Shown: in pieces, positions 1 through 39,664 of the stretch
How positions within the stretch are numbered: the first letter of the stretch is position 1
Layout: the number at the start of each line of letters is the position of its first letter
Source of the DNA: a virus
Lineage: Duplodnaviria > Heunggongvirae > Uroviricota > Caudoviricetes
Length of the DNA stretch: 39,664 nucleotides
Direction: 5' to 3' (one strand)
Virus record (IMG/VR): IMGVR_UViG_2563366953_000005
Span: 1 to 39,664 of that record
Program-made: the position numbers and the translations under genes
Notes under the pieces: model-generated
Told to the model about the DNA's origin: nothing
Seen by the model: the letters and a program-made list of their open reading frames with translations, nothing else
The model's database searches: none

Positions 1-8198: not shown

Positions 8199-10673
8199 TT
8201 ATTGCGGAGTGACATCCTGAGGTCGCCACCAGTATGTCTGGTTAAACTCTTTCTTCGAACGTTGCTCCATTTTACGCAAATAGCCTGGTGAAAAATACTC
8301 CTGCATCTGGTTAAAGATCATGTGATCGAGAGCCGCCTTCAAGTACCAGAGATTCGCACCAGGCATCAGGCCTTTCCCCAGCTTAACCAGATCACCACCA
8401 GTCTGCTCATTCTTCCCTTCCACAGCATTTAACGGTATGCCCTGAGAAATCTTCACTACGTCATCAACCAGACCAGCTACCGGGCCAAGCATCGACGCCA
8501 GCGCGCCGCTTCCGTACCTAGTGTGATCTGACAATAAAAAGTCACCGTAAAGGCCAAGACCACCACCTTTCAGTAGAGCACCAAGCCAAAATTTAGCAGC
8601 ATCTTCTCCTGTCATCTCGCGAGGATTACGACCAGACGCAAGGTCGTTAAGTTGCTGCGACAAAGCGCCAAGAATGGTCGTACTGGCAATAAACGTCGCA
8701 ATATATGCCGCACGCCCACCAGCAGACGGCATACCCATAGCGCGTGACCAGTGACGCATAACCACCGAGATAGGGAACGATTTAAACAGGAAAACACTTC
8801 TCGTTAATTCACCTTTCCATGTTCCACGCTGAATACCAGAACCGGTTATCAGTTGCTCACGTGCTCCCGGTGTAATAACAGCCATATCAACTTCTTCAGT
8901 TACGGCACCGAGCAGTTTACGCATTGCCTCAAATTTCACGCGTTCAGGCTCACCAAGATGTTTAACTGCTGAATCAGGGATACGCATAATGCTTTCCGGT
9001 GTCAGCATCGTATTATTACCGTCCCCCCAATCCTCCTGTTGTGCCAGCTTCCATACGCTCCAGTCTGTGTCAGTAATCCCTTTGCTTTTCAGGATACGAA
9101 AATCAGAGTCATCGAGGCTACGAAGGTCTGGTGTCCGTGACACTACTTCTCCCAGGCTTCCCATCATGGTTACGCCATAGGCGCGCTTGTGCGCATCTGA
9201 CCATGCTGTAAGCCCACTGGCACGCATTACCGCCGTTGCCGCCCAACGAGACACTGACGGCCCCATATTATCCATCGCCCAGCGGTTAACGCTGCCAAGT
9301 AGAGATTCCATCGCCAGACCAGCGCGGCGCGCCCGCGCAAGTTCTGTACGGTTCGTTGGGTCCATAGCTTCAAGCTGGTTGCGGAATAACTGGTTCATTG
9401 GAAGGTTGGTCACCTTCGCAGACAGATACATGGTTCCAAGATCAGAGAACGATGATAGCAACGCAGATCCGAGTCTGCTGGCAACCAGCCAGTTGCGGAT
9501 ATTGTCAGACCATCGCGCGATGTGCGGATTCGCTACAGGCTGTGTCTTTCCGGAAATAAAGTTGTACAGATTCTCTGTGTTGTTCGCCAGCCGCTCGACT
9601 TTACCGGTTTTACTCGGGTTAGCTGTTGCCGTTTCTGCCTTCACCTGATCAAGAAGAGAGCGGAAAACATGATCGGGGTTTGGGCCATATGTTTCCACCA
9701 GTGCAATATCTTTACTGATACCTTCCAGGTGACCGACCATGATTTCCCATAGAGAGCGATCGCCATAAAGTTGCTGATATTGCAGATAGGAATCTGCATC
9801 TTTGAAATGTATCTGTCGTGATGCATTACCACGGTTAGCACGTGCGCCGGAAATTCGCATTCCGGTATCAGTAAGCTTATTCAGCCCACCAGTAGCGATC
9901 GTGTTATAAGCCTCTCCAAGAAATGCAGACAACTCGGCATCGTTCATCAGTTGTCCATCGGCTCGGATATAATATTTGCGATCCAGCTTACCTATAACAT
10001 CGCTAACCCACTTATCCTTTGATACCGCCCCAACCTTTTCCATAGAATGATGTTGAGGGAACCCCCAGTTTTCGAGATAGCCAATGTCCCCACCAGCATC
10101 ATTAAACCGGCGGCGCAGTAGATCTGTCACTTCTCTCCACGCCTTAGCACCTTTTCTTGCTTTAGCATTGCCAGTATTTTGCCCTCGCATTTCATATACC
10201 AGGTCACGTACGCCCGCTTCATCTTCAAACAGACCAAAAAAGCGAGGATCAACTGCTTCGAATGCCTCCTGCAATTGACTCAATGCATAATCACGAGTGG
10301 CTTTTGTTCTGGACTCAACAGAGAGGAAATTCGATTTACCGTCTGCATTAAAAGCAATAGTACGGTTAAGAGCGCCAAGTTTCCCATCAGCCCCTTGATA
10401 GCTATTGATAAATTTATCCAATCTCTGACGTGCGGCTATAGTGAGGGCCACACGACGTTTCTTTAATGCCGCTTCTCGCTGTAATTCTTCAGATGCCAAT
10501 TGTGCTGCACGATATAGCCGCTCTGATTCGGAAAGTTGTCTCCACGACATCGGGTCATCACGAGCAATGGAGCGCATATTTCGATAAATGCGGTCTTCAA
10601 TGTTCTGTATTTCTCGCGCCGTTAACGTGCGCTGCGCCGCCTGCTGGACCGCTTGTATACATTCCTGTCTCAT
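8199..10673 (-). CDS. Internal virion / ejection protein (large)
   Basis: 824 aa; position after the other internal-protein genes and before the tailspike, as for the large ejection proteins of T7-like podoviruses; no specific catalytic motif recognised. Confidence 0.45.
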   Translation of the reverse strand: MRQECIQAVQQAAQRTLTAREIQNIEDRIYRNMRSIARDDPMSWRQLSESERLYRAAQLASEELQREAALKKRRVALTIAARQRLDKFINSYQGADGKLGALNRTIAFNADGKSNFLSVESRTKATRDYALSQLQEAFEAVDPRFFGLFEDEAGVRDLVYEMRGQNTGNAKARKGAKAWREVTDLLRRRFNDAGGDIGYLENWGFPQHHSMEKVGAVSKDKWVSDVIGKLDRKYYIRADGQLMNDAELSAFLGEAYNTIATGGLNKLTDTGMRISGARANRGNASRQIHFKDADSYLQYQQLYGDRSLWEIMVGHLEGISKDIALVETYGPNPDHVFRSLLDQVKAETATANPSKTGKVERLANNTENLYNFISGKTQPVANPHIARWSDNIRNWLVASRLGSALLSSFSDLGTMYLSAKVTNLPMNQLFRNQLEAMDPTNRTELARARRAGLAMESLLGSVNRWAMDNMGPSVSRWAATAVMRASGLTAWSDAHKRAYGVTMMGSLGEVVSRTPDLRSLDDSDFRILKSKGITDTDWSVWKLAQQEDWGDGNNTMLTPESIMRIPDSAVKHLGEPERVKFEAMRKLLGAVTEEVDMAVITPGAREQLITGSGIQRGTWKGELTRSVFLFKSFPISVVMRHWSRAMGMPSAGGRAAYIATFIASTTILGALSQQLNDLASGRNPREMTGEDAAKFWLGALLKGGGLGLYGDFLLSDHTRYGSGALASMLGPVAGLVDDVVKISQGIPLNAVEGKNEQTGGDLVKLGKGLMPGANLWYLKAALDHMIFNQMQEYFSPGYLRKMEQRSKKEFNQTYWWRPQDVTPQ

Positions 10674-10678
10674 TTAAT

Positions 10679-12481
10679 TTAACCTCTCAAGAAACACGCC
10701 ACAGCGACATCAAACAGGCTGGAATCCTGTATTGCCTGCTCACTTTCCCTGTTCGCTTCATCCAGTACTTCACGCGCACTGCGCGATTGTGGATTACCAT
10801 CATCATCCAGCACGGTGATTATCATGTCCGGAGATTCAAGCAGCGAGTCTTCAGCTATACGCAGATCAATATCTCCTGCCGGATCTGCCATCATTTTTTG
10901 TTCTGTCTGTTGCAATATCTTACCGGGCTCAAAAGGAGCTACTTCGTCTGGCGTCCTGACCTCTGCTGTTTTATAGAATGAAACAGCCTGAGCATTAAGT
11001 TCACTTTCTGCCTGCTGTCGTCGTGCCAGTTCTGCTCGAGCTTCAAAAAACTGACCTCCAGGCTCGTGCGGCGCCAACGCGTTACGAGAAAATTCCAGGC
11101 GTTCTTGTGCCTGCCGGATTCGTTGGTCAATATCGCGAAGTCTGGCCTGTTTATCTGATCGAGCACGAGATAAAGCCTTACCGCTACCGGTTGGCTCTTC
11201 TGCAAGAATTTGTGCGCGCTGTTCAGTGAGATTTTCAATAATTCGTTGGCTATTAGCGATTTCAGACTGGTAAACCTGTCTATCGCCACGCGACAAAAGC
11301 TGCGCGGCCTGTTCTTCAAGCAACCGATTTTCTATAGCGCGCGCCGTTACTCCATCATCTACAGATGACAGAGCCTCATTAACTGCCTGAGACAGCAGAC
11401 TCTTGCGCCCAGGAATTTCACTGAAAGATGCAGACTCAACAATGCTGGCAACGTCTACAGGTCTCCCCTGGCTAACATCAGACATGGCTTTTCGCAGAGC
11501 CTGAATGTGCGAATTACGCGAAAGCACGTTGATCGGAACGCCGGGAGCAATATCAATTTCAGCATGATGAGCGGCATTCGCCGCCAGTGCAGCATCGATA
11601 TCAACTGGTGAAAAATTTGGTGCGCTTGTAGACTCGCCGCGAGAGTTAATAAATCTGCCGACACCACCAAACGCCACCCCAAGAACAGCATCAATAGCAA
11701 TTGCCTGTCGATCCAACACATCATACTGGTTAGCCATTTCGCTATAGCCACCATCACGAAGCGTTTTTGCAGTAAGCCCACGCTGTGCCATACCGAACGC
11801 AATATTTGTACCTGCGGCATAGGCAATATCTGGCGTTGCACGTACTGCTGTTGCTGCGGCGCGTCGCACTGAACTTTCACCCGTCCGCGCAAGCTGAGCC
11901 GCCACACCTTCCGCCAGCGCACCACCAGCACGTAACCCGAGGCTCATAGGGATCAGTGTTCCGGCACCAGCAGTAATGCCCTGCACTAATCCCGCTTCCT
12001 GCGCCGTCCTGAAATCAACACCCTGTGCTGTCAGCCGTTCAAACTCAGAAAAACCCTGTAGCGAAGTTACCGCCGCTGCACCTCCGACAGGACCACCGAG
12101 CGTTGTACCGACAACAGCCTGCCCGCCCATATCGAACAACCCATAAAGAACCTGCCCGGCGGTTCCGGTTGTCGCGGCATCAGGCGTCAGCCGCTTAACC
12201 TGCTGCTCTGCTAGTTTTCTCTGCTCGGCAATGTATGAAACTGAAGTATCATTGAGCGAGGTGTTTTCGTTAATAAACTGAGCAATCTGGGATACGATTT
12301 TATCCATCCCTGCCCATAGCAACTGATCTGGCTTTGCCACCAGCCCGGAGTACAAACCAGACAATGCCGCTCCTACAGCATTGTCGAAAAAACCAACATC
12401 GCTGTTAAAGCCCGCTGGATTTGATGCTGCTTCGTCAAGTTGCTGATTCTGGTTTACTGGATTAAGGCCAAAGTAACTCAT
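10679..12481 (-). CDS. Internal virion protein
   Basis: 600 aa, Ala/Gly-rich with coiled-coil segments; synteny within the structural operon. Confidence 0.45.
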   Translation of the reverse strand: MSYFGLNPVNQNQQLDEAASNPAGFNSDVGFFDNAVGAALSGLYSGLVAKPDQLLWAGMDKIVSQIAQFINENTSLNDTSVSYIAEQRKLAEQQVKRLTPDAATTGTAGQVLYGLFDMGGQAVVGTTLGGPVGGAAAVTSLQGFSEFERLTAQGVDFRTAQEAGLVQGITAGAGTLIPMSLGLRAGGALAEGVAAQLARTGESSVRRAAATAVRATPDIAYAAGTNIAFGMAQRGLTAKTLRDGGYSEMANQYDVLDRQAIAIDAVLGVAFGGVGRFINSRGESTSAPNFSPVDIDAALAANAAHHAEIDIAPGVPINVLSRNSHIQALRKAMSDVSQGRPVDVASIVESASFSEIPGRKSLLSQAVNEALSSVDDGVTARAIENRLLEEQAAQLLSRGDRQVYQSEIANSQRIIENLTEQRAQILAEEPTGSGKALSRARSDKQARLRDIDQRIRQAQERLEFSRNALAPHEPGGQFFEARAELARRQQAESELNAQAVSFYKTAEVRTPDEVAPFEPGKILQQTEQKMMADPAGDIDLRIAEDSLLESPDMIITVLDDDGNPQSRSAREVLDEANRESEQAIQDSSLFDVAVACFLRG

Positions 12482-14991
12482 TGCGGAATATCTCCGGAGA
12501 ATCTCTGACGCTTCTGTGTCAGATCAAGAACAACGGGAGAACCATCATCTTTTAGCAGATAACCAGTACCAAGTTTCACCAGGTACTGACTATCGCCGTA
12601 ACTTTGCAAACCATACTGACCAGGCGGTGTTTTTATCCCTGTGCCAACAACTTGTTCATTCCAAGCCTGATTAACCTGCTTATCGAATTGCTCTGCAGAC
12701 ATTCCCCACGGCAAAAGAACATTCCCCATTCCGTTATAGTCATGCACGCCACCTGTAGCTACGTTAACAGCCTGTTTCCAGATATCATTGTCAATTTCGC
12801 CTGATACCACGCCTTTTTTCGCCATCACACCAGCGTAATAGTCCTTTGCGATCTCGTATGCCATTGATGCCCCCTGAGCATCACCAGCAAATGCATCCTT
12901 CACCATGTCAGAAAACTCAAGGCGAAGATCAGCATCTTTAGGCATCGGAATACCTTTCGCGTCATCAGTACCTTTACGAGCCGCCGCGCCAGCAAGAATT
13001 GTCTGCGCAGCGGTTTCAGGAGACACGGAAACATCCGGATTAAACCAGTTTTTTTCTGCCAAAATACCACCTGGCTTATCCATCAGTATCCCGGCAACGG
13101 CAGCAGATGGAGCGTTGGCACTGATCTGCTGTAGTGCTGACATATACACCTGCCCACCACCAGTGCTCTGCCTGATGGTATCGAGATATGCTGCCTGTTG
13201 GGAAACGGGCGCATCACGAAAGAAAACACCGATCTGATTGGCCTCGTCTTTGGAAAAGAACGTCAGTGGAGTGCCATATGACTTAGCAAGGTCACTGACC
13301 TGAGCAGCACGCAAGGCAACACTCTGTCCAAAGTTATCCTTATTGCTCATGTCGATAGGCTTTGCCTGTCCGGCGGCAAGAGAGAACTGTACAGGATCAG
13401 CCTGTCGCTGCTTTATCACCTGACTTGCAGCCGACACAACGTTGTCATAAAGAGCTGCGCGTGCCGCATACCCCTCCCCTGTCTCACCAGTATCCGGGCG
13501 TAATTGCTCAACATATGCTGTAATGCTGCTTGTCGGCATGTTGCGGAAAGAGCCTATATACTGTCCAGCGATCTGCGTATTTCTGAACTCGGTATATCGC
13601 AGGTTTCCTTCTCTGACGCCATAAGCTGCAATAAAATCAGCCTCACCTGGTGGGTTAGGAAATTCAACGCCACGCATATACGCAGCCGTCGCATCGCGAA
13701 CCTGGCTGTCAATCATCGTTTTATATTCAGCCTGCTGCTGCCGACGCAGTTGATCCGCCTGCCGCATAAAACTTGCCTGAGCCTCAGGAGATGCCGCATC
13801 GAATGCTGCATTACCGGTATAGCGTTTGGTGTTGGTTGGAATTGTTGATAAACCAAGTGCTGCACTGACACCAGCAGTTAACTGCTGATCACTGTATGGC
13901 TGGCTACCGTTCTCATGATGGATAATGGCTGCACAAAGCGCCTTCAGGGTATCAGGATTTGATGCATCGAGAGGCTCATCAGCAGAAACGCCAAGTTGTT
14001 CGCACACTGCTTTGATATACGACATAGTGTCATTTTTATCAGTAGGCGGTGCCCAGCGATTAATTATCTCGCTGACGGTATCAATACCCTGCCGCTGATA
14101 CGACATCAGGTTCCGCCCTAATGCACGAATCCCGTGTTCAGGTGTTTCGAATTTAGCAAATCTACCATCATCACCGGTCTGGCCTACCCACGGATTAGTT
14201 TTGCTGTATTCGAGATTTCCGGGGTTATTGTTGCGTATGCCACGGACACGCTCGGAAGAGCCACTATCTGTTACAGCACGGCGAGCTCCAGCAGCAGTAT
14301 CACTTAACTCGCCATTACTTTGGATGAATGCGGTCGCATTGTTTGCCGACCACTGGGACAATGCTGCATCAGCAACCTTCTCTTTAAACTCGATTTTCTT
14401 GGCCTGTATTTGCTCGTCGCTCCAGCCATGTGCAGCACCGTACTCCTCAATTTGCTGGAAAGTTTGCTTATTAGCCAATACGTATGCGGCATTGTCGCCA
14501 TACAATGCTGCGGCATTTTTACCATTGTTCAGCAGCGTCGCCTGAAACTGACCTTCTTCGTAGGCATTAATTTGCCCTATCTCGTGCCGCCCGGCCTGCG
14601 TAGTGAACTGAATGCGCTGCTGCTGTGCCTGCTGCATGAAAGCATTACGAGCCTGTTCATCCGGCAGCGACATAGCCAGTTGCTCGACCTGGGCATCAAA
14701 CTGCTGCGTATACTCCTGACCTTTTCCAATAGCATTTTTCCCTTTCAGGTTAAGCAAACCTGTTTCAGGGTTATTCAGCAGATCGCTGCTTATCTGGCTT
14801 AAGCTAAGAGAAGCATCCTGAGCCATAGCAACATTCGCACGCTGTTTTGCCTGCGCAATAATACCTGCATATTGCTCTGCAACATCGCCAAGTACATCAC
14901 CGACATTTGGTGTCTGAAACGATGAGAATCCCTGCGTCGAAATCCCTCTGCTCTGAACCTGACGGCCCGATGTTGTTGGTACAACTGGCAT
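12478..14991 (-). CDS. Internal virion protein (possibly with a cell-wall-binding/hydrolase-like domain)
   Basis: 837 aa; synteny; contains the segment NNNPGNLEYSKTNPWVGQ...RWAPPTD that I associate with phage structural proteins, function not assigned with certainty. Confidence 0.45.
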   Translation of the reverse strand: MPVVPTTSGRQVQSRGISTQGFSSFQTPNVGDVLGDVAEQYAGIIAQAKQRANVAMAQDASLSLSQISSDLLNNPETGLLNLKGKNAIGKGQEYTQQFDAQVEQLAMSLPDEQARNAFMQQAQQQRIQFTTQAGRHEIGQINAYEEGQFQATLLNNGKNAAALYGDNAAYVLANKQTFQQIEEYGAAHGWSDEQIQAKKIEFKEKVADAALSQWSANNATAFIQSNGELSDTAAGARRAVTDSGSSERVRGIRNNNPGNLEYSKTNPWVGQTGDDGRFAKFETPEHGIRALGRNLMSYQRQGIDTVSEIINRWAPPTDKNDTMSYIKAVCEQLGVSADEPLDASNPDTLKALCAAIIHHENGSQPYSDQQLTAGVSAALGLSTIPTNTKRYTGNAAFDAASPEAQASFMRQADQLRRQQQAEYKTMIDSQVRDATAAYMRGVEFPNPPGEADFIAAYGVREGNLRYTEFRNTQIAGQYIGSFRNMPTSSITAYVEQLRPDTGETGEGYAARAALYDNVVSAASQVIKQRQADPVQFSLAAGQAKPIDMSNKDNFGQSVALRAAQVSDLAKSYGTPLTFFSKDEANQIGVFFRDAPVSQQAAYLDTIRQSTGGGQVYMSALQQISANAPSAAVAGILMDKPGGILAEKNWFNPDVSVSPETAAQTILAGAAARKGTDDAKGIPMPKDADLRLEFSDMVKDAFAGDAQGASMAYEIAKDYYAGVMAKKGVVSGEIDNDIWKQAVNVATGGVHDYNGMGNVLLPWGMSAEQFDKQVNQAWNEQVVGTGIKTPPGQYGLQSYGDSQYLVKLGTGYLLKDDGSPVVLDLTQKRQRFSGDIPQ

Positions 14992-15003
14992 CTTATTATC
15001 CCC

Positions 15004-15543
15004 TTATCGACCGGTTGGAGTGCCAACAGCAGCAGAAATCGGCGCAGCCTTCTGAGAGAATGGGCTCCACGTTCCTCCGCCCATCTGGTATGCACCGTAT
15101 GCTTTTAGTGGTGCTGTTAACAAAGTGCTGGTCATCGATGATTTAGCAGCCGACTGAGCAGCAGCCCCCTGTGCCTGAGCATTCATTCCCTGAACCTGAT
15201 ACCCATATGCCTCACGCTGAGCATTATTCACTGTCGTTAACGCATCAAGAGTGCCGAACTGAGCATTATCCGCAAAAACGTCAAGAGATGTTCCGCTACT
15301 TAATTCCGCACCGGTAGCCCCCATAGTAGCCGCCGCAGTGCCTGAGCGTTGACGCATTTCACGACGACGCTGATCTGCTTCAATATTCCCACGATTGATT
15401 GAATCCTGTGCCTGAGCTTCAGCAATTTCAGCATTCCGATCAGCTATGGCTGACTGGTATTTTGCCTGCTTGCTCTGGCTGTACATTGACGCGGCTGTGG
15501 ATGCCACTGTGACGGCAACCAAAGCGATGGCTGGGTTACACAT
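15004..15543 (-). CDS. Internal virion protein (small, Ala/Gln-rich)
   Basis: 179 aa; hydrophobic N-terminus then low-complexity A/Q/G-rich sequence; synteny. Confidence 0.4.
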   Translation of the reverse strand: MCNPAIALVAVTVASTAASMYSQSKQAKYQSAIADRNAEIAEAQAQDSINRGNIEADQRRREMRQRSGTAAATMGATGAELSSGTSLDVFADNAQFGTLDALTTVNNAQREAYGYQVQGMNAQAQGAAAQSAAKSSMTSTLLTAPLKAYGAYQMGGGTWSPFSQKAAPISAAVGTPTGR

Positions 15544-16007
15544 TATTTTCTCTCCATGTGAAATCTGTGGAAATTAAGACCAAGAGCACCATAAGGCGCG
15601 GCTTCTTCAAGCCTGAATCCAAGCCAGTGCAGCCATGCTTTGGCAACATGGTTTCGCTCGTCAACGTAGTTTTCCAGGCGCGGATAAACTGCCAGCATCT
15701 GCTGCAATACAGGGCGGCAGTGGCGAAGAAATGTCTTCTGATATTTTTCAATACGGCTGGTTCCGACCAGCCAGGGCGTACCATTGCCACCGATCATTGA
15801 CGCCGGAGATACGCCAAACATGGTTACCAGTTCTCCGTTCGCAAATCCTGACCAGGCCATAGTCGCAGTACGCAGACCAACACGCAGCGCATCTTCGGTA
15901 GTCATCAGTGATACCGCATACAGTTCGTCAATATCAGCCTGACGAACATCCGGCAAAATCATCTGAAGATGCTCTTCGGTTGCGGGAATAATTTGAACAC
16001 TGATCAT
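15543..16007 (-). CDS. Virion-associated protein of unknown function
   Basis: 154 aa; start overlaps stop of the upstream gene; synteny between the tail tubular B-like gene and the internal virion protein genes. Confidence 0.4.
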   Translation of the reverse strand: MISVQIIPATEEHLQMILPDVRQADIDELYAVSLMTTEDALRVGLRTATMAWSGFANGELVTMFGVSPASMIGGNGTPWLVGTSRIEKYQKTFLRHCRPVLQQMLAVYPRLENYVDERNHVAKAWLHWLGFRLEEAAPYGALGLNFHRFHMERK

Positions 16008-18478
16008 CAGAATCCCCCAACAGTAAGGCGAGGAATAACGGCAAGAACAGACAGCGGCAACGGATCAAGCTGACGGATTTTTACACGTCCGTTTTTACCC
16101 CAGTTACTGTCCAGTTTCACTTCTACTTTTCCGGTAGCATCATCAACAGGATCATCGTAGAACTCGAATTCACGCTGTGGATATTCGTACCATTTACCGC
16201 CGGGCGTAGTCGCCCAGATGCCGCGACTGGCATTCACAACCAGAGTAACGGAGGGGATCACCTGTTTTTTGTCCAGCAGCGTTTCCTGTCCGTTAATGTT
16301 GATATCCAGTGTTTCGAATTCAGCAGTTATTGGCAGGCCGATGTGCACTACAGTCCCCGGAGATTCCAGCGTGACGGCACCTCCGGAAACCACTTTCTGT
16401 GGTTCCACGTTCGCATCAGAGAGAATGTTTACGGTCTGGCCTTCAAGATGAGACAGGCCTCCAAATGTCCGGCGCGCCATCTGCCAGTTCGTGGTGGCCA
16501 CATTCCTGAGGGATGGCGGGACGTTCCTGTTAGCACGAACCACTACTGCGGTATTGCTGGTTACAGAAATAATGTCGCAACGTAATTCTTTTGACACTTC
16601 ATAGCCAGTATCAGGATCAGCTCCGGTATAAGGGAACTGTAGTTGCGCACCAACATCACTACTGGTGAAGTACGCACCACCAGAAACACTGATTGTATAT
16701 TCCGCGCGGTAATCCCATTCGCCAGAACCACCAGTGATGGTCATCGTTCTGTCAGACGTGTTTCTTCCATCATAGCTAAGGCCAGAATCAACAAAGAAAG
16801 CATCTTCATCGCTGGTAAATAAACGGCTGGACAGTCGCTCGATGTATCTCACTGTTTGCCCGTTAACGGTTCGGTTAACGACGAAATACACCGCATCTTC
16901 ATTTCCTTCGCTGATACTGCATGTGCTTTCATATTTTCCGGTACTGGATTGTGGTGCCCATGCAAAAACCTGCTGATCACGCAAATAGGTCATCACCAGT
17001 AATTTACCGTCATCACGAATGCAGAAGGCGCTGGAGTAAGGGACAATAGAGAAGCACCAGTCAACAATGCTGTGCTTCTGAAAAAGATGATTGGCAAGGA
17101 TGGTCAGGTCGTTCCCCTGATAGCCGTCAACATCGAATGAGTAGGCCAGATCACGGACAACACTGCCTTTCTCCTGGACGAACAGAGCAATATTCGCCAC
17201 GGCAATTGGTGGGACGTTGCTTGAGCCATTTGATCCCTGAGAGCTGAATGCAAATGATGATGGGGTTAACACTTTGTTCTGGTCGCCGGTGATGACGTAC
17301 TCACCTCCGGAAGTCAGTGCCACCAGCGAACCGACATCAATCAGGTGGCGGATCTCATTAACCTGACGCCCGGCATAGGTGTAGATAATTCTGTCGTCAT
17401 CCTGCGTAGGATTGCTTTTGCCAAAATCCTTATAATCCCCAGTACGGCTGGCCCAGATAGTCTGAGGGAACGCTGTCGATGCGGCGAAGTAAAGACGTTG
17501 TTGATAATAAACAACCGTGCCAGGATAACCGTTAACACTGTTCCAGGCATATTTAGCCCATTTATAGCTGGCATTATCCTCGCCAACGACCTGCGAAGGG
17601 ATATAGGAAATCACCTCAGCAGTTGCAGTAGTGCCATTTACAGCAGTTATACGGGCAATGCCAAAACCACTGTGCAGATACTCCCACTCAATGCCAGTAT
17701 CATCATCACCGGATCCGCCCCAGCCATCCCATGATGTGCCTTCTGTATGCGAAGGGCGCAAAGTGCCTGTTTTGCCTGCTGTAACGGCGCGATAGTAGTT
17801 ACTGTCTGCACGGCGAATATCGCCAATCGACGTACTCTTACTGGTTTCCCATACCGGCACAGAATCCACTGCAGGCTGTTCCAGATAGAACAATTTGCCT
17901 ACCTGCTCCGCGCCAAAAATAGAGGCGCTTGCCGTTAACGTAATTGTCCCGGTGCTGGCGCTGGCATAAACCGTCACTGACTCATCAATATTGATATCTT
18001 CAAATGGCCCGTTCTTCGTTACCACATCAACCAGTTGCCAGTTGTCATGCGCATAGCGGCGCAGCTCTTTCGGCGGGTATGCCGGGTGAACCAGCGTAAG
18101 CACGTCGGCGCTTTGCGTGAATTTAATTCGGAACAGATCGGCTTCAGTATATGGCGTGGCAATTTCATAAATAACATTGCTGCTGTTCAGCACCAACGCA
18201 CCATCTTTGATAACGCGCATGTACTGGTGTCCGAACTCCAGAGCATAAGTCTGAACCGTCGAGAATTGGAACGGGATCAGGCGGCATTTCCGATTTGGGT
18301 ATTTGGCGGCACCGACAAAACGCGTACCAGGTCGATTCTCAACGCCGCCATACTGCCGCACGATAAAGTTATCGCACTTGCGCAATGCTACCTGGTACTT
18401 CGCCATGTCAATACGCCCGTACAACGACGGTCCAATCTCACCACCGGCAAAGCTGGGCTGGATCCAACTGATAGCCAT
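16007..18478 (-). CDS. Tail tubular protein B-like (nozzle)
   Basis: 823 aa; immediately downstream of the tail tubular A-like gene; N-terminus MAISWIQPSFAGGEI resembles the start of podovirus nozzle proteins; size matches. Confidence 0.5.
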   Translation of the reverse strand: MAISWIQPSFAGGEIGPSLYGRIDMAKYQVALRKCDNFIVRQYGGVENRPGTRFVGAAKYPNRKCRLIPFQFSTVQTYALEFGHQYMRVIKDGALVLNSSNVIYEIATPYTEADLFRIKFTQSADVLTLVHPAYPPKELRRYAHDNWQLVDVVTKNGPFEDINIDESVTVYASASTGTITLTASASIFGAEQVGKLFYLEQPAVDSVPVWETSKSTSIGDIRRADSNYYRAVTAGKTGTLRPSHTEGTSWDGWGGSGDDDTGIEWEYLHSGFGIARITAVNGTTATAEVISYIPSQVVGEDNASYKWAKYAWNSVNGYPGTVVYYQQRLYFAASTAFPQTIWASRTGDYKDFGKSNPTQDDDRIIYTYAGRQVNEIRHLIDVGSLVALTSGGEYVITGDQNKVLTPSSFAFSSQGSNGSSNVPPIAVANIALFVQEKGSVVRDLAYSFDVDGYQGNDLTILANHLFQKHSIVDWCFSIVPYSSAFCIRDDGKLLVMTYLRDQQVFAWAPQSSTGKYESTCSISEGNEDAVYFVVNRTVNGQTVRYIERLSSRLFTSDEDAFFVDSGLSYDGRNTSDRTMTITGGSGEWDYRAEYTISVSGGAYFTSSDVGAQLQFPYTGADPDTGYEVSKELRCDIISVTSNTAVVVRANRNVPPSLRNVATTNWQMARRTFGGLSHLEGQTVNILSDANVEPQKVVSGGAVTLESPGTVVHIGLPITAEFETLDININGQETLLDKKQVIPSVTLVVNASRGIWATTPGGKWYEYPQREFEFYDDPVDDATGKVEVKLDSNWGKNGRVKIRQLDPLPLSVLAVIPRLTVGGF

Positions 18479-19086
18479 CAGGACAACCTCGCAATGGTAA
18501 ACTCATCAACCGGTGGCTGTGGTTCCTGTGATTCATTCTGGCTATGCGAGCCAGCACTAAGAATCACGCGATTGTACATATTGAGGGCAAACGTACCGAG
18601 GTCTGCATTCCCAGTCAGCGCCATGTTAATAGCTGCCGCAAGACGCCAGGCCAACGCCTCCATAAAAATGGCATCAAACATGTTCACATCTGTAACGCGA
18701 GAGACATACTTGAGCCATGCCTGAGGCTGGTCTGTGTAGATCAACTTTCCTGTTCCGTTGGTGTCTGCACCAACTTCGTACTGAACGCGCATTGCTGCTG
18801 TTGGATTGCGTACACCAGGAAGCATAATTTCAGTAATGCGCAGACAATCTGACGGGTACTGGTACGCATATTCCCAGTCAGGCGGTGGATTGCTCGTATC
18901 TGCAAGCGCCACGCGTTTGGTAGCAAAGTTCCAGTCAAAATCAGAAAGCACAGCATCACGACAGGCCTCAAAGTGCAGCGAACATTCCCCCGCTTCCTTG
19001 CTGGCTTCCGTCAGGCTGTTAATGCTGCGGCTGTTGCCAATATTGGACAACGCACGATTACAGATCTCTACTACAGAGGCCATCAC
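18478..19086 (-). CDS. Tail tubular protein A-like (adaptor)
   Basis: 202 aa; N-terminal EICNRALSNIGNS resembles the conserved start of T7-gp11-type proteins; synteny. Confidence 0.5.
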   Translation of the reverse strand: MMASVVEICNRALSNIGNSRSINSLTEASKEAGECSLHFEACRDAVLSDFDWNFATKRVALADTSNPPPDWEYAYQYPSDCLRITEIMLPGVRNPTAAMRVQYEVGADTNGTGKLIYTDQPQAWLKYVSRVTDVNMFDAIFMEALAWRLAAAINMALTGNADLGTFALNMYNRVILSAGSHSQNESQEPQPPVDEFTIARLS

Positions 19087-19412
19087 TCACCTCCGTTACC
19101 GTACAGAGTTTCAGCCGCTGATTTTTCTACATCCCCGGAAACAGGAGCGATCGCCATATCAGTGATCTGCAGATCGGCGCTGCGATTAACGCCATCGTTA
19201 GTTTCTCTGGCAGACAGGCCTCGAATAACAGCCTTTGCAGTTATCATCACTTCCGTTCCGACGCCCTTAGGTTGCGCCTTCAGCTTATTCAATGTGTCGT
19301 TATTAAGAGTGATGCACAGCCCCCACGGGTATTCATCGCGAGTTCTGGTTTCTCCGCTCTCATCCTGGTAGCTGTCAGTGCCGGTTTTGAGGTTTACGAG
19401 TTCCATATACAC
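19083..19412 (-). CDS. Small structural/assembly protein
   Basis: 109 aa; ORF in structural operon, no recognisable motif. Confidence 0.35.
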   Translation of the reverse strand: MYMELVNLKTGTDSYQDESGETRTRDEYPWGLCITLNNDTLNKLKAQPKGVGTEVMITAKAVIRGLSARETNDGVNRSADLQITDMAIAPVSGDVEKSAAETLYGNGGE

Positions 19413-19456
19413 TCCTGCAATAAAGGGGCCGAAGCCCCTTGTCTGATCCGCGAGGC

Positions 19457-19801
19457 TTACACGCCCAGTTCTTTACGCTTATCTGCGATCTTCTCGCGGA
19501 GCGTTTCGGCTTTGGCGTTATGGTGTGGCTTCTCGTTAAAGAGCAATTCGTACTCTTCACGGAGCTTATCCAGCTCACCATCATCTGACACATCGTTGAT
19601 GATTTTGGTACTGGTTGCTGCCATTGACACCTTTCCTGCTACCTTTGCTTTTGCCTGTCTGGCTGCATCGTTAACAGGTTCCAGTGCGCTACCAGGCTCA
19701 CCTTCGTATTCGATTTCTGCCCCCTCCGGCCACAGAGTGTTATGGATATGAGAGAGGCGCAGAACGCGGTATCTTGGTTTCTCACCTGACATCGATATCA
19801 C
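19457..19801 (-). CDS. Small structural/assembly protein
   Basis: 114 aa; ORF in structural operon, no recognisable motif. Confidence 0.35.
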   Translation of the reverse strand: MISMSGEKPRYRVLRLSHIHNTLWPEGAEIEYEGEPGSALEPVNDAARQAKAKVAGKVSMAATSTKIINDVSDDGELDKLREEYELLFNEKPHHNAKAETLREKIADKRKELGV

Positions 19802-19802
19802 C

Positions 19803-20240
19803 TTAACCAGTTACTTTTGAGCGGATCGGATACGGCGTATTGGCATCAACATCAAGACTGATACCAGCAGTGAATTCGCCAGCCGTTAGTGGGCCAGTTG
19901 CGACGGAGTAGTTAACACGCAGATATCGCTGAACACCGGCAGGCACCTTTGCAGAAACAACTCGTTTACCTGCTGTAAGGGCGGTCTTTGCCAGTGCACC
20001 ACTATCATAAATAGTGGTCCATGAGCTGTTATTATCACTCGTCTGCAACTGGATGTTTACAGTTGCCTCACCACTTGCCGTGGCGGCTTCGTTAACCAGC
20101 GCCCAAAACTCAAGCGGGTAACCCACGCCGATATCACGACGTTTTCCGTCAATTGGACCGAGATCGATTACGTCAGTAGAAGCCGCGGTATTCGTAACCG
20201 CCTGAGCTTCGGAGAACATCAACAGTTTGTCGGTGATCAT
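19803..20240 (-). CDS. Capsid accessory/decoration protein candidate
   Basis: 145 aa; immediately downstream of the major capsid gene; Thr/Ala/Val-rich beta-type composition. Confidence 0.4.
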   Translation of the reverse strand: MITDKLLMFSEAQAVTNTAASTDVIDLGPIDGKRRDIGVGYPLEFWALVNEAATASGEATVNIQLQTSDNNSSWTTIYDSGALAKTALTAGKRVVSAKVPAGVQRYLRVNYSVATGPLTAGEFTAGISLDVDANTPYPIRSKVTG

Positions 20241-20291
20241 CTTCTTTCTCCATTAGTGGGTCTGTTACGACCCACAGGTTAATAACAGGCG

Positions 20292-21284
20292 TTACACCAC
20301 GCGGGCTTCTGTTTCCAGAAGCGCATCAGTTTCACGGATTGGTACACCACGGAATGAAGTCCACCACTCTCCTTCTGTCTCTTTTACGCTGATCGCCAGA
20401 GATGTTTTCTCCAGAGATTGCAGATCAAGAGCCTGGCCTACAGTGCGGTTCATATAGAACACCGGGCGACCCATGCCACGATTTGGAATGCGATGCAGTG
20501 CTTTAACCATCAACTTCGCAATATTTGCGGCAGAGGATGGTTCTGAAAGATTGCTGACATCGATGTTTGCAATGCGAACAACATAACGCCAGTCACGCAG
20601 AGCAAGTCCGTTATCCCATTTGTAATGGGTGCGATAGCCTTCGTACTTGCCGCCATTAGCATCTTCCAGTGTCACCTGGCCTTTATCTTCCATCTGGATG
20701 CCAGCCTTCTGCCCTTTCGGGAAGATGCCATGCACGGTGTTTTCGCCCCACACCACTAACCAGATTGAGGTGTTATCTGTACCCGTGCCACCAGCATCAA
20801 TGATGTTCTGAGCATTACCCGCAGACAGGCTGGAATAGCGGGAGGACAGTCCCATAAACTGCTGAGGGTTAACGCTGGAATCACCATAAAACAGCGTCTG
20901 CGCCATCTGCTGATTCATCGCTTCAATAAATGCGCGGTCTTCAGACAGGCGGAATTCAGCGGTATTGCCGTTCAGATCAGCCAGTGACTTATCGACTTCA
21001 GCATAGGTTTCCAGCATGCCAACGGAATCGGTTACCTGCACTGTGGTTGATTTGCTTGGCTGTACGCCATAGTTCAGCAAACGCCAGGTAGCTGAAGGTA
21101 AACCAGAACGAATGGTGGTTCGGTGTCCGGTAGGAAGGTTCCCTTCGACAAAAGGCATATCCTGAAGGATCGGGTTAGTTTGACCGAGAAGCTCGATAAT
21201 CTTATCGACTTTCCCGTTTGGATCGACGCGCTTACCCCAGTCAGCCAGCGTTAGCGCAGTTAAGCCTTTAACAGCCATTGTCAT
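20292..21284 (-). CDS. Major capsid protein
   Basis: 330 aa; follows the scaffold-like gene and portal gene; size and position typical of HK97-fold podovirus capsid proteins. Confidence 0.7.
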   Translation of the reverse strand: MTMAVKGLTALTLADWGKRVDPNGKVDKIIELLGQTNPILQDMPFVEGNLPTGHRTTIRSGLPSATWRLLNYGVQPSKSTTVQVTDSVGMLETYAEVDKSLADLNGNTAEFRLSEDRAFIEAMNQQMAQTLFYGDSSVNPQQFMGLSSRYSSLSAGNAQNIIDAGGTGTDNTSIWLVVWGENTVHGIFPKGQKAGIQMEDKGQVTLEDANGGKYEGYRTHYKWDNGLALRDWRYVVRIANIDVSNLSEPSSAANIAKLMVKALHRIPNRGMGRPVFYMNRTVGQALDLQSLEKTSLAISVKETEGEWWTSFRGVPIRETDALLETEARVV

Positions 21285-21292
21285 TTCCTCTC

Positions 21293-21994
21293 TTATTTGC
21301 CATAGAGCACTTCGGCCGCACTACGCTGGCCTTCATTACCACCGGTGACCATGCCATCTTCAGACATCGCCTTTCCGATTTTCACGAACGTTTTGACCAG
21401 ATCAGGGTGATTACCCAGCCCGGTGGTGTTCAGATATTCTTTGAGTTCAGGTGTCCCGAACTGGTCAAGCGCACGCTGTGCGGCGCTAAGGTTAGAAATC
21501 AACTTGTCGCCACCGATTTCTTTGTCAGCTTTTACATCCTCAGCCCACTGCTCGGTTGTTTTCTGCCAGGCTTCTGCCTGGCGCTGCTGAACACCTGCCA
21601 GAATCTTCGGATAAGTATCAACCAGCTTTTGCGCTTGCTCGTTGGTCAGGTTAAGTTCTCGCGCCACCGGCTCGAATTCCTTCAACGCTTCTGTATCCAG
21701 CTCTACGCCTTCGGCAGCCTGAAACTCGTACTTCTCAGGCGCACCCTCTGGTTTATCGCCGTCCTTTTTTTCATCCTGCTTATCGTTTTCAGGCTTTTTG
21801 TCATCAGCAGGTTTATCGCCATCAGCAACAGGTTGTGGCTTATCACCTTCCGGTTGTGATGGATCACCAACTGGAGCAGGGTTATCACCTGCAGGCGCTG
21901 ACGGTTCTGACGCAGCCGGAGCTGCTCCACCATCGACTGGTTGCTCATTGCAAAGACGGCGATACAGCAAACGCTCAAATAAATTCATGATCAC
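21293..21994 (-). CDS. Scaffolding protein candidate
   Basis: 233 aa; highly acidic, Pro/Asp/Lys-rich N-terminal half then predicted helical C-terminal half; located between portal and capsid genes. Confidence 0.5.
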   Translation of the reverse strand: MIMNLFERLLYRRLCNEQPVDGGAAPAASEPSAPAGDNPAPVGDPSQPEGDKPQPVADGDKPADDKKPENDKQDEKKDGDKPEGAPEKYEFQAAEGVELDTEALKEFEPVARELNLTNEQAQKLVDTYPKILAGVQQRQAEAWQKTTEQWAEDVKADKEIGGDKLISNLSAAQRALDQFGTPELKEYLNTTGLGNHPDLVKTFVKIGKAMSEDGMVTGGNEGQRSAAEVLYGK

Positions 21995-22287
21995 TCCTGT
22001 TCACTGGCCTCTTTGGCCATCTTCAAATACTGTTCAGGGCAATGCGCCATAACGCGCTGAAACAGTTCCAGCGCCAGATTGCGTTGCCCCTCATTAAATG
22101 CCATTGCCATAGCGTCCATCGGTGAGATAGCGGAAAACACACGGCCTTTCTCCAGCACCGACCAGACAACGCGACGCCCCTGTTCACTGCTCATGACAAA
22201 GCGAATGTCATCAATTTCACGCTGCGCCATGTCACGTTGCTTACGGGCGTTTTCTTCTTTCAGTTGATCGTCTTCGTAATCTGTCAT
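21991..22287 (-). CDS. Small head-assembly protein of unknown function
   Basis: 98 aa; overlaps portal stop and scaffold start (translational coupling). Confidence 0.35.
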   Translation of the reverse strand: MTDYEDDQLKEENARKQRDMAQREIDDIRFVMSSEQGRRVVWSVLEKGRVFSAISPMDAMAMAFNEGQRNLALELFQRVMAHCPEQYLKMAKEASEQE

Positions 22288-23963
22288 TGTGATTGCCCAC
22301 CCTGACCACTAACTGCATTCGCCATAGCTGACAAAACACTCGGATCCGAAGTTTTAGCTTCGCTTAGCGTCTTGGCACCCTGTGCCGCCGCCATACCCAT
22401 CGCCATCATTTGTTGCTGCTGTTGTTGCTGTGCCCGTTGCTGGCGAGCCTGCTCAACCTGTTCCTGCGGAACAATGACGGTTGGAGACACTCCGGACATA
22501 TCAGCGAATGCATCGATCGCCTGATCAACGTTGAGTTTGTCGAGAGCTTCTGGTTTCGCTTGCGCAAGTTGACCAATGAAGTTAACCGTGGACGCCAGAC
22601 TGGACAGGCCGATAGACTTCTGCGCCTGAGCCATGACGGAAATGTATTCGACCTTCAGGGGCATACCTTCCATCACGTCTGGCGGTGGCGGCAGCATGTT
22701 TTTACGCACCATCATCGAGAAAGCGCGGTCAATGAGAGGATTAAGACATTCGTCGTTCAGACGCTCCAGAACCGGACCCAACATCAGAAGTTTTTCTTCT
22801 TTCATTTCGATCACCGCTTCAACAGGCATCGAGCGGGTATTGATGTTCTGCAACATCATGAACAGATCGACAAAGTAGGCGCTGTTAATGATTTGACGAG
22901 TGTCCTGAATGTCTGCTACCAGATCTGCTGTACTGGGGTTAACCAGATAAGCAGGCCTGAAACCATCCTGACCAGTAATCTGATCGATATACGTGATGTC
23001 GCCAGGAAGAAGGGAGGCGCGCTGATTCTTGAGGGAAGTCGGAGCAACCATCGGCGGATTGGTGGCTTTATCAATCAACTGCGACTTGCGCTTCTGGAGA
23101 AGCTGCAATGCCTTAACAGGTCCAAGCGCCAGCATACCCGGGCATGATGATCCATAAACATCTTCGCCGTTAACTTCCCAGCGCGGAGCCATAATTGGAA
23201 ACTCATCGAATCCGGACTCACGCAACAACTTGTCGTTATCGCCACCAACCTCGTAATAAACCGATTTGAATGGCTTGTTCTTGCTATCCAGCTTCGATGT
23301 ATCGCGGTCAATGTTCGGGTAAACCGAATGCATCACTTCAATCCACTTCTCGTAGGTGCCGCTTTCCCACATGCTTTTTACGGATTCGCTGACGTTATTT
23401 AGCCCGAACTCCTGAACAAGCTGACGAACAGTCATAGAGAACTTGCGAAAACAGGTGTCCACACTGCCACGAGGTGAGTTAGCCAGGTAGTAACTGCCTA
23501 TCGGGAATGGCATTGTGCGAATGATGTCCTCGTCATCCTCCAGCACTGCCATTGCACCAGTGCTGTATGTGCCGAGGCTTCCGTATAACTGCGGCAGCGA
23601 CTGATAGAGATTCGACTTATTGAACATATCGTTCATGCGGTTCTGCACCGCCTCAAGCCACAACTTAACAGGGCCATAATCCATCATTTCAGGATCTGGC
23701 GTAGCCAGGCGAAACCACGGACGCGCGGGGCTTGTGATGCCTGACATCATGCCGCTGGCGAGAGTGCGCTCCGCCATAGTCCCGGTCGAATCAATAATGC
23801 GTGTATTGCGTCGATCGTTACGGTTGACCTCAGAAGTCAGAAAGCGGGAACCACGCGGGTTGATGTAATCACTCAACTCGCGCCAGTGCGGCTCGAACGA
23901 CTGACGCTCGCTTTCAAGTTGTGCGAACTGTTTGTTCAATCGCTCTTTAGTTGTTTCCGCCAT
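22284..23963 (-). CDS. Portal (head-to-tail connector) protein
   Basis: 559 aa; ATG preceded by ggagtcattgaa; size, position after terminase genes, and Gln/Ala-rich C-terminal tail fit podovirus connector proteins. Confidence 0.75.
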   Translation of the reverse strand: MAETTKERLNKQFAQLESERQSFEPHWRELSDYINPRGSRFLTSEVNRNDRRNTRIIDSTGTMAERTLASGMMSGITSPARPWFRLATPDPEMMDYGPVKLWLEAVQNRMNDMFNKSNLYQSLPQLYGSLGTYSTGAMAVLEDDEDIIRTMPFPIGSYYLANSPRGSVDTCFRKFSMTVRQLVQEFGLNNVSESVKSMWESGTYEKWIEVMHSVYPNIDRDTSKLDSKNKPFKSVYYEVGGDNDKLLRESGFDEFPIMAPRWEVNGEDVYGSSCPGMLALGPVKALQLLQKRKSQLIDKATNPPMVAPTSLKNQRASLLPGDITYIDQITGQDGFRPAYLVNPSTADLVADIQDTRQIINSAYFVDLFMMLQNINTRSMPVEAVIEMKEEKLLMLGPVLERLNDECLNPLIDRAFSMMVRKNMLPPPPDVMEGMPLKVEYISVMAQAQKSIGLSSLASTVNFIGQLAQAKPEALDKLNVDQAIDAFADMSGVSPTVIVPQEQVEQARQQRAQQQQQQQMMAMGMAAAQGAKTLSEAKTSDPSVLSAMANAVSGQGGQSQ

Positions 23964-23977
23964 TTCAATGACTCCGG

Positions 23978-24184
23978 TTACTGACCAAGTAGCGTTTTAC
24001 CGCTGGTATTAGCGGTTGATGTGTCGCCCTGAGAACCGGTAAGCAGCGTAGAACTACGACCAGCAGCAGCGCGACGGCGACGTGTTTCTTCGTCGCGGGC
24101 ATCAACAATGACGGCATCCTGCTCCTGTGGTGCTGCCTGAACTTCTGGTGTTGCAGGCACTGATGGTGAGCTACCCATGCACAT
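23978..24184 (-). CDS. Small low-complexity protein upstream of portal
   Basis: 68 aa; its start is preceded by the same 12-nt sequence cggagtcattga found before the portal start, suggesting a genuine translation initiation region; composition is low complexity, so coding status is uncertain. Confidence 0.35.
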   Translation of the reverse strand: MCMGSSPSVPATPEVQAAPQEQDAVIVDARDEETRRRRAAAGRSSTLLTGSQGDTSTANTSGKTLLGQ

Positions 24185-24252
24185 ATCAATGACTCCGTAC
24201 GCAATTAAATTATTACCAATTTAACCACATATGATTTATTTATCGTAGATAC

Positions 24253-24289
24253 TTGACATTTAATGCACTAATTATTACCTTTCAGGTAA
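24253..24289 (+). promoter_or_regulatory. Sigma70-like promoter with overlapping operator
   Basis: TTGACA at 24253-24258; operator-type palindrome TTACCTTTCAGGTAA at 24275-24289 overlapping the -10 region; points toward the tRNA unit. Confidence 0.45.
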
Positions 24290-24611
24290 GCAAAGAGTTC
24301 ATTCCGGTTATTAACCTGACTGGCTTGTCGTTAAATTGAACAGGTGGGGTGAGCTTTTATTTTGAGCAGTACGGTGTATGGCACATGCGCCGATAGCGGT
24401 CTGGATACGTTTAAGGGGCACCCTCCCTTGCTCGGGAAAACGAACCAGGTAGCCGGAATGTGCAAGTCGAGCGGTTTTATTCCGCGCACGGGGATTCACC
24501 ATCCCGGCGATTCGGTGTGACACCTCGGAAGAGACGAGGGTGCAACGATGAGAGCATTTATGGAGCCGCGACAAAGTGTGGTGCCTTAACAGGCTAAGTG
24601 CTCTCAGCGTT

Positions 24612-24688
24612 GTGGCATTAGCTCAGTTGGACAGAGCAACCGCCTTCTAAGCGGTTGGTCGCAGGTTCGAATCCTGCATGCCACGCCA
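24612..24688 (+). tRNA. tRNA-Arg (anticodon UCU)
   Basis: 77 nt; 7-bp acceptor stem GTGGCAT/ATGCCAC, D-arm GCTC-AGTTGGACA-GAGC, anticodon stem ACCGC/GCGGT with loop CTTCTAA (anticodon TCT), T-arm GCAGG-TTCGAAT-CCTGC, discriminator G and encoded CCA. Confidence 0.85.
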
Positions 24689-24731
24689 GAATCACGCCTA
24701 AGGACCGTGATGCCAGAAGTTCCAGGTGCTT

Positions 24732-24775
24732 GGCGGTGATGGTTTCCCTTGAAGGACTATCACCGCCCTTTTTAC
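24732..24775 (+). terminator. Terminator downstream of tRNA-Arg
   Basis: Stem ggcggtgat (24732-24740) pairs with atcaccgcc (24759-24767), followed by cttttt. Confidence 0.55.
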
Positions 24776-24851
24776 AGCAGGACGCCATTGCGATGACTTC
24801 ATGCTGTAAACCAGTACAGCCACGGAAGGCATAACTCATTGCTTCCAGTTC

Positions 24852-24875
24852 GCCCGGTTCGCCGGGCATTTTTTT
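24852..24875 (+). terminator. UUCG-tetraloop hairpin plus T7 tract abutting the RBS of the next gene
   Basis: gcccgg-ttcg-ccgggc then a ttttttt; the SD aaggtgag starts 1 nt after the T tract. Confidence 0.55.
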
Positions 24876-24886
24876 AAGGTGAGATT

Positions 24887-25243
24887 ATGAACGACCAGCA
24901 AATCGAAAAAGAAATCGTTGAGAAAGGCCAAACCGCTCCGCGAGTTACGCCTCAATATATCGAAAGCATCATTCTTGAAGAGCATTTCTTTACTGCTTAT
25001 GACGGCATTCGTGCTGCCAATATGGGCGTTGGCGATTCATGGACAGCGCATAAATCTACAGACCTCCTGACTTTCTGCGTACTGGTGCTGAAGAATGGCT
25101 TCACCGTCACCGGAGAGAGCGCCTGTGCAAGCCCGGAAAACTTTGATGCAGAAATTGGTCGGAAGATTGCCCGGCAGAATGCTGTAAACAAAATCTGGAC
25201 GCTCGAAGGTTACTTGCTGAAGCAGAAGCTAAGCGAGCAATAA
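24887..25243 (+). CDS. Orphan small phage protein of unknown function
   Basis: 118 aa; ATG with strong SD aaggtgag; plus-strand gene between terL and the tRNA, antisense to the late operon; followed by a terminator. Confidence 0.6.
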   Translation: MNDQQIEKEIVEKGQTAPRVTPQYIESIILEEHFFTAYDGIRAANMGVGDSWTAHKSTDLLTFCVLVLKNGFTVTGESACASPENFDAEIGRKIARQNAVNKIWTLEGYLLKQKLSEQ

Positions 25244-25247
25244 CACC

Positions 25248-25259
25248 GTGACATGTCAC
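25248..25259. repeat. Palindrome GTGACATGTCAC (copy 2 of 3)
   Basis: Perfect 12-bp palindrome 5 bp after the stop of the 24887-25243 gene. Confidence 0.45.
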
Positions 25260-25263
25260 AAAC

Positions 25264-25290
25264 AGCCAGCCGATGAGCTGGCTTTGTTTT
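25264..25290 (+). terminator. Rho-independent terminator
   Basis: agccagc-cgatga-gctggct followed by ttgtttt. Confidence 0.6.
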
Positions 25291-25333
25291 ATCCTCATCA
25301 GAGGATATCAACGACATTATCCCCTCCAGAGGA

Positions 25334-26809
25334 TTAAGCATAGGGATCGTAATCTGTGATGGCCTTGCCTTGCTGGTTATGTTTCCCGGGAATTCGCAGG
25401 CGCTTCGACACAGGGAAAGCAAACGTCAGCAGTAGCGCATCGCCTTTACCAGGCGAACGCCCAAGTCGTTCTTTGATATCTTCCTTCGGTTCGATAACGA
25501 TTTTACCATCCACGCGAACTTTGTACTCTGCCGCCGACAGATCGTCCGCTGTTTCCTGGTCATCCAGCATCCCGCCCAACCTCAGCCATGTCTTGCATGA
25601 GTTGAACATCTCCCCGCGCTTGTTGAGCATCTGAGGGTCAGTTGACGCACCACCGAACGGAACAAGTTGCCATGTACGTCCCCAGCCATCACCGATTGAC
25701 TTCAAACCGGTTCCGTAACCGAAGTCGATGAATACCGCGTCAGCCTGATACTGGTCTTCAAAGTCAGCGATGCGCTTCGCCATAATCAGATCGTCGGTGG
25801 TCTTGTTGCCAGTCCACAGCACCTTACTATGCAACCCCTGCCGCAGGTATATCACCGCGTCATCAACGCCTGAATATGCCGGGTCAACACCGATTATCAC
25901 CGGAGCATGTGCCACCTGCGCAGCAGTTACCACCCGTTTCATTGCCTCATCAGTAAGACCGGTAGGGATAAACTGCAATTCAGATGCATCAGGGAATATG
26001 CCGCGCACACGGATTTTAACGAAGTCGCTATCTTCCCCGTAGTCATCAACCCATTTCTGCAACTGCTGTTTGTTAGTGCCTTCCACCGTCCGGCTGTCAA
26101 TCTGCGCAGTTTTCCAGCGGTGTTTATATTTGCGGAAACATTCGCGGAAACGCCCGGTGTTACGTGTAGGGTTTCCGAACGCCACCCAGATAATCTCAGT
26201 GTCTTCGTCCGTTAGCGCACCCTCGGCAACTTCCCACACCAGATCCGCAATGTTCGACGCTTCATCAAATACCACGATGATGCGTTTACGCTCGTTGTGT
26301 AGTCCGGCGAATGCCTCAGTGTTGTGCTCAGACCAGGGGATTGCGTCAGCTCGCCACCGCTTGTCGTGCCCAGGATCATTGCTGTACATCGCGGTAGCGG
26401 TACAGGTAAACCAGTCTTTCGTGATAGCAAAGTTCGACCACTTGATAATTTCCGGCCAGGTCTTCGTTCGTAGCTGGTTGTCGGTGTTGGCGGTCACCAC
26501 GACCTTACAATCCTCGCAAGTGGACATGCCCCAGTTGATCAGCATTGAGATGAATGCGGATTTACCAATACCGTGACCAGAAGCGCGTGCCAGCATAAGC
26601 GGCTGATAGCGCGTCTCTGGATTCTGCAGGTGATCACGTATCTCTCGGAACGCATCAGCCTGCCACTGACGTGGGCCGGTAGCATGTGCCAGTTCAGTCC
26701 CCTCTTCCCCCCACGGGAACGCATAGAGGGCATAGCCAAGAGGATCATGAGTGAATCCGGCAATATCCTCGATCAACTGTTCTTCAGGAGATAACGCTGC
26801 ATCTGTCAC
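25334..26809 (-). CDS. Terminase large subunit
   Basis: 491 aa; Walker-A-like ATPase motif (ASGHGIGKSAF) in the N-terminal domain and an acidic nuclease-type C-terminal domain; 4-bp overlap with the upstream small-subunit gene. Confidence 0.85.
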   Translation of the reverse strand: MTDAALSPEEQLIEDIAGFTHDPLGYALYAFPWGEEGTELAHATGPRQWQADAFREIRDHLQNPETRYQPLMLARASGHGIGKSAFISMLINWGMSTCEDCKVVVTANTDNQLRTKTWPEIIKWSNFAITKDWFTCTATAMYSNDPGHDKRWRADAIPWSEHNTEAFAGLHNERKRIIVVFDEASNIADLVWEVAEGALTDEDTEIIWVAFGNPTRNTGRFRECFRKYKHRWKTAQIDSRTVEGTNKQQLQKWVDDYGEDSDFVKIRVRGIFPDASELQFIPTGLTDEAMKRVVTAAQVAHAPVIIGVDPAYSGVDDAVIYLRQGLHSKVLWTGNKTTDDLIMAKRIADFEDQYQADAVFIDFGYGTGLKSIGDGWGRTWQLVPFGGASTDPQMLNKRGEMFNSCKTWLRLGGMLDDQETADDLSAAEYKVRVDGKIVIEPKEDIKERLGRSPGKGDALLLTFAFPVSKRLRIPGKHNQQGKAITDYDPYA

Positions 26810-27402
26810 TGATTACCACCCTGGCGTTCTTTGAGTCGCTTCCTGGCTGCTGCTATGCGATCTGCAATTGTCACATTCACATTAACATCCAGGCGTTCTT
26901 TAAACGCGTTAACATCAACATGCTTACCAATCAGCTCAAGGTTCTTCACCTTGTCAGGCCATTTAATTTTTTTGAGGATTGTCTCTATCGAATCCTCGTT
27001 CATGTTCATGATGGTCGATGACAGATCAAAGCCGCTAAGCGTAGTGCGCCATATTTTCGGCCACTCGCGGATTGGCTTAAGGCTCCCATCGTCGTTGAGG
27101 ATGTCGATCACGTCCATCTGGTCGATCTCCACCAGGCGCATAAGAACGTAATCGGCACTGACGCGCATTCGTTTGTTGCGTTCCTCCATTAGCTCGGCAA
27201 TCCGTTTCTGAATGCGTTCATCGCGCATCATAACACTGGCTTTAACTGCCGCTGTATTTGGAGAGAATCCTGCGTTAATCGCTGCCTGAGTCTGGTTTTC
27301 AGGCGTTTTGATGTATGACTGGCAATAAGCCTCCTGCATTGCTGTTAGTGGCTTAAATTGCGTTGATTTGCGTTTATAGGTTTTAGGTTCAGCAGGCATC
27401 AT
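26806..27402 (-). CDS. Terminase small subunit
   Basis: About 198 aa from the ATG at 27402 (the track ORF starts at an upstream TTG at 27480); HTH-like N-terminal region (TQAAINAGFSPNTAAVKASVMM) typical of small terminase subunits; exact start uncertain. Confidence 0.65.
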   Translation of the reverse strand: MMPAEPKTYKRKSTQFKPLTAMQEAYCQSYIKTPENQTQAAINAGFSPNTAAVKASVMMRDERIQKRIAELMEERNKRMRVSADYVLMRLVEIDQMDVIDILNDDGSLKPIREWPKIWRTTLSGFDLSSTIMNMNEDSIETILKKIKWPDKVKNLELIGKHVDVNAFKERLDVNVNVTIADRIAAARKRLKERQGGNQ

Positions 27403-27434
27403 AACCACCGTGGTAATAGTTACCATTGTGGTAA
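27402..27434. promoter_or_regulatory. Tandem operator-like palindromes at the terS start
   Basis: TAACCACCGTGGTAA (27402-27416) and TTACCATTGTGGTAA (27420-27434), both of TTACC-N5-GGTAA type. Confidence 0.4.
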
Positions 27435-27445
27435 TAGTACCATGC

Positions 27446-27471
27446 AAAATAAAGCCGCCATAGTTGGCGGC
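27446..27471 (-). terminator. Candidate terminator upstream of the late operon
   Basis: On the minus strand: gccgcca-acta-tggcggc followed by tttatttt. Confidence 0.4.
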
Positions 27472-27512
27472 AGTATTCAAAACCCATCAAATTCATCATG
27501 CATAATCTACTC

Positions 27513-27524
27513 GTGACATGTCAC
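27513..27524. repeat. Palindrome GTGACATGTCAC (copy 3 of 3)
   Basis: Perfect 12-bp palindrome between the 27521-27874 gene and the terminator/operators upstream of terS. Confidence 0.45.
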
Positions 27525-27874
27525 ACTATTAATTTCGTTTCATGCCAGCCTTTAGTCACCCAGCATTGCGAGTCACCATTACACGGGCATGAATTTACAG
27601 GAACTCTCTCGCCGCACTTACCGCAACGTTTTCTGCTGATCGATTTTATACGCCCGTGCACGCGTACATCATCCTGGCGGATCAGTAACGCTATATACTC
27701 ACCAAATTCGTAAGGCGCACGCCCGGGGCGACGAGTGGCACAGTTACGCTCCAGCATTTCAATTTCCTGAGCATCAAGCACAATCTCCAGCTTACGCACA
27801 CCAGATGCAGCTTGTCTGGCTCTCTGAGCGGCTTTGCGCTCTGCTGCTGCCTTAGCCATTACCATATCCACCAA
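27521..27874 (-). CDS. Small DNA-binding/zinc-ribbon protein (candidate late-gene regulator)
   Basis: 117 aa; basic N-terminal region (AKAAAERKAAQRARQAASGVRK), C-terminal Cys cluster CGKCGERVPVNSCPCNGDSQC; last early gene, directly upstream of the late control region. Confidence 0.45.
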   Translation of the reverse strand: MVDMVMAKAAAERKAAQRARQAASGVRKLEIVLDAQEIEMLERNCATRRPGRAPYEFGEYIALLIRQDDVRVHGRIKSISRKRCGKCGERVPVNSCPCNGDSQCWVTKGWHETKLIV

Positions 27875-27944
27875 ACTTCACCAGACATGATTCTCGCAAT
27901 CACTATCATCACCAAAGTGATAATCACAACTTTAACTGGCGGCA

Positions 27945-29144
27945 TCATTCACCATCCTGCTGCGGTGCTGCTGGATATGCTTTTCTCATCCAATGCGTGG
28001 CGTCATGAATAACGAACTGATATTCATCATCAGTAAACATCGAGCCATCCCACTGTAGCCCGTCAAGAACGCCTCTGGATGGAGAGAATACCCAGATATC
28101 GAAATCGTATTTCTCCGGCATTCGATCACTACAGCTTATCCAACCATCCGGAGTTACCGGAGAATTGCCATTTACCAAGTCAGCTCGAACATATAGCGTG
28201 TCATCATGGTGCTGATTGTGGCTGCACCACGTTAATTCGCTTAACTCGCCATCTTCTGGCCATACTCCAGCTGTTTGCAGCCAGATATGGGCTGGCGCAT
28301 CCTGGCAAGGTGTATTAACTGGAAACTTGTAAGTTTGGCTTACAGGTTGGCTACCCTGAAGCATGGCAGCGTGGCAGGCATACTCAACGCCCTTAACTGC
28401 ATCTGCGCAGTAGTTATAGCGATTGCATTCCACTAATTTCCGTTTGAGTTTTTCAATTGCCTGCGCGACATCAGCCTGTATTACAGGAACTGGCGGAACG
28501 GCTGTTTGCTCTCGAACGTCATTAGTCGCTATCGGTTCTGCTGCCAACTGACTGGCATATTTGTTAATGGTAACGATAAGCTCTTGCTCAGCCTCATCCA
28601 GACAATCACCGATACCTCGCCTGTCACCGTCAAAATCATCGAAATCGGCACGAATCTTGGCAACCTTCAGGATTGCGGACAACACCTCACTAGGAATTAC
28701 CGGATAGTTGGTTGACGTTTCCGCGATTTCCCGAAAATTATTGGTTGACGAATTCTTGTTTTCCCGAAAGTTTCCGTACTGAAGCATGGCGGCGCGGCAG
28801 GCGTTCCAGCCATCTGCGTAACAATCTCTGTGTGTCTTGAAATATGTCACCGCCCTTGGTACATCGTTTACGTCTATTTCATCCGGCACAACCGGCGCAG
28901 GTGAGTCAGCATAAACAGGAATAACGTCCGGTTGCTCTTTATTGCTTTCATCCGTTAAAGCCCAGAATAATTTCCCAGCCGGATGTTTGAAAATATAAGC
29001 AACTGGTTCTGCTTCCAGCGATGCCAGAGCAATTCGTGCCAGTTCTTCCGCTTCTTCTGCTGGCAGTACAACGTTGCTACCAGGTCCGTATGTTTCGCGC
29101 CACTGCTTGATTGTCAGTAGTCGCTCTTTGGTAATAGTGATCAT
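27945..29144 (-). CDS. DUF551-type prophage protein
   Basis: 399 aa; C-terminal segment DGWISCSDRMPEK...DIWVF...THWM fits the short DUF551 domain pattern common in enterobacterial prophages; internal near-repeat (YADGWNACRAAMLQ / EYACHAAMLQ). Confidence 0.5.
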   Translation of the reverse strand: MITITKERLLTIKQWRETYGPGSNVVLPAEEAEELARIALASLEAEPVAYIFKHPAGKLFWALTDESNKEQPDVIPVYADSPAPVVPDEIDVNDVPRAVTYFKTHRDCYADGWNACRAAMLQYGNFRENKNSSTNNFREIAETSTNYPVIPSEVLSAILKVAKIRADFDDFDGDRRGIGDCLDEAEQELIVTINKYASQLAAEPIATNDVREQTAVPPVPVIQADVAQAIEKLKRKLVECNRYNYCADAVKGVEYACHAAMLQGSQPVSQTYKFPVNTPCQDAPAHIWLQTAGVWPEDGELSELTWCSHNQHHDDTLYVRADLVNGNSPVTPDGWISCSDRMPEKYDFDIWVFSPSRGVLDGLQWDGSMFTDDEYQFVIHDATHWMRKAYPAAPQQDGE

Positions 29145-29656
29145 GCCGCGTTTCCTTCTTTCTTATTAACAATTACACCGTCATATATTTCATTAAGGTG
29201 CCCTCTCAACTCCATGCGCCTTAATGCAGATAACATGTAATCGCATTCAACCTGCTTATTTCCAGTAAATGGCTTATCGTCAGGATTACCCCAACAGCAA
29301 TTACCCTTGGGCCACCCATGTACTTTCCGTACTCTTCCGTTAACAACGTGAAGTAATCCCCAGCCAGGTGGTAAATCCTCAATTGAAATAATTCCCGGCT
29401 CACTAATAAAGAATCGCCAGTCGCCCATTCCAAGAGACGGATTTTTACGAAAACGCTTTTTTCTATCTGCCAACAAGTCAGCACGAGAACACTTCGCCTC
29501 TATCAGGCATGATGCTGAATTTCTGAATCCCATAGCATCTGGCTGTTCTCCGGTACTGGTTACAGCTATAAAGCGGTCATGAAAACAAACCTTGAACCCG
29601 TTGCGCTTAAGGAACTTGTACGCAATCTGACAGAGTTCGCGGTGTGTTAACGCCAT
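29141..29656 (-). CDS. Putative PD-(D/E)XK-type nuclease-fold protein
   Basis: 171 aa; motif PDAMGF ... CLIEAKCS fits a D ... (D/E)xK nuclease signature; assignment is tentative. Confidence 0.4.
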   Translation of the reverse strand: MALTHRELCQIAYKFLKRNGFKVCFHDRFIAVTSTGEQPDAMGFRNSASCLIEAKCSRADLLADRKKRFRKNPSLGMGDWRFFISEPGIISIEDLPPGWGLLHVVNGRVRKVHGWPKGNCCWGNPDDKPFTGNKQVECDYMLSALRRMELRGHLNEIYDGVIVNKKEGNAA

Positions 29657-29657
29657 A

Positions 29658-30443
29658 TCACTCTCCTTTGATGCGAATGCCAGCGGCGCGGATTGCAGCG
29701 ATGACTTCAGAAACTTTGTATGCCATTACCGTTTGGTAATCATCGTGAAAATCTGTTCGATGAAGCATGCTGCTACGTTCCGGGAGCGATATTTCCCGAG
29801 CATCCAGTTCCTTAACGCGTTCCTCCAGTTCGTAGACCCTGCATTGTTCTCTATCATCAATCAGATATAACCCAAGACATTCGCTTTCTACCCAACCACC
29901 AAAATCATGATCGTAACGCTCACATGAAAACTCACCGTCACCGTCCTTTGTTGGAATGGTGTAACTATCTAATGGGCCACCATATGTCGGCACATTCCCC
30001 AATGTTGGATGCTCAATCCACATGAAAAATGCACGTCCGGTTATTGGGCAAATATCTGGCCGCCATTGGTTACGAACAGCCTTGGTTTCGGATAATTCTT
30101 CAGCGTGTTGTTTTACTTCCTCAAGCTCAACTCTCAGCTTCCCAACCGTAAGAGCAATATCCTCGTTCTCCTGGTCGCGGGATTTGATGTATTGCTGGTT
30201 TCTTTCCAGTTTATCCAGTAGTGCCTGTACTACTTCAGGGTTGAAATCTGCGATATAACGAGCGTTGTTCTCTGCGTTTTTCTGTCCATCAAAGCCGGTC
30301 CATTTGATAACGTCTTCACATCGTTTATCACCGGGCGTATGCACCGCATACGTACCAGTACCCGTCGAAATAAATGCAACCCATTCGCCTTGTGTTGCCA
30401 GTTGCGCTGCTTTTCGCAGTGCCTGATAATCAATCTTGCTCAC
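29658..30443 (-). CDS. Ead/Ea22-like prophage protein
   Basis: 261 aa; N-terminus ALRKAAQLATQGEW matches the conserved start of Ea22-type proteins of lambdoid phages, followed by a coiled-coil segment. Confidence 0.5.
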   Translation of the reverse strand: MSKIDYQALRKAAQLATQGEWVAFISTGTGTYAVHTPGDKRCEDVIKWTGFDGQKNAENNARYIADFNPEVVQALLDKLERNQQYIKSRDQENEDIALTVGKLRVELEEVKQHAEELSETKAVRNQWRPDICPITGRAFFMWIEHPTLGNVPTYGGPLDSYTIPTKDGDGEFSCERYDHDFGGWVESECLGLYLIDDREQCRVYELEERVKELDAREISLPERSSMLHRTDFHDDYQTVMAYKVSEVIAAIRAAGIRIKGE

Positions 30444-30877
30444 TGGTTGCCTCCTTTGCGAAGCTGGGCAGCAAAGTCACGGATAGTGTCATCAAGGTCT
30501 GGGCACAACAGATTGTCAGCAAACATCTCTACCCCCTGCGCCCGTACTTCATCCAGGAAAGCATCGGTGGCCGGAGTTTCAGGAATCCGTCTCCTCATCA
30601 GTTCTATTGCATGATTGAACCCGAAATCTTCAGCAAGAGATACGTCATCCATATTGTCATTGTCAGCATCAATATCCCGTAGTTGAGGAATTGCAGACTT
30701 CAGCCCCGCATTCTCCGCCGCCAGCGCATTAGCACGCACCAGTTGCACTTCCAGTTGCGTTGCCAAATCGCTGATCAGCTTTGCCACACTGCGCATATCA
30801 ACGGCACCACATTCTGCTTTCAGTTCCGAAGCCATCTCATGCCCGGCGGCAACTAACCCTTTGATATTACTTTCCAT
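30440..30877 (-). CDS. Hypothetical early protein
   Basis: 145 aa; acidic; overlaps the downstream gene start. Confidence 0.4.
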   Translation of the reverse strand: MESNIKGLVAAGHEMASELKAECGAVDMRSVAKLISDLATQLEVQLVRANALAAENAGLKSAIPQLRDIDADNDNMDDVSLAEDFGFNHAIELMRRRIPETPATDAFLDEVRAQGVEMFADNLLCPDLDDTIRDFAAQLRKGGNQ

Positions 30878-30938
30878 CTTTACCCTCGCTTATCCACATA
30901 ACTTATTGATTACATTGATAACTAAAAAGATCGTCGAT

Positions 30939-31283
30939 TCAGAACTCTTCGATGTTCCAGCCACCACCTGCTTTCTTTGGTTTAACCGTTACCCCGATGA
31001 TTCGGAACGGATACTGATCTGCGGCGACTTTGGTTTTCACCCTGGCGTCGTCGGTCCAGAAACCTTTCACTTCGTGCAGTTCCATCTCTCCGGTGGCGAG
31101 CATCACAGCGAAATCGGGCGTATAGAACGTGTTATCAGCTAACCGCAGCTTGATACCCTCGAATCGATACCAGGCGATTTCCCCTGCACGTTTACGCAGC
31201 TCAAGGTGCTGGCAATACGCAGATTCTGTTTTGTTCATCTGGCCTGTTTTGAGTCGACCAAGAGCCTGTATCTGTTTTCTCAT
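30939..31283 (-). CDS. Small PD-(D/E)XK-like protein (DUF1064-like)
   Basis: 114 aa; YTPDF ... ELHEVKG motif; its RBS (gaggt) coincides with an operator-type palindrome. Confidence 0.45.
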   Translation of the reverse strand: MRKQIQALGRLKTGQMNKTESAYCQHLELRKRAGEIAWYRFEGIKLRLADNTFYTPDFAVMLATGEMELHEVKGFWTDDARVKTKVAADQYPFRIIGVTVKPKKAGGGWNIEEF

Positions 31284-31286
31284 GAT

Positions 31287-31363
31287 TTACCTCTGAGGTA
31301 ATTAAAAACCACATAAGACACTAGATCAATAGATTTTAGAATATTTTATTACCCGACAGGTAA
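31287..31363. promoter_or_regulatory. Pair of operator-like palindromes in the P-to-nin intergenic region
   Basis: TTACCTCTGAGGTAA (31287-31301) and TTACCCGACAGGTAA (31349-31363) separated by AT-rich sequence. Confidence 0.45.
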
Positions 31364-31400
31364 TTATTGAGGCGTAAAAAAATGCGCTATCGCGCTGGTA

Positions 31401-32201
31401 TTACTTGATAAATCCTGCCTCCTTTCCCCGCCTGTATTCCTCCATAAGCCACTGCGCCGGTGTTATTCCACCCAGGGTGGCGGCATTAGGCATGCACCCG
31501 AAACTTCGCCCTGGTGGATGGTAAACGTCTCTCCCTGTGTCCGGAGGTGTACTCATGGGTTCTGGCTTTGCCTGTATGCTGATCACCGGATCGGGTATCT
31601 GCTGTCCTGAAGCCACCTTTTTCGCCCAATCATCGAGCAGCCTGCGCGCGTGTTTCTCAACCTCAATCTCGCTAAGCTGGCGCTGATACATTGCACGGCG
31701 GGTATCACATACGACCCAGTACATAACCGGATGTCGCCACGGGAATCTTTCGGGACCACCAGGATATAAACTTTTTTCCTTGCTGTACCGGTGAAACTCC
31801 GCCATCACATCGTCAATGGTGACACCAAGAACCATCTTGCTGTCTTTGCACCACTTGATAAATTGCCCAGGCGACGGCCAGAACGGAGATTCACTGGCGC
31901 GGGCATGGCGCATACCAGCAGAAACCTGTTCACGGGTTCGGATCCCCCCTTCGGCAAACGCAGCAATCCACTGCTGTTTTGCAGCAACTTCCTGCTCTGG
32001 CGTCTTCAGGTTGGTTACCACTGCCGCCGGAAACAGTTGTTTCAACTGTTTGAAAAGGGCATCAACAAGCCTCTCTGCTGACATGTTCACCACGTTGTCA
32101 TTGTTGGTGTACTGATGCTCATAACCTGACATGCGAGAAAGGGCTTCTCCGTCACGGTTTTGTATCGCGGTAAAAACGTTGTTCACAAGAAATCCTCCCA
32201 T
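31401..32201 (-). CDS. Replication protein P-like (helicase loader)
   Basis: 266 aa; central block QQWIAAFAEGGIRTREQVSAGMRHARASESPFWPSPGQFIKWC closely matches, from memory, the corresponding block of phage lambda P; downstream of the O-like gene as in lambdoid phages. Confidence 0.75.
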   Translation of the reverse strand: MGGFLVNNVFTAIQNRDGEALSRMSGYEHQYTNNDNVVNMSAERLVDALFKQLKQLFPAAVVTNLKTPEQEVAAKQQWIAAFAEGGIRTREQVSAGMRHARASESPFWPSPGQFIKWCKDSKMVLGVTIDDVMAEFHRYSKEKSLYPGGPERFPWRHPVMYWVVCDTRRAMYQRQLSEIEVEKHARRLLDDWAKKVASGQQIPDPVISIQAKPEPMSTPPDTGRDVYHPPGRSFGCMPNAATLGGITPAQWLMEEYRRGKEAGFIK

Positions 32202-32998
32202 GCTTCAGGGCTGTTCCAGTGCGGAACGTTGTTATCAGGTAATGTTGATTGCTTCTGTCTGCTAATCTGCAGCCTCCTTGCCAGCTTCTGCTCCCACTGT
32301 GCCTGATGGTATGCCTTACCCTCAGCCATCCAGTAAATTCTGAACTCTGCAAGTTCCTGTGCCGTTGGCAGACTATCCAGGTAGATTCCCTGCAATGAGC
32401 TTTTCCGAAGAAAGTCATCTGATGGCTGCCATTGTTCATGCATGACAAATTTGCCTAATTGCCCTGGCCCACCAGGAGGAACAAAGTTATTCATCACGGC
32501 GTTGTTTGCGCCGGGGTCATGATGCACAGAATCCCCGTTTTTTGTCCTGCTCTCCCTCTCTTGGTTAAATGACTGGTTATATGACTGGTTCTGGATCCCG
32601 TTTTTGGGATCATTCAACATCCCGTTTTTGGGATCATTCAACATCCCGTTTTTGGGTATATTCCCGTTTTCGGTAACATTACCGTTTTCGGGTTCATTAC
32701 CCCCCTCCCGGTTGCCTTTAATGTTCCCGTTTTTGGTTATATTAAGAGAGAAAACCCGCACTCTTTTCGTCGCTCCCTTTCTCTCTCCGGTATCTGAAAT
32801 AAGCCCCATTTTCATGAGCGATATAAGCCCGGCCTGCACGGTTTTTTTATTCAGGCAAGTGTCTTTAACGAGGCGTTCTATGCTGGGGTAGCAGAGGTTA
32901 TATTCATCGGCTCTGTCAGCCATCGAGAGCAGTATGAGCTTTAATGACGAGCTACCTGGATCTGTCTCCCAGGCCCAATCTGTTGCATGTCTGCTCAT
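32183..32998 (-). CDS. Replication initiator, O-like, with internal origin iterons
   Basis: 271 aa; N-terminal winged-helix/HTH-like region (LKLILLSMADRADEYNLCYPSIERLVKDTCLNKKTVQAGLISL); central tandem peptide repeats (KNGMLNDP x2 and variants) encoded by the DNA iterons; position upstream of P-like gene. Confidence 0.65.
   Translation of the reverse strand: MSRHATDWAWETDPGSSSLKLILLSMADRADEYNLCYPSIERLVKDTCLNKKTVQAGLISLMKMGLISDTGERKGATKRVRVFSLNITKNGNIKGNREGGNEPENGNVTENGNIPKNGMLNDPKNGMLNDPKNGIQNQSYNQSFNQERESRTKNGDSVHHDPGANNAVMNNFVPPGGPGQLGKFVMHEQWQPSDDFLRKSSLQGIYLDSLPTAQELAEFRIYWMAEGKAYHQAQWEQKLARRLQISRQKQSTLPDNNVPHWNSPEAWEDFL
32595..32743. repeat. Origin-type iteron array inside the O-like gene
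   Basis: Two perfect tandem 24-bp repeats atcccgtttttgggatcattcaac (32595-32618, 32619-32642) followed by four degenerate copies sharing the core cccgttttt/cgg. Confidence 0.7.
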
Positions 32999-33013
32999 GA
33001 TTAATCTCCGCTA

Positions 33014-33214
33014 TCAGCTTGAATGTTGTGGGGAGGAATTAATCATGATCTGCTTAATCTCTGCCCTGATACGACGGTTTGATTCCATGGTGCACTCAAC
33101 ACAGTGTCCGTTGTAAACCCAGCGTTCACTGTCATGTCCGTGCTTACATGGTTTTCCGGTGTAGTAGCGTTTAAGTCCGCGCTTTGCGGCATCAATACGT
33201 GTAATGATTTCCAT
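33014..33214 (-). CDS. Small zinc-binding protein (CII-position gene)
   Basis: 66 aa from the ATG at 33214; motif CKHGH ... CVEC; sits between the Cro-like gene and the O-like gene. Confidence 0.4.
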   Translation of the reverse strand: MEIITRIDAAKRGLKRYYTGKPCKHGHDSERWVYNGHCVECTMESNRRIRAEIKQIMINSSPQHSS

Positions 33215-33293
33215 GGTAAGCCCTGTTATTAGTATTGGGATTACGGTTATTTTGTGCTGACACAAAAAAAAGATCAACCATATTTGGTTTTTA

Positions 33294-33308
33294 TTACCTT
33301 TGAGGTAC
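33294..33308. promoter_or_regulatory. Operator-like palindrome TTACCTTTGAGGTAC
   Basis: One mismatch from TTACC-N5-GGTAA. Confidence 0.4.
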
Positions 33309-33323
33309 GAATAGATATGAAAA

Positions 33324-33343
33324 GACCGCCGGGTGGCGGTCTA
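33324..33343 (-). terminator. tR1-like terminator downstream of the Cro-like gene
   Basis: agaccgcc-gggt-ggcggtct 8-bp stem; on the minus strand it is followed by tttcatatct. Confidence 0.45.
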
Positions 33344-33363
33344 CAGAGGGTTGTGGCTGGATA

Positions 33364-33594
33364 TCATGAGTAGAAGAAGTATGCCAGTTCTGCTTTTGAG
33401 CGCAGCCATTGTCTTGTTTTACAGGCTTTAAAAAGCCCATTCATCAATACTTTACCTGGCATTTTGCGCTTACCTGTTAAGTGAGTCTGGATATAGTGAC
33501 TCGTCGTTCCGGCTTCCTGTGCGAAGGCTTCACGCTCATCCGGAGTAAGTGCAAGCCAGTGCTTTTTGAAATCGAAATGTCCGTTATCGCTCAT
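33364..33594 (-). CDS. Cro-like HTH regulator
   Basis: 76 aa; HTH-like segment LTPDEREAFAQEAGTTSHYIQ; divergently transcribed from the repressor-like gene across the operator cluster. Confidence 0.55.
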   Translation of the reverse strand: MSDNGHFDFKKHWLALTPDEREAFAQEAGTTSHYIQTHLTGKRKMPGKVLMNGLFKACKTRQWLRSKAELAYFFYS

Positions 33595-33630
33595 AGCTAT
33601 TGCCTGATATTTATTTCAGATAATAAATAT

Positions 33631-33693
33631 TCACCCATAAGGTAACAAAAATCAAGGATAGTTACCTGTGGGGTGCATTTACCTGTTGGGTAA
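33631..33693. promoter_or_regulatory. Immunity-region operator cluster (three TTACC-N5-GGTAA-type sites)
   Basis: TCACCCATAAGGTAA (33631-33645, 1 mismatch), TTACCTGTGGGGTGC (33662-33676, 2 mismatches), TTACCTGTTGGGTAA (33679-33693, perfect), between divergent Cro-like and repressor-like genes. Confidence 0.55.
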
Positions 33694-33748
33694 TATTGCT
33701 TTAAATTGAATCATCTACTGATTCATATATGAGGCGATTTTCCAGAAA

Positions 33749-34333
33749 ATGAAAAGTATCCAGGACGTCCGCAGGCAAAATCTCAACGACTTGATCGACC
33801 GTGAATTCAATGGTGTTCAGACGCGGATGGCAGAAAAACTTGGAACTCAGGCAAATCTGGTAAACCGCTGGGCTCTTGGCAAGAAGGTTATCGGCGACCA
33901 GGTTGCGCGAAAAATTGAAGCTGCCGCCAATAAACCCCGTAACTGGCTTGATATCGATCGCTCGCTTTCTCAGGAAGGTTTTCAGCCTGTCGGCCCAAGC
34001 GACATTGGTCAGCTGGCGGCTCACAACCTGGAACGCTGGATGAGCGAAAGCCGCGACCTTTCAACGCAGGGAAAACTTCACCGCGCATCCGGCGTCGCCC
34101 AGGTGACAATCAGTCGCCTGTTAAACAATGAGGTCAGCGTTTCCATTTCCACCCTGGAGAATGTTGCATCCGCATTCGGGCGTCACGGATATGAACTACT
34201 GATTCACCCGCACGACCCTGCGACTATCAACTATGACCGCTCACGCTACGCATTGTTACCCGAAACCGAGAAAGCAAAGATCGAAAGTTACATTGAATTT
34301 GTCATCAACCAGAACGAAAAAAGCAAACAATAA
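33749..34333 (+). CDS. Prophage repressor-like protein with two HTH-like regions and no recognisable S24 peptidase domain
   Basis: 194 aa; N-terminal HTH (TRMAEKLGTQANLVNRWALGKKVIGDQVARKIE) and a second HTH-like segment (LHRASGVAQVTISRLLNNE); no Ala-Gly/GDSM/Lys signature of LexA-type autocleavage; position equivalent to cI. Confidence 0.55.
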   Translation: MKSIQDVRRQNLNDLIDREFNGVQTRMAEKLGTQANLVNRWALGKKVIGDQVARKIEAAANKPRNWLDIDRSLSQEGFQPVGPSDIGQLAAHNLERWMSESRDLSTQGKLHRASGVAQVTISRLLNNEVSVSISTLENVASAFGRHGYELLIHPHDPATINYDRSRYALLPETEKAKIESYIEFVINQNEKSKQ

Positions 34334-34390
34334 AACTATATTTTTCAGTAAGTAAGCCGCCTCATGGCGGCTTTTTTATTGCCAGATAGA

Positions 34391-34467
34391 TTACCTTACG
34401 GGTAATTTTTTTAACTCATATCTATTGACACCAAACCAAATAAGCATAATTATTACCTCAACGGTAA
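34391..34467 (+). promoter_or_regulatory. PL-like promoter with two operators
   Basis: TTACCTTACGGGTAA (34391-34405), TTGACA (34425-34430), TTACCTCAACGGTAA (34453-34467) overlapping the -10/+1 region; drives the rightward recombination operon. Confidence 0.5.
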
Positions 34468-34486
34468 CAGACCGAGGTAACAAGTT

Positions 34487-34639
34487 ATGCAGTGGAAAAT
34501 CATCAACGGTTGGTACTGCGTTACTGCATGCGGATTCATGAGCTGGAAGTTCCGCACCTTACAGGAAGGCATTAAGTGGGCTTTCGTCAGCAAAGAAGCT
34601 CGCGATGTAGCCAACGATAACGAGATATGGGAGGGCTGA
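34487..34639 (+). CDS. Small ORF, first gene of the early-left operon
   Basis: 50 aa (MQWKIINGWYCVTACGFMSWKF...); SD gaggtaa 6 nt upstream; stop is 2 bp before the next start; function unknown, coding status uncertain. Confidence 0.3.
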   Translation: MQWKIINGWYCVTACGFMSWKFRTLQEGIKWAFVSKEARDVANDNEIWEG

Positions 34640-34641
34640 TA

Positions 34642-34941
34642 ATGAACGTTAATCAGCAGAAAAATCTTCAAAAAATCATGCTGGCATTCGACAAGGACTA
34701 CCGCCTGTCAGAACAGCTATATGACCGACAAGTTGAACTGATTGAGAGCATCCGACTTCATCAACTGTCCTCAACTTTCGACGTTGTAACAGGCAAAGGC
34801 GTTCGTCATGAAGTGCTGGAGGCTGCTAAAGACAGCCCTGAGTTCGAAGAACTGATGGATGCCTACCGGCGCGAGGCAATGGCAATTATAGCGCGCTGGG
34901 ATCTGGCGGATCAGCTTGATGGGCAGAGGGACGCGGCATGA
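34642..34941 (+). CDS. Hypothetical early protein
   Basis: 99 aa from the ATG at 34642 with SD gggaggg; ATGA overlap with the downstream exonuclease gene. Confidence 0.45.
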   Translation: MNVNQQKNLQKIMLAFDKDYRLSEQLYDRQVELIESIRLHQLSSTFDVVTGKGVRHEVLEAAKDSPEFEELMDAYRREAMAIIARWDLADQLDGQRDAA

Positions 34942-35837
34942 TGCGGAACGCTGGAATCATGGATAGAACAAAATACATCGGAGGAAGCGATGTTGCAGGG
35001 ATTCTTGGAATTAGCCCATGGCGCACCCCGCTTGAGGTTTATCTGGATAAGGTCCAGCCACGTGTCAAACCAGTAGACCCAAGCAAGCAGAAAGTTTTCA
35101 CGCGTGGCCAGCGTATGGAGCCATACGTAATAGACCTGCTTTCTGAGGAAACAGGGATGGAAATCGTTCATCGCGGAAACCGCTATATCCACCGTGATTA
35201 CGATTTTATTGCAGCTGAGATCGATGCAGAAGCAGCGTCAGGCGAGAACATTGAGATCAAAACAGTTAGTCCGTTCAAAGCCAAAGAATGGGGAGAAATC
35301 CAGACAGATGCAATTCCTGTGCATTACACGGCCCAGGCCATGCACGGGTTGATGGTTACAAACAAACAGGTATGCGTTTTCGGTGTGCTTATCGGTGGCG
35401 ACGACTTCCGAATCTATCGGGTTGAGCGTGATGAAGAAACTATCCAGGCGATCTTAGAAAAAGAAATCGCTTTCTGGGACCGAGTGAAAAATCTTAACCC
35501 GCCGGAAGCTGCCAGCGTAAGCGATGTATCGCTGATGTTTGAGAAAGATGCCGGGACAAGTATCGAGGCTGACGGAAAGGCACTCGCACTATTCAACGAT
35601 CTACGAGACATGAAATCACGCAGAAAATCACTGGAAGAAGAAATAGCTATATCAGAAGAGAAGCTGAAGATGTACATGCAAGAGCACTCAGTCCTGACCC
35701 TGGACGGAAAGCCGCTCTGCACATGGAAATCTCAGATCAGCAACAGATTCGACCAGAAGCTATTCCAGTCAGTACACCCTGAGTTATTCGAAAAATTCAA
35801 AACAACAACGACACAACGCGTCTTCAGAATGAAGTAA
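34938..35837 (+). CDS. YqaJ-type viral recombinase exonuclease (lambda Exo-like)
   Basis: 299 aa; N-terminal GGSDVAGILGISPWRTPLEVY motif characteristic of the YqaJ family; paired with a RecT gene. Confidence 0.8.
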   Translation: MMRNAGIMDRTKYIGGSDVAGILGISPWRTPLEVYLDKVQPRVKPVDPSKQKVFTRGQRMEPYVIDLLSEETGMEIVHRGNRYIHRDYDFIAAEIDAEAASGENIEIKTVSPFKAKEWGEIQTDAIPVHYTAQAMHGLMVTNKQVCVFGVLIGGDDFRIYRVERDEETIQAILEKEIAFWDRVKNLNPPEAASVSDVSLMFEKDAGTSIEADGKALALFNDLRDMKSRRKSLEEEIAISEEKLKMYMQEHSVLTLDGKPLCTWKSQISNRFDQKLFQSVHPELFEKFKTTTTQRVFRMK

Positions 35838-35846
35838 GGAGAAAAA

Positions 35847-36869
35847 ATGTCTATCAATGCACTTAAGGCAGCGGCTACCGGTAACCAAGTTGCACATCAT
35901 AATGAGAAACCAACAACTCTGGCCGGACTTCTGGCAGACCCAAAAATTAAAGCTCAGATGGCTTTGGCACTTCCAAAGCACATGACAGCAGACCGTCTGG
36001 CGCGCATAGCAACCACAGAGATCCGAAAGGTTCCAAAACTTGCATCATGCGACCAAGCCAGCTTCCTGGGGGCAATTATGCAATGTGCCCAATTGGGTCT
36101 TGAACCAGGCGGAGCTCTTGGACACGCTTACCTGATACCGTTCGACAAACGCCAGAAAGTAAATGGAAGATGGGAAACCGTATCTACAGAAGCACAGCTG
36201 ATTATCGGCTATCGCGGAATGATTGACCTTGCCCGCCGCTCTGGGCAGATCCTGAGTATCTCGGCTCGTACCGTACATACAAACGACAAATTCAGCTACT
36301 CATACGGCCTGGAAGAAACGCTCGAGCATTTACCTTGCGAAACAGGTGACCGCGGAGAATTAACGCACGTTTACGCCGTTGCACGACTGAAAGATGGCGG
36401 AGTCCAATTTGAAGTTATGAGCCGGGCAGACATTGAGAAAGTTCGTGCACTGAGCAAAGCCGGTAGCAGTGGCCCATGGGTTGATCACTTCGATGAGATG
36501 GCTAAAAAAACAGTAATTCGCCGACTATTCAAATATCTTCCTGTTTCTATTGAAATGCAGAAGGCTGTTGTTATGGATGAGCGCGCTGAAGCTGGACTTA
36601 GCCAAGATAACGCAGCTGTTATCACTGGTGAATATTCCGTAGTTGACGATGAGCGTCAACACCTGTCGCCAATTTCAGATTCAGAACGAGAAGAAGCTCG
36701 AGAATATATCATCGCGATACTTAATAGCCTGGATCCATCTGCTGAAGATGCAAAAACGATGTTCAAGCGCGCTGAAAATGAGATTAACACCATGGCTGAA
36801 AAGCTCGGTGATGAATATCACCAAAAATTCATGATGACGCTTAACGATATGCGTCCAGAATTCGAGTAA
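35847..36869 (+). CDS. RecT-family single-strand annealing protein
   Basis: 340 aa; core region LGLEPGGALGHAYLIPF...IIGYRGMIDLARRSGQI typical of RecT/Bet-type recombinases; acidic C-terminal tail. Confidence 0.8.
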   Translation: MSINALKAAATGNQVAHHNEKPTTLAGLLADPKIKAQMALALPKHMTADRLARIATTEIRKVPKLASCDQASFLGAIMQCAQLGLEPGGALGHAYLIPFDKRQKVNGRWETVSTEAQLIIGYRGMIDLARRSGQILSISARTVHTNDKFSYSYGLEETLEHLPCETGDRGELTHVYAVARLKDGGVQFEVMSRADIEKVRALSKAGSSGPWVDHFDEMAKKTVIRRLFKYLPVSIEMQKAVVMDERAEAGLSQDNAAVITGEYSVVDDERQHLSPISDSEREEAREYIIAILNSLDPSAEDAKTMFKRAENEINTMAEKLGDEYHQKFMMTLNDMRPEFE

Positions 36870-36918
36870 CCACCACCGCGGCGCCACACGCGCCGCACTG
36901 CAACCAAGAGAGGTATTT

Positions 36919-37167
36919 ATGAAAGGTGCATTAGGTAAGAAGGAACTCCTGGCGGTGGTGCCACTGTCATGGAGCACTATCGACCGTATGGAGCGCGCAG
37001 GGGAATTTCCTAAACGCTGGTATATCACTGACAAACGCTGCGCATGGAACCGTGACGAAGTTGAGCGTTGGCTTGATGAACGTCAGGCAGCAAGCCCGGC
37101 AGAGTTCCAGGGTAAAAAACCTCCTGTTCAGCAACGTGTATATCGTCCCGTGAGCAACGCTGCATGA
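36919..37167 (+). CDS. AlpA-family HTH regulator / excisionase-like protein
   Basis: 82 aa; LLAVVPLSWSTIDRMERAGEFPKRWYITDKRCAWNRDEVERWL fits the AlpA/Xis-type winged-helix pattern. Confidence 0.55.
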   Translation: MKGALGKKELLAVVPLSWSTIDRMERAGEFPKRWYITDKRCAWNRDEVERWLDERQAASPAEFQGKKPPVQQRVYRPVSNAA

Positions 37168-37276
37168 GTGCGCTGCTAAGGCACTGGATCAAATGGTCAG
37201 GATGGTACTTATTCCTGGCCTCTGTTTCAGCATGGCTTTATCTGCTGGCATTAATTTTCAGAGAGGGTTGGATTAA

Positions 37277-37576
37277 GTGAGAAAGTTAAGCCGACTTGAA
37301 AAATATCACATGAATAAGGTTTCAATGCGCAGTCCGTCAAAGATTGTCGCCGTTACTCCTGCGGCGATAGAGATCGAAAAACGCGCGATTGAAAGAGAGA
37401 AAAAAGGGCAGTTCCGCATTGCCGCTCACCTTTGGCTTCAGTGTATGGATGTTGCTTCTGGTGATGTTGAGCGTGCAAGGATCGCGGTTCGCAGGGACCA
37501 ATGTATCACAAAAGGTAACGGCCTTCGCCGTGGAGACTATAGCGGTATAGGATGTTGCGGGGTGGTTTATGACTAA
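37277..37576 (+). CDS. Hypothetical protein
   Basis: 99 aa starting at GTG; overlaps the methyltransferase start; no motif recognised. Confidence 0.35.
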   Translation: MRKLSRLEKYHMNKVSMRSPSKIVAVTPAAIEIEKRAIEREKKGQFRIAAHLWLQCMDVASGDVERARIAVRRDQCITKGNGLRRGDYSGIGCCGVVYD

Positions 37577-38219
37577 GAAATACACACTAATCTATGCAGA
37601 TCCACCCTGGGTATACCGGGACAAAGCCGCAGATGGTAATCGCGGTGCCAGTTTTAAATATCCGGTTATGAGTGTGATGGATATCTGCCGCCTTCCTGTG
37701 TGGGATTTGGCCGATGAAAACTGTCTGTTGGCCATGTGGTGGGTGCCAACACAACCACTCGAAGCGCTAAAAGTTGTTGAAGCCTGGGGATTCCGTCTGA
37801 TGACCATGAAGGGCTTCACGTGGATAAAATGTGGTAGTCGACAACCAGATAAACTGGTTATGGGTATGGGACACATGACTCGCGCCAATAGTGAAGATTG
37901 CCTGTTTGCGGTAAAGGGAAAACTACCTACGCGCATTAATGCAGGGATCGTTCAGTCATTTACCGCACCGCGGCTTGAGCATTCAAGAAAGCCAGATATC
38001 GTTCGTGAAAAACTTGTGCAATTATTAGGCGATGTTTCTCGCATTGAACTGTTCGCCCGCCAGACGTCTCATGGCTTCGATGTTTGGGGTAATCAGTGCG
38101 AAGACCCGGCAGTGCAACTACACCCTGGATACGCGTTGGATATTGGCGGATTAACAAATGCATTCAGCAATGCTCCGCTGTCACCAACAGACAACCAGGG
38201 GCGGGAGCGTGCTGCATGA
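37569..38219 (+). CDS. N6-adenine DNA methyltransferase, MT-A70 family (orphan)
   Basis: 216 aa; catalytic DPPW motif in IYADPPWVY; no adjacent restriction endonuclease gene apparent. Confidence 0.8.
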   Translation: MTKKYTLIYADPPWVYRDKAADGNRGASFKYPVMSVMDICRLPVWDLADENCLLAMWWVPTQPLEALKVVEAWGFRLMTMKGFTWIKCGSRQPDKLVMGMGHMTRANSEDCLFAVKGKLPTRINAGIVQSFTAPRLEHSRKPDIVREKLVQLLGDVSRIELFARQTSHGFDVWGNQCEDPAVQLHPGYALDIGGLTNAFSNAPLSPTDNQGRERAA

Positions 38220-38410
38220 ACAGGGCATCACCAGCAGATTTAAGAAAATGCCTTGAAACTGCAAACATGCTTGCACACAGCGGGATCAGGTTTGTTCCAA
38301 TTCCCGCTGTCACTGATGCTGAATTTGCAACACTGTCAGCAATATTCGAAAACAAAATTGAATCACTGGCAGCAGAAGCCGAGATGGAAGAAAATCAGCA
38401 GAATAATTAA
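38216..38410 (+). CDS. Small hypothetical protein adjacent to integrase
   Basis: 64 aa from the ATG at 38216 (ATGA overlap with the methyltransferase stop); acidic C-terminus; function unknown. Confidence 0.35.
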   Translation: MNRASPADLRKCLETANMLAHSGIRFVPIPAVTDAEFATLSAIFENKIESLAAEAEMEENQQNN

Positions 38411-38413
38411 ACG

Positions 38414-39664
38414 TTATTCCCCCGCCATCCACTTCTCAAACTTCGACGGGGAGAACGGAATCAGATCCGTATGCTCCCCGTTAATCCAGGAATCAATCAT
38501 ATCGGCCCACTGCTGCAACATGTAGGCGCGCTGTCTGGCGTATTCCGCTTTGTTATATACGGCGCGCACACCTTTCTGCTCATGTGCCAGAGCCTTTTCA
38601 ATCCAGTCTGAAGGATAACCAGCCTCATGCAACAACGTACTGGCTGTACGGCGCATATCGTGTACGGTGAAGCCCTGAATATGCCCACCATCTTCATTTA
38701 TTATTTTCACCGTTCTGTCGATCAGAGAGTTCAGCGCGGCATTAGATAATGGCTTCCGGAAATTGTAACGACCAGGAACCAGATATTCACTTCCACCAGC
38801 GCACATCTGCAACCCAACCAATATATCCTGTGCCTGTTTAGGCAGGTAAATAACGTGCGACCGGCTTCCCTTCATGCGGTCTGAAGGAATTGTCCATGTC
38901 CATTTTTTAAAATCTATTTCATCCCACGTTGCATTGGTGAATTCGCCTTTACGAACCATAGTGATAAGCACCAGCTTTAAAGCCATTTTCATAGTTCCCA
39001 TAGCACCAATGGCATCCAGCGTGCGGAAGAACAGGCCAATTTCTTCTGGTGTCAGTGTTCGCTCTCGTGGTTTAAATATGGCGATAGACGAAGGTTTAAT
39101 GTCAGCCGCAGGATTAAACAAACCATGACCACGGTCATTGGCGTGACGGTATACGCTGCTGATGATCTCCCTGGCCTGTACTGCTGTTGCCCGACCACCG
39201 CGTTCGACAATCCGGTCACACAAATCACGAACCATCGATGTGGTAATTTCAGCCATCATTTTGTTGCCAAGAACCGGAAGTATGTCACGGTCGATCACCG
39301 CCTGCTTCATTGCGCGGGTACTGTCAGCCAGGATAACGTGTTTCATATAACTGTCGGTATGTACCGCAAACGTCTCGGCACCACGAATCTTTTTGATACC
39401 GTCACGTTTAGCCGCAGCCGGTGACTGGCCTGCTTTAAGCAGCTTCTTTGCAGCAATCAGTTCTTCCCGCGCTTCTGCCAGGCTGATACCGTCACGCCCA
39501 TACTGCCCGATTACCAGTGTTTCGCGGCGACCGTTGATACGGTAGTCATAGCGAAACGAGACCGTGCCTGACGTAAGCACAGCTACATACAGCCCGTCAC
39601 GATCGGAGACCTTGTACAGTTTGTCCTGCGGCTTGAGGTTTTTTAATTTTGTATCGGTAAGCAC
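38414..39664 (-). CDS. int: Tyrosine integrase (P4-like arm-binding N-terminus); 5' end at window edge
   Basis: 416 codons; N-terminus LTDTKLKNLKP typical of P4-type integrases; C-terminal catalytic region with HDMRRTASTLL (H-x-x-R) and downstream Tyr (AVYNKAEY); first codon in window is GTG at 39662-39664, so the true start may be at or beyond the edge. Confidence 0.85.
   Translation of the reverse strand: MLTDTKLKNLKPQDKLYKVSDRDGLYVAVLTSGTVSFRYDYRINGRRETLVIGQYGRDGISLAEAREELIAAKKLLKAGQSPAAAKRDGIKKIRGAETFAVHTDSYMKHVILADSTRAMKQAVIDRDILPVLGNKMMAEITTSMVRDLCDRIVERGGRATAVQAREIISSVYRHANDRGHGLFNPAADIKPSSIAIFKPRERTLTPEEIGLFFRTLDAIGAMGTMKMALKLVLITMVRKGEFTNATWDEIDFKKWTWTIPSDRMKGSRSHVIYLPKQAQDILVGLQMCAGGSEYLVPGRYNFRKPLSNAALNSLIDRTVKIINEDGGHIQGFTVHDMRRTASTLLHEAGYPSDWIEKALAHEQKGVRAVYNKAEYARQRAYMLQQWADMIDSWINGEHTDLIPFSPSKFEKWMAGE

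Follow-up and report, generated by a model that had tools for sequence, protein, structure and literature searches.

A conserved structured RNA in front of a phage tRNA-Arg(UCU) gene, possibly part of a repressor-controlled early RNA operon

Introduction

Several kinds of phage-borne RNA are known in the neighbourhood of tRNA genes or of early promoters. ROOL, GOLLD and the T4 RNAs 'species 1 and 2' are structured RNAs of phages, which are clustered with tRNA genes and whose function is unknown. The C4 RNA of P1 and P7 and the CI RNA of P4 (RF01695) have regulatory functions in these phages and owe their maturation to RNase P. The nut sites of lambda and the put RNAs of HK022 serve antitermination in cis from the start of the early operons; nutL and putL are situated about 50 nt past the early-left promoter.

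A locus combining such elements was analysed in a phage of the genus Uetakevirus (epsilon15/phiV10-like). The window, i.e. the whole stretch of DNA examined, comprises the 39,664 nucleotides of the IMG/VR record IMGVR_UViG_2563366953_000005. An earlier note had described positions 24253-24775 as a self-contained tRNA-Arg(UCU) unit. We consider this region, with a probability of about one half, to be a repressor-controlled early RNA operon rather than a tRNA gene preceded by a long spacer. By itself, the tRNA is routine; since the records of relatives already annotate a tRNA-Arg, this part of the finding is already known. The novelty is the RNA in front of the tRNA, which belongs to the most widespread conserved non-coding elements of E. 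coli prophages and P1-like plasmids.

Results and discussion

The features of the locus are compiled in Table 1. A plus-strand unit amid the minus-strand terL and portal genes had been described before, and the gene coordinates agree with this; the gene of the Gp49/Sf6-gp66 family has the same orientation as the RNA unit and is part of the plus-strand insert as well. The term 'lambdoid' is a loose label for this phage, a Uetakevirus.

Table 1 Features of the locus in the order of their positions in the window
Feature	Position	Strand	Remarks
Small ORF and portal gene	22284-24184	minus	
-35 hexamer TTGACA	24253-24258	plus	Read from the sequence; 6/6 consensus match
Predicted operator palindrome TTACCTTTCAGGTAA	24275-24289		Overlaps the -10 hexamer and the predicted transcription start
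-10-like hexamer TACCTT	24276-24281	plus	17-nt spacer from -35; 3/6 consensus match
5' leader	24290-24367	plus	Between predicted start and core; conserved only within Uetakevirus relatives
Conserved structured RNA core (P1-P5)	24368-24547	plus	Alignments A1 and A2; covariance model R1
P1	24372-24379/24385-24392	plus	Loop GGCAC
P2	24399-24403/24446-24450	plus	Encloses a variable hairpin
Near-invariant single strand GGUAGCCGGAAUGUGCAAG	24448-24466	plus	Variable hairpin 3' of it
P4	24491-24494/24502-24505	plus	
Pseudoknot	24497-24500/24514-24517	plus	P4 loop CACC with GGUG
P5	24523-24527/24535-24539	plus	Loop GGAAGAGA
P6	24542-24613	plus	5' strand 24542-24561, 3' strand 24592-24613, hypervariable insert 24562-24591
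tRNA-Arg(UCU)	24612-24688	plus	77 nt, encoded CCA at 24686-24688; ARAGORN, Rfam
Small conserved hairpin AUCACG-CCUAAGGAC-CGUGAU	24691-24711	plus	3' of the tRNA
Intrinsic terminator (predicted)	24732-24775	plus	14-bp stem 24732-24767, then CTTTTTACAG
Second terminator-like hairpin GCCCGGTTCGCCGGGC and T7	24852-24875	plus	Directly 5' of the Gp49 ribosome-binding site
Gp49/Sf6-gp66 family gene (PF13876)	24887-25243	plus	Pfam E 3.9e-34
Terminator 3' of the Gp49 gene	25264-25283	plus	
terS and terL	25334-27480	minus	

A putative sigma-70 promoter was found at 24253-24281. It is absent from the list obtained by consensus scan, its -10 hexamer matching in only 3/6 positions. In Uetakevirus relatives from E. 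coli, Klebsiella and Salmonella, the element is likewise preceded by this pair of -35 and -10 hexamers. An operator over this promoter had been proposed in the earlier note and is supported by the following observations. The motif TTACC-N5-GGTAA occurs at 12 sites of the window with at most one mismatch (0.84 expected), a number reached in none of 100 shuffles. The 15-mer of the operator recurs identically at 7657, and the HTH repressor gene (33749-34333) has a motif pair on either side, at 33631/33679 and 34391/34453. Furthermore, the homologous site of epsilon15 carries the GenBank annotation 'repressor' (binding site). Repressor control of a tRNA had been regarded as unusual, but there is a precedent: according to the annotation of the P1 record, the tRNAs of this phage lie in the C1-controlled ban operon. 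Under the operator of the repressor, the promoter would be silent in the lysogen and would fire on infection or induction.

The canonical 77-nt tRNA with anticodon TCT and encoded CCA was confirmed. ARAGORN, run on the window, accepted the structure as tRNA-Arg (anticodon tct, position 35) and as the sole tRNA, and the Rfam model RF00005 gave 73.3 bits (gathering score 29, E 2.4e-14). The UCU is carried by a 7-nt anticodon loop. A20 (D-loop AGUUGGACA), C35 and U36, which together with the 3' CCA we take to be the identity rules for ArgRS, are present; the discriminator is G. With regard to codon use, 6.85 AGA and 4.7 AGG per 1000 codons were counted for the phage. In E. coli, AGA amounts to roughly 2 and AGG to roughly 1 per 1000 codons; relative to these published host values, AGA is about three times as frequent in the phage. 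The surplus of both codons is concentrated in the cargo. In the AT3-SGNH acyltransferase gene (3134-5152), 11 AGA and 7 AGG make up 72% of the Arg codons, and almost none are present in the capsid, portal and terminase genes. The codon counts support the earlier note in this respect. The tRNA may supplement the decoding of AGA, and weakly of AGG, codons that are enriched in the cargo and in some late genes.

One explanation, along the lines of the earlier note, would be a plain tRNA-Arg(UCU) gene with a functionless long leader, serving only the supply of a rare-codon tRNA. The canonical tRNA and the enrichment of AGA/AGG are in agreement with this explanation, as is epsilon15, which lives without the region. 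However, it is already contradicted by the identity of the leader, by copies without tRNA and by covariation, and we regard it as very improbable. The leader RNA is 69-82% identical between unrelated phages and more widely conserved than the tRNA: a same-strand tRNA is directly adjacent in 47 of 132 copies, and 85 have no adjacent tRNA. Moreover, five helices of the leader show compensatory changes, and the P6 stem is preserved. In general, the tRNA, the operator and the codon enrichment of the earlier interpretation stand, whereas the unusual control, the label 'lambdoid' and the 'self-contained' unit are unsupported or incomplete; the 320-nt leader of this unit is a conserved covarying RNA, which occurs elsewhere mostly without a tRNA.

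Judged from the sequence, 24368-24611 is a conserved structured RNA and not spacer. Its core consists of four covarying helices and a pseudoknot, with the P6 stem 3' of them. In the alignment, 97.2% of the cells of the core pairing are paired and changes on both sides were detected in 11 of 26 pairs, compared with 28-52% paired cells in slid controls. The covariation score of 0.301 (0.135 shuffled) was reached in none of 500 shuffles. All helices of the proposed family (P1, P2, P4, pseudoknot, P5) and the single-stranded blocks are present in the window, for which the covariance model R1 gave 149 bits, the window being one of the seed sequences of R1. With this model, the window and the complete genome of cdtI each yielded one copy.

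These data also bear on the annotation of the element as a small protein-coding gene in mEp460 and mEp390, or on its interpretation as a site acting at the DNA level. Hypothetical ORFs are annotated over the element in some records and the window contains overlapping ORFs of 45-87 aa, but the annotated ORFs vary in strand and frame among the records. The core is 154-186 nt long; its length differences are restricted to hairpins and are not divisible by three. The substitutions in the stems are compensatory, and the orientation to the promoters is fixed. The coding reading was rejected by the indel pattern and the covariation; a coding gene or DNA site is the least probable of the explanations discussed here.

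The P6 stem was assessed by folding each sequence separately. A stem of 17-21 bp is retained in 15 diverse variants despite differences on both strands, with energies of -19 to -33 kcal/mol compared with about -10 kcal/mol after shuffling of the 3' half. The two basal pairs use the nucleotides G1 and U2 of the tRNA, and the end of P6 is always marked by a conserved junction, GUU|GUGG, located here at 24611/24612. It is followed by this tRNA or, in other phages, by a non-decoding tRNA-like cassette, and then by a terminator. In the cassettes the 5' GUGGU pairs with ...ACCAC-AAC at the 3' end and an abutting hairpin is frequent; a true T-arm is present in one cassette. The case for tRNA-like cassettes is derived from the recurrent ...CCAC-AAC signature in an anchored listing and not from the acceptor-stem statistic, which, with G-U pairs and free positioning allowed, was no better than the shuffle control. 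ARAGORN with relaxed threshold gave mostly noise for the P6 inserts and cassettes.

The small hairpin following the tRNA was also found 3' of tRNAs or tRNA-like cassettes in several unrelated contexts (e.g. L046, L075, L087, L102 and L207). The hairpin and T-tract terminator reported earlier is borne out by a 14-bp stem, which contains 7 G-C pairs and is followed by CTTTTT. Among 126 distinct contexts of all types, 98 show the same terminator design (GGCGGU...ACCGCC, U run) about 320 nt past the 19-mer. The second hairpin at 24852-24875 is kept in epsilon15 and annotated there as rho-independent terminator.

The possibility of a riboswitch-like sensor, which would adjust downstream expression on binding of a signalling nucleotide or a metabolite of the host, has to be considered at this point. 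An aptamer would typically show long unpaired stretches of near-invariant sequence together with a pseudoknot and peripheral hairpins that vary, as is the case here, and the 5' leader position would be suitable. On the other hand, no alternative terminator/antiterminator pairing tied to the core was found, P6 is not followed by a U-tract, and the downstream genes are unrelated between contexts. Similarity to the riboswitches of Rfam is also missing: with Rfam 15, no family match to the structured RNA was obtained for 24350-24625 at E<=10 (ROOL, GOLLD, C4/CI, T-box and riboswitches included), and at 14 other element-bearing loci no family matched the element at gathering score. Hence, a riboswitch is improbable. 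A T-box-like specifier (AGA in the P5 loop) and a CsrA sponge (GGA motifs) were considered by eye and set aside; the motif counts are near chance, and the element usually has no tRNA-Arg as a neighbour.

Among 5426 complete E. coli genomes, 1837, i.e. about a third, contain the structured RNA, at 2470 places in all, and it is annotated in none of them. Spurious ORFs have repeatedly been laid over the element by annotators. At least 120 IMG/VR contigs carry it, and it is present in P1-like, lambdoid, Klebsiella and Stenotrophomonas phages and in several genera of Enterobacterales. Since the search for an exact 19-mer supplied most copies, part of the invariance of this block results from the retrieval itself; among 14 independently retrieved copies, 12 have the exact 19-mer. 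A scan of genome contigs with a 17-base pattern was too loose, with 14 true loci in 120 among the matches listed. In the literature, searched by exact sequence and by topic, no description of the element was found, with 8495 unnamed IMG/VR candidates (PMC10690425) lying outside this comparison. The Pas sRNAs were considered as a prior description and are a different thing.

Regarding the genomic contexts, in 71 of 144 copies a CI-like repressor gene of the same strand lies just 5' of the element. The early genes downstream of the element always have its orientation. In lambdoid phages it starts about 50 nt past the repressor-controlled early-left promoter. The order in cdtI is cI, terminator, TTGACA-16-CATAAT with operators, and the element about 50 nt further on; this spacing between promoter and element recurs in other immunity types. 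The copy of P1 has no P6 and lies in the C1-controlled ban operon, immediately before ban. In epsilon15, core and tRNA were lost by deletion, which indicates that the module is accessory.

The upstream RNA may be an independent functional module, which unrelated phages place directly behind repressor-controlled early promoters. The transcript of the present locus would comprise the leader, a pseudoknotted RNA of about 245 nt (P1-P5 and P6), tRNA-Arg(UCU), the small hairpin and the intrinsic terminator. From the geometry of the GUU|GUGG junction, a cut by RNase P at 24611/24612 can be proposed, which would generate the 5' end of the tRNA and release the upstream RNA. The 3' end of the released RNA would be buried in the long P6 helix, and the RNA should be stable. 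The fixed position relative to the early promoters and the junction with a tRNA or its mimic offer a concrete, testable model for the production of a stable early phage RNA.

As to its role, we favour a discrete trans-acting RNA, which at a very early stage of lytic growth would target a conserved component of the host (take-over or counter-defence). Tentatively, the element may represent a new class of early RNAs. Set free by RNase P at an attached tRNA or a mimic of it, such an RNA would bind to a conserved host machine at the very onset of lytic growth and either reprogram it or give protection against it. RNA polymerase, the ribosome, tRNA-processing enzymes and a tRNA-targeting defence nuclease are candidate targets. 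If the element acts on the host machinery or on defence, an RNA player would be added to the earliest development of temperate phages; if the reading as a new class is true, an RNA-only factor for host take-over or counter-defence would be present in about a third of the complete E. coli genomes.

The 5' position in early operons, before terminators and co-oriented genes, suits a cis-acting element equally well. The main rival is a cis-acting leader for processive antitermination or against Rho, a functional analogue of HK022 put, which we consider possible but doubtful. The nascent RNA would modify RNA polymerase and cause read-through of 24732-24775 and 24852-24875 before Gp49, and in lambdoid phages of the terminator and inserted morons ahead of the early-left genes. 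This is suggested by the distance of the core from the lambdoid early-left promoter, which is that of nutL and putL, by the constant co-orientation with downstream early genes, by terminator-like hairpins after the element in most contexts (98/126) and by the position of Gp49 behind two terminators. Furthermore, no N gene is annotated in the early-left operon of cdtI, and the P1 copy precedes ban in a long, partly untranslated operon; lacking P6 and abutting ban, this copy resembles a leader more closely than a released RNA.

In contrast, the terminator accompanies the module in the manner of an RNA gene's own end. Apart from it, no strong intrinsic terminator was detected within the early-left operon of cdtI. 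The conserved junction with a tRNA or tRNA-like cassette argues for the release of a discrete RNA. In a lambda-type nut site, boxA (CGCUCUUA / UGCUCUUUAACAA) stands beside a boxB hairpin. Of 117 contexts, only 2 have a near-consensus boxA 3' of the element, and the nut/boxA reading was dropped as a general feature for this reason. The 3' strand of P6 shares only UGCUCU with boxA, and this segment is base-paired. An exact rrn boxA is present at one locus, L091. In HK022 (positions 22000-40751), neither the motif nor the covariance model of the element gave a match, and homology to put was rejected. The element is present in a single copy per phage. If the element is an antiterminator, it would be the second RNA-only antitermination system after put.

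Comparison with known systems

Like lambda nut and HK022 put, the element lies tens of nt past an early-left promoter, is co-oriented with the early genes and has terminators after it. It differs from put, which is present in both early operons, by its one copy per phage; put has about a third of the size of the element. With the C4 and CI RNAs, it shares the link to immunity and early-expression circuitry and, as proposed here, maturation by RNase P at a tRNA-like structure. Differences are that the Rfam C4 model, which detects a true C4 elsewhere in cdtI, gave no match at the locus and that no antisense target was identified. ROOL, GOLLD and the stable RNAs of T4 resemble the element in their location in phages or prophages, their ornate conserved structure and their linkage to tRNAs. 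In contrast to these RNAs, the element has no match in Rfam, is much smaller (about 245 nt) and enterobacterial, and is situated behind repressor-controlled early promoters. Phage tRNA genes such as the argU-like tRNA-Arg(UCU) known from temperate phages of enterobacteria and the tRNAs of the P1 ban operon are comparable with regard to the canonical UCU tRNA, the AGA/AGG-rich phage and, for P1, the repressor-controlled operon. Unlike in ordinary phage tRNA genes, the tRNA is fused here base-to-base to a conserved structured RNA.

The tRNA-Arg(UCU) unit and its probable control

The 1.5 kb around the tRNA unit were 97-98% identical to prophages of many E. coli chromosomes and 92-97% identical to phiV10, TL-2011b, ZX5 and the O157 typing phages 9 and 10. 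These phages are all Uetakevirus, epsilon15-like podoviruses. An earlier note, made from the sequence alone, had described a tRNA-Arg(UCU) with encoded CCA, a TTGACA promoter with an overlapping operator, and a hairpin terminator. All of these parts were found, and the tRNA was confirmed by ARAGORN and Rfam.

Features of the tRNA unit, its surroundings and the upstream RNA
Feature	Position	Strand	Remark
terS	26806-27480	-	
terL	25334-26809	-	
Gp49/Sf6-gp66 family gene	24887-25243	+	PF13876, E 3.9e-34
Terminator	24732-24767	+	14-bp hairpin, then CTTTTT
tRNA-Arg(UCU), CCA encoded	24612-24688	+	ARAGORN; Rfam 73.3 bits, E 2.4e-14
Tract without credible gene	between tRNA and 68-aa ORF		~430 nt
Palindrome (putative operator)	24275-24289		TTACCTTTCAGGTAA
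-35 TTGACA	24253-24258	+	TACCTT 17 nt further on
68-aa ORF	23978-24184	-	epsilon15 gp3 homologue
Portal	22284-23963	-	
Helix P1			8-bp hairpin, loop GGCAC
Helix P2			closes variable hairpin
Long conserved single strand, then second variable hairpin	between P2 and P4		
Helix P4 and pseudoknot			P4 loop CACC pairs with downstream GGUG
Helix P5			loop GGAAGAGA
Helix P6	after P5		17-21 bp stem enclosing hypervariable insert

Neither the tRNA nor its setting is new. A tRNA-Arg is annotated in RefSeq E. coli prophages, typing phage 9, SPN9TCW, SPC32H and a Klebsiella relative, and "one tRNA" is mentioned for ZX5 (PMC9782041). In the original phiV10 record the spurious antisense ORF p04 stands over the tRNA in place of its annotation.

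The operator over the promoter is well founded. TTACC-N5-GGTAA with at most one mismatch occurs at 12 sites in the window (0.84 expected), the 15-mer of the tRNA unit recurs identically at 7657, and operator pairs at 33631/33679 and 34391/34453 flank the HTH repressor gene 33749-34333. Furthermore, the exactly homologous site is annotated as repressor binding site in the epsilon15 record. The -10 element is weak compared with the consensus and the promoter was not called by a consensus scan; nevertheless, relatives from Escherichia, Klebsiella and Salmonella conserve the TTGACA/TACCTT pair in front of the element. Further copies of the motif lie at 3169-3183, 7657-7671, 27402-27434, 31287-31363, 33294-33308, 33631-33693 and 34391-34467. 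The copy at 7657 precedes plus-strand ORFs (7682-8220), two copies lie within the 5' end of terS, and pairs are spaced by 62 nt (31287/31349, 34391/34453) or 48 nt (33631/33679). Besides the immunity region, several accessory units thus seem to be under repressor control.

The codon argument of the earlier note held as well. Per 1000 codons of the window 6.85 AGA and 4.7 AGG were counted, together 19% of the Arg codons, an approximately threefold enrichment over E. coli usage. The AT3-SGNH O-acyltransferase 3134-5152 contains 11 AGA and 7 AGG (72% of its Arg codons). The excess was also found in the 790-aa ORF 5180-7552, which we take from its position to be a tail fibre, and in the DnaT-domain replication gene 32183-32998; both codons are nearly absent from capsid, portal and terminase. 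The acyltransferase (plus strand, 672 aa, AT3 plus SGNH) has double the length of phiV10 Oac and is likely an O-antigen-modifying cargo gene of foreign composition.

A conserved structured RNA upstream of the tRNA

In the stretch between promoter and tRNA, a conserved structured RNA (core 24368-24547, plus strand) had been overlooked. The stretch is G+C-rich, with folding z-scores against shuffles of -2.75 (plus strand) and -1.66 (minus strand). In a sensitive BLAST search with 24185-24611, bases 24371-24611 were matched at 77-82% identity in unrelated phages, nearly all labelled "no annotation": the lambdoid phages cdtI, mEp460, mEp390 and Stx2c phages, P1, P7, D6, SJ46 and RCS47, and Klebsiella phage SopranoGao and Stenotrophomonas phage BUCT708. 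The 19-mer GGTAGCCGGAATGTGCAAG, a single-stranded block of the core, occurs exactly in at least 120 IMG/VR contigs; most copies were retrieved by this string, thus its invariance is partly built in. Of 5426 complete E. coli genomes, 1837 carry the core, with a total of 2470 places; 554 of them are on plasmids, and the core is never annotated. When species-representative genomes were scanned independently with a pattern, the element was found in Kosakonia, Enterobacter, Phytobacter, Escherichia whittamii, Superficieibacter, Citrobacter, Kluyvera, Klebsiella and Candidatus Erwinia. Since this pattern was not strict enough, most other loci returned were chance matches.

Rfam 15 gave no match at the upstream RNA even at E<=10, nor did Rfam, at gathering score, in 14 other element-carrying loci, and no match by sequence or context was found in the searchable literature. 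With no family and no annotation across thousands of genomes, the RNA appears to be undescribed; it may be among the unnamed bulk IMG/VR candidates of PMC10690425. Several public records place "hypothetical proteins" on top of this RNA or of the tRNA, in strands and frames that vary (24618-24869 and 24311-24574, both minus strand, in the window; phiV10 p04; mEp460 gp37; mEp390 gp36). These calls are almost certainly spurious.

The structure was derived from 25 diverse core sequences. Paired cells amounted to 97.2% (88.4% shuffled), both-sided changes were found in 11 of 26 pairs (52 cells, 14 shuffled), and the covariation score of 0.301 (0.135 shuffled) was attained by none of 500 shuffles. 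Slid controls reached only 28-52% pairing. In the pseudoknot a compensatory change from C-G to A-U was found in the cdtI group, and P6 is kept in 15 variants differing on both strands, for example GAUGAGAGCA/UGCUCUCAGC, GGUAAGAGCA/UGCUCUUUCC, GAGAGCGCACU/AGUGCGCUCC and AAUCAAAGAGCG/CGCUCUUUUUGAUU. A riboswitch and a coding gene were considered less probable readings. The core measures between 154 and 186 nt; its length differences, all of them inside hairpins, are not multiples of three, which excludes a conserved reading frame.

The covariance model built from this alignment found exactly one copy per phage, with 149 bits for the window (itself a seed sequence), 144 bits for cdtI and 139 bits for P1, and no match in HK022 (positions 22000-40751); its E-values are rough. 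A match at 35954-36094 (minus strand, opposite to the early-left genes) was weak (9.1 bits, E 0.2) and was taken as noise.

The junction with the tRNA

In 47 of 132 copies the element is immediately adjoined by a co-oriented tRNA, either tRNA-Arg(UCU) from the P6 end or, in P1-like elements, tRNA-Ile2(CAU) ending ~14 nt before helix P1. The P6 end is always ...CGUU|GUGG, and in the window nucleotides G1 and U2 of the tRNA (24612-24613) take part in the two basal pairs of P6. In copies without tRNA, GUGG opens a cassette of 88-130 nt, whose 5' GUGGU pairs with 3' ...ACCAC; AAC comes next. In many cassettes a hairpin adjoins the 3' strand in T-arm-like placement, and in Klebsiella pneumoniae ATCC 13883 (L207) it is a real T-arm, GCUGG-UUCGACU-CCAGC. 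A permissive acceptor-pairing statistic for the cassettes was no better than shuffles. Such non-decoding, tRNA-like cassettes take the place of the tRNA after the element in lambdoid prophages (loci L005 of cdtI, L008, L046, L075, L087, L119, L184 and L207); the P6 inserts of L102, L106 and L015 hold GGUUCGAUUCC-type T-loops.

Often a hairpin AUCACG...CGUGAU lies 3' of tRNA or cassette (24691-24711 in the window), and in 98 of 126 distinct contexts, which include all three types, there is a terminator of one design, GGCGGU...ACCGCC plus U run, ~320 nt after the 19-mer. From this recurrent arrangement, the mobile unit therefore comprises core, P6, tRNA or tRNA mimic, and terminator.

The substrate recognised by RNase P is a minihelix of acceptor and T-arm, preferably with U at -1 and G at +1. 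Given these preferences, the simplest reading of GUU|GUGG is a conserved RNase P site. Cleavage at this site would set the upstream RNA free, and P6 would protect its 3' end. The non-decoding mimics kept at the junction suggest that it is processing, and with it the upstream RNA, that selection may maintain, and not decoding. The view of the RNA as an inert leader was rated lower.

Genomic context and proposed function

In 71 of 144 copies the element directly follows a co-oriented gene for a CI-like repressor (HTH plus S24); another 31 copies occupy the Uetakevirus position and ~11 precede the Ban helicase of P1-like elements. The order in cdtI is cI stop, intrinsic terminator, near-consensus promoter TTGACA-16-CATAAT and element, the promoter being overlapped by ATGTACC...ATACAT operators as in the cI/cro intergenic region. 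The element begins ~50 nt after the -10. Since spacings of 48-55 nt were also found in other immunity types, the element is, by position, predicted to be transcribed first from the lambdoid early-left promoter. Phage P1 has it in the C1-controlled ban operon, flanked by trnI and ban, and in the window it lies 90 nt after the promoter with operator. For all three settings, silence in the lysogen and immediate synthesis on infection or induction are predicted.

Besides the element, the ban operon of P1 (L004) contains three tRNAs and, at its start, an annotated dicF-like region (269-370), an unusual wealth of non-coding RNA genes. In the lambdoid prophages L091, L048, L029 and L035 one or two opposite-strand membrane-protein genes replace P6 directly after P5. 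Between early-left promoter and early genes there thus seems to be a hot spot for the insertion of morons. In L091 a boxA exactly of the rrn type (TGCTCTTTAACAA) lies 129 nt downstream of the 19-mer.

Epsilon15 retains only helix P1 and the 5' half of P2, joined to the terminator 3' half. The tRNA, the terminator 5' half and the greater part of the structured RNA were lost by a deletion (L006 1810-1900), with its junction at the short repeat GGTTYCCCTTGA, present in both P2 hairpin and terminator loop. Thus, the module is dispensable for a viable phage, as expected of an accessory function.

We favour, with a probability of about one half, a discrete early RNA that would be made from the module and act in trans, its expression and processing being predicted, because of the processing architecture, the module's own terminator and its dispensability. 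Near-invariant single-stranded blocks shared by phages without common proteins nearby also argue for this and point to a conserved host partner. The main rival, a cis-acting antiterminator or anti-Rho leader, fits the position and the terminators that come after, including two before the Gp49 gene in the window, but we consider it less likely: homology to put is lacking, each phage has just one copy, boxA occurs in only 2 of 117 contexts, and no clear terminators were found deeper in the cdtI early-left operon.

The element is similar in kind to ROOL, GOLLD and the T4 stable RNAs, tRNA-linked phage RNAs without assigned function, and to the RNase P-matured C4 and CI RNAs, but belongs to none of these families. 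The early-right region of cdtI (L005 277-465, minus strand) carries a C4 antisense RNA (Rfam, 68 bits) adjoining an isrK RNA (60 bits), both unrelated to the element.

Follow-up and report, generated by a model that had tools for sequence, protein, structure and literature searches.

The interval 24290–24611 of the window, which is the whole 39,664-nt stretch of viral DNA analyzed here, constitutes the 5′ two-thirds of an early transcript, predicted to be non-coding and ~490 nt long, of a phage of the phiV10/epsilon15 type, and its central part belongs to what is, on sequence comparison, a new and very widespread family of structured RNAs of enterobacterial phages. The family is new relative to Rfam 15, to RefSeq and GenBank annotation and to the searchable open-access literature. 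We suggest that this structured RNA is made early, that a neighboring tRNA guides its processing and that it acts in trans on a putative host factor, and we would give this package as a whole a probability of roughly 55%. A first reading of the interval (the original prediction) had proposed a structured non-coding RNA in the form of a leader or of a separate small RNA accompanying the tRNA, and this is supported by our finding that the interval holds a member of a covarying RNA family.

The window is a podophage genome of the phiV10/TL-2011b/epsilon15 type (Uetakevirus) with ~98% identity to several records by BLAST. The interval is intergenic, with the leftward gp3–portal operon, which ends at 24184, on one side and a tRNA-Arg(TCT) gene on the other, and it consists of three parts, namely a hairpin module, a pseudoknotted core of 172 nt and a second hairpin module (Table 1).

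Table 1. Positions in the window of the predicted early RNA unit and its surroundings.
Feature	Position	Strand	Basis or remark
Early promoter and operator	24253–24290	+	−35 TTGACA 24253–24258; −10 TACCTT 24276–24281
Operator palindrome ATTACCTTTCAGGTAAG	24274–24290	+	overlaps −10
Module 0, long hairpin	24292–24358	+	MFE fold
Module 0 closing helix	AAAGAGTTCATTCC 24292–24305 with GGGGTGAGCTTTT 24346–24358	+	conserved GTCGTTAAAT inside
Conserved core RNA	24371–24542	+	covariance model R1, 139.9 bits, E = 5e-43
Helix P1	24372–24379 / 24385–24392	+	alignment of 31 representatives
AGCGG	24395–24399	+	core element
Helix P2	24400–24404 / 24445–24449	+	distal part lineage-specific
Invariant block GGTAGCCGGAATGTGCAAG (19-mer)	24448–24466	+	
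Helix P3, variable hairpin	~24471–24485	+	
Helix P4	24491–24494 / 24502–24505	+	covarying
H-type pseudoknot	24497–24517	+	P4 loop CACC 24497–24500 with GGTG 24514–24517
Helix P5	24523–24527 / 24535–24539	+	covariation support
Module 1, hairpin	24543–24611	+	closing helix CAACGATGAGAGCA with TGCTCTCAGCGTTG; MFE fold; ends at tRNA base 1
tRNA-Arg (anticodon TCT)	24612–24688	+	ARAGORN; Rfam tRNA 73.3 bits
Small hairpin ATCACG-N9-CGTGAT	24690–24711	+	in Uetakevirus loci, kept 3′ of the slot for the tRNA or tRNA-like domain
Terminator-type hairpin GGCGGTGATGG...CTATCACCGCC, then CTTTTTAC	24732–24775	+	terminator scan
Second intrinsic terminator	24852–24875	+	terminator scan; directly 5′ of the RBS of gene 24887–25243

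We infer that transcription starts at about 24288–24290. The promoter at 24253 was not called by a consensus promoter scan because its −10 element is weak; the combination of TTGACA and palindrome is also kept at other Uetakevirus loci, and the corresponding intergenic region of the epsilon15 record carries an annotated repressor site. The palindrome, ATTACC-N5-GGTAAT, occurs five times in the window where 0.07 occurrences would be expected (7656–7672, 24274–24290, 31348–31364, 33293–33309 and 34390–34406), and these sites are probably the operator set of the phage repressor, marking several early promoters.

That the interval lacks a credible gene, as first proposed, agrees with what we find. 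On the plus strand the only open reading frames have 52 aa, starting with TTG, and 45 aa, starting with GTG; on the opposite strand there are two, of 87 and 52 aa; and no frame is open throughout 31 diverse homologues. The core lengths of these homologues cover all three classes modulo 3, with indels that are not multiples of three, and in several family members no frame is open across the whole core. Hypothetical proteins are annotated over the region in some GenBank records, and the unit is mosaic and seemingly mobile between unrelated phages, which could point to a small gene (for instance the 87-aa minus-strand frame), an attachment site or a recombination hotspot. Such a protein-coding or DNA-level explanation is scarcely tenable, since no frame is conserved, the helix substitutions are compensatory on one strand, and the element is present in phage P1, which does not integrate. 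We looked for two outcomes named at the outset as speaking against a functional RNA, namely a lack of conservation and covariation or the presence of a conserved small protein; the homologues gave conservation, covariation and no such protein.

The evidence for structure comes from comparison. We aligned 31 representatives with mutual identity below 93% and built the covariance model R1 on this alignment. R1 finds a single copy of the core in the window and 81 matches in 80 sources, of which 79 are related loci and the other is the window itself. The compensatory changes that the original prediction suggested seeking by comparative alignment are there: standard pairs occupy 96% of the cells across the 31 representatives, and 11 of the 30 pairs carry double changes. 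The covariation score is 0.267 as against 0.117 in shuffled alignments, none of 500 shuffles reaching the observed value, and pairing falls to 26–48% when the strands are slid against each other. An unbiased mutual-information scan of the alignment recovers helices P1, P2, P4 and P5 together with the pseudoknot. When P4 and the pseudoknot were aligned separately, 98.2% of the cells paired and six of the eight pairs were doubly changed, among them three of the four pseudoknot pairs; the lambdoid members have AACC/GGUU in place of CACC/GGUG, and in the Jedunaviruses the pairing has become UUGGUC/GACCAA, fully compensated. In all, the core has four or five helices, together with one pseudoknot or more. 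Between the helices lie the near-invariant stretches AGCGGUC, GGUAGCCGGAAUGUGCAAG and GGCGAU. The helix P1 loop (GCACA) could in addition pair with UGUGC and the helix P2 loop (CUUG) with CAAG, pairings that covariation cannot address because the bases are invariant; the same applies to an RNAalifold alternative pairing GCACAU of the helix P1 loop with AUGUGC, which is neither supported nor excluded since every position is invariant. A weak second match in the window (35959–36091, minus strand, 10.9 bits) we judge spurious, as it lies antisense within a 340-aa open reading frame and the conserved blocks are absent.

The complementary words on which the original prediction was founded are where it placed them (GCACCCTC at 24418, GAGGGTGC at 24536, CCGGAAT at 24453, ATTCCG at 24479 and GGGA-TTCACCA-TCCC at 24491–24505), but three of the four stems drawn from them are wrong as structure and only the last, which is the true covarying helix P4, is genuine. 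The long-range pair 24418–24425/24536–24543 uses half of P5 and is incompatible with that covarying helix (24523–24539). A word resembling GCACCCTC, with up to two mismatches, is present in just 24 of 123 scored family members, and in 17 of these 24 the partner reads GAGGGTAC, a break without compensation. The ccggaat/attccg stem joins the invariant block to a lineage-specific hairpin and is missing from other lineages, while ggtgt-g-acacc would have a loop of 1 nt and is sterically impossible; its GGTG pairs instead with the P4 loop CACC, and CCTCG is part of P5. Of the other checks proposed at that time, folding of the single sequence was only modestly better than for shuffles (z = −2.75, as against −1.66 for the minus strand), and a covariance-model search of 24290–24611 against Rfam with Infernal gave no match at the gathering score or at E ≤ 10.

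The hairpins on either side of the core also show compensatory changes. Module 0 is homologous to a hairpin annotated in the epsilon15 record as an RNase III site, and its helix is kept by compensatory changes, epsilon15 having AAAGCGCGATTC/GGAGTGCGCTTT. For module 1, at least 10 compensated variants of the closing helix (CAACGAUGAGAGCA/UGCUCUCAGCGUUG) occur across loci. The interior of the module varies freely, in some cases with T-arm-like hairpins. The terminator-type hairpin at 24732–24775 is kept in Uetakevirus and lambdoid units, with covarying stems (GGCGGTACCAG/CTGGTACCGCC, and GGCGGTGGCAG with its partner), and the RNA unit probably ends there. Gene 24887–25243, which follows the second terminator, belongs to the N4 gp49/Sf6 gp66 family (Pfam PF13876, 3.9e-34). 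A block ACGCCATTGCGATGAC...GCTGTAAACC after the terminator hairpin (window 24782–24815) is conserved across the Uetakeviruses and is kept even in a locus (L012) where a gene has been inserted before it.

The position between module 1 and the terminator hairpin is occupied in relatives either by a tRNA-Arg or by domains that start with GUGG and end with CCAC. The latter have an acceptor-like stem of 6–7 bp, a D-like hairpin 2–3 nt further on and a T-like hairpin that abuts the 3′ strand, and their loops are mutually complementary (GCUGA with UCAGC). From this layout and from MFE folds we regard these domains as tRNA-like; covariation gives no support here because the acceptor stem is nearly invariant. 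In 24 of 123 distinct units module 1 is followed by tRNA-Arg and in 76 by a GTGG domain, together 100 of 123, and in phage P1 a tRNA-Ile(CAU) is instead found 14 nt upstream. A true tRNA is nearby in roughly 40% of the loci, restricted to two lineages, and the remaining ~60% are without one. The proposal that the RNA is made together with the tRNA holds insofar as the 3′ module ends exactly at base 1 of the tRNA, but the link to a tRNA is lineage-specific and does not define the family. We also considered an ordinary tRNA precursor leader, which would be short, unconserved and removed by RNase P, and rejected it: the RNA upstream of the tRNA is 320 nt long, is conserved and covaries, and is also found where there is no tRNA.

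The annotated RNase III site in epsilon15, and the way the transcript is punctuated by hairpin modules and by tRNA or tRNA-like domains, would also be expected if the unit were a scaffold for processing and stability only, where conserved RNase III and RNase P sites serve to mature the tRNA and the early mRNAs and the RNA itself does nothing further. The constraint seen in the core, with its covarying pseudoknot and its near-invariant blocks outside the helices, goes far beyond that of a cleavage site, the core is without a tRNA in ~60% of loci and it is also found as a stand-alone gene, which leaves the scaffold explanation distinctly unlikely.

Sensitive BLAST searches showed that parts of the interval are 70–85% identical to unrelated phages, including lambdoid and Stx2 prophages (mEp460, cdtI, Stx2c and Stx2a phages), phages P1, P7, D6 and SJ46, Klebsiella and Enterobacter phages, and Jedunaviruses of ~48 kb. 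Exact matches to the invariant 19-mer are present in IMG/VR, in at least 120 contigs, and in a collection with one genome per species, in 24 genome stretches that come nearly all from species of Enterobacteriaceae. The element is found in 1836 of 5426 complete E. coli genomes, 554 places being on P1-like plasmids, and all loci examined were phage or prophage. Among the matches listed, no RefSeq feature lies under the element in the E. coli genomes. In 20 related loci, Rfam 15 gave no match on the element or its modules at gathering or at permissive thresholds, and its hits elsewhere in the window and these loci were confined to tRNA, C4, isrK, STnc100 and int-alpA. The C4 antisense RNA and isrK matches fall in the Rha antirepressor region of lambdoid prophages that carry the RNA (L003 206–394, L004 275–463, L005 208–396 and L159 1704–1889); both families are known and have no relation to the element. 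We found no description in the searchable open-access literature, and an older account in a subscription journal is possible. The core is a member of a large phage RNA family that has gone unannotated, and the unit appears to be a cassette that passes between unrelated phages.

In the CPS-53 prophage of E. coli K-12 the RNA has been deleted together with the whole immunity region (L163, MG1655, 4248–4604), and the match to the lambdoid leader is limited to the last ~35 nt before yfdP. The absence of the RNA may explain why sRNA surveys based on K-12 missed the family. In epsilon15 (L002 2453–2640, compared with 24292–24775 of the window) module 0 and the helix P1 hairpin are kept, with nothing more of the core and no tRNA; the junction looks like the product of a deletion between two similar GGTTCCCTTGA-containing hairpins, namely distal P2 and the terminator hairpin. 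As both epsilon15 and CPS-53 are without the RNA, it must be dispensable.

The surroundings of the unit differ between phage groups. In temperate phages the RNA lies directly 3′ of a repressor-controlled early promoter: in lambdoid prophages the order is cI, a terminator, a strong operator-bearing promoter, the unit and then yfdP–yfdQ–yfdR, so that the unit occupies the pL/nutL position; in the Uetakeviruses it follows an operator-bearing promoter; and in phage P1 the core is within the C1-controlled ban operon. In phage P1 and some prophages the core occurs alone, directly upstream of a gene. In some phages the full unit extends to ~500–900 nt. The Jedunavirus copies lie between baseplate genes (L161, KpV79, 2963–3218; L162, ZCEC13, 2999–3250), antisense to the surrounding baseplate and tail genes, with a promoter of their own (TTGACA-17-AATTAT) and a strong GC-rich terminator with a T10 tract. 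The ZCEC13 copy has an extra module with an identical ACAACAGGTAAGAGCA/TGCTCTTTCCTGTTGT closing helix, and its GenBank record annotates several tiny hypothetical proteins over the RNA. The common denominator across these contexts would be an RNA product made early from host-type promoters, and because the Jedunavirus copy stands alone and antisense between its own promoter and terminator, we favor a trans-acting product over a cis-acting leader or antiterminator.

The arrangement in temperate phages nevertheless invites comparison with the put sites of HK022, in that the nascent core might bind RNA polymerase and allow read-through into the early genes. The lambdoid unit sits downstream of cI, immediately after an operator-controlled early-left promoter and upstream of terminators, and the lambdoid operons begin with yfdP, no N-like gene standing at their start. 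Two terminator hairpins separate the RNA from gene 24887 in the window, where no promoter was found between them, and in BUCT711 the terminator hairpin is immediately followed by the start of a gene. There is no homology to put, as no R1 score in the immunity region of HK022 exceeds 5.6 bits; the RNA is two to three times larger than put, and each immunity region has one copy with no partner on the pR side. A boxA of the rrn/lambda type is near the element in a single case (L092) and is not a feature of the family. Further, a tRNA between core and terminator would let RNase P sever the tether, and some Uetakeviruses have no downstream plus-strand gene, the first long open reading frame past the unit being a minus-strand one of ~490 aa, which we take to be the terminase. 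Most decisively, the stand-alone, antisense Jedunavirus copy has nothing downstream to antiterminate. We therefore consider processive antitermination unlikely as a role of the family in general.

The compact pseudoknotted fold with highly conserved junction nucleotides, and the terminator hairpin downstream in many units, could also be read as signs of ligand binding, the RNA being a riboswitch or else a free aptamer that acts as a sponge for a small molecule, for example a nucleotide signal. The core is separated from the terminator by variable modules and an entire tRNA, no competing expression platform is obvious, the Rfam riboswitch models gave no match, and the Jedunavirus gene controls nothing downstream, for which reasons we hold this to be very unlikely.

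We return to an early RNA acting in trans. In the course of events that we propose, the RNA would be made only upon infection or induction, and the tRNA, or the tRNA-like domain in relatives, would serve as a built-in processing signal. Cleavage by RNase P at 24611/24612 would release an upstream RNA of ~320 nt or shorter, module 1 would protect the 3′-end of the released RNA, and the hairpin modules might be cut further by RNase III. The released core would then act in trans as a stable early RNA, binding a putative host factor conserved in Enterobacteriaceae in the service of host take-over or counter-defence. We count against this package that in temperate phages the unit always precedes early genes as a leader, separated from them by terminators, an arrangement that fits a cis role as well, and that in phage P1 and some prophages a lone core stands just 5′ of a gene. 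The window beyond the interval shows 10- to 12-mer complementarity to the RNA at the level expected from shuffled sequence; a protein target is by this neither supported nor excluded.

A bolder and, in our judgment, rather unlikely reading is that the RNA represents a new functional class that works in the first minutes of infection, as a high-affinity decoy or sponge, or as a self-assembling "ornate" RNA with a tRNA or tRNA-like cargo. The target of a decoy would be a host immune or RNA-metabolism factor or a nucleotide immune signal. If true, phage P1, the Stx phages and the Klebsiella phages of the type used therapeutically would have in common an RNA-only device for counter-defence or take-over.

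Several known RNAs resemble the family in part, and the core is a member of none of the systems with which we compared it. In its behavior it is most like ROOL and GOLLD, being phage-borne, modular, structured and tRNA-adjacent in roughly 40% of loci. ROOL and GOLLD are multi-domain, strongly structured phage-borne RNAs that are often found beside tRNAs or contain them, and their function is not known (PMC12286853; PMC5737381). They show no covariance-model similarity to our family, they occur in Lactobacillales or in rumen and lake samples whereas this family is found in Enterobacteriaceae, and the conserved core here is only ~125–175 nt. Self-assembly into homo-oligomeric RNA cages is a further trait of the ROOL/GOLLD type. 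Likeness can also be seen to the stable RNAs of tRNA operons, with a stable structured RNA, co-transcription with a tRNA and presumed release by tRNA-processing enzymes. The T4 stable RNAs species 1 and 2 (rnaC/rnaD) are made from the tRNA gene cluster of that phage, and the E. coli RtT RNA derives from tyrT. RtT shows no similarity by Rfam, the T4 RNAs are likened to the element by description only, and this family, unlike these RNAs, is mostly tRNA-free.

RNase P is known to define RNA ends in MALAT1/mascRNA, in the C4 RNA of phage P1 and in the CI RNA of P4, and by analogy the tRNA or tRNA-like fold directly 3′ of the element would let RNase P make its 3′-end; the C4 model matches elsewhere in the same prophages, off the element. 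The bacterial Y RNAs of the YrlA type share conserved closing helices and variable inserts with T-arm-like hairpins or tRNA-like domains, but no Rfam match connects the two, the pseudoknotted conserved core found here is absent from Y RNAs, and the annotated neighborhoods that we inspected contain no Rsr/Ro60 gene.

If our conclusions hold up, this would be among the commonest structured RNAs in the phage genomes of E. coli and Klebsiella, and one that is unannotated although carried by phage P1, by Shiga-toxin prophages and in one third of complete E. coli genomes. Early repressor-controlled expression, a pseudoknotted core and tRNA-like appendages would point to a new RNA-based function in infection. 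We point out that the element is an easily mutated target, both in model phages (P1 and phiV10 among them) and in those Jedunaviruses that were isolated against Klebsiella, and that a covariance model would improve the annotation of thousands of genomes.

The number and surroundings of the copies vary in some contigs. One IMG/VR prophage contig (L030) has two copies of the core, at 3997–4153 and 4804–4958, both on the minus strand and ~650 nt apart. Where the locus is of the type seen in Stenotrophomonas phage BUCT708, the RNA is flanked on either side by long non-coding sequence in which a GGAAAGACC motif is repeated many times (L007 2290–2440 and 2700–3100, and likewise L080).

Follow-up and report, generated by a model that had tools for sequence, protein, structure and literature searches.

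A predicted Acb4-family gene lies behind two terminators in a putative swappable slot of an epsilon15-like temperate phage

The window, the whole 39,664-nt stretch of IMG/VR record IMGVR_UViG_2563366953_000005 analysed here, is an epsilon15/phiV10-like (Uetakevirus) temperate podophage, and its source reads as a prophage. Its late genes lie on the minus strand, and the interval from terL to the portal gene carries a small plus-strand unit that runs against the late operon (Table 1). This unit would run from a repressor-controlled promoter, overlapped by its operator, through a leader of ~320 nt to a tRNA-Arg(UCU) gene and a terminator (T1); a 42-nt block would then lead to a second terminator (T2, the UUCG hairpin with U7) and a backbone Shine-Dalgarno (SD) sequence, followed by the cargo ORF, a 12-bp palindrome and terminator T3. 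Of 5426 complete E. coli genomes, 223 contained at least 80% of this 1.1-kb locus. A sequence-only reading had described several features of the region, and each was found where it had been placed. The tRNA-Arg gene and the first hairpin with its T5 run had been absent from that account, and with them in view the UUCG hairpin is read differently. A minus-strand ORF at 24618-24869 (PhiV10p04), annotated in several relatives, was rejected as a real gene: it is antisense to the tRNA, and its cross-genus alignment contains indels that are not multiples of three.

Table 1. Features of the plus-strand unit, with positions in the window ("." marks features without an assigned strand)
Feature	Position	Strand	Basis or remark
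Candidate early promoter: -35 TTGACA (24253-24258), 17-bp spacer, -10 TACCTT (24276-24281)	24253..24281	+	best candidate in 24190-24900
Candidate phage repressor operator ATTACCTTTCAGGTAAG, overlapping the -10	24274..24290	.	one mismatch to ATTACCT-N3-AGGTAAT
tRNA-Arg (anticodon TCT)	24612..24688	+	ARAGORN; Rfam RF00005 at 73.3 bits
Terminator T1: long hairpin 24732-24767, then C and T5	24732..24773	+	terminator scan
Conserved 42-nt block: inverted repeat and CTGT half of the motif	24771..24812	.	cross-genus alignment
CTGT-N8-ACAG motif CTGTAAACCAGTACAG	24804..24819	.	10.4 bits; ACAG half not conserved outside the E. coli clade
Small hairpin between the 42-nt block and T2	24824..24846	+	predicted fold
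Terminator T2: GCCCGG-UUCG-CCGGGC, A, U7; putative left slot border	24852..24875	+	terminator scan, covariation, epsilon15 annotation
Shine-Dalgarno AAGGTGAG, backbone feature	24876..24883	+	common to different cargo ORFs
Predicted acb4-family gene (PF13876, 'Gp49 family protein'), 118 aa	24887..25243	+	Pfam, PHROG, PDB sequence/profile, fold
Palindrome GTGACATGTCAC, putative right slot border	25248..25259	.	3 exact copies; conserved in relatives
Terminator T3: AGCCAGC-CGATGA-GCTGGCT, then TTTGTTTTAT	25264..25293	+	terminator scan; annotated in phiV10

The 118-aa ORF, starting at the ATG at 24887, was confirmed. Its product covers model positions 1-82 of 82 in Pfam PF13876 (E=3.9e-34, 117.4 bits against a cut-off of 27), matches phrog_322 (E=1.8e-61) and has hits in at least 8000 protein-database clusters at E<=0.001, many of them named 'Gp49 family protein'. 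The Pfam family, 'Phage_gp49_66', takes its name from N4 gp49 and Sf6 gp66, and two papers equate it with Acb4; Table S3 of the Acb4 paper lists a protein that differs by 4 residues, together with the homologues from phiV10 and Sf6. In the PDB, sequence comparison gave one confident match alone, 9e4w, the crystal structure of SPO1 Acb4 (single sequence, E=0.006; profile, E=6.3e-5). An AF2 model of the protein (pLDDT 87.6; elements H-H-E-H-H-E-E-H) contains the Acb4 monomer fold, with a three-stranded antiparallel sheet, N-terminal helices and a long C-terminal helix; in a Foldseek search of the PDB the top 13 matches were all 9e4w (probability 1.0, target-normalised TM 0.62-0.73), and the next match after these chains reached only E=0.16. 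The sequence-only reading had called the gene an orphan and proposed a profile search; the protein proves to belong to PF13876, its predicted fold is that of Acb4 and a near-identical protein is published, so the label has to be dropped. Judged by homology and the predicted fold, the product is a member of the Acb4 family, phage cyclic-dinucleotide sponges that block CBASS, and as such the gene itself is ordinary, a sponge already catalogued by sequence. Acb4 is a homotetrameric pinwheel with four interface pockets, and by homology the product would likewise be tetrameric and would capture the cyclic dinucleotides of CBASS, namely 3'3'-cGAMP and probably also c-di-AMP, a ligand of Gram-negative homologues; this capture would stop activation of the host effector.

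The gene is enclosed by terminators. Within 23900-25500 the scan returned five terminator-like sites against 1.6 expected. T1 folds at -22.8 kcal/mol (z=-5.0), and across 10 phages 86% of its alignment cells are paired, with three pairs changed on both sides. The T2 stem-loop (24852-24867), six G-C pairs closed by a UUCG loop at -12.7 kcal/mol, is followed by an A and seven T (24869-24875) that directly abut the SD. All of its cells are paired in the same 10-phage comparison, and two of the six pairs are compensatory (GG/CC to AC/GT in Salmonella phages), which probably goes back to a single event in the history of the Salmonella clade. Its epsilon15 counterpart (AY150271, 2559-2582) is annotated as a rho-independent terminator, an annotation that is itself computational. 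The covariation and this annotation uphold the earlier reading of the hairpin as a terminator set directly before the SD, and by its predicted structure T2 is an intrinsic terminator; it would belong to the backbone, where it ends the tRNA unit and forms the left boundary of an exchangeable slot. Behind the gene, the palindrome and a strong T-tailed hairpin follow one another as had been described, and T3 (-12 to -13 kcal/mol) ends the plus-strand unit ahead of the convergent terL. The small hairpin between the block and T2 appears dispensable, being deleted with its flanking bases in phage PAS61 and showing no compensatory changes. Permissive Rfam scans of the leader, the block and the hairpins returned no RNA family except the tRNA.

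Comparison of 107 loci sharing the UUCG hairpin revealed that the interval behind it varies from ~130 to ~1000 nt in otherwise collinear genomes, with the same flanks around different contents in named phages. It holds at least 10 unrelated cargo families, and some slots are empty. Acb4 was the content of 47 loci, a 140-aa protein that of 13, a Tad2-like protein (PF11195; E=4e-26 and 1e-23) that of 5, a 115-aa protein that of 4 and a 146-aa protein that of 3, the remaining loci carrying other contents or nothing; a membrane/coiled-coil protein was assigned to 8 loci by clustering, with an estimate of ~21, as the ORF finder missed some copies. Acb4 and the Tad2-like proteins are known anti-defence families, and a VG64-like lipoprotein among the cargo matches PF25682. 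Searches of Pfam, PHROG and the PDB gave no functional match for the 140-, 115-, 146- and 201-aa proteins. The SD pattern AA[AG]GTGA follows the T-run in 45 of 47 Acb4 slots, 13 of 13 slots with the 140-aa protein, 3 of 3 with the 146-aa protein and 3 of 4 Tad2 slots, and in the empty slot of phage phiv142-3 it is followed by AAGGTGTGA. T2, the SD and the CTGT-N8-ACAG motif are all present in this empty-slot phage, which argues that they are features of the backbone and did not arrive with the gene as its regulators.

At the other end of the interval, GTGACATGTCAC stands at the right end of all 47 Acb4 slots and of most other SD-coupled cassettes. The sequence-only reading had noticed it behind both this gene and the gene at 7748; the sharing is real and conserved, since the window holds exactly three copies (8030, 25248 and 27513) where 100 shuffles gave an expectation of 0.00, and epsilon15 also has exactly three, at the same syntenic junctions. 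Two roles for the palindrome were considered and rejected: as a promoter or late-activator site, because the three sites share no downstream -10 geometry, and as a CRP/FNR site, because the GTGA-N4-TCAC spacing does not fit. On this comparative evidence, the hairpin is the left border and the palindrome the right border of what appears to be a swappable accessory-gene slot.

How a gene in this position is expressed is less obvious. A promoter scan of 23900-25500 found no sigma70 promoter near the gene, and a laxer scan returned no sigma70-type site from 24290 to the ATG; with both scans negative, a nearby canonical promoter was rejected. Expression must then come from upstream transcription that passes the terminator, which lends support to the antitermination or attenuation option of the sequence-only reading. 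The only credible promoter is the candidate at 24253, 634 nt upstream of the gene and ahead of the tRNA-Arg, whose -10 matches the consensus at three of six positions and keeps T1, A2 and T6. Its exact pattern occurs in 78 of 104 IMG/VR loci, and its hexamers are conserved, with a variable spacer, in phiV10, ZX5, SPN1S and epsilon15. The overlapping candidate operator belongs to a set of 11 matches to ATTACCT-N3-AGGTAAT at <=3 mismatches (1.5 expected), lying mostly in the immunity region at 31286-34468, and its syntenic site in epsilon15 is annotated 'repressor, lysogeny' and overlaps an IHF site. In the Klebsiella relatives no such promoter/operator pattern can be recognised, and a different immunity specificity may be the reason.

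Taken as a whole, we consider it fairly probable that the locus carries an Acb4 sponge in a backbone-bordered slot, expressed early under repressor control by read-through or antitermination, and that its SOS-like match is fortuitous. In the lysogen, the phage repressor would act on the upstream promoter and keep the gene silent; once the phage infects or is induced, transcription would reach the gene by read-through of T1 and T2 or by antitermination at them. Two observations support this early, repressor-controlled timing: the membrane/coiled-coil cargo has its own promoter right after T2 (ATGACC-17-TATAAT with the operator-like ATTACCTTAAAGGTAT), and SPO1 Acb4 activity appears early in infection. 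Against the model stand the two intrinsic terminators between the candidate promoter and the gene, and the fact that no antiterminator was identified. Moreover, a sponge that works stoichiometrically should have to be made early and in quantity, for which simple leakage may be too little.

This need for high expression also speaks for a control element closer to the gene. The 42-nt block, present once in the window, hardly varies among phages of E. coli, Salmonella, Klebsiella and Enterobacter, whereas its flanks are less conserved, and it lies immediately before T2 and the cargo SD, in a region that folds into two hairpins; a non-canonical promoter or an RNA acting in cis might lie within it. 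As a real control element it might be a promoter that departs from the sigma70 consensus or depends on a phage factor, in which case the UUCG hairpin would be a 5' stabiliser or an attenuator, or else a put-like cis RNA conferring terminator resistance. We rate this as unlikely: no -35/-10 combination in the block reaches 8/12 on either strand, the folding energy of 24768-24851 is unremarkable (z=-1.6), Rfam has no match, and the block might just as well act as DNA or through the late (minus) strand. The inverted repeat TTTACAGCA / TGCTGTAAA (24771-24779 and 24802-24810), which does overlap the motif at 24804 as previously noted, was rejected as a conserved RNA or DNA stem, given that seven of its nine pairs never vary and two break without compensation; its arms are simply part of the sequence-conserved block. 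A further alternative is that the gene is a LexA/SOS-controlled moron, with LexA binding CTGTAAACCAGTACAG and DNA damage inducing expression independently of the phage repressor. LexA-controlled antirepressor genes are known (SPC32H Ant, 186 Tum) and share the CTGT-N8-ACAG core with the present locus and with the window's gene at 7748, and this phage uses LexA elsewhere, at the strong box at 7709. The core at 24804 has the LexA spacing, as the sequence-only reading had recorded, along with a centre that is not AT-rich. The core occurs three times in the window against 0.67 expected, but this alone is weak evidence because 4 of 100 shuffles also contained at least three. On a LexA matrix that gives approximate bit scores and heterology indices (HI), the 20-mer at 24804 ranks third in the window, yet its 10.4 bits and HI of ~13.8 fall below every training site (12.7-26.5 bits, HI 2.2-12.0) and are level with chance-level matches elsewhere (11.4 and 9.6 bits). 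The 7709 box, by contrast, scores 27.3 bits, is near-consensus, adjoins the RBS just downstream and is kept in epsilon15, none of which holds at 24804. There, epsilon15, SPN1S, PAT1, Tyrion, BUCT554 and the Klebsiella phages have other bases in place of the ACAG half, which is missing from all relatives outside E. coli (Salmonella, Klebsiella and Enterobacter) despite the otherwise invariant block; no promoter-like site that the motif could overlap or adjoin lies within 24290-24886, and the motif stands upstream of a terminator and also occurs in the empty-slot phage phiv142-3. SOS control of the gene is therefore very improbable, and the earlier SOS-box candidacy is not sustained: the motif is probably no LexA site, its match fortuitous and its CTGT half a part of the 42-nt block.

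The function assigned to the protein can be challenged as well, for an Acb4 fold may serve a different job, with a dsRBD-like core that binds RNA or with sequestration of a non-CBASS signal, which would make the 'anti-CBASS' label wrong for this clade. Like Acb4 of Bacillus phage SPO1, the protein is small and phage-encoded, and it keeps the ENF-x-x-EIGR helix motif and the contact residues F48 (here F72), F62 (F86) and I66 (I90), with N63 changed to D87; it differs in having only ~25% identity, a longer N-terminus with a hypervariable loop, and replacements of K36 (L60), E49 (T73), Y57 (A81) and T70 (I94), and its clade is known from sequence and predicted fold. Four of ten SPO1 ligand-contact positions, both guanine-specific residues among them, thus differ, and with the contacts only partly kept, ligand specificity is not readable from the sequence. 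The indel-rich hypervariable loop (residues 41-59) abuts the pocket position, the Acb4 authors have noted a dsRBD-like structural ancestry, and fusions of Acb4 with Tad2 and Sequestin show that members of the family counter several signalling systems. A different job nevertheless seems distinctly improbable to us. SPO1 Acb4 and all eight diverse homologues tested bind 3'3'-cGAMP, and CBASS-ligand binding and phage rescue have been shown for SPO1 Acb4, the eight homologues and N4 Acb4; the last, whose phage infects E. coli, has proven sponge activity and binds c-di-AMP at 111 nM, and homologues from N4-like coliphages are ~39% identical to the present protein. In addition, the C-terminal 59 residues, which form the pocket helices, are nearly invariant in the clade.

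Returning to an Acb4 sponge under early, repressor-controlled expression, the same architecture recurs in epsilon15 (AY150271, hypothetical protein ABK13674) and around phiV10 p03. Epsilon15 shares the operator-overlapped TTGACA-17-TACCTT, the conserved block, the UUCG hairpin with T7, the AAGGTGA SD, the Acb4 homologue, GTGACATGTCAC, the terminator and terL. It differs in being without the tRNA-Arg and CTGT-N8-ACAG, in two compensatory changes in the hairpin stem and in a mini-ORF (MKDEFDRF) between gene and palindrome. The locus also resembles the morons of lambdoid phages (the Hendrix/Juhala concept), autonomously transcribed insertions between late genes, as an extra, terminator-flanked gene between two essential late genes that is absent from close relatives. 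However, a classical moron has a promoter of its own and is often transcribed in the lysogenic state, whereas the cassette here is without one and its nearest promoter appears to be repressor-controlled, which argues for lytic-phase rather than lysogenic expression.

The slot itself has a parallel in the anti-signalling ('anti-defence') hotspot of N4-like phages (bioRxiv 10.64898/2026.06.04.730250): both are fixed intervals with conserved borders, and both hold Acb4, Tad2 and unknown genes. The phages differ, temperate Uetakevirus here against lytic N4-like phages there, as does the setting, between terL and portal and antisense to the late operon; the slot here usually contains a single ORF with the backbone SD directly after the terminator, and the roles of its cargo are assigned from sequence. 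We tentatively raise the possibility, which we hold with less than even confidence, that epsilon15-like temperate phages reserve the interval from T2 to GTGACATGTCAC for the exchange of counter-defence cassettes expressed early and under repressor control. In that case the uncharacterised cargo of phrog_4846 (140 aa), phrog_3163 (115 aa), phrog_18493 (146 aa) and phrog_4780 (membrane/coiled-coil, with its own operator-promoter) would be new immune antagonists, and the palindrome, the 42-nt block or both would be cis elements for cassette exchange or terminator read-through.

These results correct the 'orphan / SOS-regulated' reading of the gene and pose a regulatory puzzle, namely what allows expression of a sponge gene that immediately follows two intrinsic terminators. 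The gene is ordinary, and the slot is a modest lead: the cargo of unknown function provides a short list of candidates for new anti-defence functions, through guilt by association. More broadly, one fixed site in temperate epsilon15/phiV10-like prophages of E. coli, Salmonella and Klebsiella would house genes for nucleotide sponges, either Acb4 or Tad2. This matters for the success of these prophages, and of phages considered for typing or therapy, on hosts with CBASS and Thoeris, and for whether they set off sponge-sensing systems such as Panoptes or PanDA.

By its profile matches, the 118-aa gene is a new member of a known family, Acb4 (anti-CBASS 4), with an anti-CBASS role predicted by homology. 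The sequence-only reading had called the gene an orphan and suggested a profile search; that search matched the product end to end to PF13876 (Phage_gp49_66; E = 3.9e-34) and to phrog_322 (E = 1.8e-61), and a search of a large protein database gave matches at E ≤ 0.001 to at least 8000 candidate clusters, many of them called "Gp49 family protein". Two papers equate PF13876 with Acb4, a phage protein of ~100 aa whose tetramers sequester cyclic dinucleotides, and Table S3 of the Acb4 paper includes A0A2S8DH85, which differs from the window protein at four residues, as well as the phiV10 and Sf6 gp66 homologues. The Pfam family's other founding member, N4 Acb4, is a trigger of the PanDA guard system and binds c-di-AMP at 111 nM; homologues from N4-like coliphages share ~39% identity with the window protein. 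All features named earlier were recovered where they had been placed, and the locus also contains a tRNA gene and a further hairpin.

Features of the acb4 locus in the window, in plus-strand order
Feature	Coordinates	Strand	Remarks
tRNA-Arg(TCT) gene	24612–24688	+	Absent from the sequence-only reading
T1, first hairpin and T5	24732–24773	+	Absent from the sequence-only reading
9-nt inverted repeat	Arms 24771–24779 and 24802–24810		
Box CTGTAAACCAGTACAG	24804–24819		CTGT-N8-ACAG core
T2, hairpin GCCCGG-TTCG-CCGGGC	24852–24867	+	Then A and seven T, to 24875
SD AAGGTGAG		+	Directly abutted by T2 T-run; ATG of the gene at 24887
acb4 ORF	24887–25243	+	118 codons
Palindrome GTGACATGTCAC	25248–25259		12-mer
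T3, hairpin and T-rich tail	25264–25293	+	3′ of the palindrome

Among solved structures, the sole confident sequence match was SPO1 Acb4 (PDB 9e4w; E = 0.006 with the single sequence and 6.3e-5 with a profile built from 58 sequences). Foldseek with an AlphaFold2 model of the product (pLDDT 87.6) returned 9e4w chains as its top 13 hits (probability 1.0, TM 0.62–0.73), and no other target fell under E = 0.1. The ligand-contact positions of SPO1 Acb4 appear only partly conserved: F48, F62 and I66 are kept, N63 becomes D, and K36, E49, Y57 and T70 are replaced by L, T, A and I, respectively. Alignment of the enterobacterial clade revealed almost invariant residues 60–118 and a hypervariable, indel-rich loop (residues 41–59 of the window protein) separating the highly conserved N- and C-terminal regions of the alleles; this loop adjoins the position aligned to SPO1 K36, a guanine contact. 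The acb4 DNA of the window is mosaic, its 5′ half resembling gene 66 of P22-like phages and its 3′ half being identical to phiV10. At least 80% of the 1.1-kb locus (24240–25340) was recovered from 223 of 5426 complete E. coli genomes; the RefSeq annotation there reads "Gp49 family protein" and tRNA-Arg.

The window is a temperate podophage of the Uetakevirus type, with terS, terL and portal all on the minus strand; DNA searches matched it best to phiV10, ZX5 and the O157 typing phages 9 and 10. Comparison of named relatives revealed a slot, bordered by T2 and the palindrome, with constant flanks and differing contents. Acb4 alleles occupy it in phiV10, ZX5, typing phage 9, epsilon15 and Kp4865-1, and BUCT554 carries a 61-aa ORF together with an Acb4 homologue. 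Other occupants are a Tad2-like protein (PF11195, E = 4e-26) in Klebsiella ST512-KPC3phi13.3, a 140-aa unknown in PAS61, a 123-aa ORF in Tyrion with a C-terminus like that of the 140-aa family (and another ORF beyond the palindrome), a 115-aa unknown in TL-2011b, a membrane/coiled-coil protein in EC.W1-9 and BUCT711, a 143-aa member of the 146-aa family in PAT1 and, as read from sequence, a probable lipoprotein in SPN1S; the phiv142-3 slot is empty but for a remnant of 9 codons. Scanning IMG/VR for exact matches to the hairpin yielded 119 further loci. Across 107 analysable slots, Acb4 accounted for 47 loci, the 140-aa family (phrog_4846) for 13, Tad2-like proteins for 5, the 115-aa family (phrog_3163) for 4 and the 146-aa family (phrog_18493) for 3; the membrane/coiled-coil family (phrog_4780) clustered at 8 loci, which we estimate at ~21 because the ORF finder missed copies. 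Several singletons, among them a VG64-like lipoprotein, and 6–8 empty slots were also counted. Sf6 and other P22-like phages have the ORF alone in common with the window (~91% identity), and their flanks differ.

The slot is occupied in two modes. The SD-coupled mode, used by Acb4, Tad2 and the 140- and 146-aa families, has the cassette starting at the backbone SD right after the T-run and usually ending in ...CACC-GTGACATGTCAC, whereas membrane/coiled-coil cargo comes with an upstream region of its own. In BUCT711 (L011, 1540–1800), a second cargo ORF (~80 aa), together with a terminator of its own, has been inserted right after the T1 T-run and repeats the order terminator, SD, ATG; insertion in the region thus seems to favour terminator ends. 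Just 5′ of the palindrome, phiv142-3 (L004, ~1395–1425) has a mini-ORF, MK(Y/D)EFD(G/R)F, as the sole remnant in the empty slot; epsilon15 (L132, ~1806–1832) has it too, overlapping the acb4 stop codon (CAATGA), and the window lacks it.

The UUCG hairpin appears to be a backbone terminator, known and already annotated, which bears out the earlier view of it as a terminator before the SD. The hairpin, T7 and AAGGTGA are present with any cargo and in the empty slot. Across 10 phages of four host genera, 100% of cells in the T2 stem are paired, two of its six pairs have changed on both sides (GG/CC to AC/GT in Salmonella phages) and the loop reads TTCG, TTCGT or TTCC; in the same comparison, three T1 pairs have changed on both sides. 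Folding energies were −22.8 (T1), −12.7 (T2) and about −12 to −13 kcal/mol (T3). The epsilon15 GenBank record annotates the T2 equivalent, just 5′ of the Acb4 homologue, as a rho-independent terminator. Read on the minus strand, T1, T2 and T3 all lack a U-tract behind the hairpin, which lets the late operon read through. An 83-aa minus-strand ORF (24618–24869) is annotated as hypothetical in phiV10 (p04), ZX5, TL-2011b, EC.W1-9 and others. We rejected it as a gene, since it is antisense to tRNA-Arg and frame-shifting indels between genera break its frame; the annotation is almost certainly an error, and several of the records with it leave the tRNA-Arg unannotated.

The CTGT-N8-ACAG motif had been proposed as a weak LexA/SOS box. 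The bare core is only mildly enriched in the window (3 occurrences against 0.67 expected; at least 3 in 4 of 100 shuffles). With a LexA matrix built from 21 E. coli SOS boxes, which gives approximate bit and HI values, the 20-mer at 24802 scored 10.4 bits (HI ~13.8). This is worse than even the poorest of the training sites, at 12.7 bits (HI 12.0), and near two chance-level matches, one at 36496 (11.4 bits) and one at 39349 (9.6 bits). The near-consensus box TACTGTATATTTATACAGTT at 7709–7728 scored 27.3 bits (HI 1.7) and is conserved 5′ of the epsilon15 gp19 homologue, unlike the ACAG half of the 24804 motif, which is replaced in epsilon15, SPN1S, PAT1, Tyrion, BUCT554 and Klebsiella phages. 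No promoter in our scan overlaps the 24804 motif. The low score, the unconserved half and the lack of an overlapping promoter leave the SOS-box reading unsupported. The CTGT half falls within a 42-nt block, TTTACAGCAGGACGCCATTGCGATGACTTCATGCTGTAAACC (24771–24812), nearly invariant in E. coli, Salmonella, Klebsiella and Enterobacter phages, with flanks that vary on both sides. The block occurs once in the window, matches nothing in Rfam and shows no covariation, and the inverted repeat showed no compensatory change, seven of its nine pairs never varying and two breaking. The 85-aa gene at 7748–8005, just 3′ of the 7709 box, matches phrog_450 and, weakly, an anti-repressor PHROG; box and gene are both conserved in epsilon15, and a perfect repressor operator, ATTACCTTTCAGGTAAT, lies at 7656–7672. 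The 85-aa gene has the look of an SPC32H Ant-type antirepressor under LexA control.

The palindrome, noted earlier as common to the acb4 gene and the 7748 region, is far beyond chance (3 exact window copies; none in 100 shuffles). It is a backbone element and not part of the acb4 gene: it forms the right border in 47 of 47 Acb4 slots and most other SD-coupled cassettes, with variants in the empty slot (GTGACACGTCAC) and, adjoining the hairpin, in TL-2011b (GTGATACGTCAC). The window (further copies at 8030–8041 and 27513–27524) and epsilon15 (L136: 2142, 19517, 39612) each have exactly three copies, at the same gene junctions: after terL; where a small ORF convergent on the LexA-controlled gene ends; and across the stop codon of phrog_536, a 117-aa "transcriptional regulator", just before the late-strand terminator preceding terS. 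A promoter-linked or CRP/FNR site was rejected, as the copies share no promoter geometry and the spacing fits neither CRP nor FNR; the palindrome may be a binding site for a phage protein or a module-boundary element. The late-strand (minus) order at 27440–27524 is palindrome, ~41 nt, hairpin GCCGCCAACTATGGCGGC with a TTTATTTT tail and ATG at ~27442, which puts a terminator directly before terS; one is annotated there in epsilon15 (39646–39672). The regulator, a Zn-ribbon protein (27521–27874), ends inside the palindrome. This arrangement resembles a late-operon antitermination or activation layout, and the annotated terS TTG start at 27480 is probably upstream of the true start.

On the plus strand from 24190 to the ATG, the sole credible sigma70-type promoter is TTGACA (24253–24258), a 17-bp spacer and TACCTT (24276–24281). 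A putative operator, ATTACCTTTCAGGTAAG (24274–24290), overlaps the −10 and is one position off the palindrome ATTACCT-N3-AGGTAAT, which has 11 window sites at ≤3 mismatches against 1.5 expected; these cluster in the immunity region, one being 5′ of the LexA-controlled gene. At the syntenic operator, epsilon15 is annotated with a repressor-binding site and an overlapping IHF site. Between E. coli and Salmonella phages the hexamers are conserved and the spacer differs, and the exact promoter pattern occurs in 78 of 104 IMG/VR loci, at about −598 from the hairpin. As the sole credible promoter is operator-overlapped with conserved hexamers, the most economical model is a repressor-controlled early unit, from which we infer that the cargo is probably expressed. 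The unit would comprise promoter, leader, tRNA-Arg, T1, block, T2, SD and cargo, palindrome and T3; polymerase would get to the cargo by reading through the terminators or by antitermination, and repressor control would make its expression early and lytic-phase. Consistent with this, phrog_4780 cargo (201–292 aa; L013, L030, L007 and ~18 further IMG/VR loci) has a promoter of its own, ATGACC-17-TATAAT, within 40 nt of the T2 T-run with an operator-like ATTACCTTAAAGGTAT embedded in the spacer, and so would be repressor-controlled like the upstream promoter; SPO1 Acb4, likewise, is active early in infection. The weak points of the early-unit model are the poor −10, two terminators before a protein that must be abundant as a sponge, and an invariant block that the model leaves unaccounted for. 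Just 5′ of the tRNA lies a boxA-like TGCTCT (24599–24604), and PAT1 and BUCT554 (L134 and L135, ~1195–1205 and 1150–1165) have a boxA-like TGCTCTTTCC 5′ of the tRNA or its replacement; such a match would bear on read-through, and is too short to mean much alone.

The closest precedents for the whole locus are the anti-signalling hotspot of N4-like phages (Acb4, Tad2, Sequestin) and the epsilon15 annotation. The original finding is largely explained. What goes beyond the known is that temperate Uetakeviruses have an accessory slot, fixed in position and bounded by terminators, with predicted nucleotide sponges and several unknown proteins; it offers a practical lead more than a surprise.

Follow-up and report, generated by a model that had tools for sequence, protein, structure and literature searches.

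The early/late gene junction of an epsilon15-like temperate phage: a small ribbon-helix-helix protein, a recurrent palindrome at gene ends, and repressor operators at terS

A small DNA-binding protein at the end of the early operon

The window analysed here, that is, the whole stretch of 39,664 nucleotides, is the near-complete genome of a Uetakevirus, a temperate phage of the epsilon15/phiV10 type, and the locus at issue is the junction between its early and late genes, as the original prediction of a late-operon control region held. Four separable elements would make up this junction: the last early gene, which encodes a small protein; a 12-bp palindrome; an intrinsic terminator, T1; and terS, the gene for the small terminase subunit, under the control of the prophage repressor. 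Of the five sequence features originally proposed, the open reading frame with its cysteine cluster, the palindrome, the terminator and the operators proved real and non-random, whereas the promoter did not.

The open reading frame lies, as predicted, on the minus strand at 27874-27521, but the length of 117 aa given for its product is almost certainly too great. Because 112 aa is the length of phiV10p55 and of most homologues listed, the true start is almost certainly the ATG at 27859, so that the gene (27521..27859, minus strand) would encode 112 aa. The protein is homologous to epsilon15 gp49 and N15 gp46 and belongs to the epsilon15 gp49/phiV10p55/N15 gp46 family (phrog_536). It consists of an Arg/Lys-rich N-terminal helix in which R13 is invariant, a DNA-binding domain with the strand-helix-helix fold of the ribbon-helix-helix (MetJ/Arc/CopG) superfamily, a fold class that we regard as established, and a C-terminal domain that contains the expected cysteine cluster (C79, C82, C91, C93, C99 and H106; C79, C82 and C99 are invariant over the wide family) and probably binds zinc. 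Unlike Arc and Mnt of P22, MetJ, CopG, omega and AmrZ, this family adds the conserved basic N-terminal helix and the cysteine cluster to the ribbon-helix-helix domain, and its putative site is found at the 3′ end of its own gene instead of in a promoter. Members of the DksA/TraR family, with their C4 zinc finger, bind in the secondary channel of RNA polymerase, and the cysteine domain shows a weak profile similarity to this finger over the long helix and the CxxCGxxhP motif (E 0.02-0.04; hhalign 74%); measured against a CxxC-N17-CxxC finger with a significant profile match, the possible relationship is a weak lead.

The 112-aa protein is supported as a DNA-binding protein of the regulator type, but the part of the original prediction that made it a Q analogue fares poorly, given that neither its sequence nor its fold relates it to any Q family (lambda, 82 and 21 types). 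In Pfam, NCBIfam, PHROG and PDB, neither this protein nor the other early genes examined in the window matched Q, N, Ogr or Mor. Nor does the locus resemble the P2 Ogr/Delta system, with its TGT-N12-ACA sites at about −55 of the late promoters: the protein gave no family match to Ogr, and the palindromes described below stand at variable distances, 90-1000 nt, from the late-unit operators. No other recognisable late regulator was found among the genes of the window, and neither the literature nor the annotation searched for epsilon15-like phages yielded a late-gene regulator. A PerC-like gene (37277-37576) is the sole other “activator” in the window, and the only known RNA family matched in an Rfam search over the window was tRNA.

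The family comprises 652 clusters at 90% identity and 181 at 50%, is covered by no Pfam or NCBIfam model, and is found in podo-, myo-, sipho-, P2-like and Mu-like temperate phages, including phages with unrelated replication and packaging systems. Its homologues co-occur with Q-like genes in ZF40, N15 and lambdoid prophages, and in P2-like phages, including a Yersinia P2-like phage, a gene in the position of Ogr lies beside the homologue. Our literature search on the family, on the palindrome described below and on late control in Uetakevirus returned nothing.

A palindrome at the ends of genes

The palindrome, GTGACATGTCAC, is present at 27524-27513, exactly where it had been proposed, and contains the TGA stop codon (27523-27521) of the gene for the 112-aa protein, whose putative binding site it is (site 1). 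It follows the pattern GTGAC-N2-GTCAC, i.e., two GTSAC half-sites 7 bp apart, and its 14-bp version reads TGTGACATGTCACA. The half-sites are invariant and the central dinucleotide is free; the pairing of that dinucleotide with residues of the protein's strand is lineage-specific and, hence, uninformative. The window contains three copies of the exact 12-mer where about 0.03 would be expected, and three exact copies of the palindrome are likewise found in each of the genomes of epsilon15, ZF40 and N15 (0.03-0.05 expected in this set of genomes).

The other two copies sit at other internal transcription-unit ends, each beside a terminator hairpin. Site 2 (25248..25259) lies between the terL stop codon (25334) and that of a converging plus-strand gene (25243), 4 nt from the terminator at 25264-25283, an arrangement that recurs in most of the Uetakevirus-like loci examined. 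Site 3 (8030..8041) is separated by 7 nt from the preceding stop codon, that of a 46-aa ORF on the minus strand (8189-8049), and by 1 nt from the hairpin that follows at 8028-8013; its epsilon15 counterpart shares bases with the stop codon of gp18 and precedes a terminator by 2 nt. The distance to the terminator is 0-4 nt at sites 2 and 3 and 7-41 nt at many of the sites located at the family's own stop codon, and in many relatives the ribosome-binding site of another gene follows 1-13 nt after the palindrome. Intragenic copies occur in gp08 and gp12 of ZF40 and in repA of N15.

In 26 of the 31 species loci, the palindrome overlaps or abuts the stop codon of the family gene itself. The same placement is found in ZF40, N15 and Yersinia P2-like phages, at protein identities of 35-64%; in a Mu-like subfamily, the palindrome lies within the 3′ coding region of the family gene, and it is retained in other distant subfamilies as well. 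It persists when the stop codon shifts and when the downstream DNA differs completely. Because gene and palindrome co-occur across distant phages, we infer binding of the latter by the product of the former: the site statistics and the gene/site co-occurrence are established, GTGAC-N2-GTCAC is likely the binding site of the 112-aa protein, and the reading of the palindrome as a functional site linked to the protein is supported. To our knowledge, CRP, LexA and LacI-type host-factor sites do not fit the palindrome in spacing or sequence. Taken together, the sequences depict a widespread and unstudied family whose gene appears always to have the palindrome near its 3′ end (as at the stop codons of the 26 loci mentioned above), an arrangement we consider unusual.

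In two rival explanations, the protein would not act on transcription through a DNA site. The palindrome could function as an RNA hairpin at the cistron 3′ end, affecting mRNA stability, translational coupling or termination efficiency, and be bound by the Arg-rich N-terminal helix or by nothing. Indeed, it is always co-transcribed with the gene and often abuts the next ribosome-binding site or a terminator, and the basic helix with its invariant R13 would suit an RNA ligand. The hairpin would be weak, however, with at most 4-5 pairs and a loop of 2-4 nt; one of the N15 copies is located within repA yet on the other strand; and invariant half-sites, a free central dinucleotide and a ribbon-helix-helix fold suit the recognition of double-stranded DNA, so that we regard a role as RNA as very improbable. 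Somewhat less remote, but still unlikely, is a role outside transcription, with the palindrome as a cis mark for replication, recombination or packaging, or as a boundary for the exchange of accessory genes. All three sites in the window flank variable accessory-gene slots, relatives diverge directly after the palindrome, one N15 site lies within repA, and relaxosome and partition factors are found among ribbon-helix-helix proteins. Against such a role, neither an origin nor a pac site nor attP consistently accompanies the sites, which are bound up with cistron ends and terminators, and the family spans phages whose replication and packaging systems are unrelated.

Terminator, candidate promoter and repressor operators before terS

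The rightward early operon ends at T1 (27446..27471, minus strand), a G+C-rich hairpin, GCCGCCAACTATGGCGGC (27471-27454), followed by the U-tract TTTATTTT (27453-27446). Its stem has 7 pairs, 6 of them G-C, the fold of the region has a z score of −3.8, and the element is conserved across six Uetakeviruses, including epsilon15, and other genera; the records of epsilon15 and phiV10 list it as a terminator. Judged by these features, among which the conservation is established, T1 is a genuine, conserved intrinsic terminator, as was originally read from the hairpin. Between the palindrome and T1, only the beginning and the end survive of a 70-aa ORF (phrog_1541; remnant at 27477..27503, minus strand), which 25 of the 82 close relatives examined retain in full at the same location; in the relatives designated type B, this ORF separates the palindrome from the terminator.

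In phage lambda, the Q gene lies directly upstream of the promoter PR′, a short transcript from which ends at tR′, and Q allows read-through into the late genes. The present locus resembles this arrangement in that the regulator is last in the rightward early operon, its putative DNA site comes just after the gene, and a terminator precedes the late genes. Taken literally, the analogy of the original prediction has the following form: the palindrome, like a Q-binding element, would lie in the spacer of a late promoter, TTAATA (27532-27527) and TAGATT (27509-27504), a short transcript would run to the hairpin, and the protein, loaded at the promoter, would bring about read-through. The two hexamers do exist, with a spacer of 17 nt and 8 of the 12 consensus positions matched; a second weak match, GTGACA-18-CATGAT, can be discerned, and in ZF40 a TATAAA stands 3 nt after the palindrome. 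Nevertheless, promoter-like sites in this region are no commoner than in shuffled sequence, and in close relatives unrelated sequence stands where the proposed −10 hexamer would be. TATCGA takes the position of TAGATT in epsilon15, TAGCGA and TTTACG do so in other genera, and a ribosome-binding site and ATG displace it in type B, type C, N15 and Pantoea loci. No conserved promoter emerged at palindrome sites when −10/−35 readings were made in both orientations at about 40 loci. The TTAATA...TAGATT promoter, non-conserved and at chance level, is therefore rejected, and there is no binding element in or near a conserved sigma-70 late promoter directly after the gene, as a Q system would have. 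With the 70-aa ORF intervening between palindrome and terminator in type B relatives, and with a ribbon-helix-helix protein bearing a cysteine cluster in place of a Q homologue, we consider the literal lambda-like model highly unlikely. The locus further differs from lambda in that three sites per genome lie at cistron 3′ ends and in that a likely terS promoter is located downstream of the terminator.

This candidate, an extended −10 element of the form TG-n-TAnTAT, TGGTACTAT (27434..27442, minus strand), lies between T1 and the first operator; across 8 sequence variants, its TG, TA and TAT are invariant and the other positions variable. Read from the sequence, it may be terS's own promoter; alternatively, its conservation may be that of a repressor operator half-site. 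Because the element sits between T1 and terS, read-through of T1 is not demonstrably required for late transcription, and the original postulate that late transcription needs antitermination there is not supported.

The first late gene, terS (26806..27402, minus strand; Pfam Terminase_2, E 1e-29; phrog_51), is preceded by two tandem palindromes, O1, ATTACCACAATGGTAAC (27419..27435), and O2, ATTACCACGGTGGTTAT (27401..27417), the latter extending over the terS Shine-Dalgarno sequence to the initial bases of its ATG (27402). Each matches ATTACC-N5-GGTAAT, the motif of the operators of Uetakevirus repressors (SPC32H, epsilon15) and of sites annotated “repressor” in epsilon15, with one mismatch. 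The window contains 14 matches with at most 2 mismatches against 1.2 expected, at OL and OR and ahead of terS, rusA, the portal unit, and the tailspike and lysis genes; in addition to O1 and O2, these include the operator before the portal/structural unit (24274..24290) and sites at 7656-7672, 3168-3184, 31348-31364, 31286-31302, 33678-33694, 34390-34406 and 34452-34468. The scattering of operators over the genome is analogous to that of the stoperators of mycobacteriophage L5. The predicted binder of O1 and O2 is the prophage repressor, Rep (33749..34333, plus strand; phrog_8), which matches the SPC32H repressor (PDB 5d50, E 3.5e-42), a protein that binds as a tetramer to paired palindromes (PMC9638917). 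Thus, the palindromic form, the sharing with the immunity region and the cognate repressor gene are all in place, which establishes the operator family and supports the assignment of the tandem palindromes as operators of the prophage repressor, vindicating this portion of the original prediction. The terS pair differs from other pairs in being unusually tight, 18 bp centre to centre compared with 62 bp at OL and rusA, and in its position over a ribosome-binding site and start codon; together, O1 and O2 cover these as well as the start region of the candidate promoter. With operators over its start, terS would be held off directly in the lysogen, like the other operator-bearing late units, and since the motif recurs genome-wide, before every late unit, the repressor would silence the late genes directly.

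The operators also provide a reference point for the palindrome, which lies from about 90 to about 1000 nt away from the late-unit operators. Because this distance is so variable, we reject the palindrome as a classical late-promoter activator site.

Possible action on elongating RNA polymerase

The four-element junction, with a small protein that acts on elongating RNA polymerase, is the best explanation we can offer, albeit one to which we assign well under an even chance. The protein would target the polymerase in transit rather than at a promoter; the direction of its effect we infer from the placement of the sites. We tentatively favour a block, likewise at well under an even chance: the 112-aa protein would obstruct RNA polymerase at transcription-unit ends and limit its own synthesis. 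At the O3 operator, which lies within the 3′ end of lacI, bound LacI reportedly forms a roadblock that yields stop-less mRNA and leads to tmRNA tagging. The likeness is that the operator overlaps the end of the regulator's coding sequence, so that the bound protein would halt polymerase before the stop codon; the proteins are unrelated, and here the mechanism is deduced from geometry alone. Protein bound to the palindrome would stall polymerase about 15 nt upstream, with the stop codon not yet transcribed, and the resulting stop-less mRNAs would cap synthesis of the protein, as for LacI. The bound protein would also strengthen the terminators that set apart four groups of genes, namely the early operon, terS-terL, the structural operon and the accessory genes that converge on them, and late transcription would begin at repressor-controlled late promoters with no need for antitermination.

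Several observations sit uneasily with a block. If polymerase were stopped behind gp22 of ZF40, the Q gene farther downstream would be expressed less, and in type B relatives, N15 and Mu-like phages a block would shut off whichever gene comes next in the same operon. The weak resemblance to DksA/TraR could point to modification of the polymerase over passive obstruction. Moreover, the palindromes occur only at internal boundaries, which rightward transcription must cross, and are absent from the final terminators after the tailspike and lysis genes, a placement that suits read-through at least as well as insulation. Finally, since the window contains no other recognisable late regulator, a positive role of the protein at the junction is attractive.

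Such a positive role, which we deem possible but less probable than the block, would have the protein join elongating polymerase at palindromes within transcription units and enable it to pass the terminators downstream. In this way, early transcription would cross T1 into terS-terL and subsequently the later boundaries, by the logic of Q, N or RfaH, but from a double-stranded DNA site at a cistron 3′ end instead of a promoter or RNA site. In favour of read-through, alongside the internal-only placement, the lack of another late regulator and the DksA/TraR-like similarity, the gene is the last early gene, and site 1 lies 22-42 nt upstream of the sole strong terminator before the late genes; the ZF40 sites resemble nut sites in position, falling a few hundred nt inside the leftward and rightward early blocks and upstream of Q; and one N15 site is upstream of the terminator preceding the antirepressor operon. 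On the other side, the palindrome of site 2 comes after the hairpin in the late direction, every late unit has its own repressor operator and probably its own promoter, and read-through does not need a site at the end of the protein's own gene; furthermore, we know of no ribbon-helix-helix protein that antiterminates.

Beyond the choice between block and read-through, it is conceivable, although rather doubtful, that the gp49/gp46 family represents a new class of elongation regulators, in which a ribbon-helix-helix protein is loaded onto polymerase, or blocks it, at a palindrome in its own stop codon and at a few other cistron ends. If so, the family would set termination or read-through at operon boundaries across podo-, myo-, sipho-, P2-like and Mu-like temperate phages, and in the positive form of the model it would supply the late switch still missing from epsilon15-like phages, as an equivalent of Q, N and RfaH that works through a DNA site. 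Phages used in O157 typing and as reporters belong to the epsilon15-like group, as do Salmonella serotype-converting phages. At the junction analysed here, the evidence supports repressor control of terS but not a Q-like module, and the map now includes a repressor touching every late unit, a probable terS promoter and a protein family, as yet unstudied, that goes with an invariant 12-bp site. The rule that places this site at the end of the family's own gene is unusual, and explaining it would probably expose new transcription control at operon ends.

The 112-aa protein and its genomic setting

The 39.7-kb window is a near-complete genome of a temperate podophage of the genus Uetakevirus (epsilon15/phiV10/TL-2011b group), with 97-98% identity to phages of this group across the junction region. 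On the minus strand, genes for cro-like, O-like, P-like, RusA-like, Ead/Ea22-like and DUF551 proteins are followed by those for the 112-aa protein, terS and terL, and then by the structural genes, the tailspike and the lysis genes; the leftward recombination operon comes after the repressor gene (33749-34333, plus strand). No homologues of N, Q, Ogr or Mor were found among the early genes examined in the window. The leftward early operon includes a plus-strand gene (37277-37576) for a PerC-like 'transcriptional activator' (PF06069, E 6e-7; phrog_868). The late region contains, on the strand opposite to the late genes, a tRNA-Arg gene (anticodon TCT; 24612-24688, plus strand) followed by two plus-strand terminator-like hairpins (24732-24767 and 24852-24867).

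The reading frame of 117 codons originally predicted at 27874-27521 is present, but its start almost certainly lies further in: most homologues comprise 112 aa and begin at the equivalent of the ATG at 27859. The protein falls in phrog_536, which bears the bare label 'transcriptional regulator', and has no match in Pfam, NCBIfam or PDB sequences. Its family (652 clusters at 90% identity, 181 at 50%) spans phages of Escherichia, Salmonella, Klebsiella, Yersinia, Pectobacterium, Vibrio and Aeromonas and includes the products of N15 gene 46 and ZF40 gp22. The AlphaFold model, based on a 66-sequence alignment (pLDDT 88), consists of a basic helix (5-18), an extended segment, helices 30-42 and 52-74, a Cys knuckle and a short helix (100-107); C79, C82 and C99 are invariant across the family, with a fourth Cys between them. 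That the protein has a ribbon-helix-helix fold and is matched by an invariant palindrome, its putative binding site, is firmly supported. In the Mu-like subfamily (L126-L145, from IMG/VR Mu-like contigs), the protein carries a C-terminal extension.

Placement of the palindrome

The predicted palindrome at 27524-27513 is confirmed, and the stop codon of the regulator gene lies inside it. The window holds three exact copies of the 12-mer (27513, 25248 and 8030), against a chance expectation of 0.03-0.05 per genome. Epsilon15 has the same three sites in equivalent places, ZF40 has three copies, and N15 carries its own variant, GTGACTGGTCAC, three times. In 25 of 31 species-level Enterobacterales loci, GTGAC-NN-GTCAC begins within the regulator's own TGA, and in one it begins 2 nt later; the remaining five, in which the palindrome is missing, have an apparently truncated or divergent 3' end. 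The palindrome lies 2 nt past the stop in ZF40 and 6 nt past it in lambdoid prophages, and in subfamilies near 35% identity it overlaps the TGA or follows it by 2-20 nt. In the Mu-like subfamily, located upstream of gemA, the palindrome (GTGACCGGTCAC) is within the 3' coding sequence, in frame as Val-Thr-Gly-His; for at least some members (locus L141), a GemA homologue comes next.

The half-sites never vary, and the central two bases depend on the lineage yet are constant within one genome. What follows downstream is mixed: the terminator, operators and terS; a strong terminator at a distance of 7-22 nt; a ribosome-binding site that belongs to another gene; or a LexA-box promoter. Because of the own-stop placement, the invariant half-sites and this heterogeneous downstream context, the sequence comparisons point to a putative protein-binding site that travels with the gene, and to neither part of a promoter nor a by-product of coding. 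In Yersinia P2-like phages (vB_YenM_56.17, 8468-8530, locus L090; L116-L120), the perfect palindrome is followed ~20-30 nt downstream by a second but imperfect copy or a half-site (GTGACGTGTCGT or GCGCGTCAC), which suggests cooperative binding. In many prophages (L091, L092, L098, L099, L100, L102, L104, L116, L117 and L119), a LexA-box promoter follows immediately after the regulator gene and palindrome, and the small gene that it drives is UmuD-like in L091 and uncharacterised in the others; likewise, one N15 palindrome lies upstream of the terminator preceding the antirepressor operon.

At the second site in the window (25248), terL and a plus-strand gene of the Phage_gp49_66 family converge: the palindrome lies between their two stop codons, and the terminator of the plus-strand gene is 4 nt away. 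Most of the Uetakevirus-like loci examined share this layout, with stems that differ yet still pair. The Phage_gp49_66 gene of the window (24887-25243) is a reverse-oriented accessory gene between terL and the portal unit, with a LexA-like box (CTGT-N8-ACAG, 24804-24819) ~80 nt upstream. Locus L102 has a further palindrome across the stop of a 280-aa ORF, and the gene immediately downstream resembles this accessory gene N-terminally. The third site, at 8030, is 7 nt past the 46-aa ORF that ends the structural operon (8049-8189, minus strand; hydrophobic; counterpart of epsilon15 gp18) and 1 nt ahead of a hairpin; its epsilon15 counterpart overlaps the gp18 stop, 2 nt ahead of a terminator. Intragenic copies occur in ZF40 gp08, the cII-like ZF40 gp12 and N15 repA, and in the window the terminators that follow the tailspike and the lysis genes lack a copy. 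It is firmly supported that the palindromes sit in DNA that is transcribed, at the ends of cistrons and in many cases next to a terminator.

Terminator, operators and candidate promoters at the early/late junction

The hairpin and T-run at 27471-27446 are borne out, both being found by a terminator scan, and are conserved in six Uetakeviruses of different genera, whereas the upstream spacer varies by insertions and deletions; a conserved terminator at the early/late junction is firmly supported. The original prediction further held that the regulator is Q-analogous, with late transcription requiring antitermination through this terminator, and placed the palindrome in the spacer of a weak promoter-like sequence. 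The promoter-like hexamers exist but lack conservation and fit at just 8 of 12 positions. An intact 70-aa ORF (phrog_1541, no known function) intervenes between palindrome and terminator in 25 of 82 close relatives examined; the window retains a remnant with its first and last codons only (27477-27503, minus strand), and the ORF is intact in L005, L010, L012 and others. Moreover, ZF40 and N15 carry Q-like genes alongside their homologues of the protein, the lambdoid phage Chlobot an N-like gene, and a P2-like phage a gene in the Ogr position. In lambdoid contexts, the homologues look degenerate: in Chlobot the annotation splits the gene in two, and the copies in related prophages have changes at residues that are nearly invariant elsewhere. 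Given the lack of Q homology and of a conserved promoter, the intervening ORF and these coexisting genes, this is not a Q module, and the literal Q-like promoter model is highly improbable.

The two palindromes at terS are present (ATTACCACAATGGTAAC, 27435-27419; ATTACCACGGTGGTTAT, 27417-27401). The epsilon15 record annotates ATTACC-N5-GGTAAT as repressor-binding, with sites before terS, gp3 and the tailspike, plus three next to the repressor gene and one ahead of the resolvase. The window holds 14 matches with up to two mismatches (1.2 expected). Pairs are found at terS, at OL and before rusA; OR, which faces cro across from the repressor gene, has two matches; single matches lie ahead of the portal unit, tailspike and lysis genes; and three further two-mismatch matches are perhaps due to chance. 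The window repressor is clearly homologous to the SPC32H repressor, which binds paired palindromic sites as a tetramer (PMC9638917). Operator motif, epsilon15 annotation and repressor homology agree; therefore, the predicted repressor control at the terS start is well supported, and the operators on terS firmly so.

A gene on the plus strand (7682-8005) has a weak anti-repressor PHROG match and is probably an SOS-controlled antirepressor. It is preceded by a LexA box (CTGTATATTTATACAG, 7711-7726) and a perfect operator (7656-7672), the latter also facing the tailspike gene, which diverges from it. Another motif, CATATGTGGTT(T/A), follows the operators ahead of the portal unit, tailspike, lysis genes and rusA by ~30-45 nt (24222-24233, 7616-7627, 3125-3136 and 31306-31317, all minus strand), is also found in epsilon15 and could be a late-promoter part or an activator site.

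Between the terminator T-run and the first terS operator lies TGGTACTAT (27442-27434), a candidate extended -10 element in which TG, TA and TAT are invariant and other positions vary (eight sequence variants), although these bases also resemble an operator half-site. Judged from its sequence, we consider it an even bet that this is the terS promoter, with its start point inside that operator; if real, it would express terS without any need for terminator read-through.

Possible modes of action

Tentatively, we favor roadblock or insulation, a reading to which we give somewhat less than an even chance and in which we infer the direction of the effect. The 112-aa protein, bound to the palindrome of its own gene, would halt polymerase ahead of the stop codon, and this block would yield gene-specific negative feedback within a long operon. 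We favor it because the universal feature is a site overlapping the gene's own coding end, because ribbon-helix-helix proteins are mostly repressors and because the per-unit repressor operators give the genome a modular, insulated look. LacI at O3 reportedly exerts negative feedback by stopping polymerase before its own stop codon. A read-through factor is somewhat less likely, but several observations speak for it: the palindromes mark internal boundaries only, no other late regulator was found in the window, a Q gene lies downstream of the site in ZF40, and the Cys domain is possibly related to DksA/TraR. A role outside transcription appears improbable, and one at the RNA level highly improbable.

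The terminator, the operators and the fold class of the 112-aa protein are of ordinary, already-known types. By contrast, the gp49/gp46 family, its invariant palindrome and the own-stop-codon placement rule appear neither in the family libraries nor in the literature searched. Should the 112-aa protein turn out to act as an elongation factor loaded at DNA, it would represent an entirely new category.

Follow-up and report, generated by a model that had tools for sequence, protein, structure and literature searches.

The Rep, Cro-like and Ant proteins encoded in the analyzed DNA very probably form the lysis-lysogeny switch of a phiV10-type Uetakevirus that works like the switch of the sister Salmonella phage SPC32H. 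The window, meaning the whole analyzed stretch of 39,664 nucleotides, is a Uetakevirus genome of a phiV10/epsilon15-type E. coli phage and shares ca. 98% identity with phiV10 around the immunity region. The switch mechanism has already been published for SPC32H; what was found here is a published and crystallized repressor/antirepressor switch, and the mechanism itself adds nothing new. An earlier note on this DNA had judged RecA-stimulated self-cleavage of the repressor an unlikely induction route and had linked induction to a LexA-controlled gene at 7748-8005. It was right, although the system is a known one. Rep and the small protein are clear homologues of the crystallized SPC32H Rep-Ant pair, and synteny, operators and the LexA box are as in SPC32H.

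The SPC32H Rep-Ant switch was reportedly solved through genetic and crystallographic work (Kim & Ryu 2013, J Virol; Kim et al. 2016, PNAS; PDB entries 5D50 and 5D4Z). In the 2016 study, Ant is said to act by disassembling the Rep tetramer and not by competing for its DNA-binding surface. SPC32H has the same gene order as the window, and rep and ant are named there. The two divergent open reading frames reported for the immunity region, of 194 residues on the plus strand and 76 residues on the minus strand, were both confirmed and are listed with the other genes, terminators and the SOS box.

33749-34333, plus strand: rep, lysogeny repressor, 194 aa (open reading frame; homology to 5D50_A)
34354-34373, plus strand: intrinsic terminator after rep, also annotated in phiV10
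33364-33594, minus strand: small Cro-like regulator of 76 aa, its gene heading the rightward early operon (open reading frame)
33323-33342, minus strand: intrinsic terminator after the cro-like gene, also annotated in phiV10
7748-8005, plus strand: ant, antirepressor, 85 aa (homology to SPC32H Ant, 5D50_E)
7709-7728, no strand assigned: predicted near-consensus LexA (SOS) box TACTGTATATTTATACAGTT, shortly ahead of the ribosome-binding site of ant

Predicted domain structure of Rep and absence of self-cleavage features

Using phmmer, residues 1-190 of Rep were matched to residues 2-197 of the SPC32H Rep chain (PDB 5D50_A) with an E-value of 3.5e-42. The alignment is collinear with gaps in the linker only, and the global identity is 43.8% (52% in the N-terminal, 33% in the middle and 50% in the C-terminal domain). 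One source names the domains of SPC32H Rep as N-terminal DNA-binding, middle dimerization and C-terminal tetramerization/Ant-binding, and gives Phe187 and Phe190 as tetramer-interface residues (PMC9986798). In our alignment, these two residues line up with Tyr181 and Phe184 of Rep. By homology, residues ca. 1-75 of Rep would be the N-terminal helix-turn-helix (HTH) DNA-binding domain followed by a linker, residues ca. 90-150 a HTH_3-like middle domain serving dimerization and not as a second DNA reader, and residues ca. 151-194 the C-terminal tetramerization/Ant-binding domain. The stretch NLVNRW of the recognition helix does not vary among five Rep homologues, and the invariant residues among Rep homologues cluster in the C-terminal module (Y162, D163, Y167, L170, P171, E174, K175, K177, I178, I182 and F184). 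Much closer matches are phiV10 gp40 and the vB_EcoP_ZX5 repressor, each 99.5% identical to Rep. Overexpression of the ZX5 repressor abolished free phage and lowered the transcripts of endolysin and of holin by over 99.9% (PMC9782041).

Two HTH-like regions had been described in Rep, and both are present. Pfam HTH_3 matches two stretches, the best one at residues 106-147 (E 1.2e-9; 38.5 bits vs. the Pfam cutoff of 23), a YdaS/Cro-type HTH is found below the Pfam threshold at residues 21-61 and PHROG repressor families match residues 1-76 with E-values of 1e-10 to 1e-11. The phiV10 annotation already mentions 'two helix-turn-helix motifs' in the repressor. By homology, the second region would be the dimerization domain. 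A true second DNA-binding domain, with Rep reading two kinds of site or sitting on the palindrome as a pseudo-dimeric monomer, would be in line with the region passing the Pfam HTH_3 threshold. However, we consider this very unlikely, as the equivalent part of SPC32H Rep is described as a dimerization domain with DNA binding located at the N-terminus, each operator is a symmetric palindrome, all being built from one kind of half-site, and the two HTH regions lack mutual similarity. Comparing the two regions with each other gave no alignment at E<=100, and an internal duplication as their origin was rejected given that no similarity could be detected between them.

The claim that Rep carries no S24 autocleavage domain was borne out by HMM searches, which returned no Peptidase_S24 match for Rep in Pfam at E<=1 or in NCBIfam at E<=0.1. 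AG, CG and GDSM were looked for in the Rep sequence and are absent, and no hidden S24 domain was found at these permissive E-values in either database. Further, the whole C-terminal half of Rep aligns with the solved Rep(92-198), which is described as comprising the dimerization and tetramerization domains, leaving no room for the S24 fold of ca. 110 residues. Taken together, this makes it extremely improbable that Rep, like lambda CI or LexA, is inactivated by RecA-stimulated self-cleavage, which would call for a peptidase region that is cryptic or has diverged strongly. The lysogen of the near-identical phage vB_EcoP_ZX5 is induced by mitomycin C (PMC9782041), which on its own would fit such cleavage as well as an SPC32H-like switch. 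In line with the latter, prophages of the phiV10 species are induced by microcin Mcc1229, which is grouped with DNA-damaging bacteriocins (bioRxiv 10.64898/2026.05.26.727859). Repressors of the lambda CI/LexA S24 type share with Rep an N-terminal HTH, divergent repressor/cro genes and multiple operators, and both types would bind cooperatively or with looping of the DNA as higher oligomers. They differ in that Rep has no S24 domain or cleavage site and that SOS sensing in the Rep-type switch would run via host LexA and Ant.

Predicted operators at the immunity region and across the window

The three palindromes of the ATTACC-N5-GGTAAT type reported between rep and the cro-like gene are all present, but operators also occur outside this region. 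Except for the PL-like promoter region, the sites listed below are given without strand.

33631-33645: operator TCACCCATAAGGTAA, one mismatch, rep/cro intergenic (palindrome scan; predicted)
33661-33675: middle operator TTACCTGTGGGGTGC, degenerate right arm (read from the sequence; position as the SPC32H middle operator)
33679-33693: operator TTACCTGTTGGGTAA, perfect, nearest rep (palindrome scan; predicted)

The operator at 33631-33645 lies within the spacer of a cro-side promoter-like site (-35 at 33648-33643, -10 at 33625-33620), and the one at 33679-33693 probably overlaps the rep promoter. The three sites are spaced by 30 + 18 bp compared with 30 + 17 bp in SPC32H.

The gene on the other side of these operators fits a Cro-type regulator in size and position, being divergent from rep and first in its operon. 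Its product matches phrog_35 'transcriptional repressor' (E 5.6e-13), is 76.3% identical to SPC32H_042 and weakly resembles the N-terminal HTH of Rep (tblastn E 2.5). No Pfam or PDB match and no solved or curated family was found for it.

Scanning the whole window for TTACC-N5-GGTAA with at most one mismatch yielded 12 sites where 0.84 would be expected, a number reached in none of 100 shuffles. All 12 operator-like sites are intergenic, with the counted non-coding share of the window being ca. 7.5%. The half-site ATTACC/GGTAAT is identical in the window, phiV10 and SPC32H, and operator pairs 62 bp apart recur in all three. Outside the rep/cro intergenic region, the following sites were located.

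34391-34467, plus strand: PL-like leftward early promoter region with operators at 34391-34405 and 34453-34467, 62 bp apart
33294-33308: operator-like site, one mismatch, just past the cro terminator
31287-31301 and 31349-31363: operator pair, 62 bp apart, upstream of a DUF1064 gene and downstream of the replication genes
27402-27434: two neighboring operator-like sites, shortly before the small terminase gene
24275-24289: operator adjoining a TTGACA hexamer, upstream of the virion-gene operon
7657-7671: Rep operator TTACCTTTCAGGTAA, tailspike/ant intergenic (palindrome scan; predicted)
3169-3183: weak operator-like site, one mismatch, between the lysis cassette and an O-antigen acyltransferase gene

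The PL-like operators bracket TTGACA (34425-34430), a 17-nt spacer and AATTAT (34448-34453), and this 62-bp pair is also found in phiV10 and SPC32H. Both phages likewise keep the pair at 31287-31363 and have one-mismatch sites equivalent to 3169-3183, and the phiV10 counterpart of the site at 33294-33308 is located at position 33112. The half-sites of the operator at 7657-7671 are invariant in five of six phages, with one mismatch in phiV10, and the equivalent site in epsilon15 is annotated as 'protein_bind repressor'. We rejected the dispersed operator network as a novelty, since scattered repressor-binding sites are already marked in the epsilon15 RefSeq record, which cites 5d50_A.

The probable antirepressor gene and its LexA box

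Residues 2-83 of Ant were matched to residues 3-84 of SPC32H Ant (5D50_E) with an E-value of 1.6e-46 and an identity of 87.1%, and no above-threshold match to Ant was found in Pfam or NCBIfam. The gene sits between the tailspike and virion genes, in the same place as SPC32H ant. Ahead of it, the core of the LexA box, CTGTATATTTATACAG, spans 7711-7726. The box is kept in five of six phages and is degenerate, with one mismatch, in a Klebsiella phage. Together with the nearby operator it is conserved across six phages from four host genera while the flanking DNA is variable. In SPC32N, mutation of the LexA box has reportedly led to clear plaques or frequent spontaneous induction. A simple promoter scan gave no strong sigma-70 consensus at ant; TGGATA-17 nt-TACTGT is a candidate promoter, and from its position and from SPC32H the LexA box would be expected to overlap the ant promoter.

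By homology to SPC32H, Rep in the phage of the window would form tetramers, be bound by Ant and escape cleavage. For the binding of Ant to Rep in particular we infer no more than this homology suggests, because the middle and C-terminal domains of Rep are 33% and 50% identical to those of SPC32H Rep while Ant is 87% identical. This same disparity, with the Ant-binding region of Rep being far more diverged than Ant, is one argument for the alternative that the 7748-8005 protein has another SOS-linked role and is not the inducer of this Rep, with derepression being brought about by a Bro-N/KilA-type antirepressor or by dilution or proteolysis of Rep. A second argument comes from the ZX5 study, in which a Bro-N protein was named as the anti-repressor and its overexpression lowered lysogeny. 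phiV10 and ZX5 both carry this extra Bro-N 'anti-repressor' and the window is without it; searching the window for a second ant copy or a Bro-N gene returned none. In addition, the phage records with Ant (35) and those with Rep (37) are virtually the same ones, the conservation of the LexA box extends across host genera and the clustering of invariant Rep residues falls in the C-terminal module. Given these points, we regard it as highly doubtful that Ant is not the inducer. The C-terminus of the phiV10/ZX5 Bro-N protein (gp23 in phiV10) resembles Ant residues 2-32, and it is due to this Ant-like motif in the phiV10-type Bro-N protein that Ant appears in two or three places in other phage records.

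The wiring around ant may have further features. As the Rep operator that is invariant in five of six phages lies ca. 50 bp upstream of the LexA box, LexA and Rep could together hold a double lock on the ant promoter or on the divergent tailspike promoter, with positive feedback once Ant is made. Since Ant is 87% conserved and its target Rep only 44%, one Ant might be able to induce Uetakevirus prophages that are heteroimmune to each other, in E. coli as well as in Salmonella and Enterobacter. The Bro-N protein of phiV10 and ZX5 could offer another way to reach this surface of Rep, one that does not depend on LexA. Taken jointly, these three suggestions form a tentative reading which we think is rather less likely than not to hold as a whole.

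Proposed mechanism, related systems and annotation

According to our model, the N-terminal HTH of Rep would bind palindromes of 15-17 bp (ATTACC-N5-GGTAAT) in the lysogen while the second HTH-like region would act in dimerization. The C-terminal beta-strand/helix module would join dimers into a tetramer, so that one tetramer could hold two operators. With three operators between rep and cro, two around the leftward early promoter and further ones at several other promoter regions, Rep would shut down the whole lytic program. Host LexA would occupy the SOS box at the ant promoter, ca. 26 kb from rep. Upon DNA damage, RecA-stimulated self-cleavage of LexA would allow the 85-residue Ant to be made, with Rep itself staying uncleaved. 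Ant would then bind the C-terminal part of Rep, break the tetramer and free Rep from DNA, upon which the early promoters would fire and the Cro-like protein would probably lock the lytic state.

For SPC32H, two sources state that Ant is made after LexA self-cleavage with the repressor being inactivated by protein-protein interaction (PMC7380047), and that the Rep tetramer is broken up by Ant, itself a tetramer (PMC9638917). Like the window, SPC32H has three rep/cro operators, two operators 62 bp apart at its leftward promoter and a LexA box before ant. The window differs in its Rep, which is only 44% identical, in its host, E. coli, and in its less A/T-rich operator centers. The window would share its logic with Tum of phage 186, the antirepressors of Gifsy-1/-3 and Fels-1 and AntC of N15: the repressor cannot be cleaved, the small antirepressor gene carries an SOS box and lies apart from the immunity region, and the repressor is inactivated when the antirepressor binds it (PMC7380047). 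The likeness between Tum/Gifsy-type antirepressors and Ant is functional only, and the architecture of Rep differs. The mode of action differs as well, since SPC32H-type Ant is reported to disassemble the tetramer via the Rep C-terminal domain and not to compete for the DNA-binding surface. Rco/Rap of the Bacillus plasmid pLS20 and the p53 tetramerization domain (TetDloop) are presented in PMC9986798 as combining N-terminal DNA binding with a C-terminal beta-strand/helix tetramerization module, as in SPC32H Rep, where the TetDloop-type module supports the binding of two distant sites. Their likeness to Rep would be structural only, without sequence homology.

The practical value of our finding lies in annotation, as the system is common in E. 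coli and poorly annotated there. The counterparts in the closest relatives are phiV10 gp40/gp24, epsilon15 gp38/gp19 and the ORF21 repressor of ZX5. In the records of these three phages the small Ant homologue is still a 'hypothetical protein', as it is in most phage records. Transferring the SPC32H annotation would explain SOS-inducible prophages without a cleavable repressor, including those of O157 and APEC strains, and would mark ant and its LexA box as the determinant of the spontaneous induction rate of these prophages. The immunity region was found in 540 of 5,426 complete E. coli genomes (ca. 10%), where the repressor is labeled only as 'helix-turn-helix domain-containing protein'.

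Repressor identity and domain structure

33364-33594, minus strand: 76-aa Cro-like protein
33749-34333, plus strand: 194-aa repressor (Rep)

The ORF listing returned the divergent pair described in the earlier note, which had further claimed two HTH-like regions and no S24 autocleavage domain for the repressor. Rep shares 99.5% identity with phiV10 gp40 and 100% with the phage HEMP4 repressor. Further, residues 1-190 matched residues 2-197 of the SPC32H 'Repressor' (PDB 5D50 chain A, E 3.5e-42; also 5D4Z, SPC32H Rep 92-198), with 43.8% identity overall (N-terminal domain 52%, middle 33%, C-terminal 50%). In a passage of PMC9986798 summarizing Kim et al. 2016, SPC32H Rep consists of an N-terminal DNA-binding domain, a middle dimerization domain (MDD) and a C-terminal domain (CAD, p53-like 'TetDloop') that forms the tetramer and binds the antirepressor Ant, the tetramer interface including Phe187 and Phe190. 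These align with Tyr181 and Phe184 of window Rep. Across five homologues from phages of E. coli, Salmonella, Enterobacter and Klebsiella, NLVNRW (aa 36-41) and a C-terminal cluster (Y162, D163, Y167, L170, P171, E174, K175, K177, I178, I182, F184) were invariant.

Pfam HTH_3 matched two stretches of Rep, the best of which, aa 106-147, passed the curated cut-off with E 1.2e-9, a YdaS/Cro-type HTH was found sub-threshold at aa 21-61, and PHROG repressor families cover aa 1-76. The claim of two HTH-like regions thus holds for the sequence, while the domain order of SPC32H Rep identifies the second, by homology, as the MDD, HTH_3-like in sequence and a predicted protein-protein module. DNA binding by this second HTH is improbable, as the homologous domain is a dimerization domain and just one half-site type exists. 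Comparing the two HTH regions with each other gave no detectable relationship. Self-cleavage of Rep is scarcely credible given the missing S24 domain and a C-terminal half fully covered by solved non-peptidase domains. Peptidase_S24 gave no match in Rep (Pfam at E<=1, NCBIfam at E<=0.1) and the sequence contains no Ala-Gly, Cys-Gly or GDSM, which bears out the absence of autocleavage features noted earlier.

The probable antirepressor and its control region

7711-7726: LexA box, CTGTATATTTATACAG
7748-8005, plus strand: 85-aa antirepressor homologue (Ant)

The LexA box previously proposed for this gene is real and, with its flanks (TACTGTATATTTATACAGTT), agrees at 18 of 20 positions with the LexA consensus. 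The 85-aa protein matched PDB 5D50 chain E, 'Anti-repressor protein' (E 1.6e-46, 87.1% identity). As a caveat, Ant is far better conserved (87%) than the presumed docking domain on Rep (33-50%). The SPC32H record names its genes rep and ant and has the gene order of the window: virion genes, ant and tailspike, and further on recombination genes, rep, the cro-like gene and replication genes. The Cro-like protein is 76.3% identical to SPC32H_042 and had no match in Pfam or PDB.

The best explanation is very probably the SPC32H mechanism, transferred by homology. Rep tetramers would occupy paired palindromes with ant repressed by LexA; DNA damage would remove LexA and allow Ant production, and Ant would bind the C-terminal part of Rep, stripping Rep from DNA. 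In SPC32H, Rep reportedly stays intact when the SOS response is active, and altering one base of the LexA box is said to render Ant constitutive. According to a passage in PMC7380047 (citing Kim & Ryu 2013), the antirepressor is made after LexA self-cleavage and inhibits the repressor by protein-protein interaction. In a section of PMC9638917, SPC32H Rep is described as tetrameric on DNA, with its DNA-binding units paired between dimers rather than within them, and tetrameric Ant as breaking this tetramer by engaging two Rep dimers. Overexpression of the repressor of phage vB_EcoP_ZX5 (ZX5; 99.5% identical to window Rep) eliminated free phage and lowered transcripts of endolysin by 99.99% and of holin by 99.97%, and mitomycin C raised a ZX5 lysogen from about 1e7 to 1e9 PFU (PMC9782041). 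Microcin Mcc1229, placed among DNA-damaging bacteriocins by the authors of a preprint, caused 21- to 47-fold induction of phiV10-species prophages (bioRxiv 10.64898/2026.05.26.727859).

In PMC9782041 the 'anti-repressor' role is given to the Bro-N protein of ZX5, and the small Ant homologue goes without a name. That another antirepressor acts and Ant is irrelevant is unlikely here, as a Bro-N gene, looked for in the window, is absent and the phage records with Ant are essentially those that also have Rep. The phiV10 Bro-N 'antirepressor' (19646-20230(-) in the phiV10 record, L002) is of the same type as ZX5 ORF4. Its aa 150-180 are 45% identical to Ant residues 2-32 (window 7748-7843; pairwise E 9e-7), and this C-terminal stretch may dock on Rep in the way predicted for Ant.

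An alignment of the tailspike/ant intergenic region from six phages (window, phiV10, SPC32H, epsilon15, Tyrion and Klebsiella BUCT711) showed conserved islands separated by variable DNA: a ATTCTATTACC...AACC element, a full operator, GCTGGATAG, the LexA box (ATGT instead of CTGT in the Klebsiella phage) and a GGAG ribosome-binding site with ATG. The first, ATTCTATTACC-N7-AACC (7605-7619), lies ca. 50 bp from the operator nearest ant, does not vary among the six phages and includes just one operator half-site; it could serve as a half-operator or belong to a tailspike promoter. A consensus promoter scan of the ant control region found nothing; a putative weak ant promoter (TGGATA-17 nt-TACTGT) would overlap the LexA box.

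Operators and early promoters

33631-33645: operator, one mismatch, rep/cro intergenic
33661-33675: operator, right arm degenerate, rep/cro intergenic
33679-33693: operator, perfect, rep/cro intergenic

The three intergenic palindromes reported earlier were found again, all of TTACC-N5-GGTAA type. Allowing one mismatch, the window contains 12 such sites compared with 0.84 expected (0 of 100 shuffles reached 12), and all 12 lie in non-coding DNA (ca. 7.5% of the window as counted; binomial P about 5e-12). The window, phiV10 and SPC32H share the half-site ATTACC/GGTAAT, in agreement with the invariant NLVNRW helix. Operator layout is likewise conserved: rep-cro spacing is 30 + 18 bp in the window and 30 + 17 bp in SPC32H.

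A cro-side promoter-like site (TTGTTA-17-TATTAT) holds the 33631 operator inside its spacer, and a leftward promoter (TTGACA-17-AATTAT, 34425-34453) is flanked by operators 34391 and 34453, exactly 62 bp apart center to center, about six helical turns. The same spacing recurs at 31287/31349 and, at both corresponding loci, in phiV10 (31953/32015 and 35070/35132) and in SPC32H (33604/33666 and 35972/36034). This suggests that a single Rep tetramer may grip two sites on one helix face and so clamp a promoter lying between them; a tetramer holding two operators would fit the geometry of the pairs. Other sites occur upstream of the small terminase gene, the virion operon and the lysis cassette, as well as between tailspike and ant. 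Operator 31287-31301 abuts the start codon of a DUF1064 gene (30939-31283, minus strand; window 31281-31301), and its GAGGTAA arm likely doubles as the ribosome-binding site of that gene.

Prior record and genome layout

The Rep/Ant switch is already known: genetic and structural work on SPC32H has solved the Rep-Ant-LexA circuit, and the near-identical ZX5 repressor was functionally tested. The phiV10 annotation reads 'putative transcriptional repressor; two helix-turn-helix motifs'. Operator dispersal is not new either, since the epsilon15 RefSeq record, which cites 5d50_A for its own repressor, carries 'protein_bind: repressor' features at positions equivalent to the dispersed sites. What remains is an annotation gap in E. 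coli, where 540 of 5,426 complete genomes carry the rep-cro immunity region at >=95% identity, nearly always chromosomal and single-copy, with Rep labeled only 'helix-turn-helix domain-containing protein'.

1-516, plus strand: glycine-zipper, TraT-like protein
532-1059, plus strand: DUF5384 protein (E 2.6e-58)
1150-1166: attP core ATTGAGTGGGAATGATT, single copy
3134(3218)-5152: acyltransferase-3 + SGNH fusion protein
24612-24688, plus strand: tRNA-Arg (anticodon TCT)
24887-25243: Sf6 gene-66-like ORF adjoining the tRNA
34938-35837 and 35847-36869: RecE-like exonuclease and RecT-like annealing protein, separate ORFs
38414-39664: integrase

The window region shares ca. 98% identity with Escherichia phage phiV10 and its relatives (genus Uetakevirus, epsilon15 group). 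Judged by ORF length in phiV10, the integrase start codon seems to fall on the window's final base, which makes the window a circular permutation of the complete phage genome, in reversed orientation relative to the phiV10 record. The attP core is the guaA 3'-end site reported in phage ZX5. Between integrase start and attP core (window 1-1059) lie the first two ORFs listed, which look like lysogenic-conversion cargo. The acyltransferase-3/SGNH fusion is likely an O-antigen acetylase for serotype conversion, about twice as long as phiV10 Oac and nearer in length to the SPC32H/Tyrion type. Translation of this ORF probably begins at the ATG at 3218, so that an operator-like site at 3169 stays intergenic. 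SPC32H has a tRNA-Arg at the equivalent place; upstream of the window's copy lie an operator and a TTGACA hexamer (24253-24289). The RecE-like and RecT-like ORFs are split in the window and epsilon15, whereas the phiV10 annotation gives one fused RecET gene.
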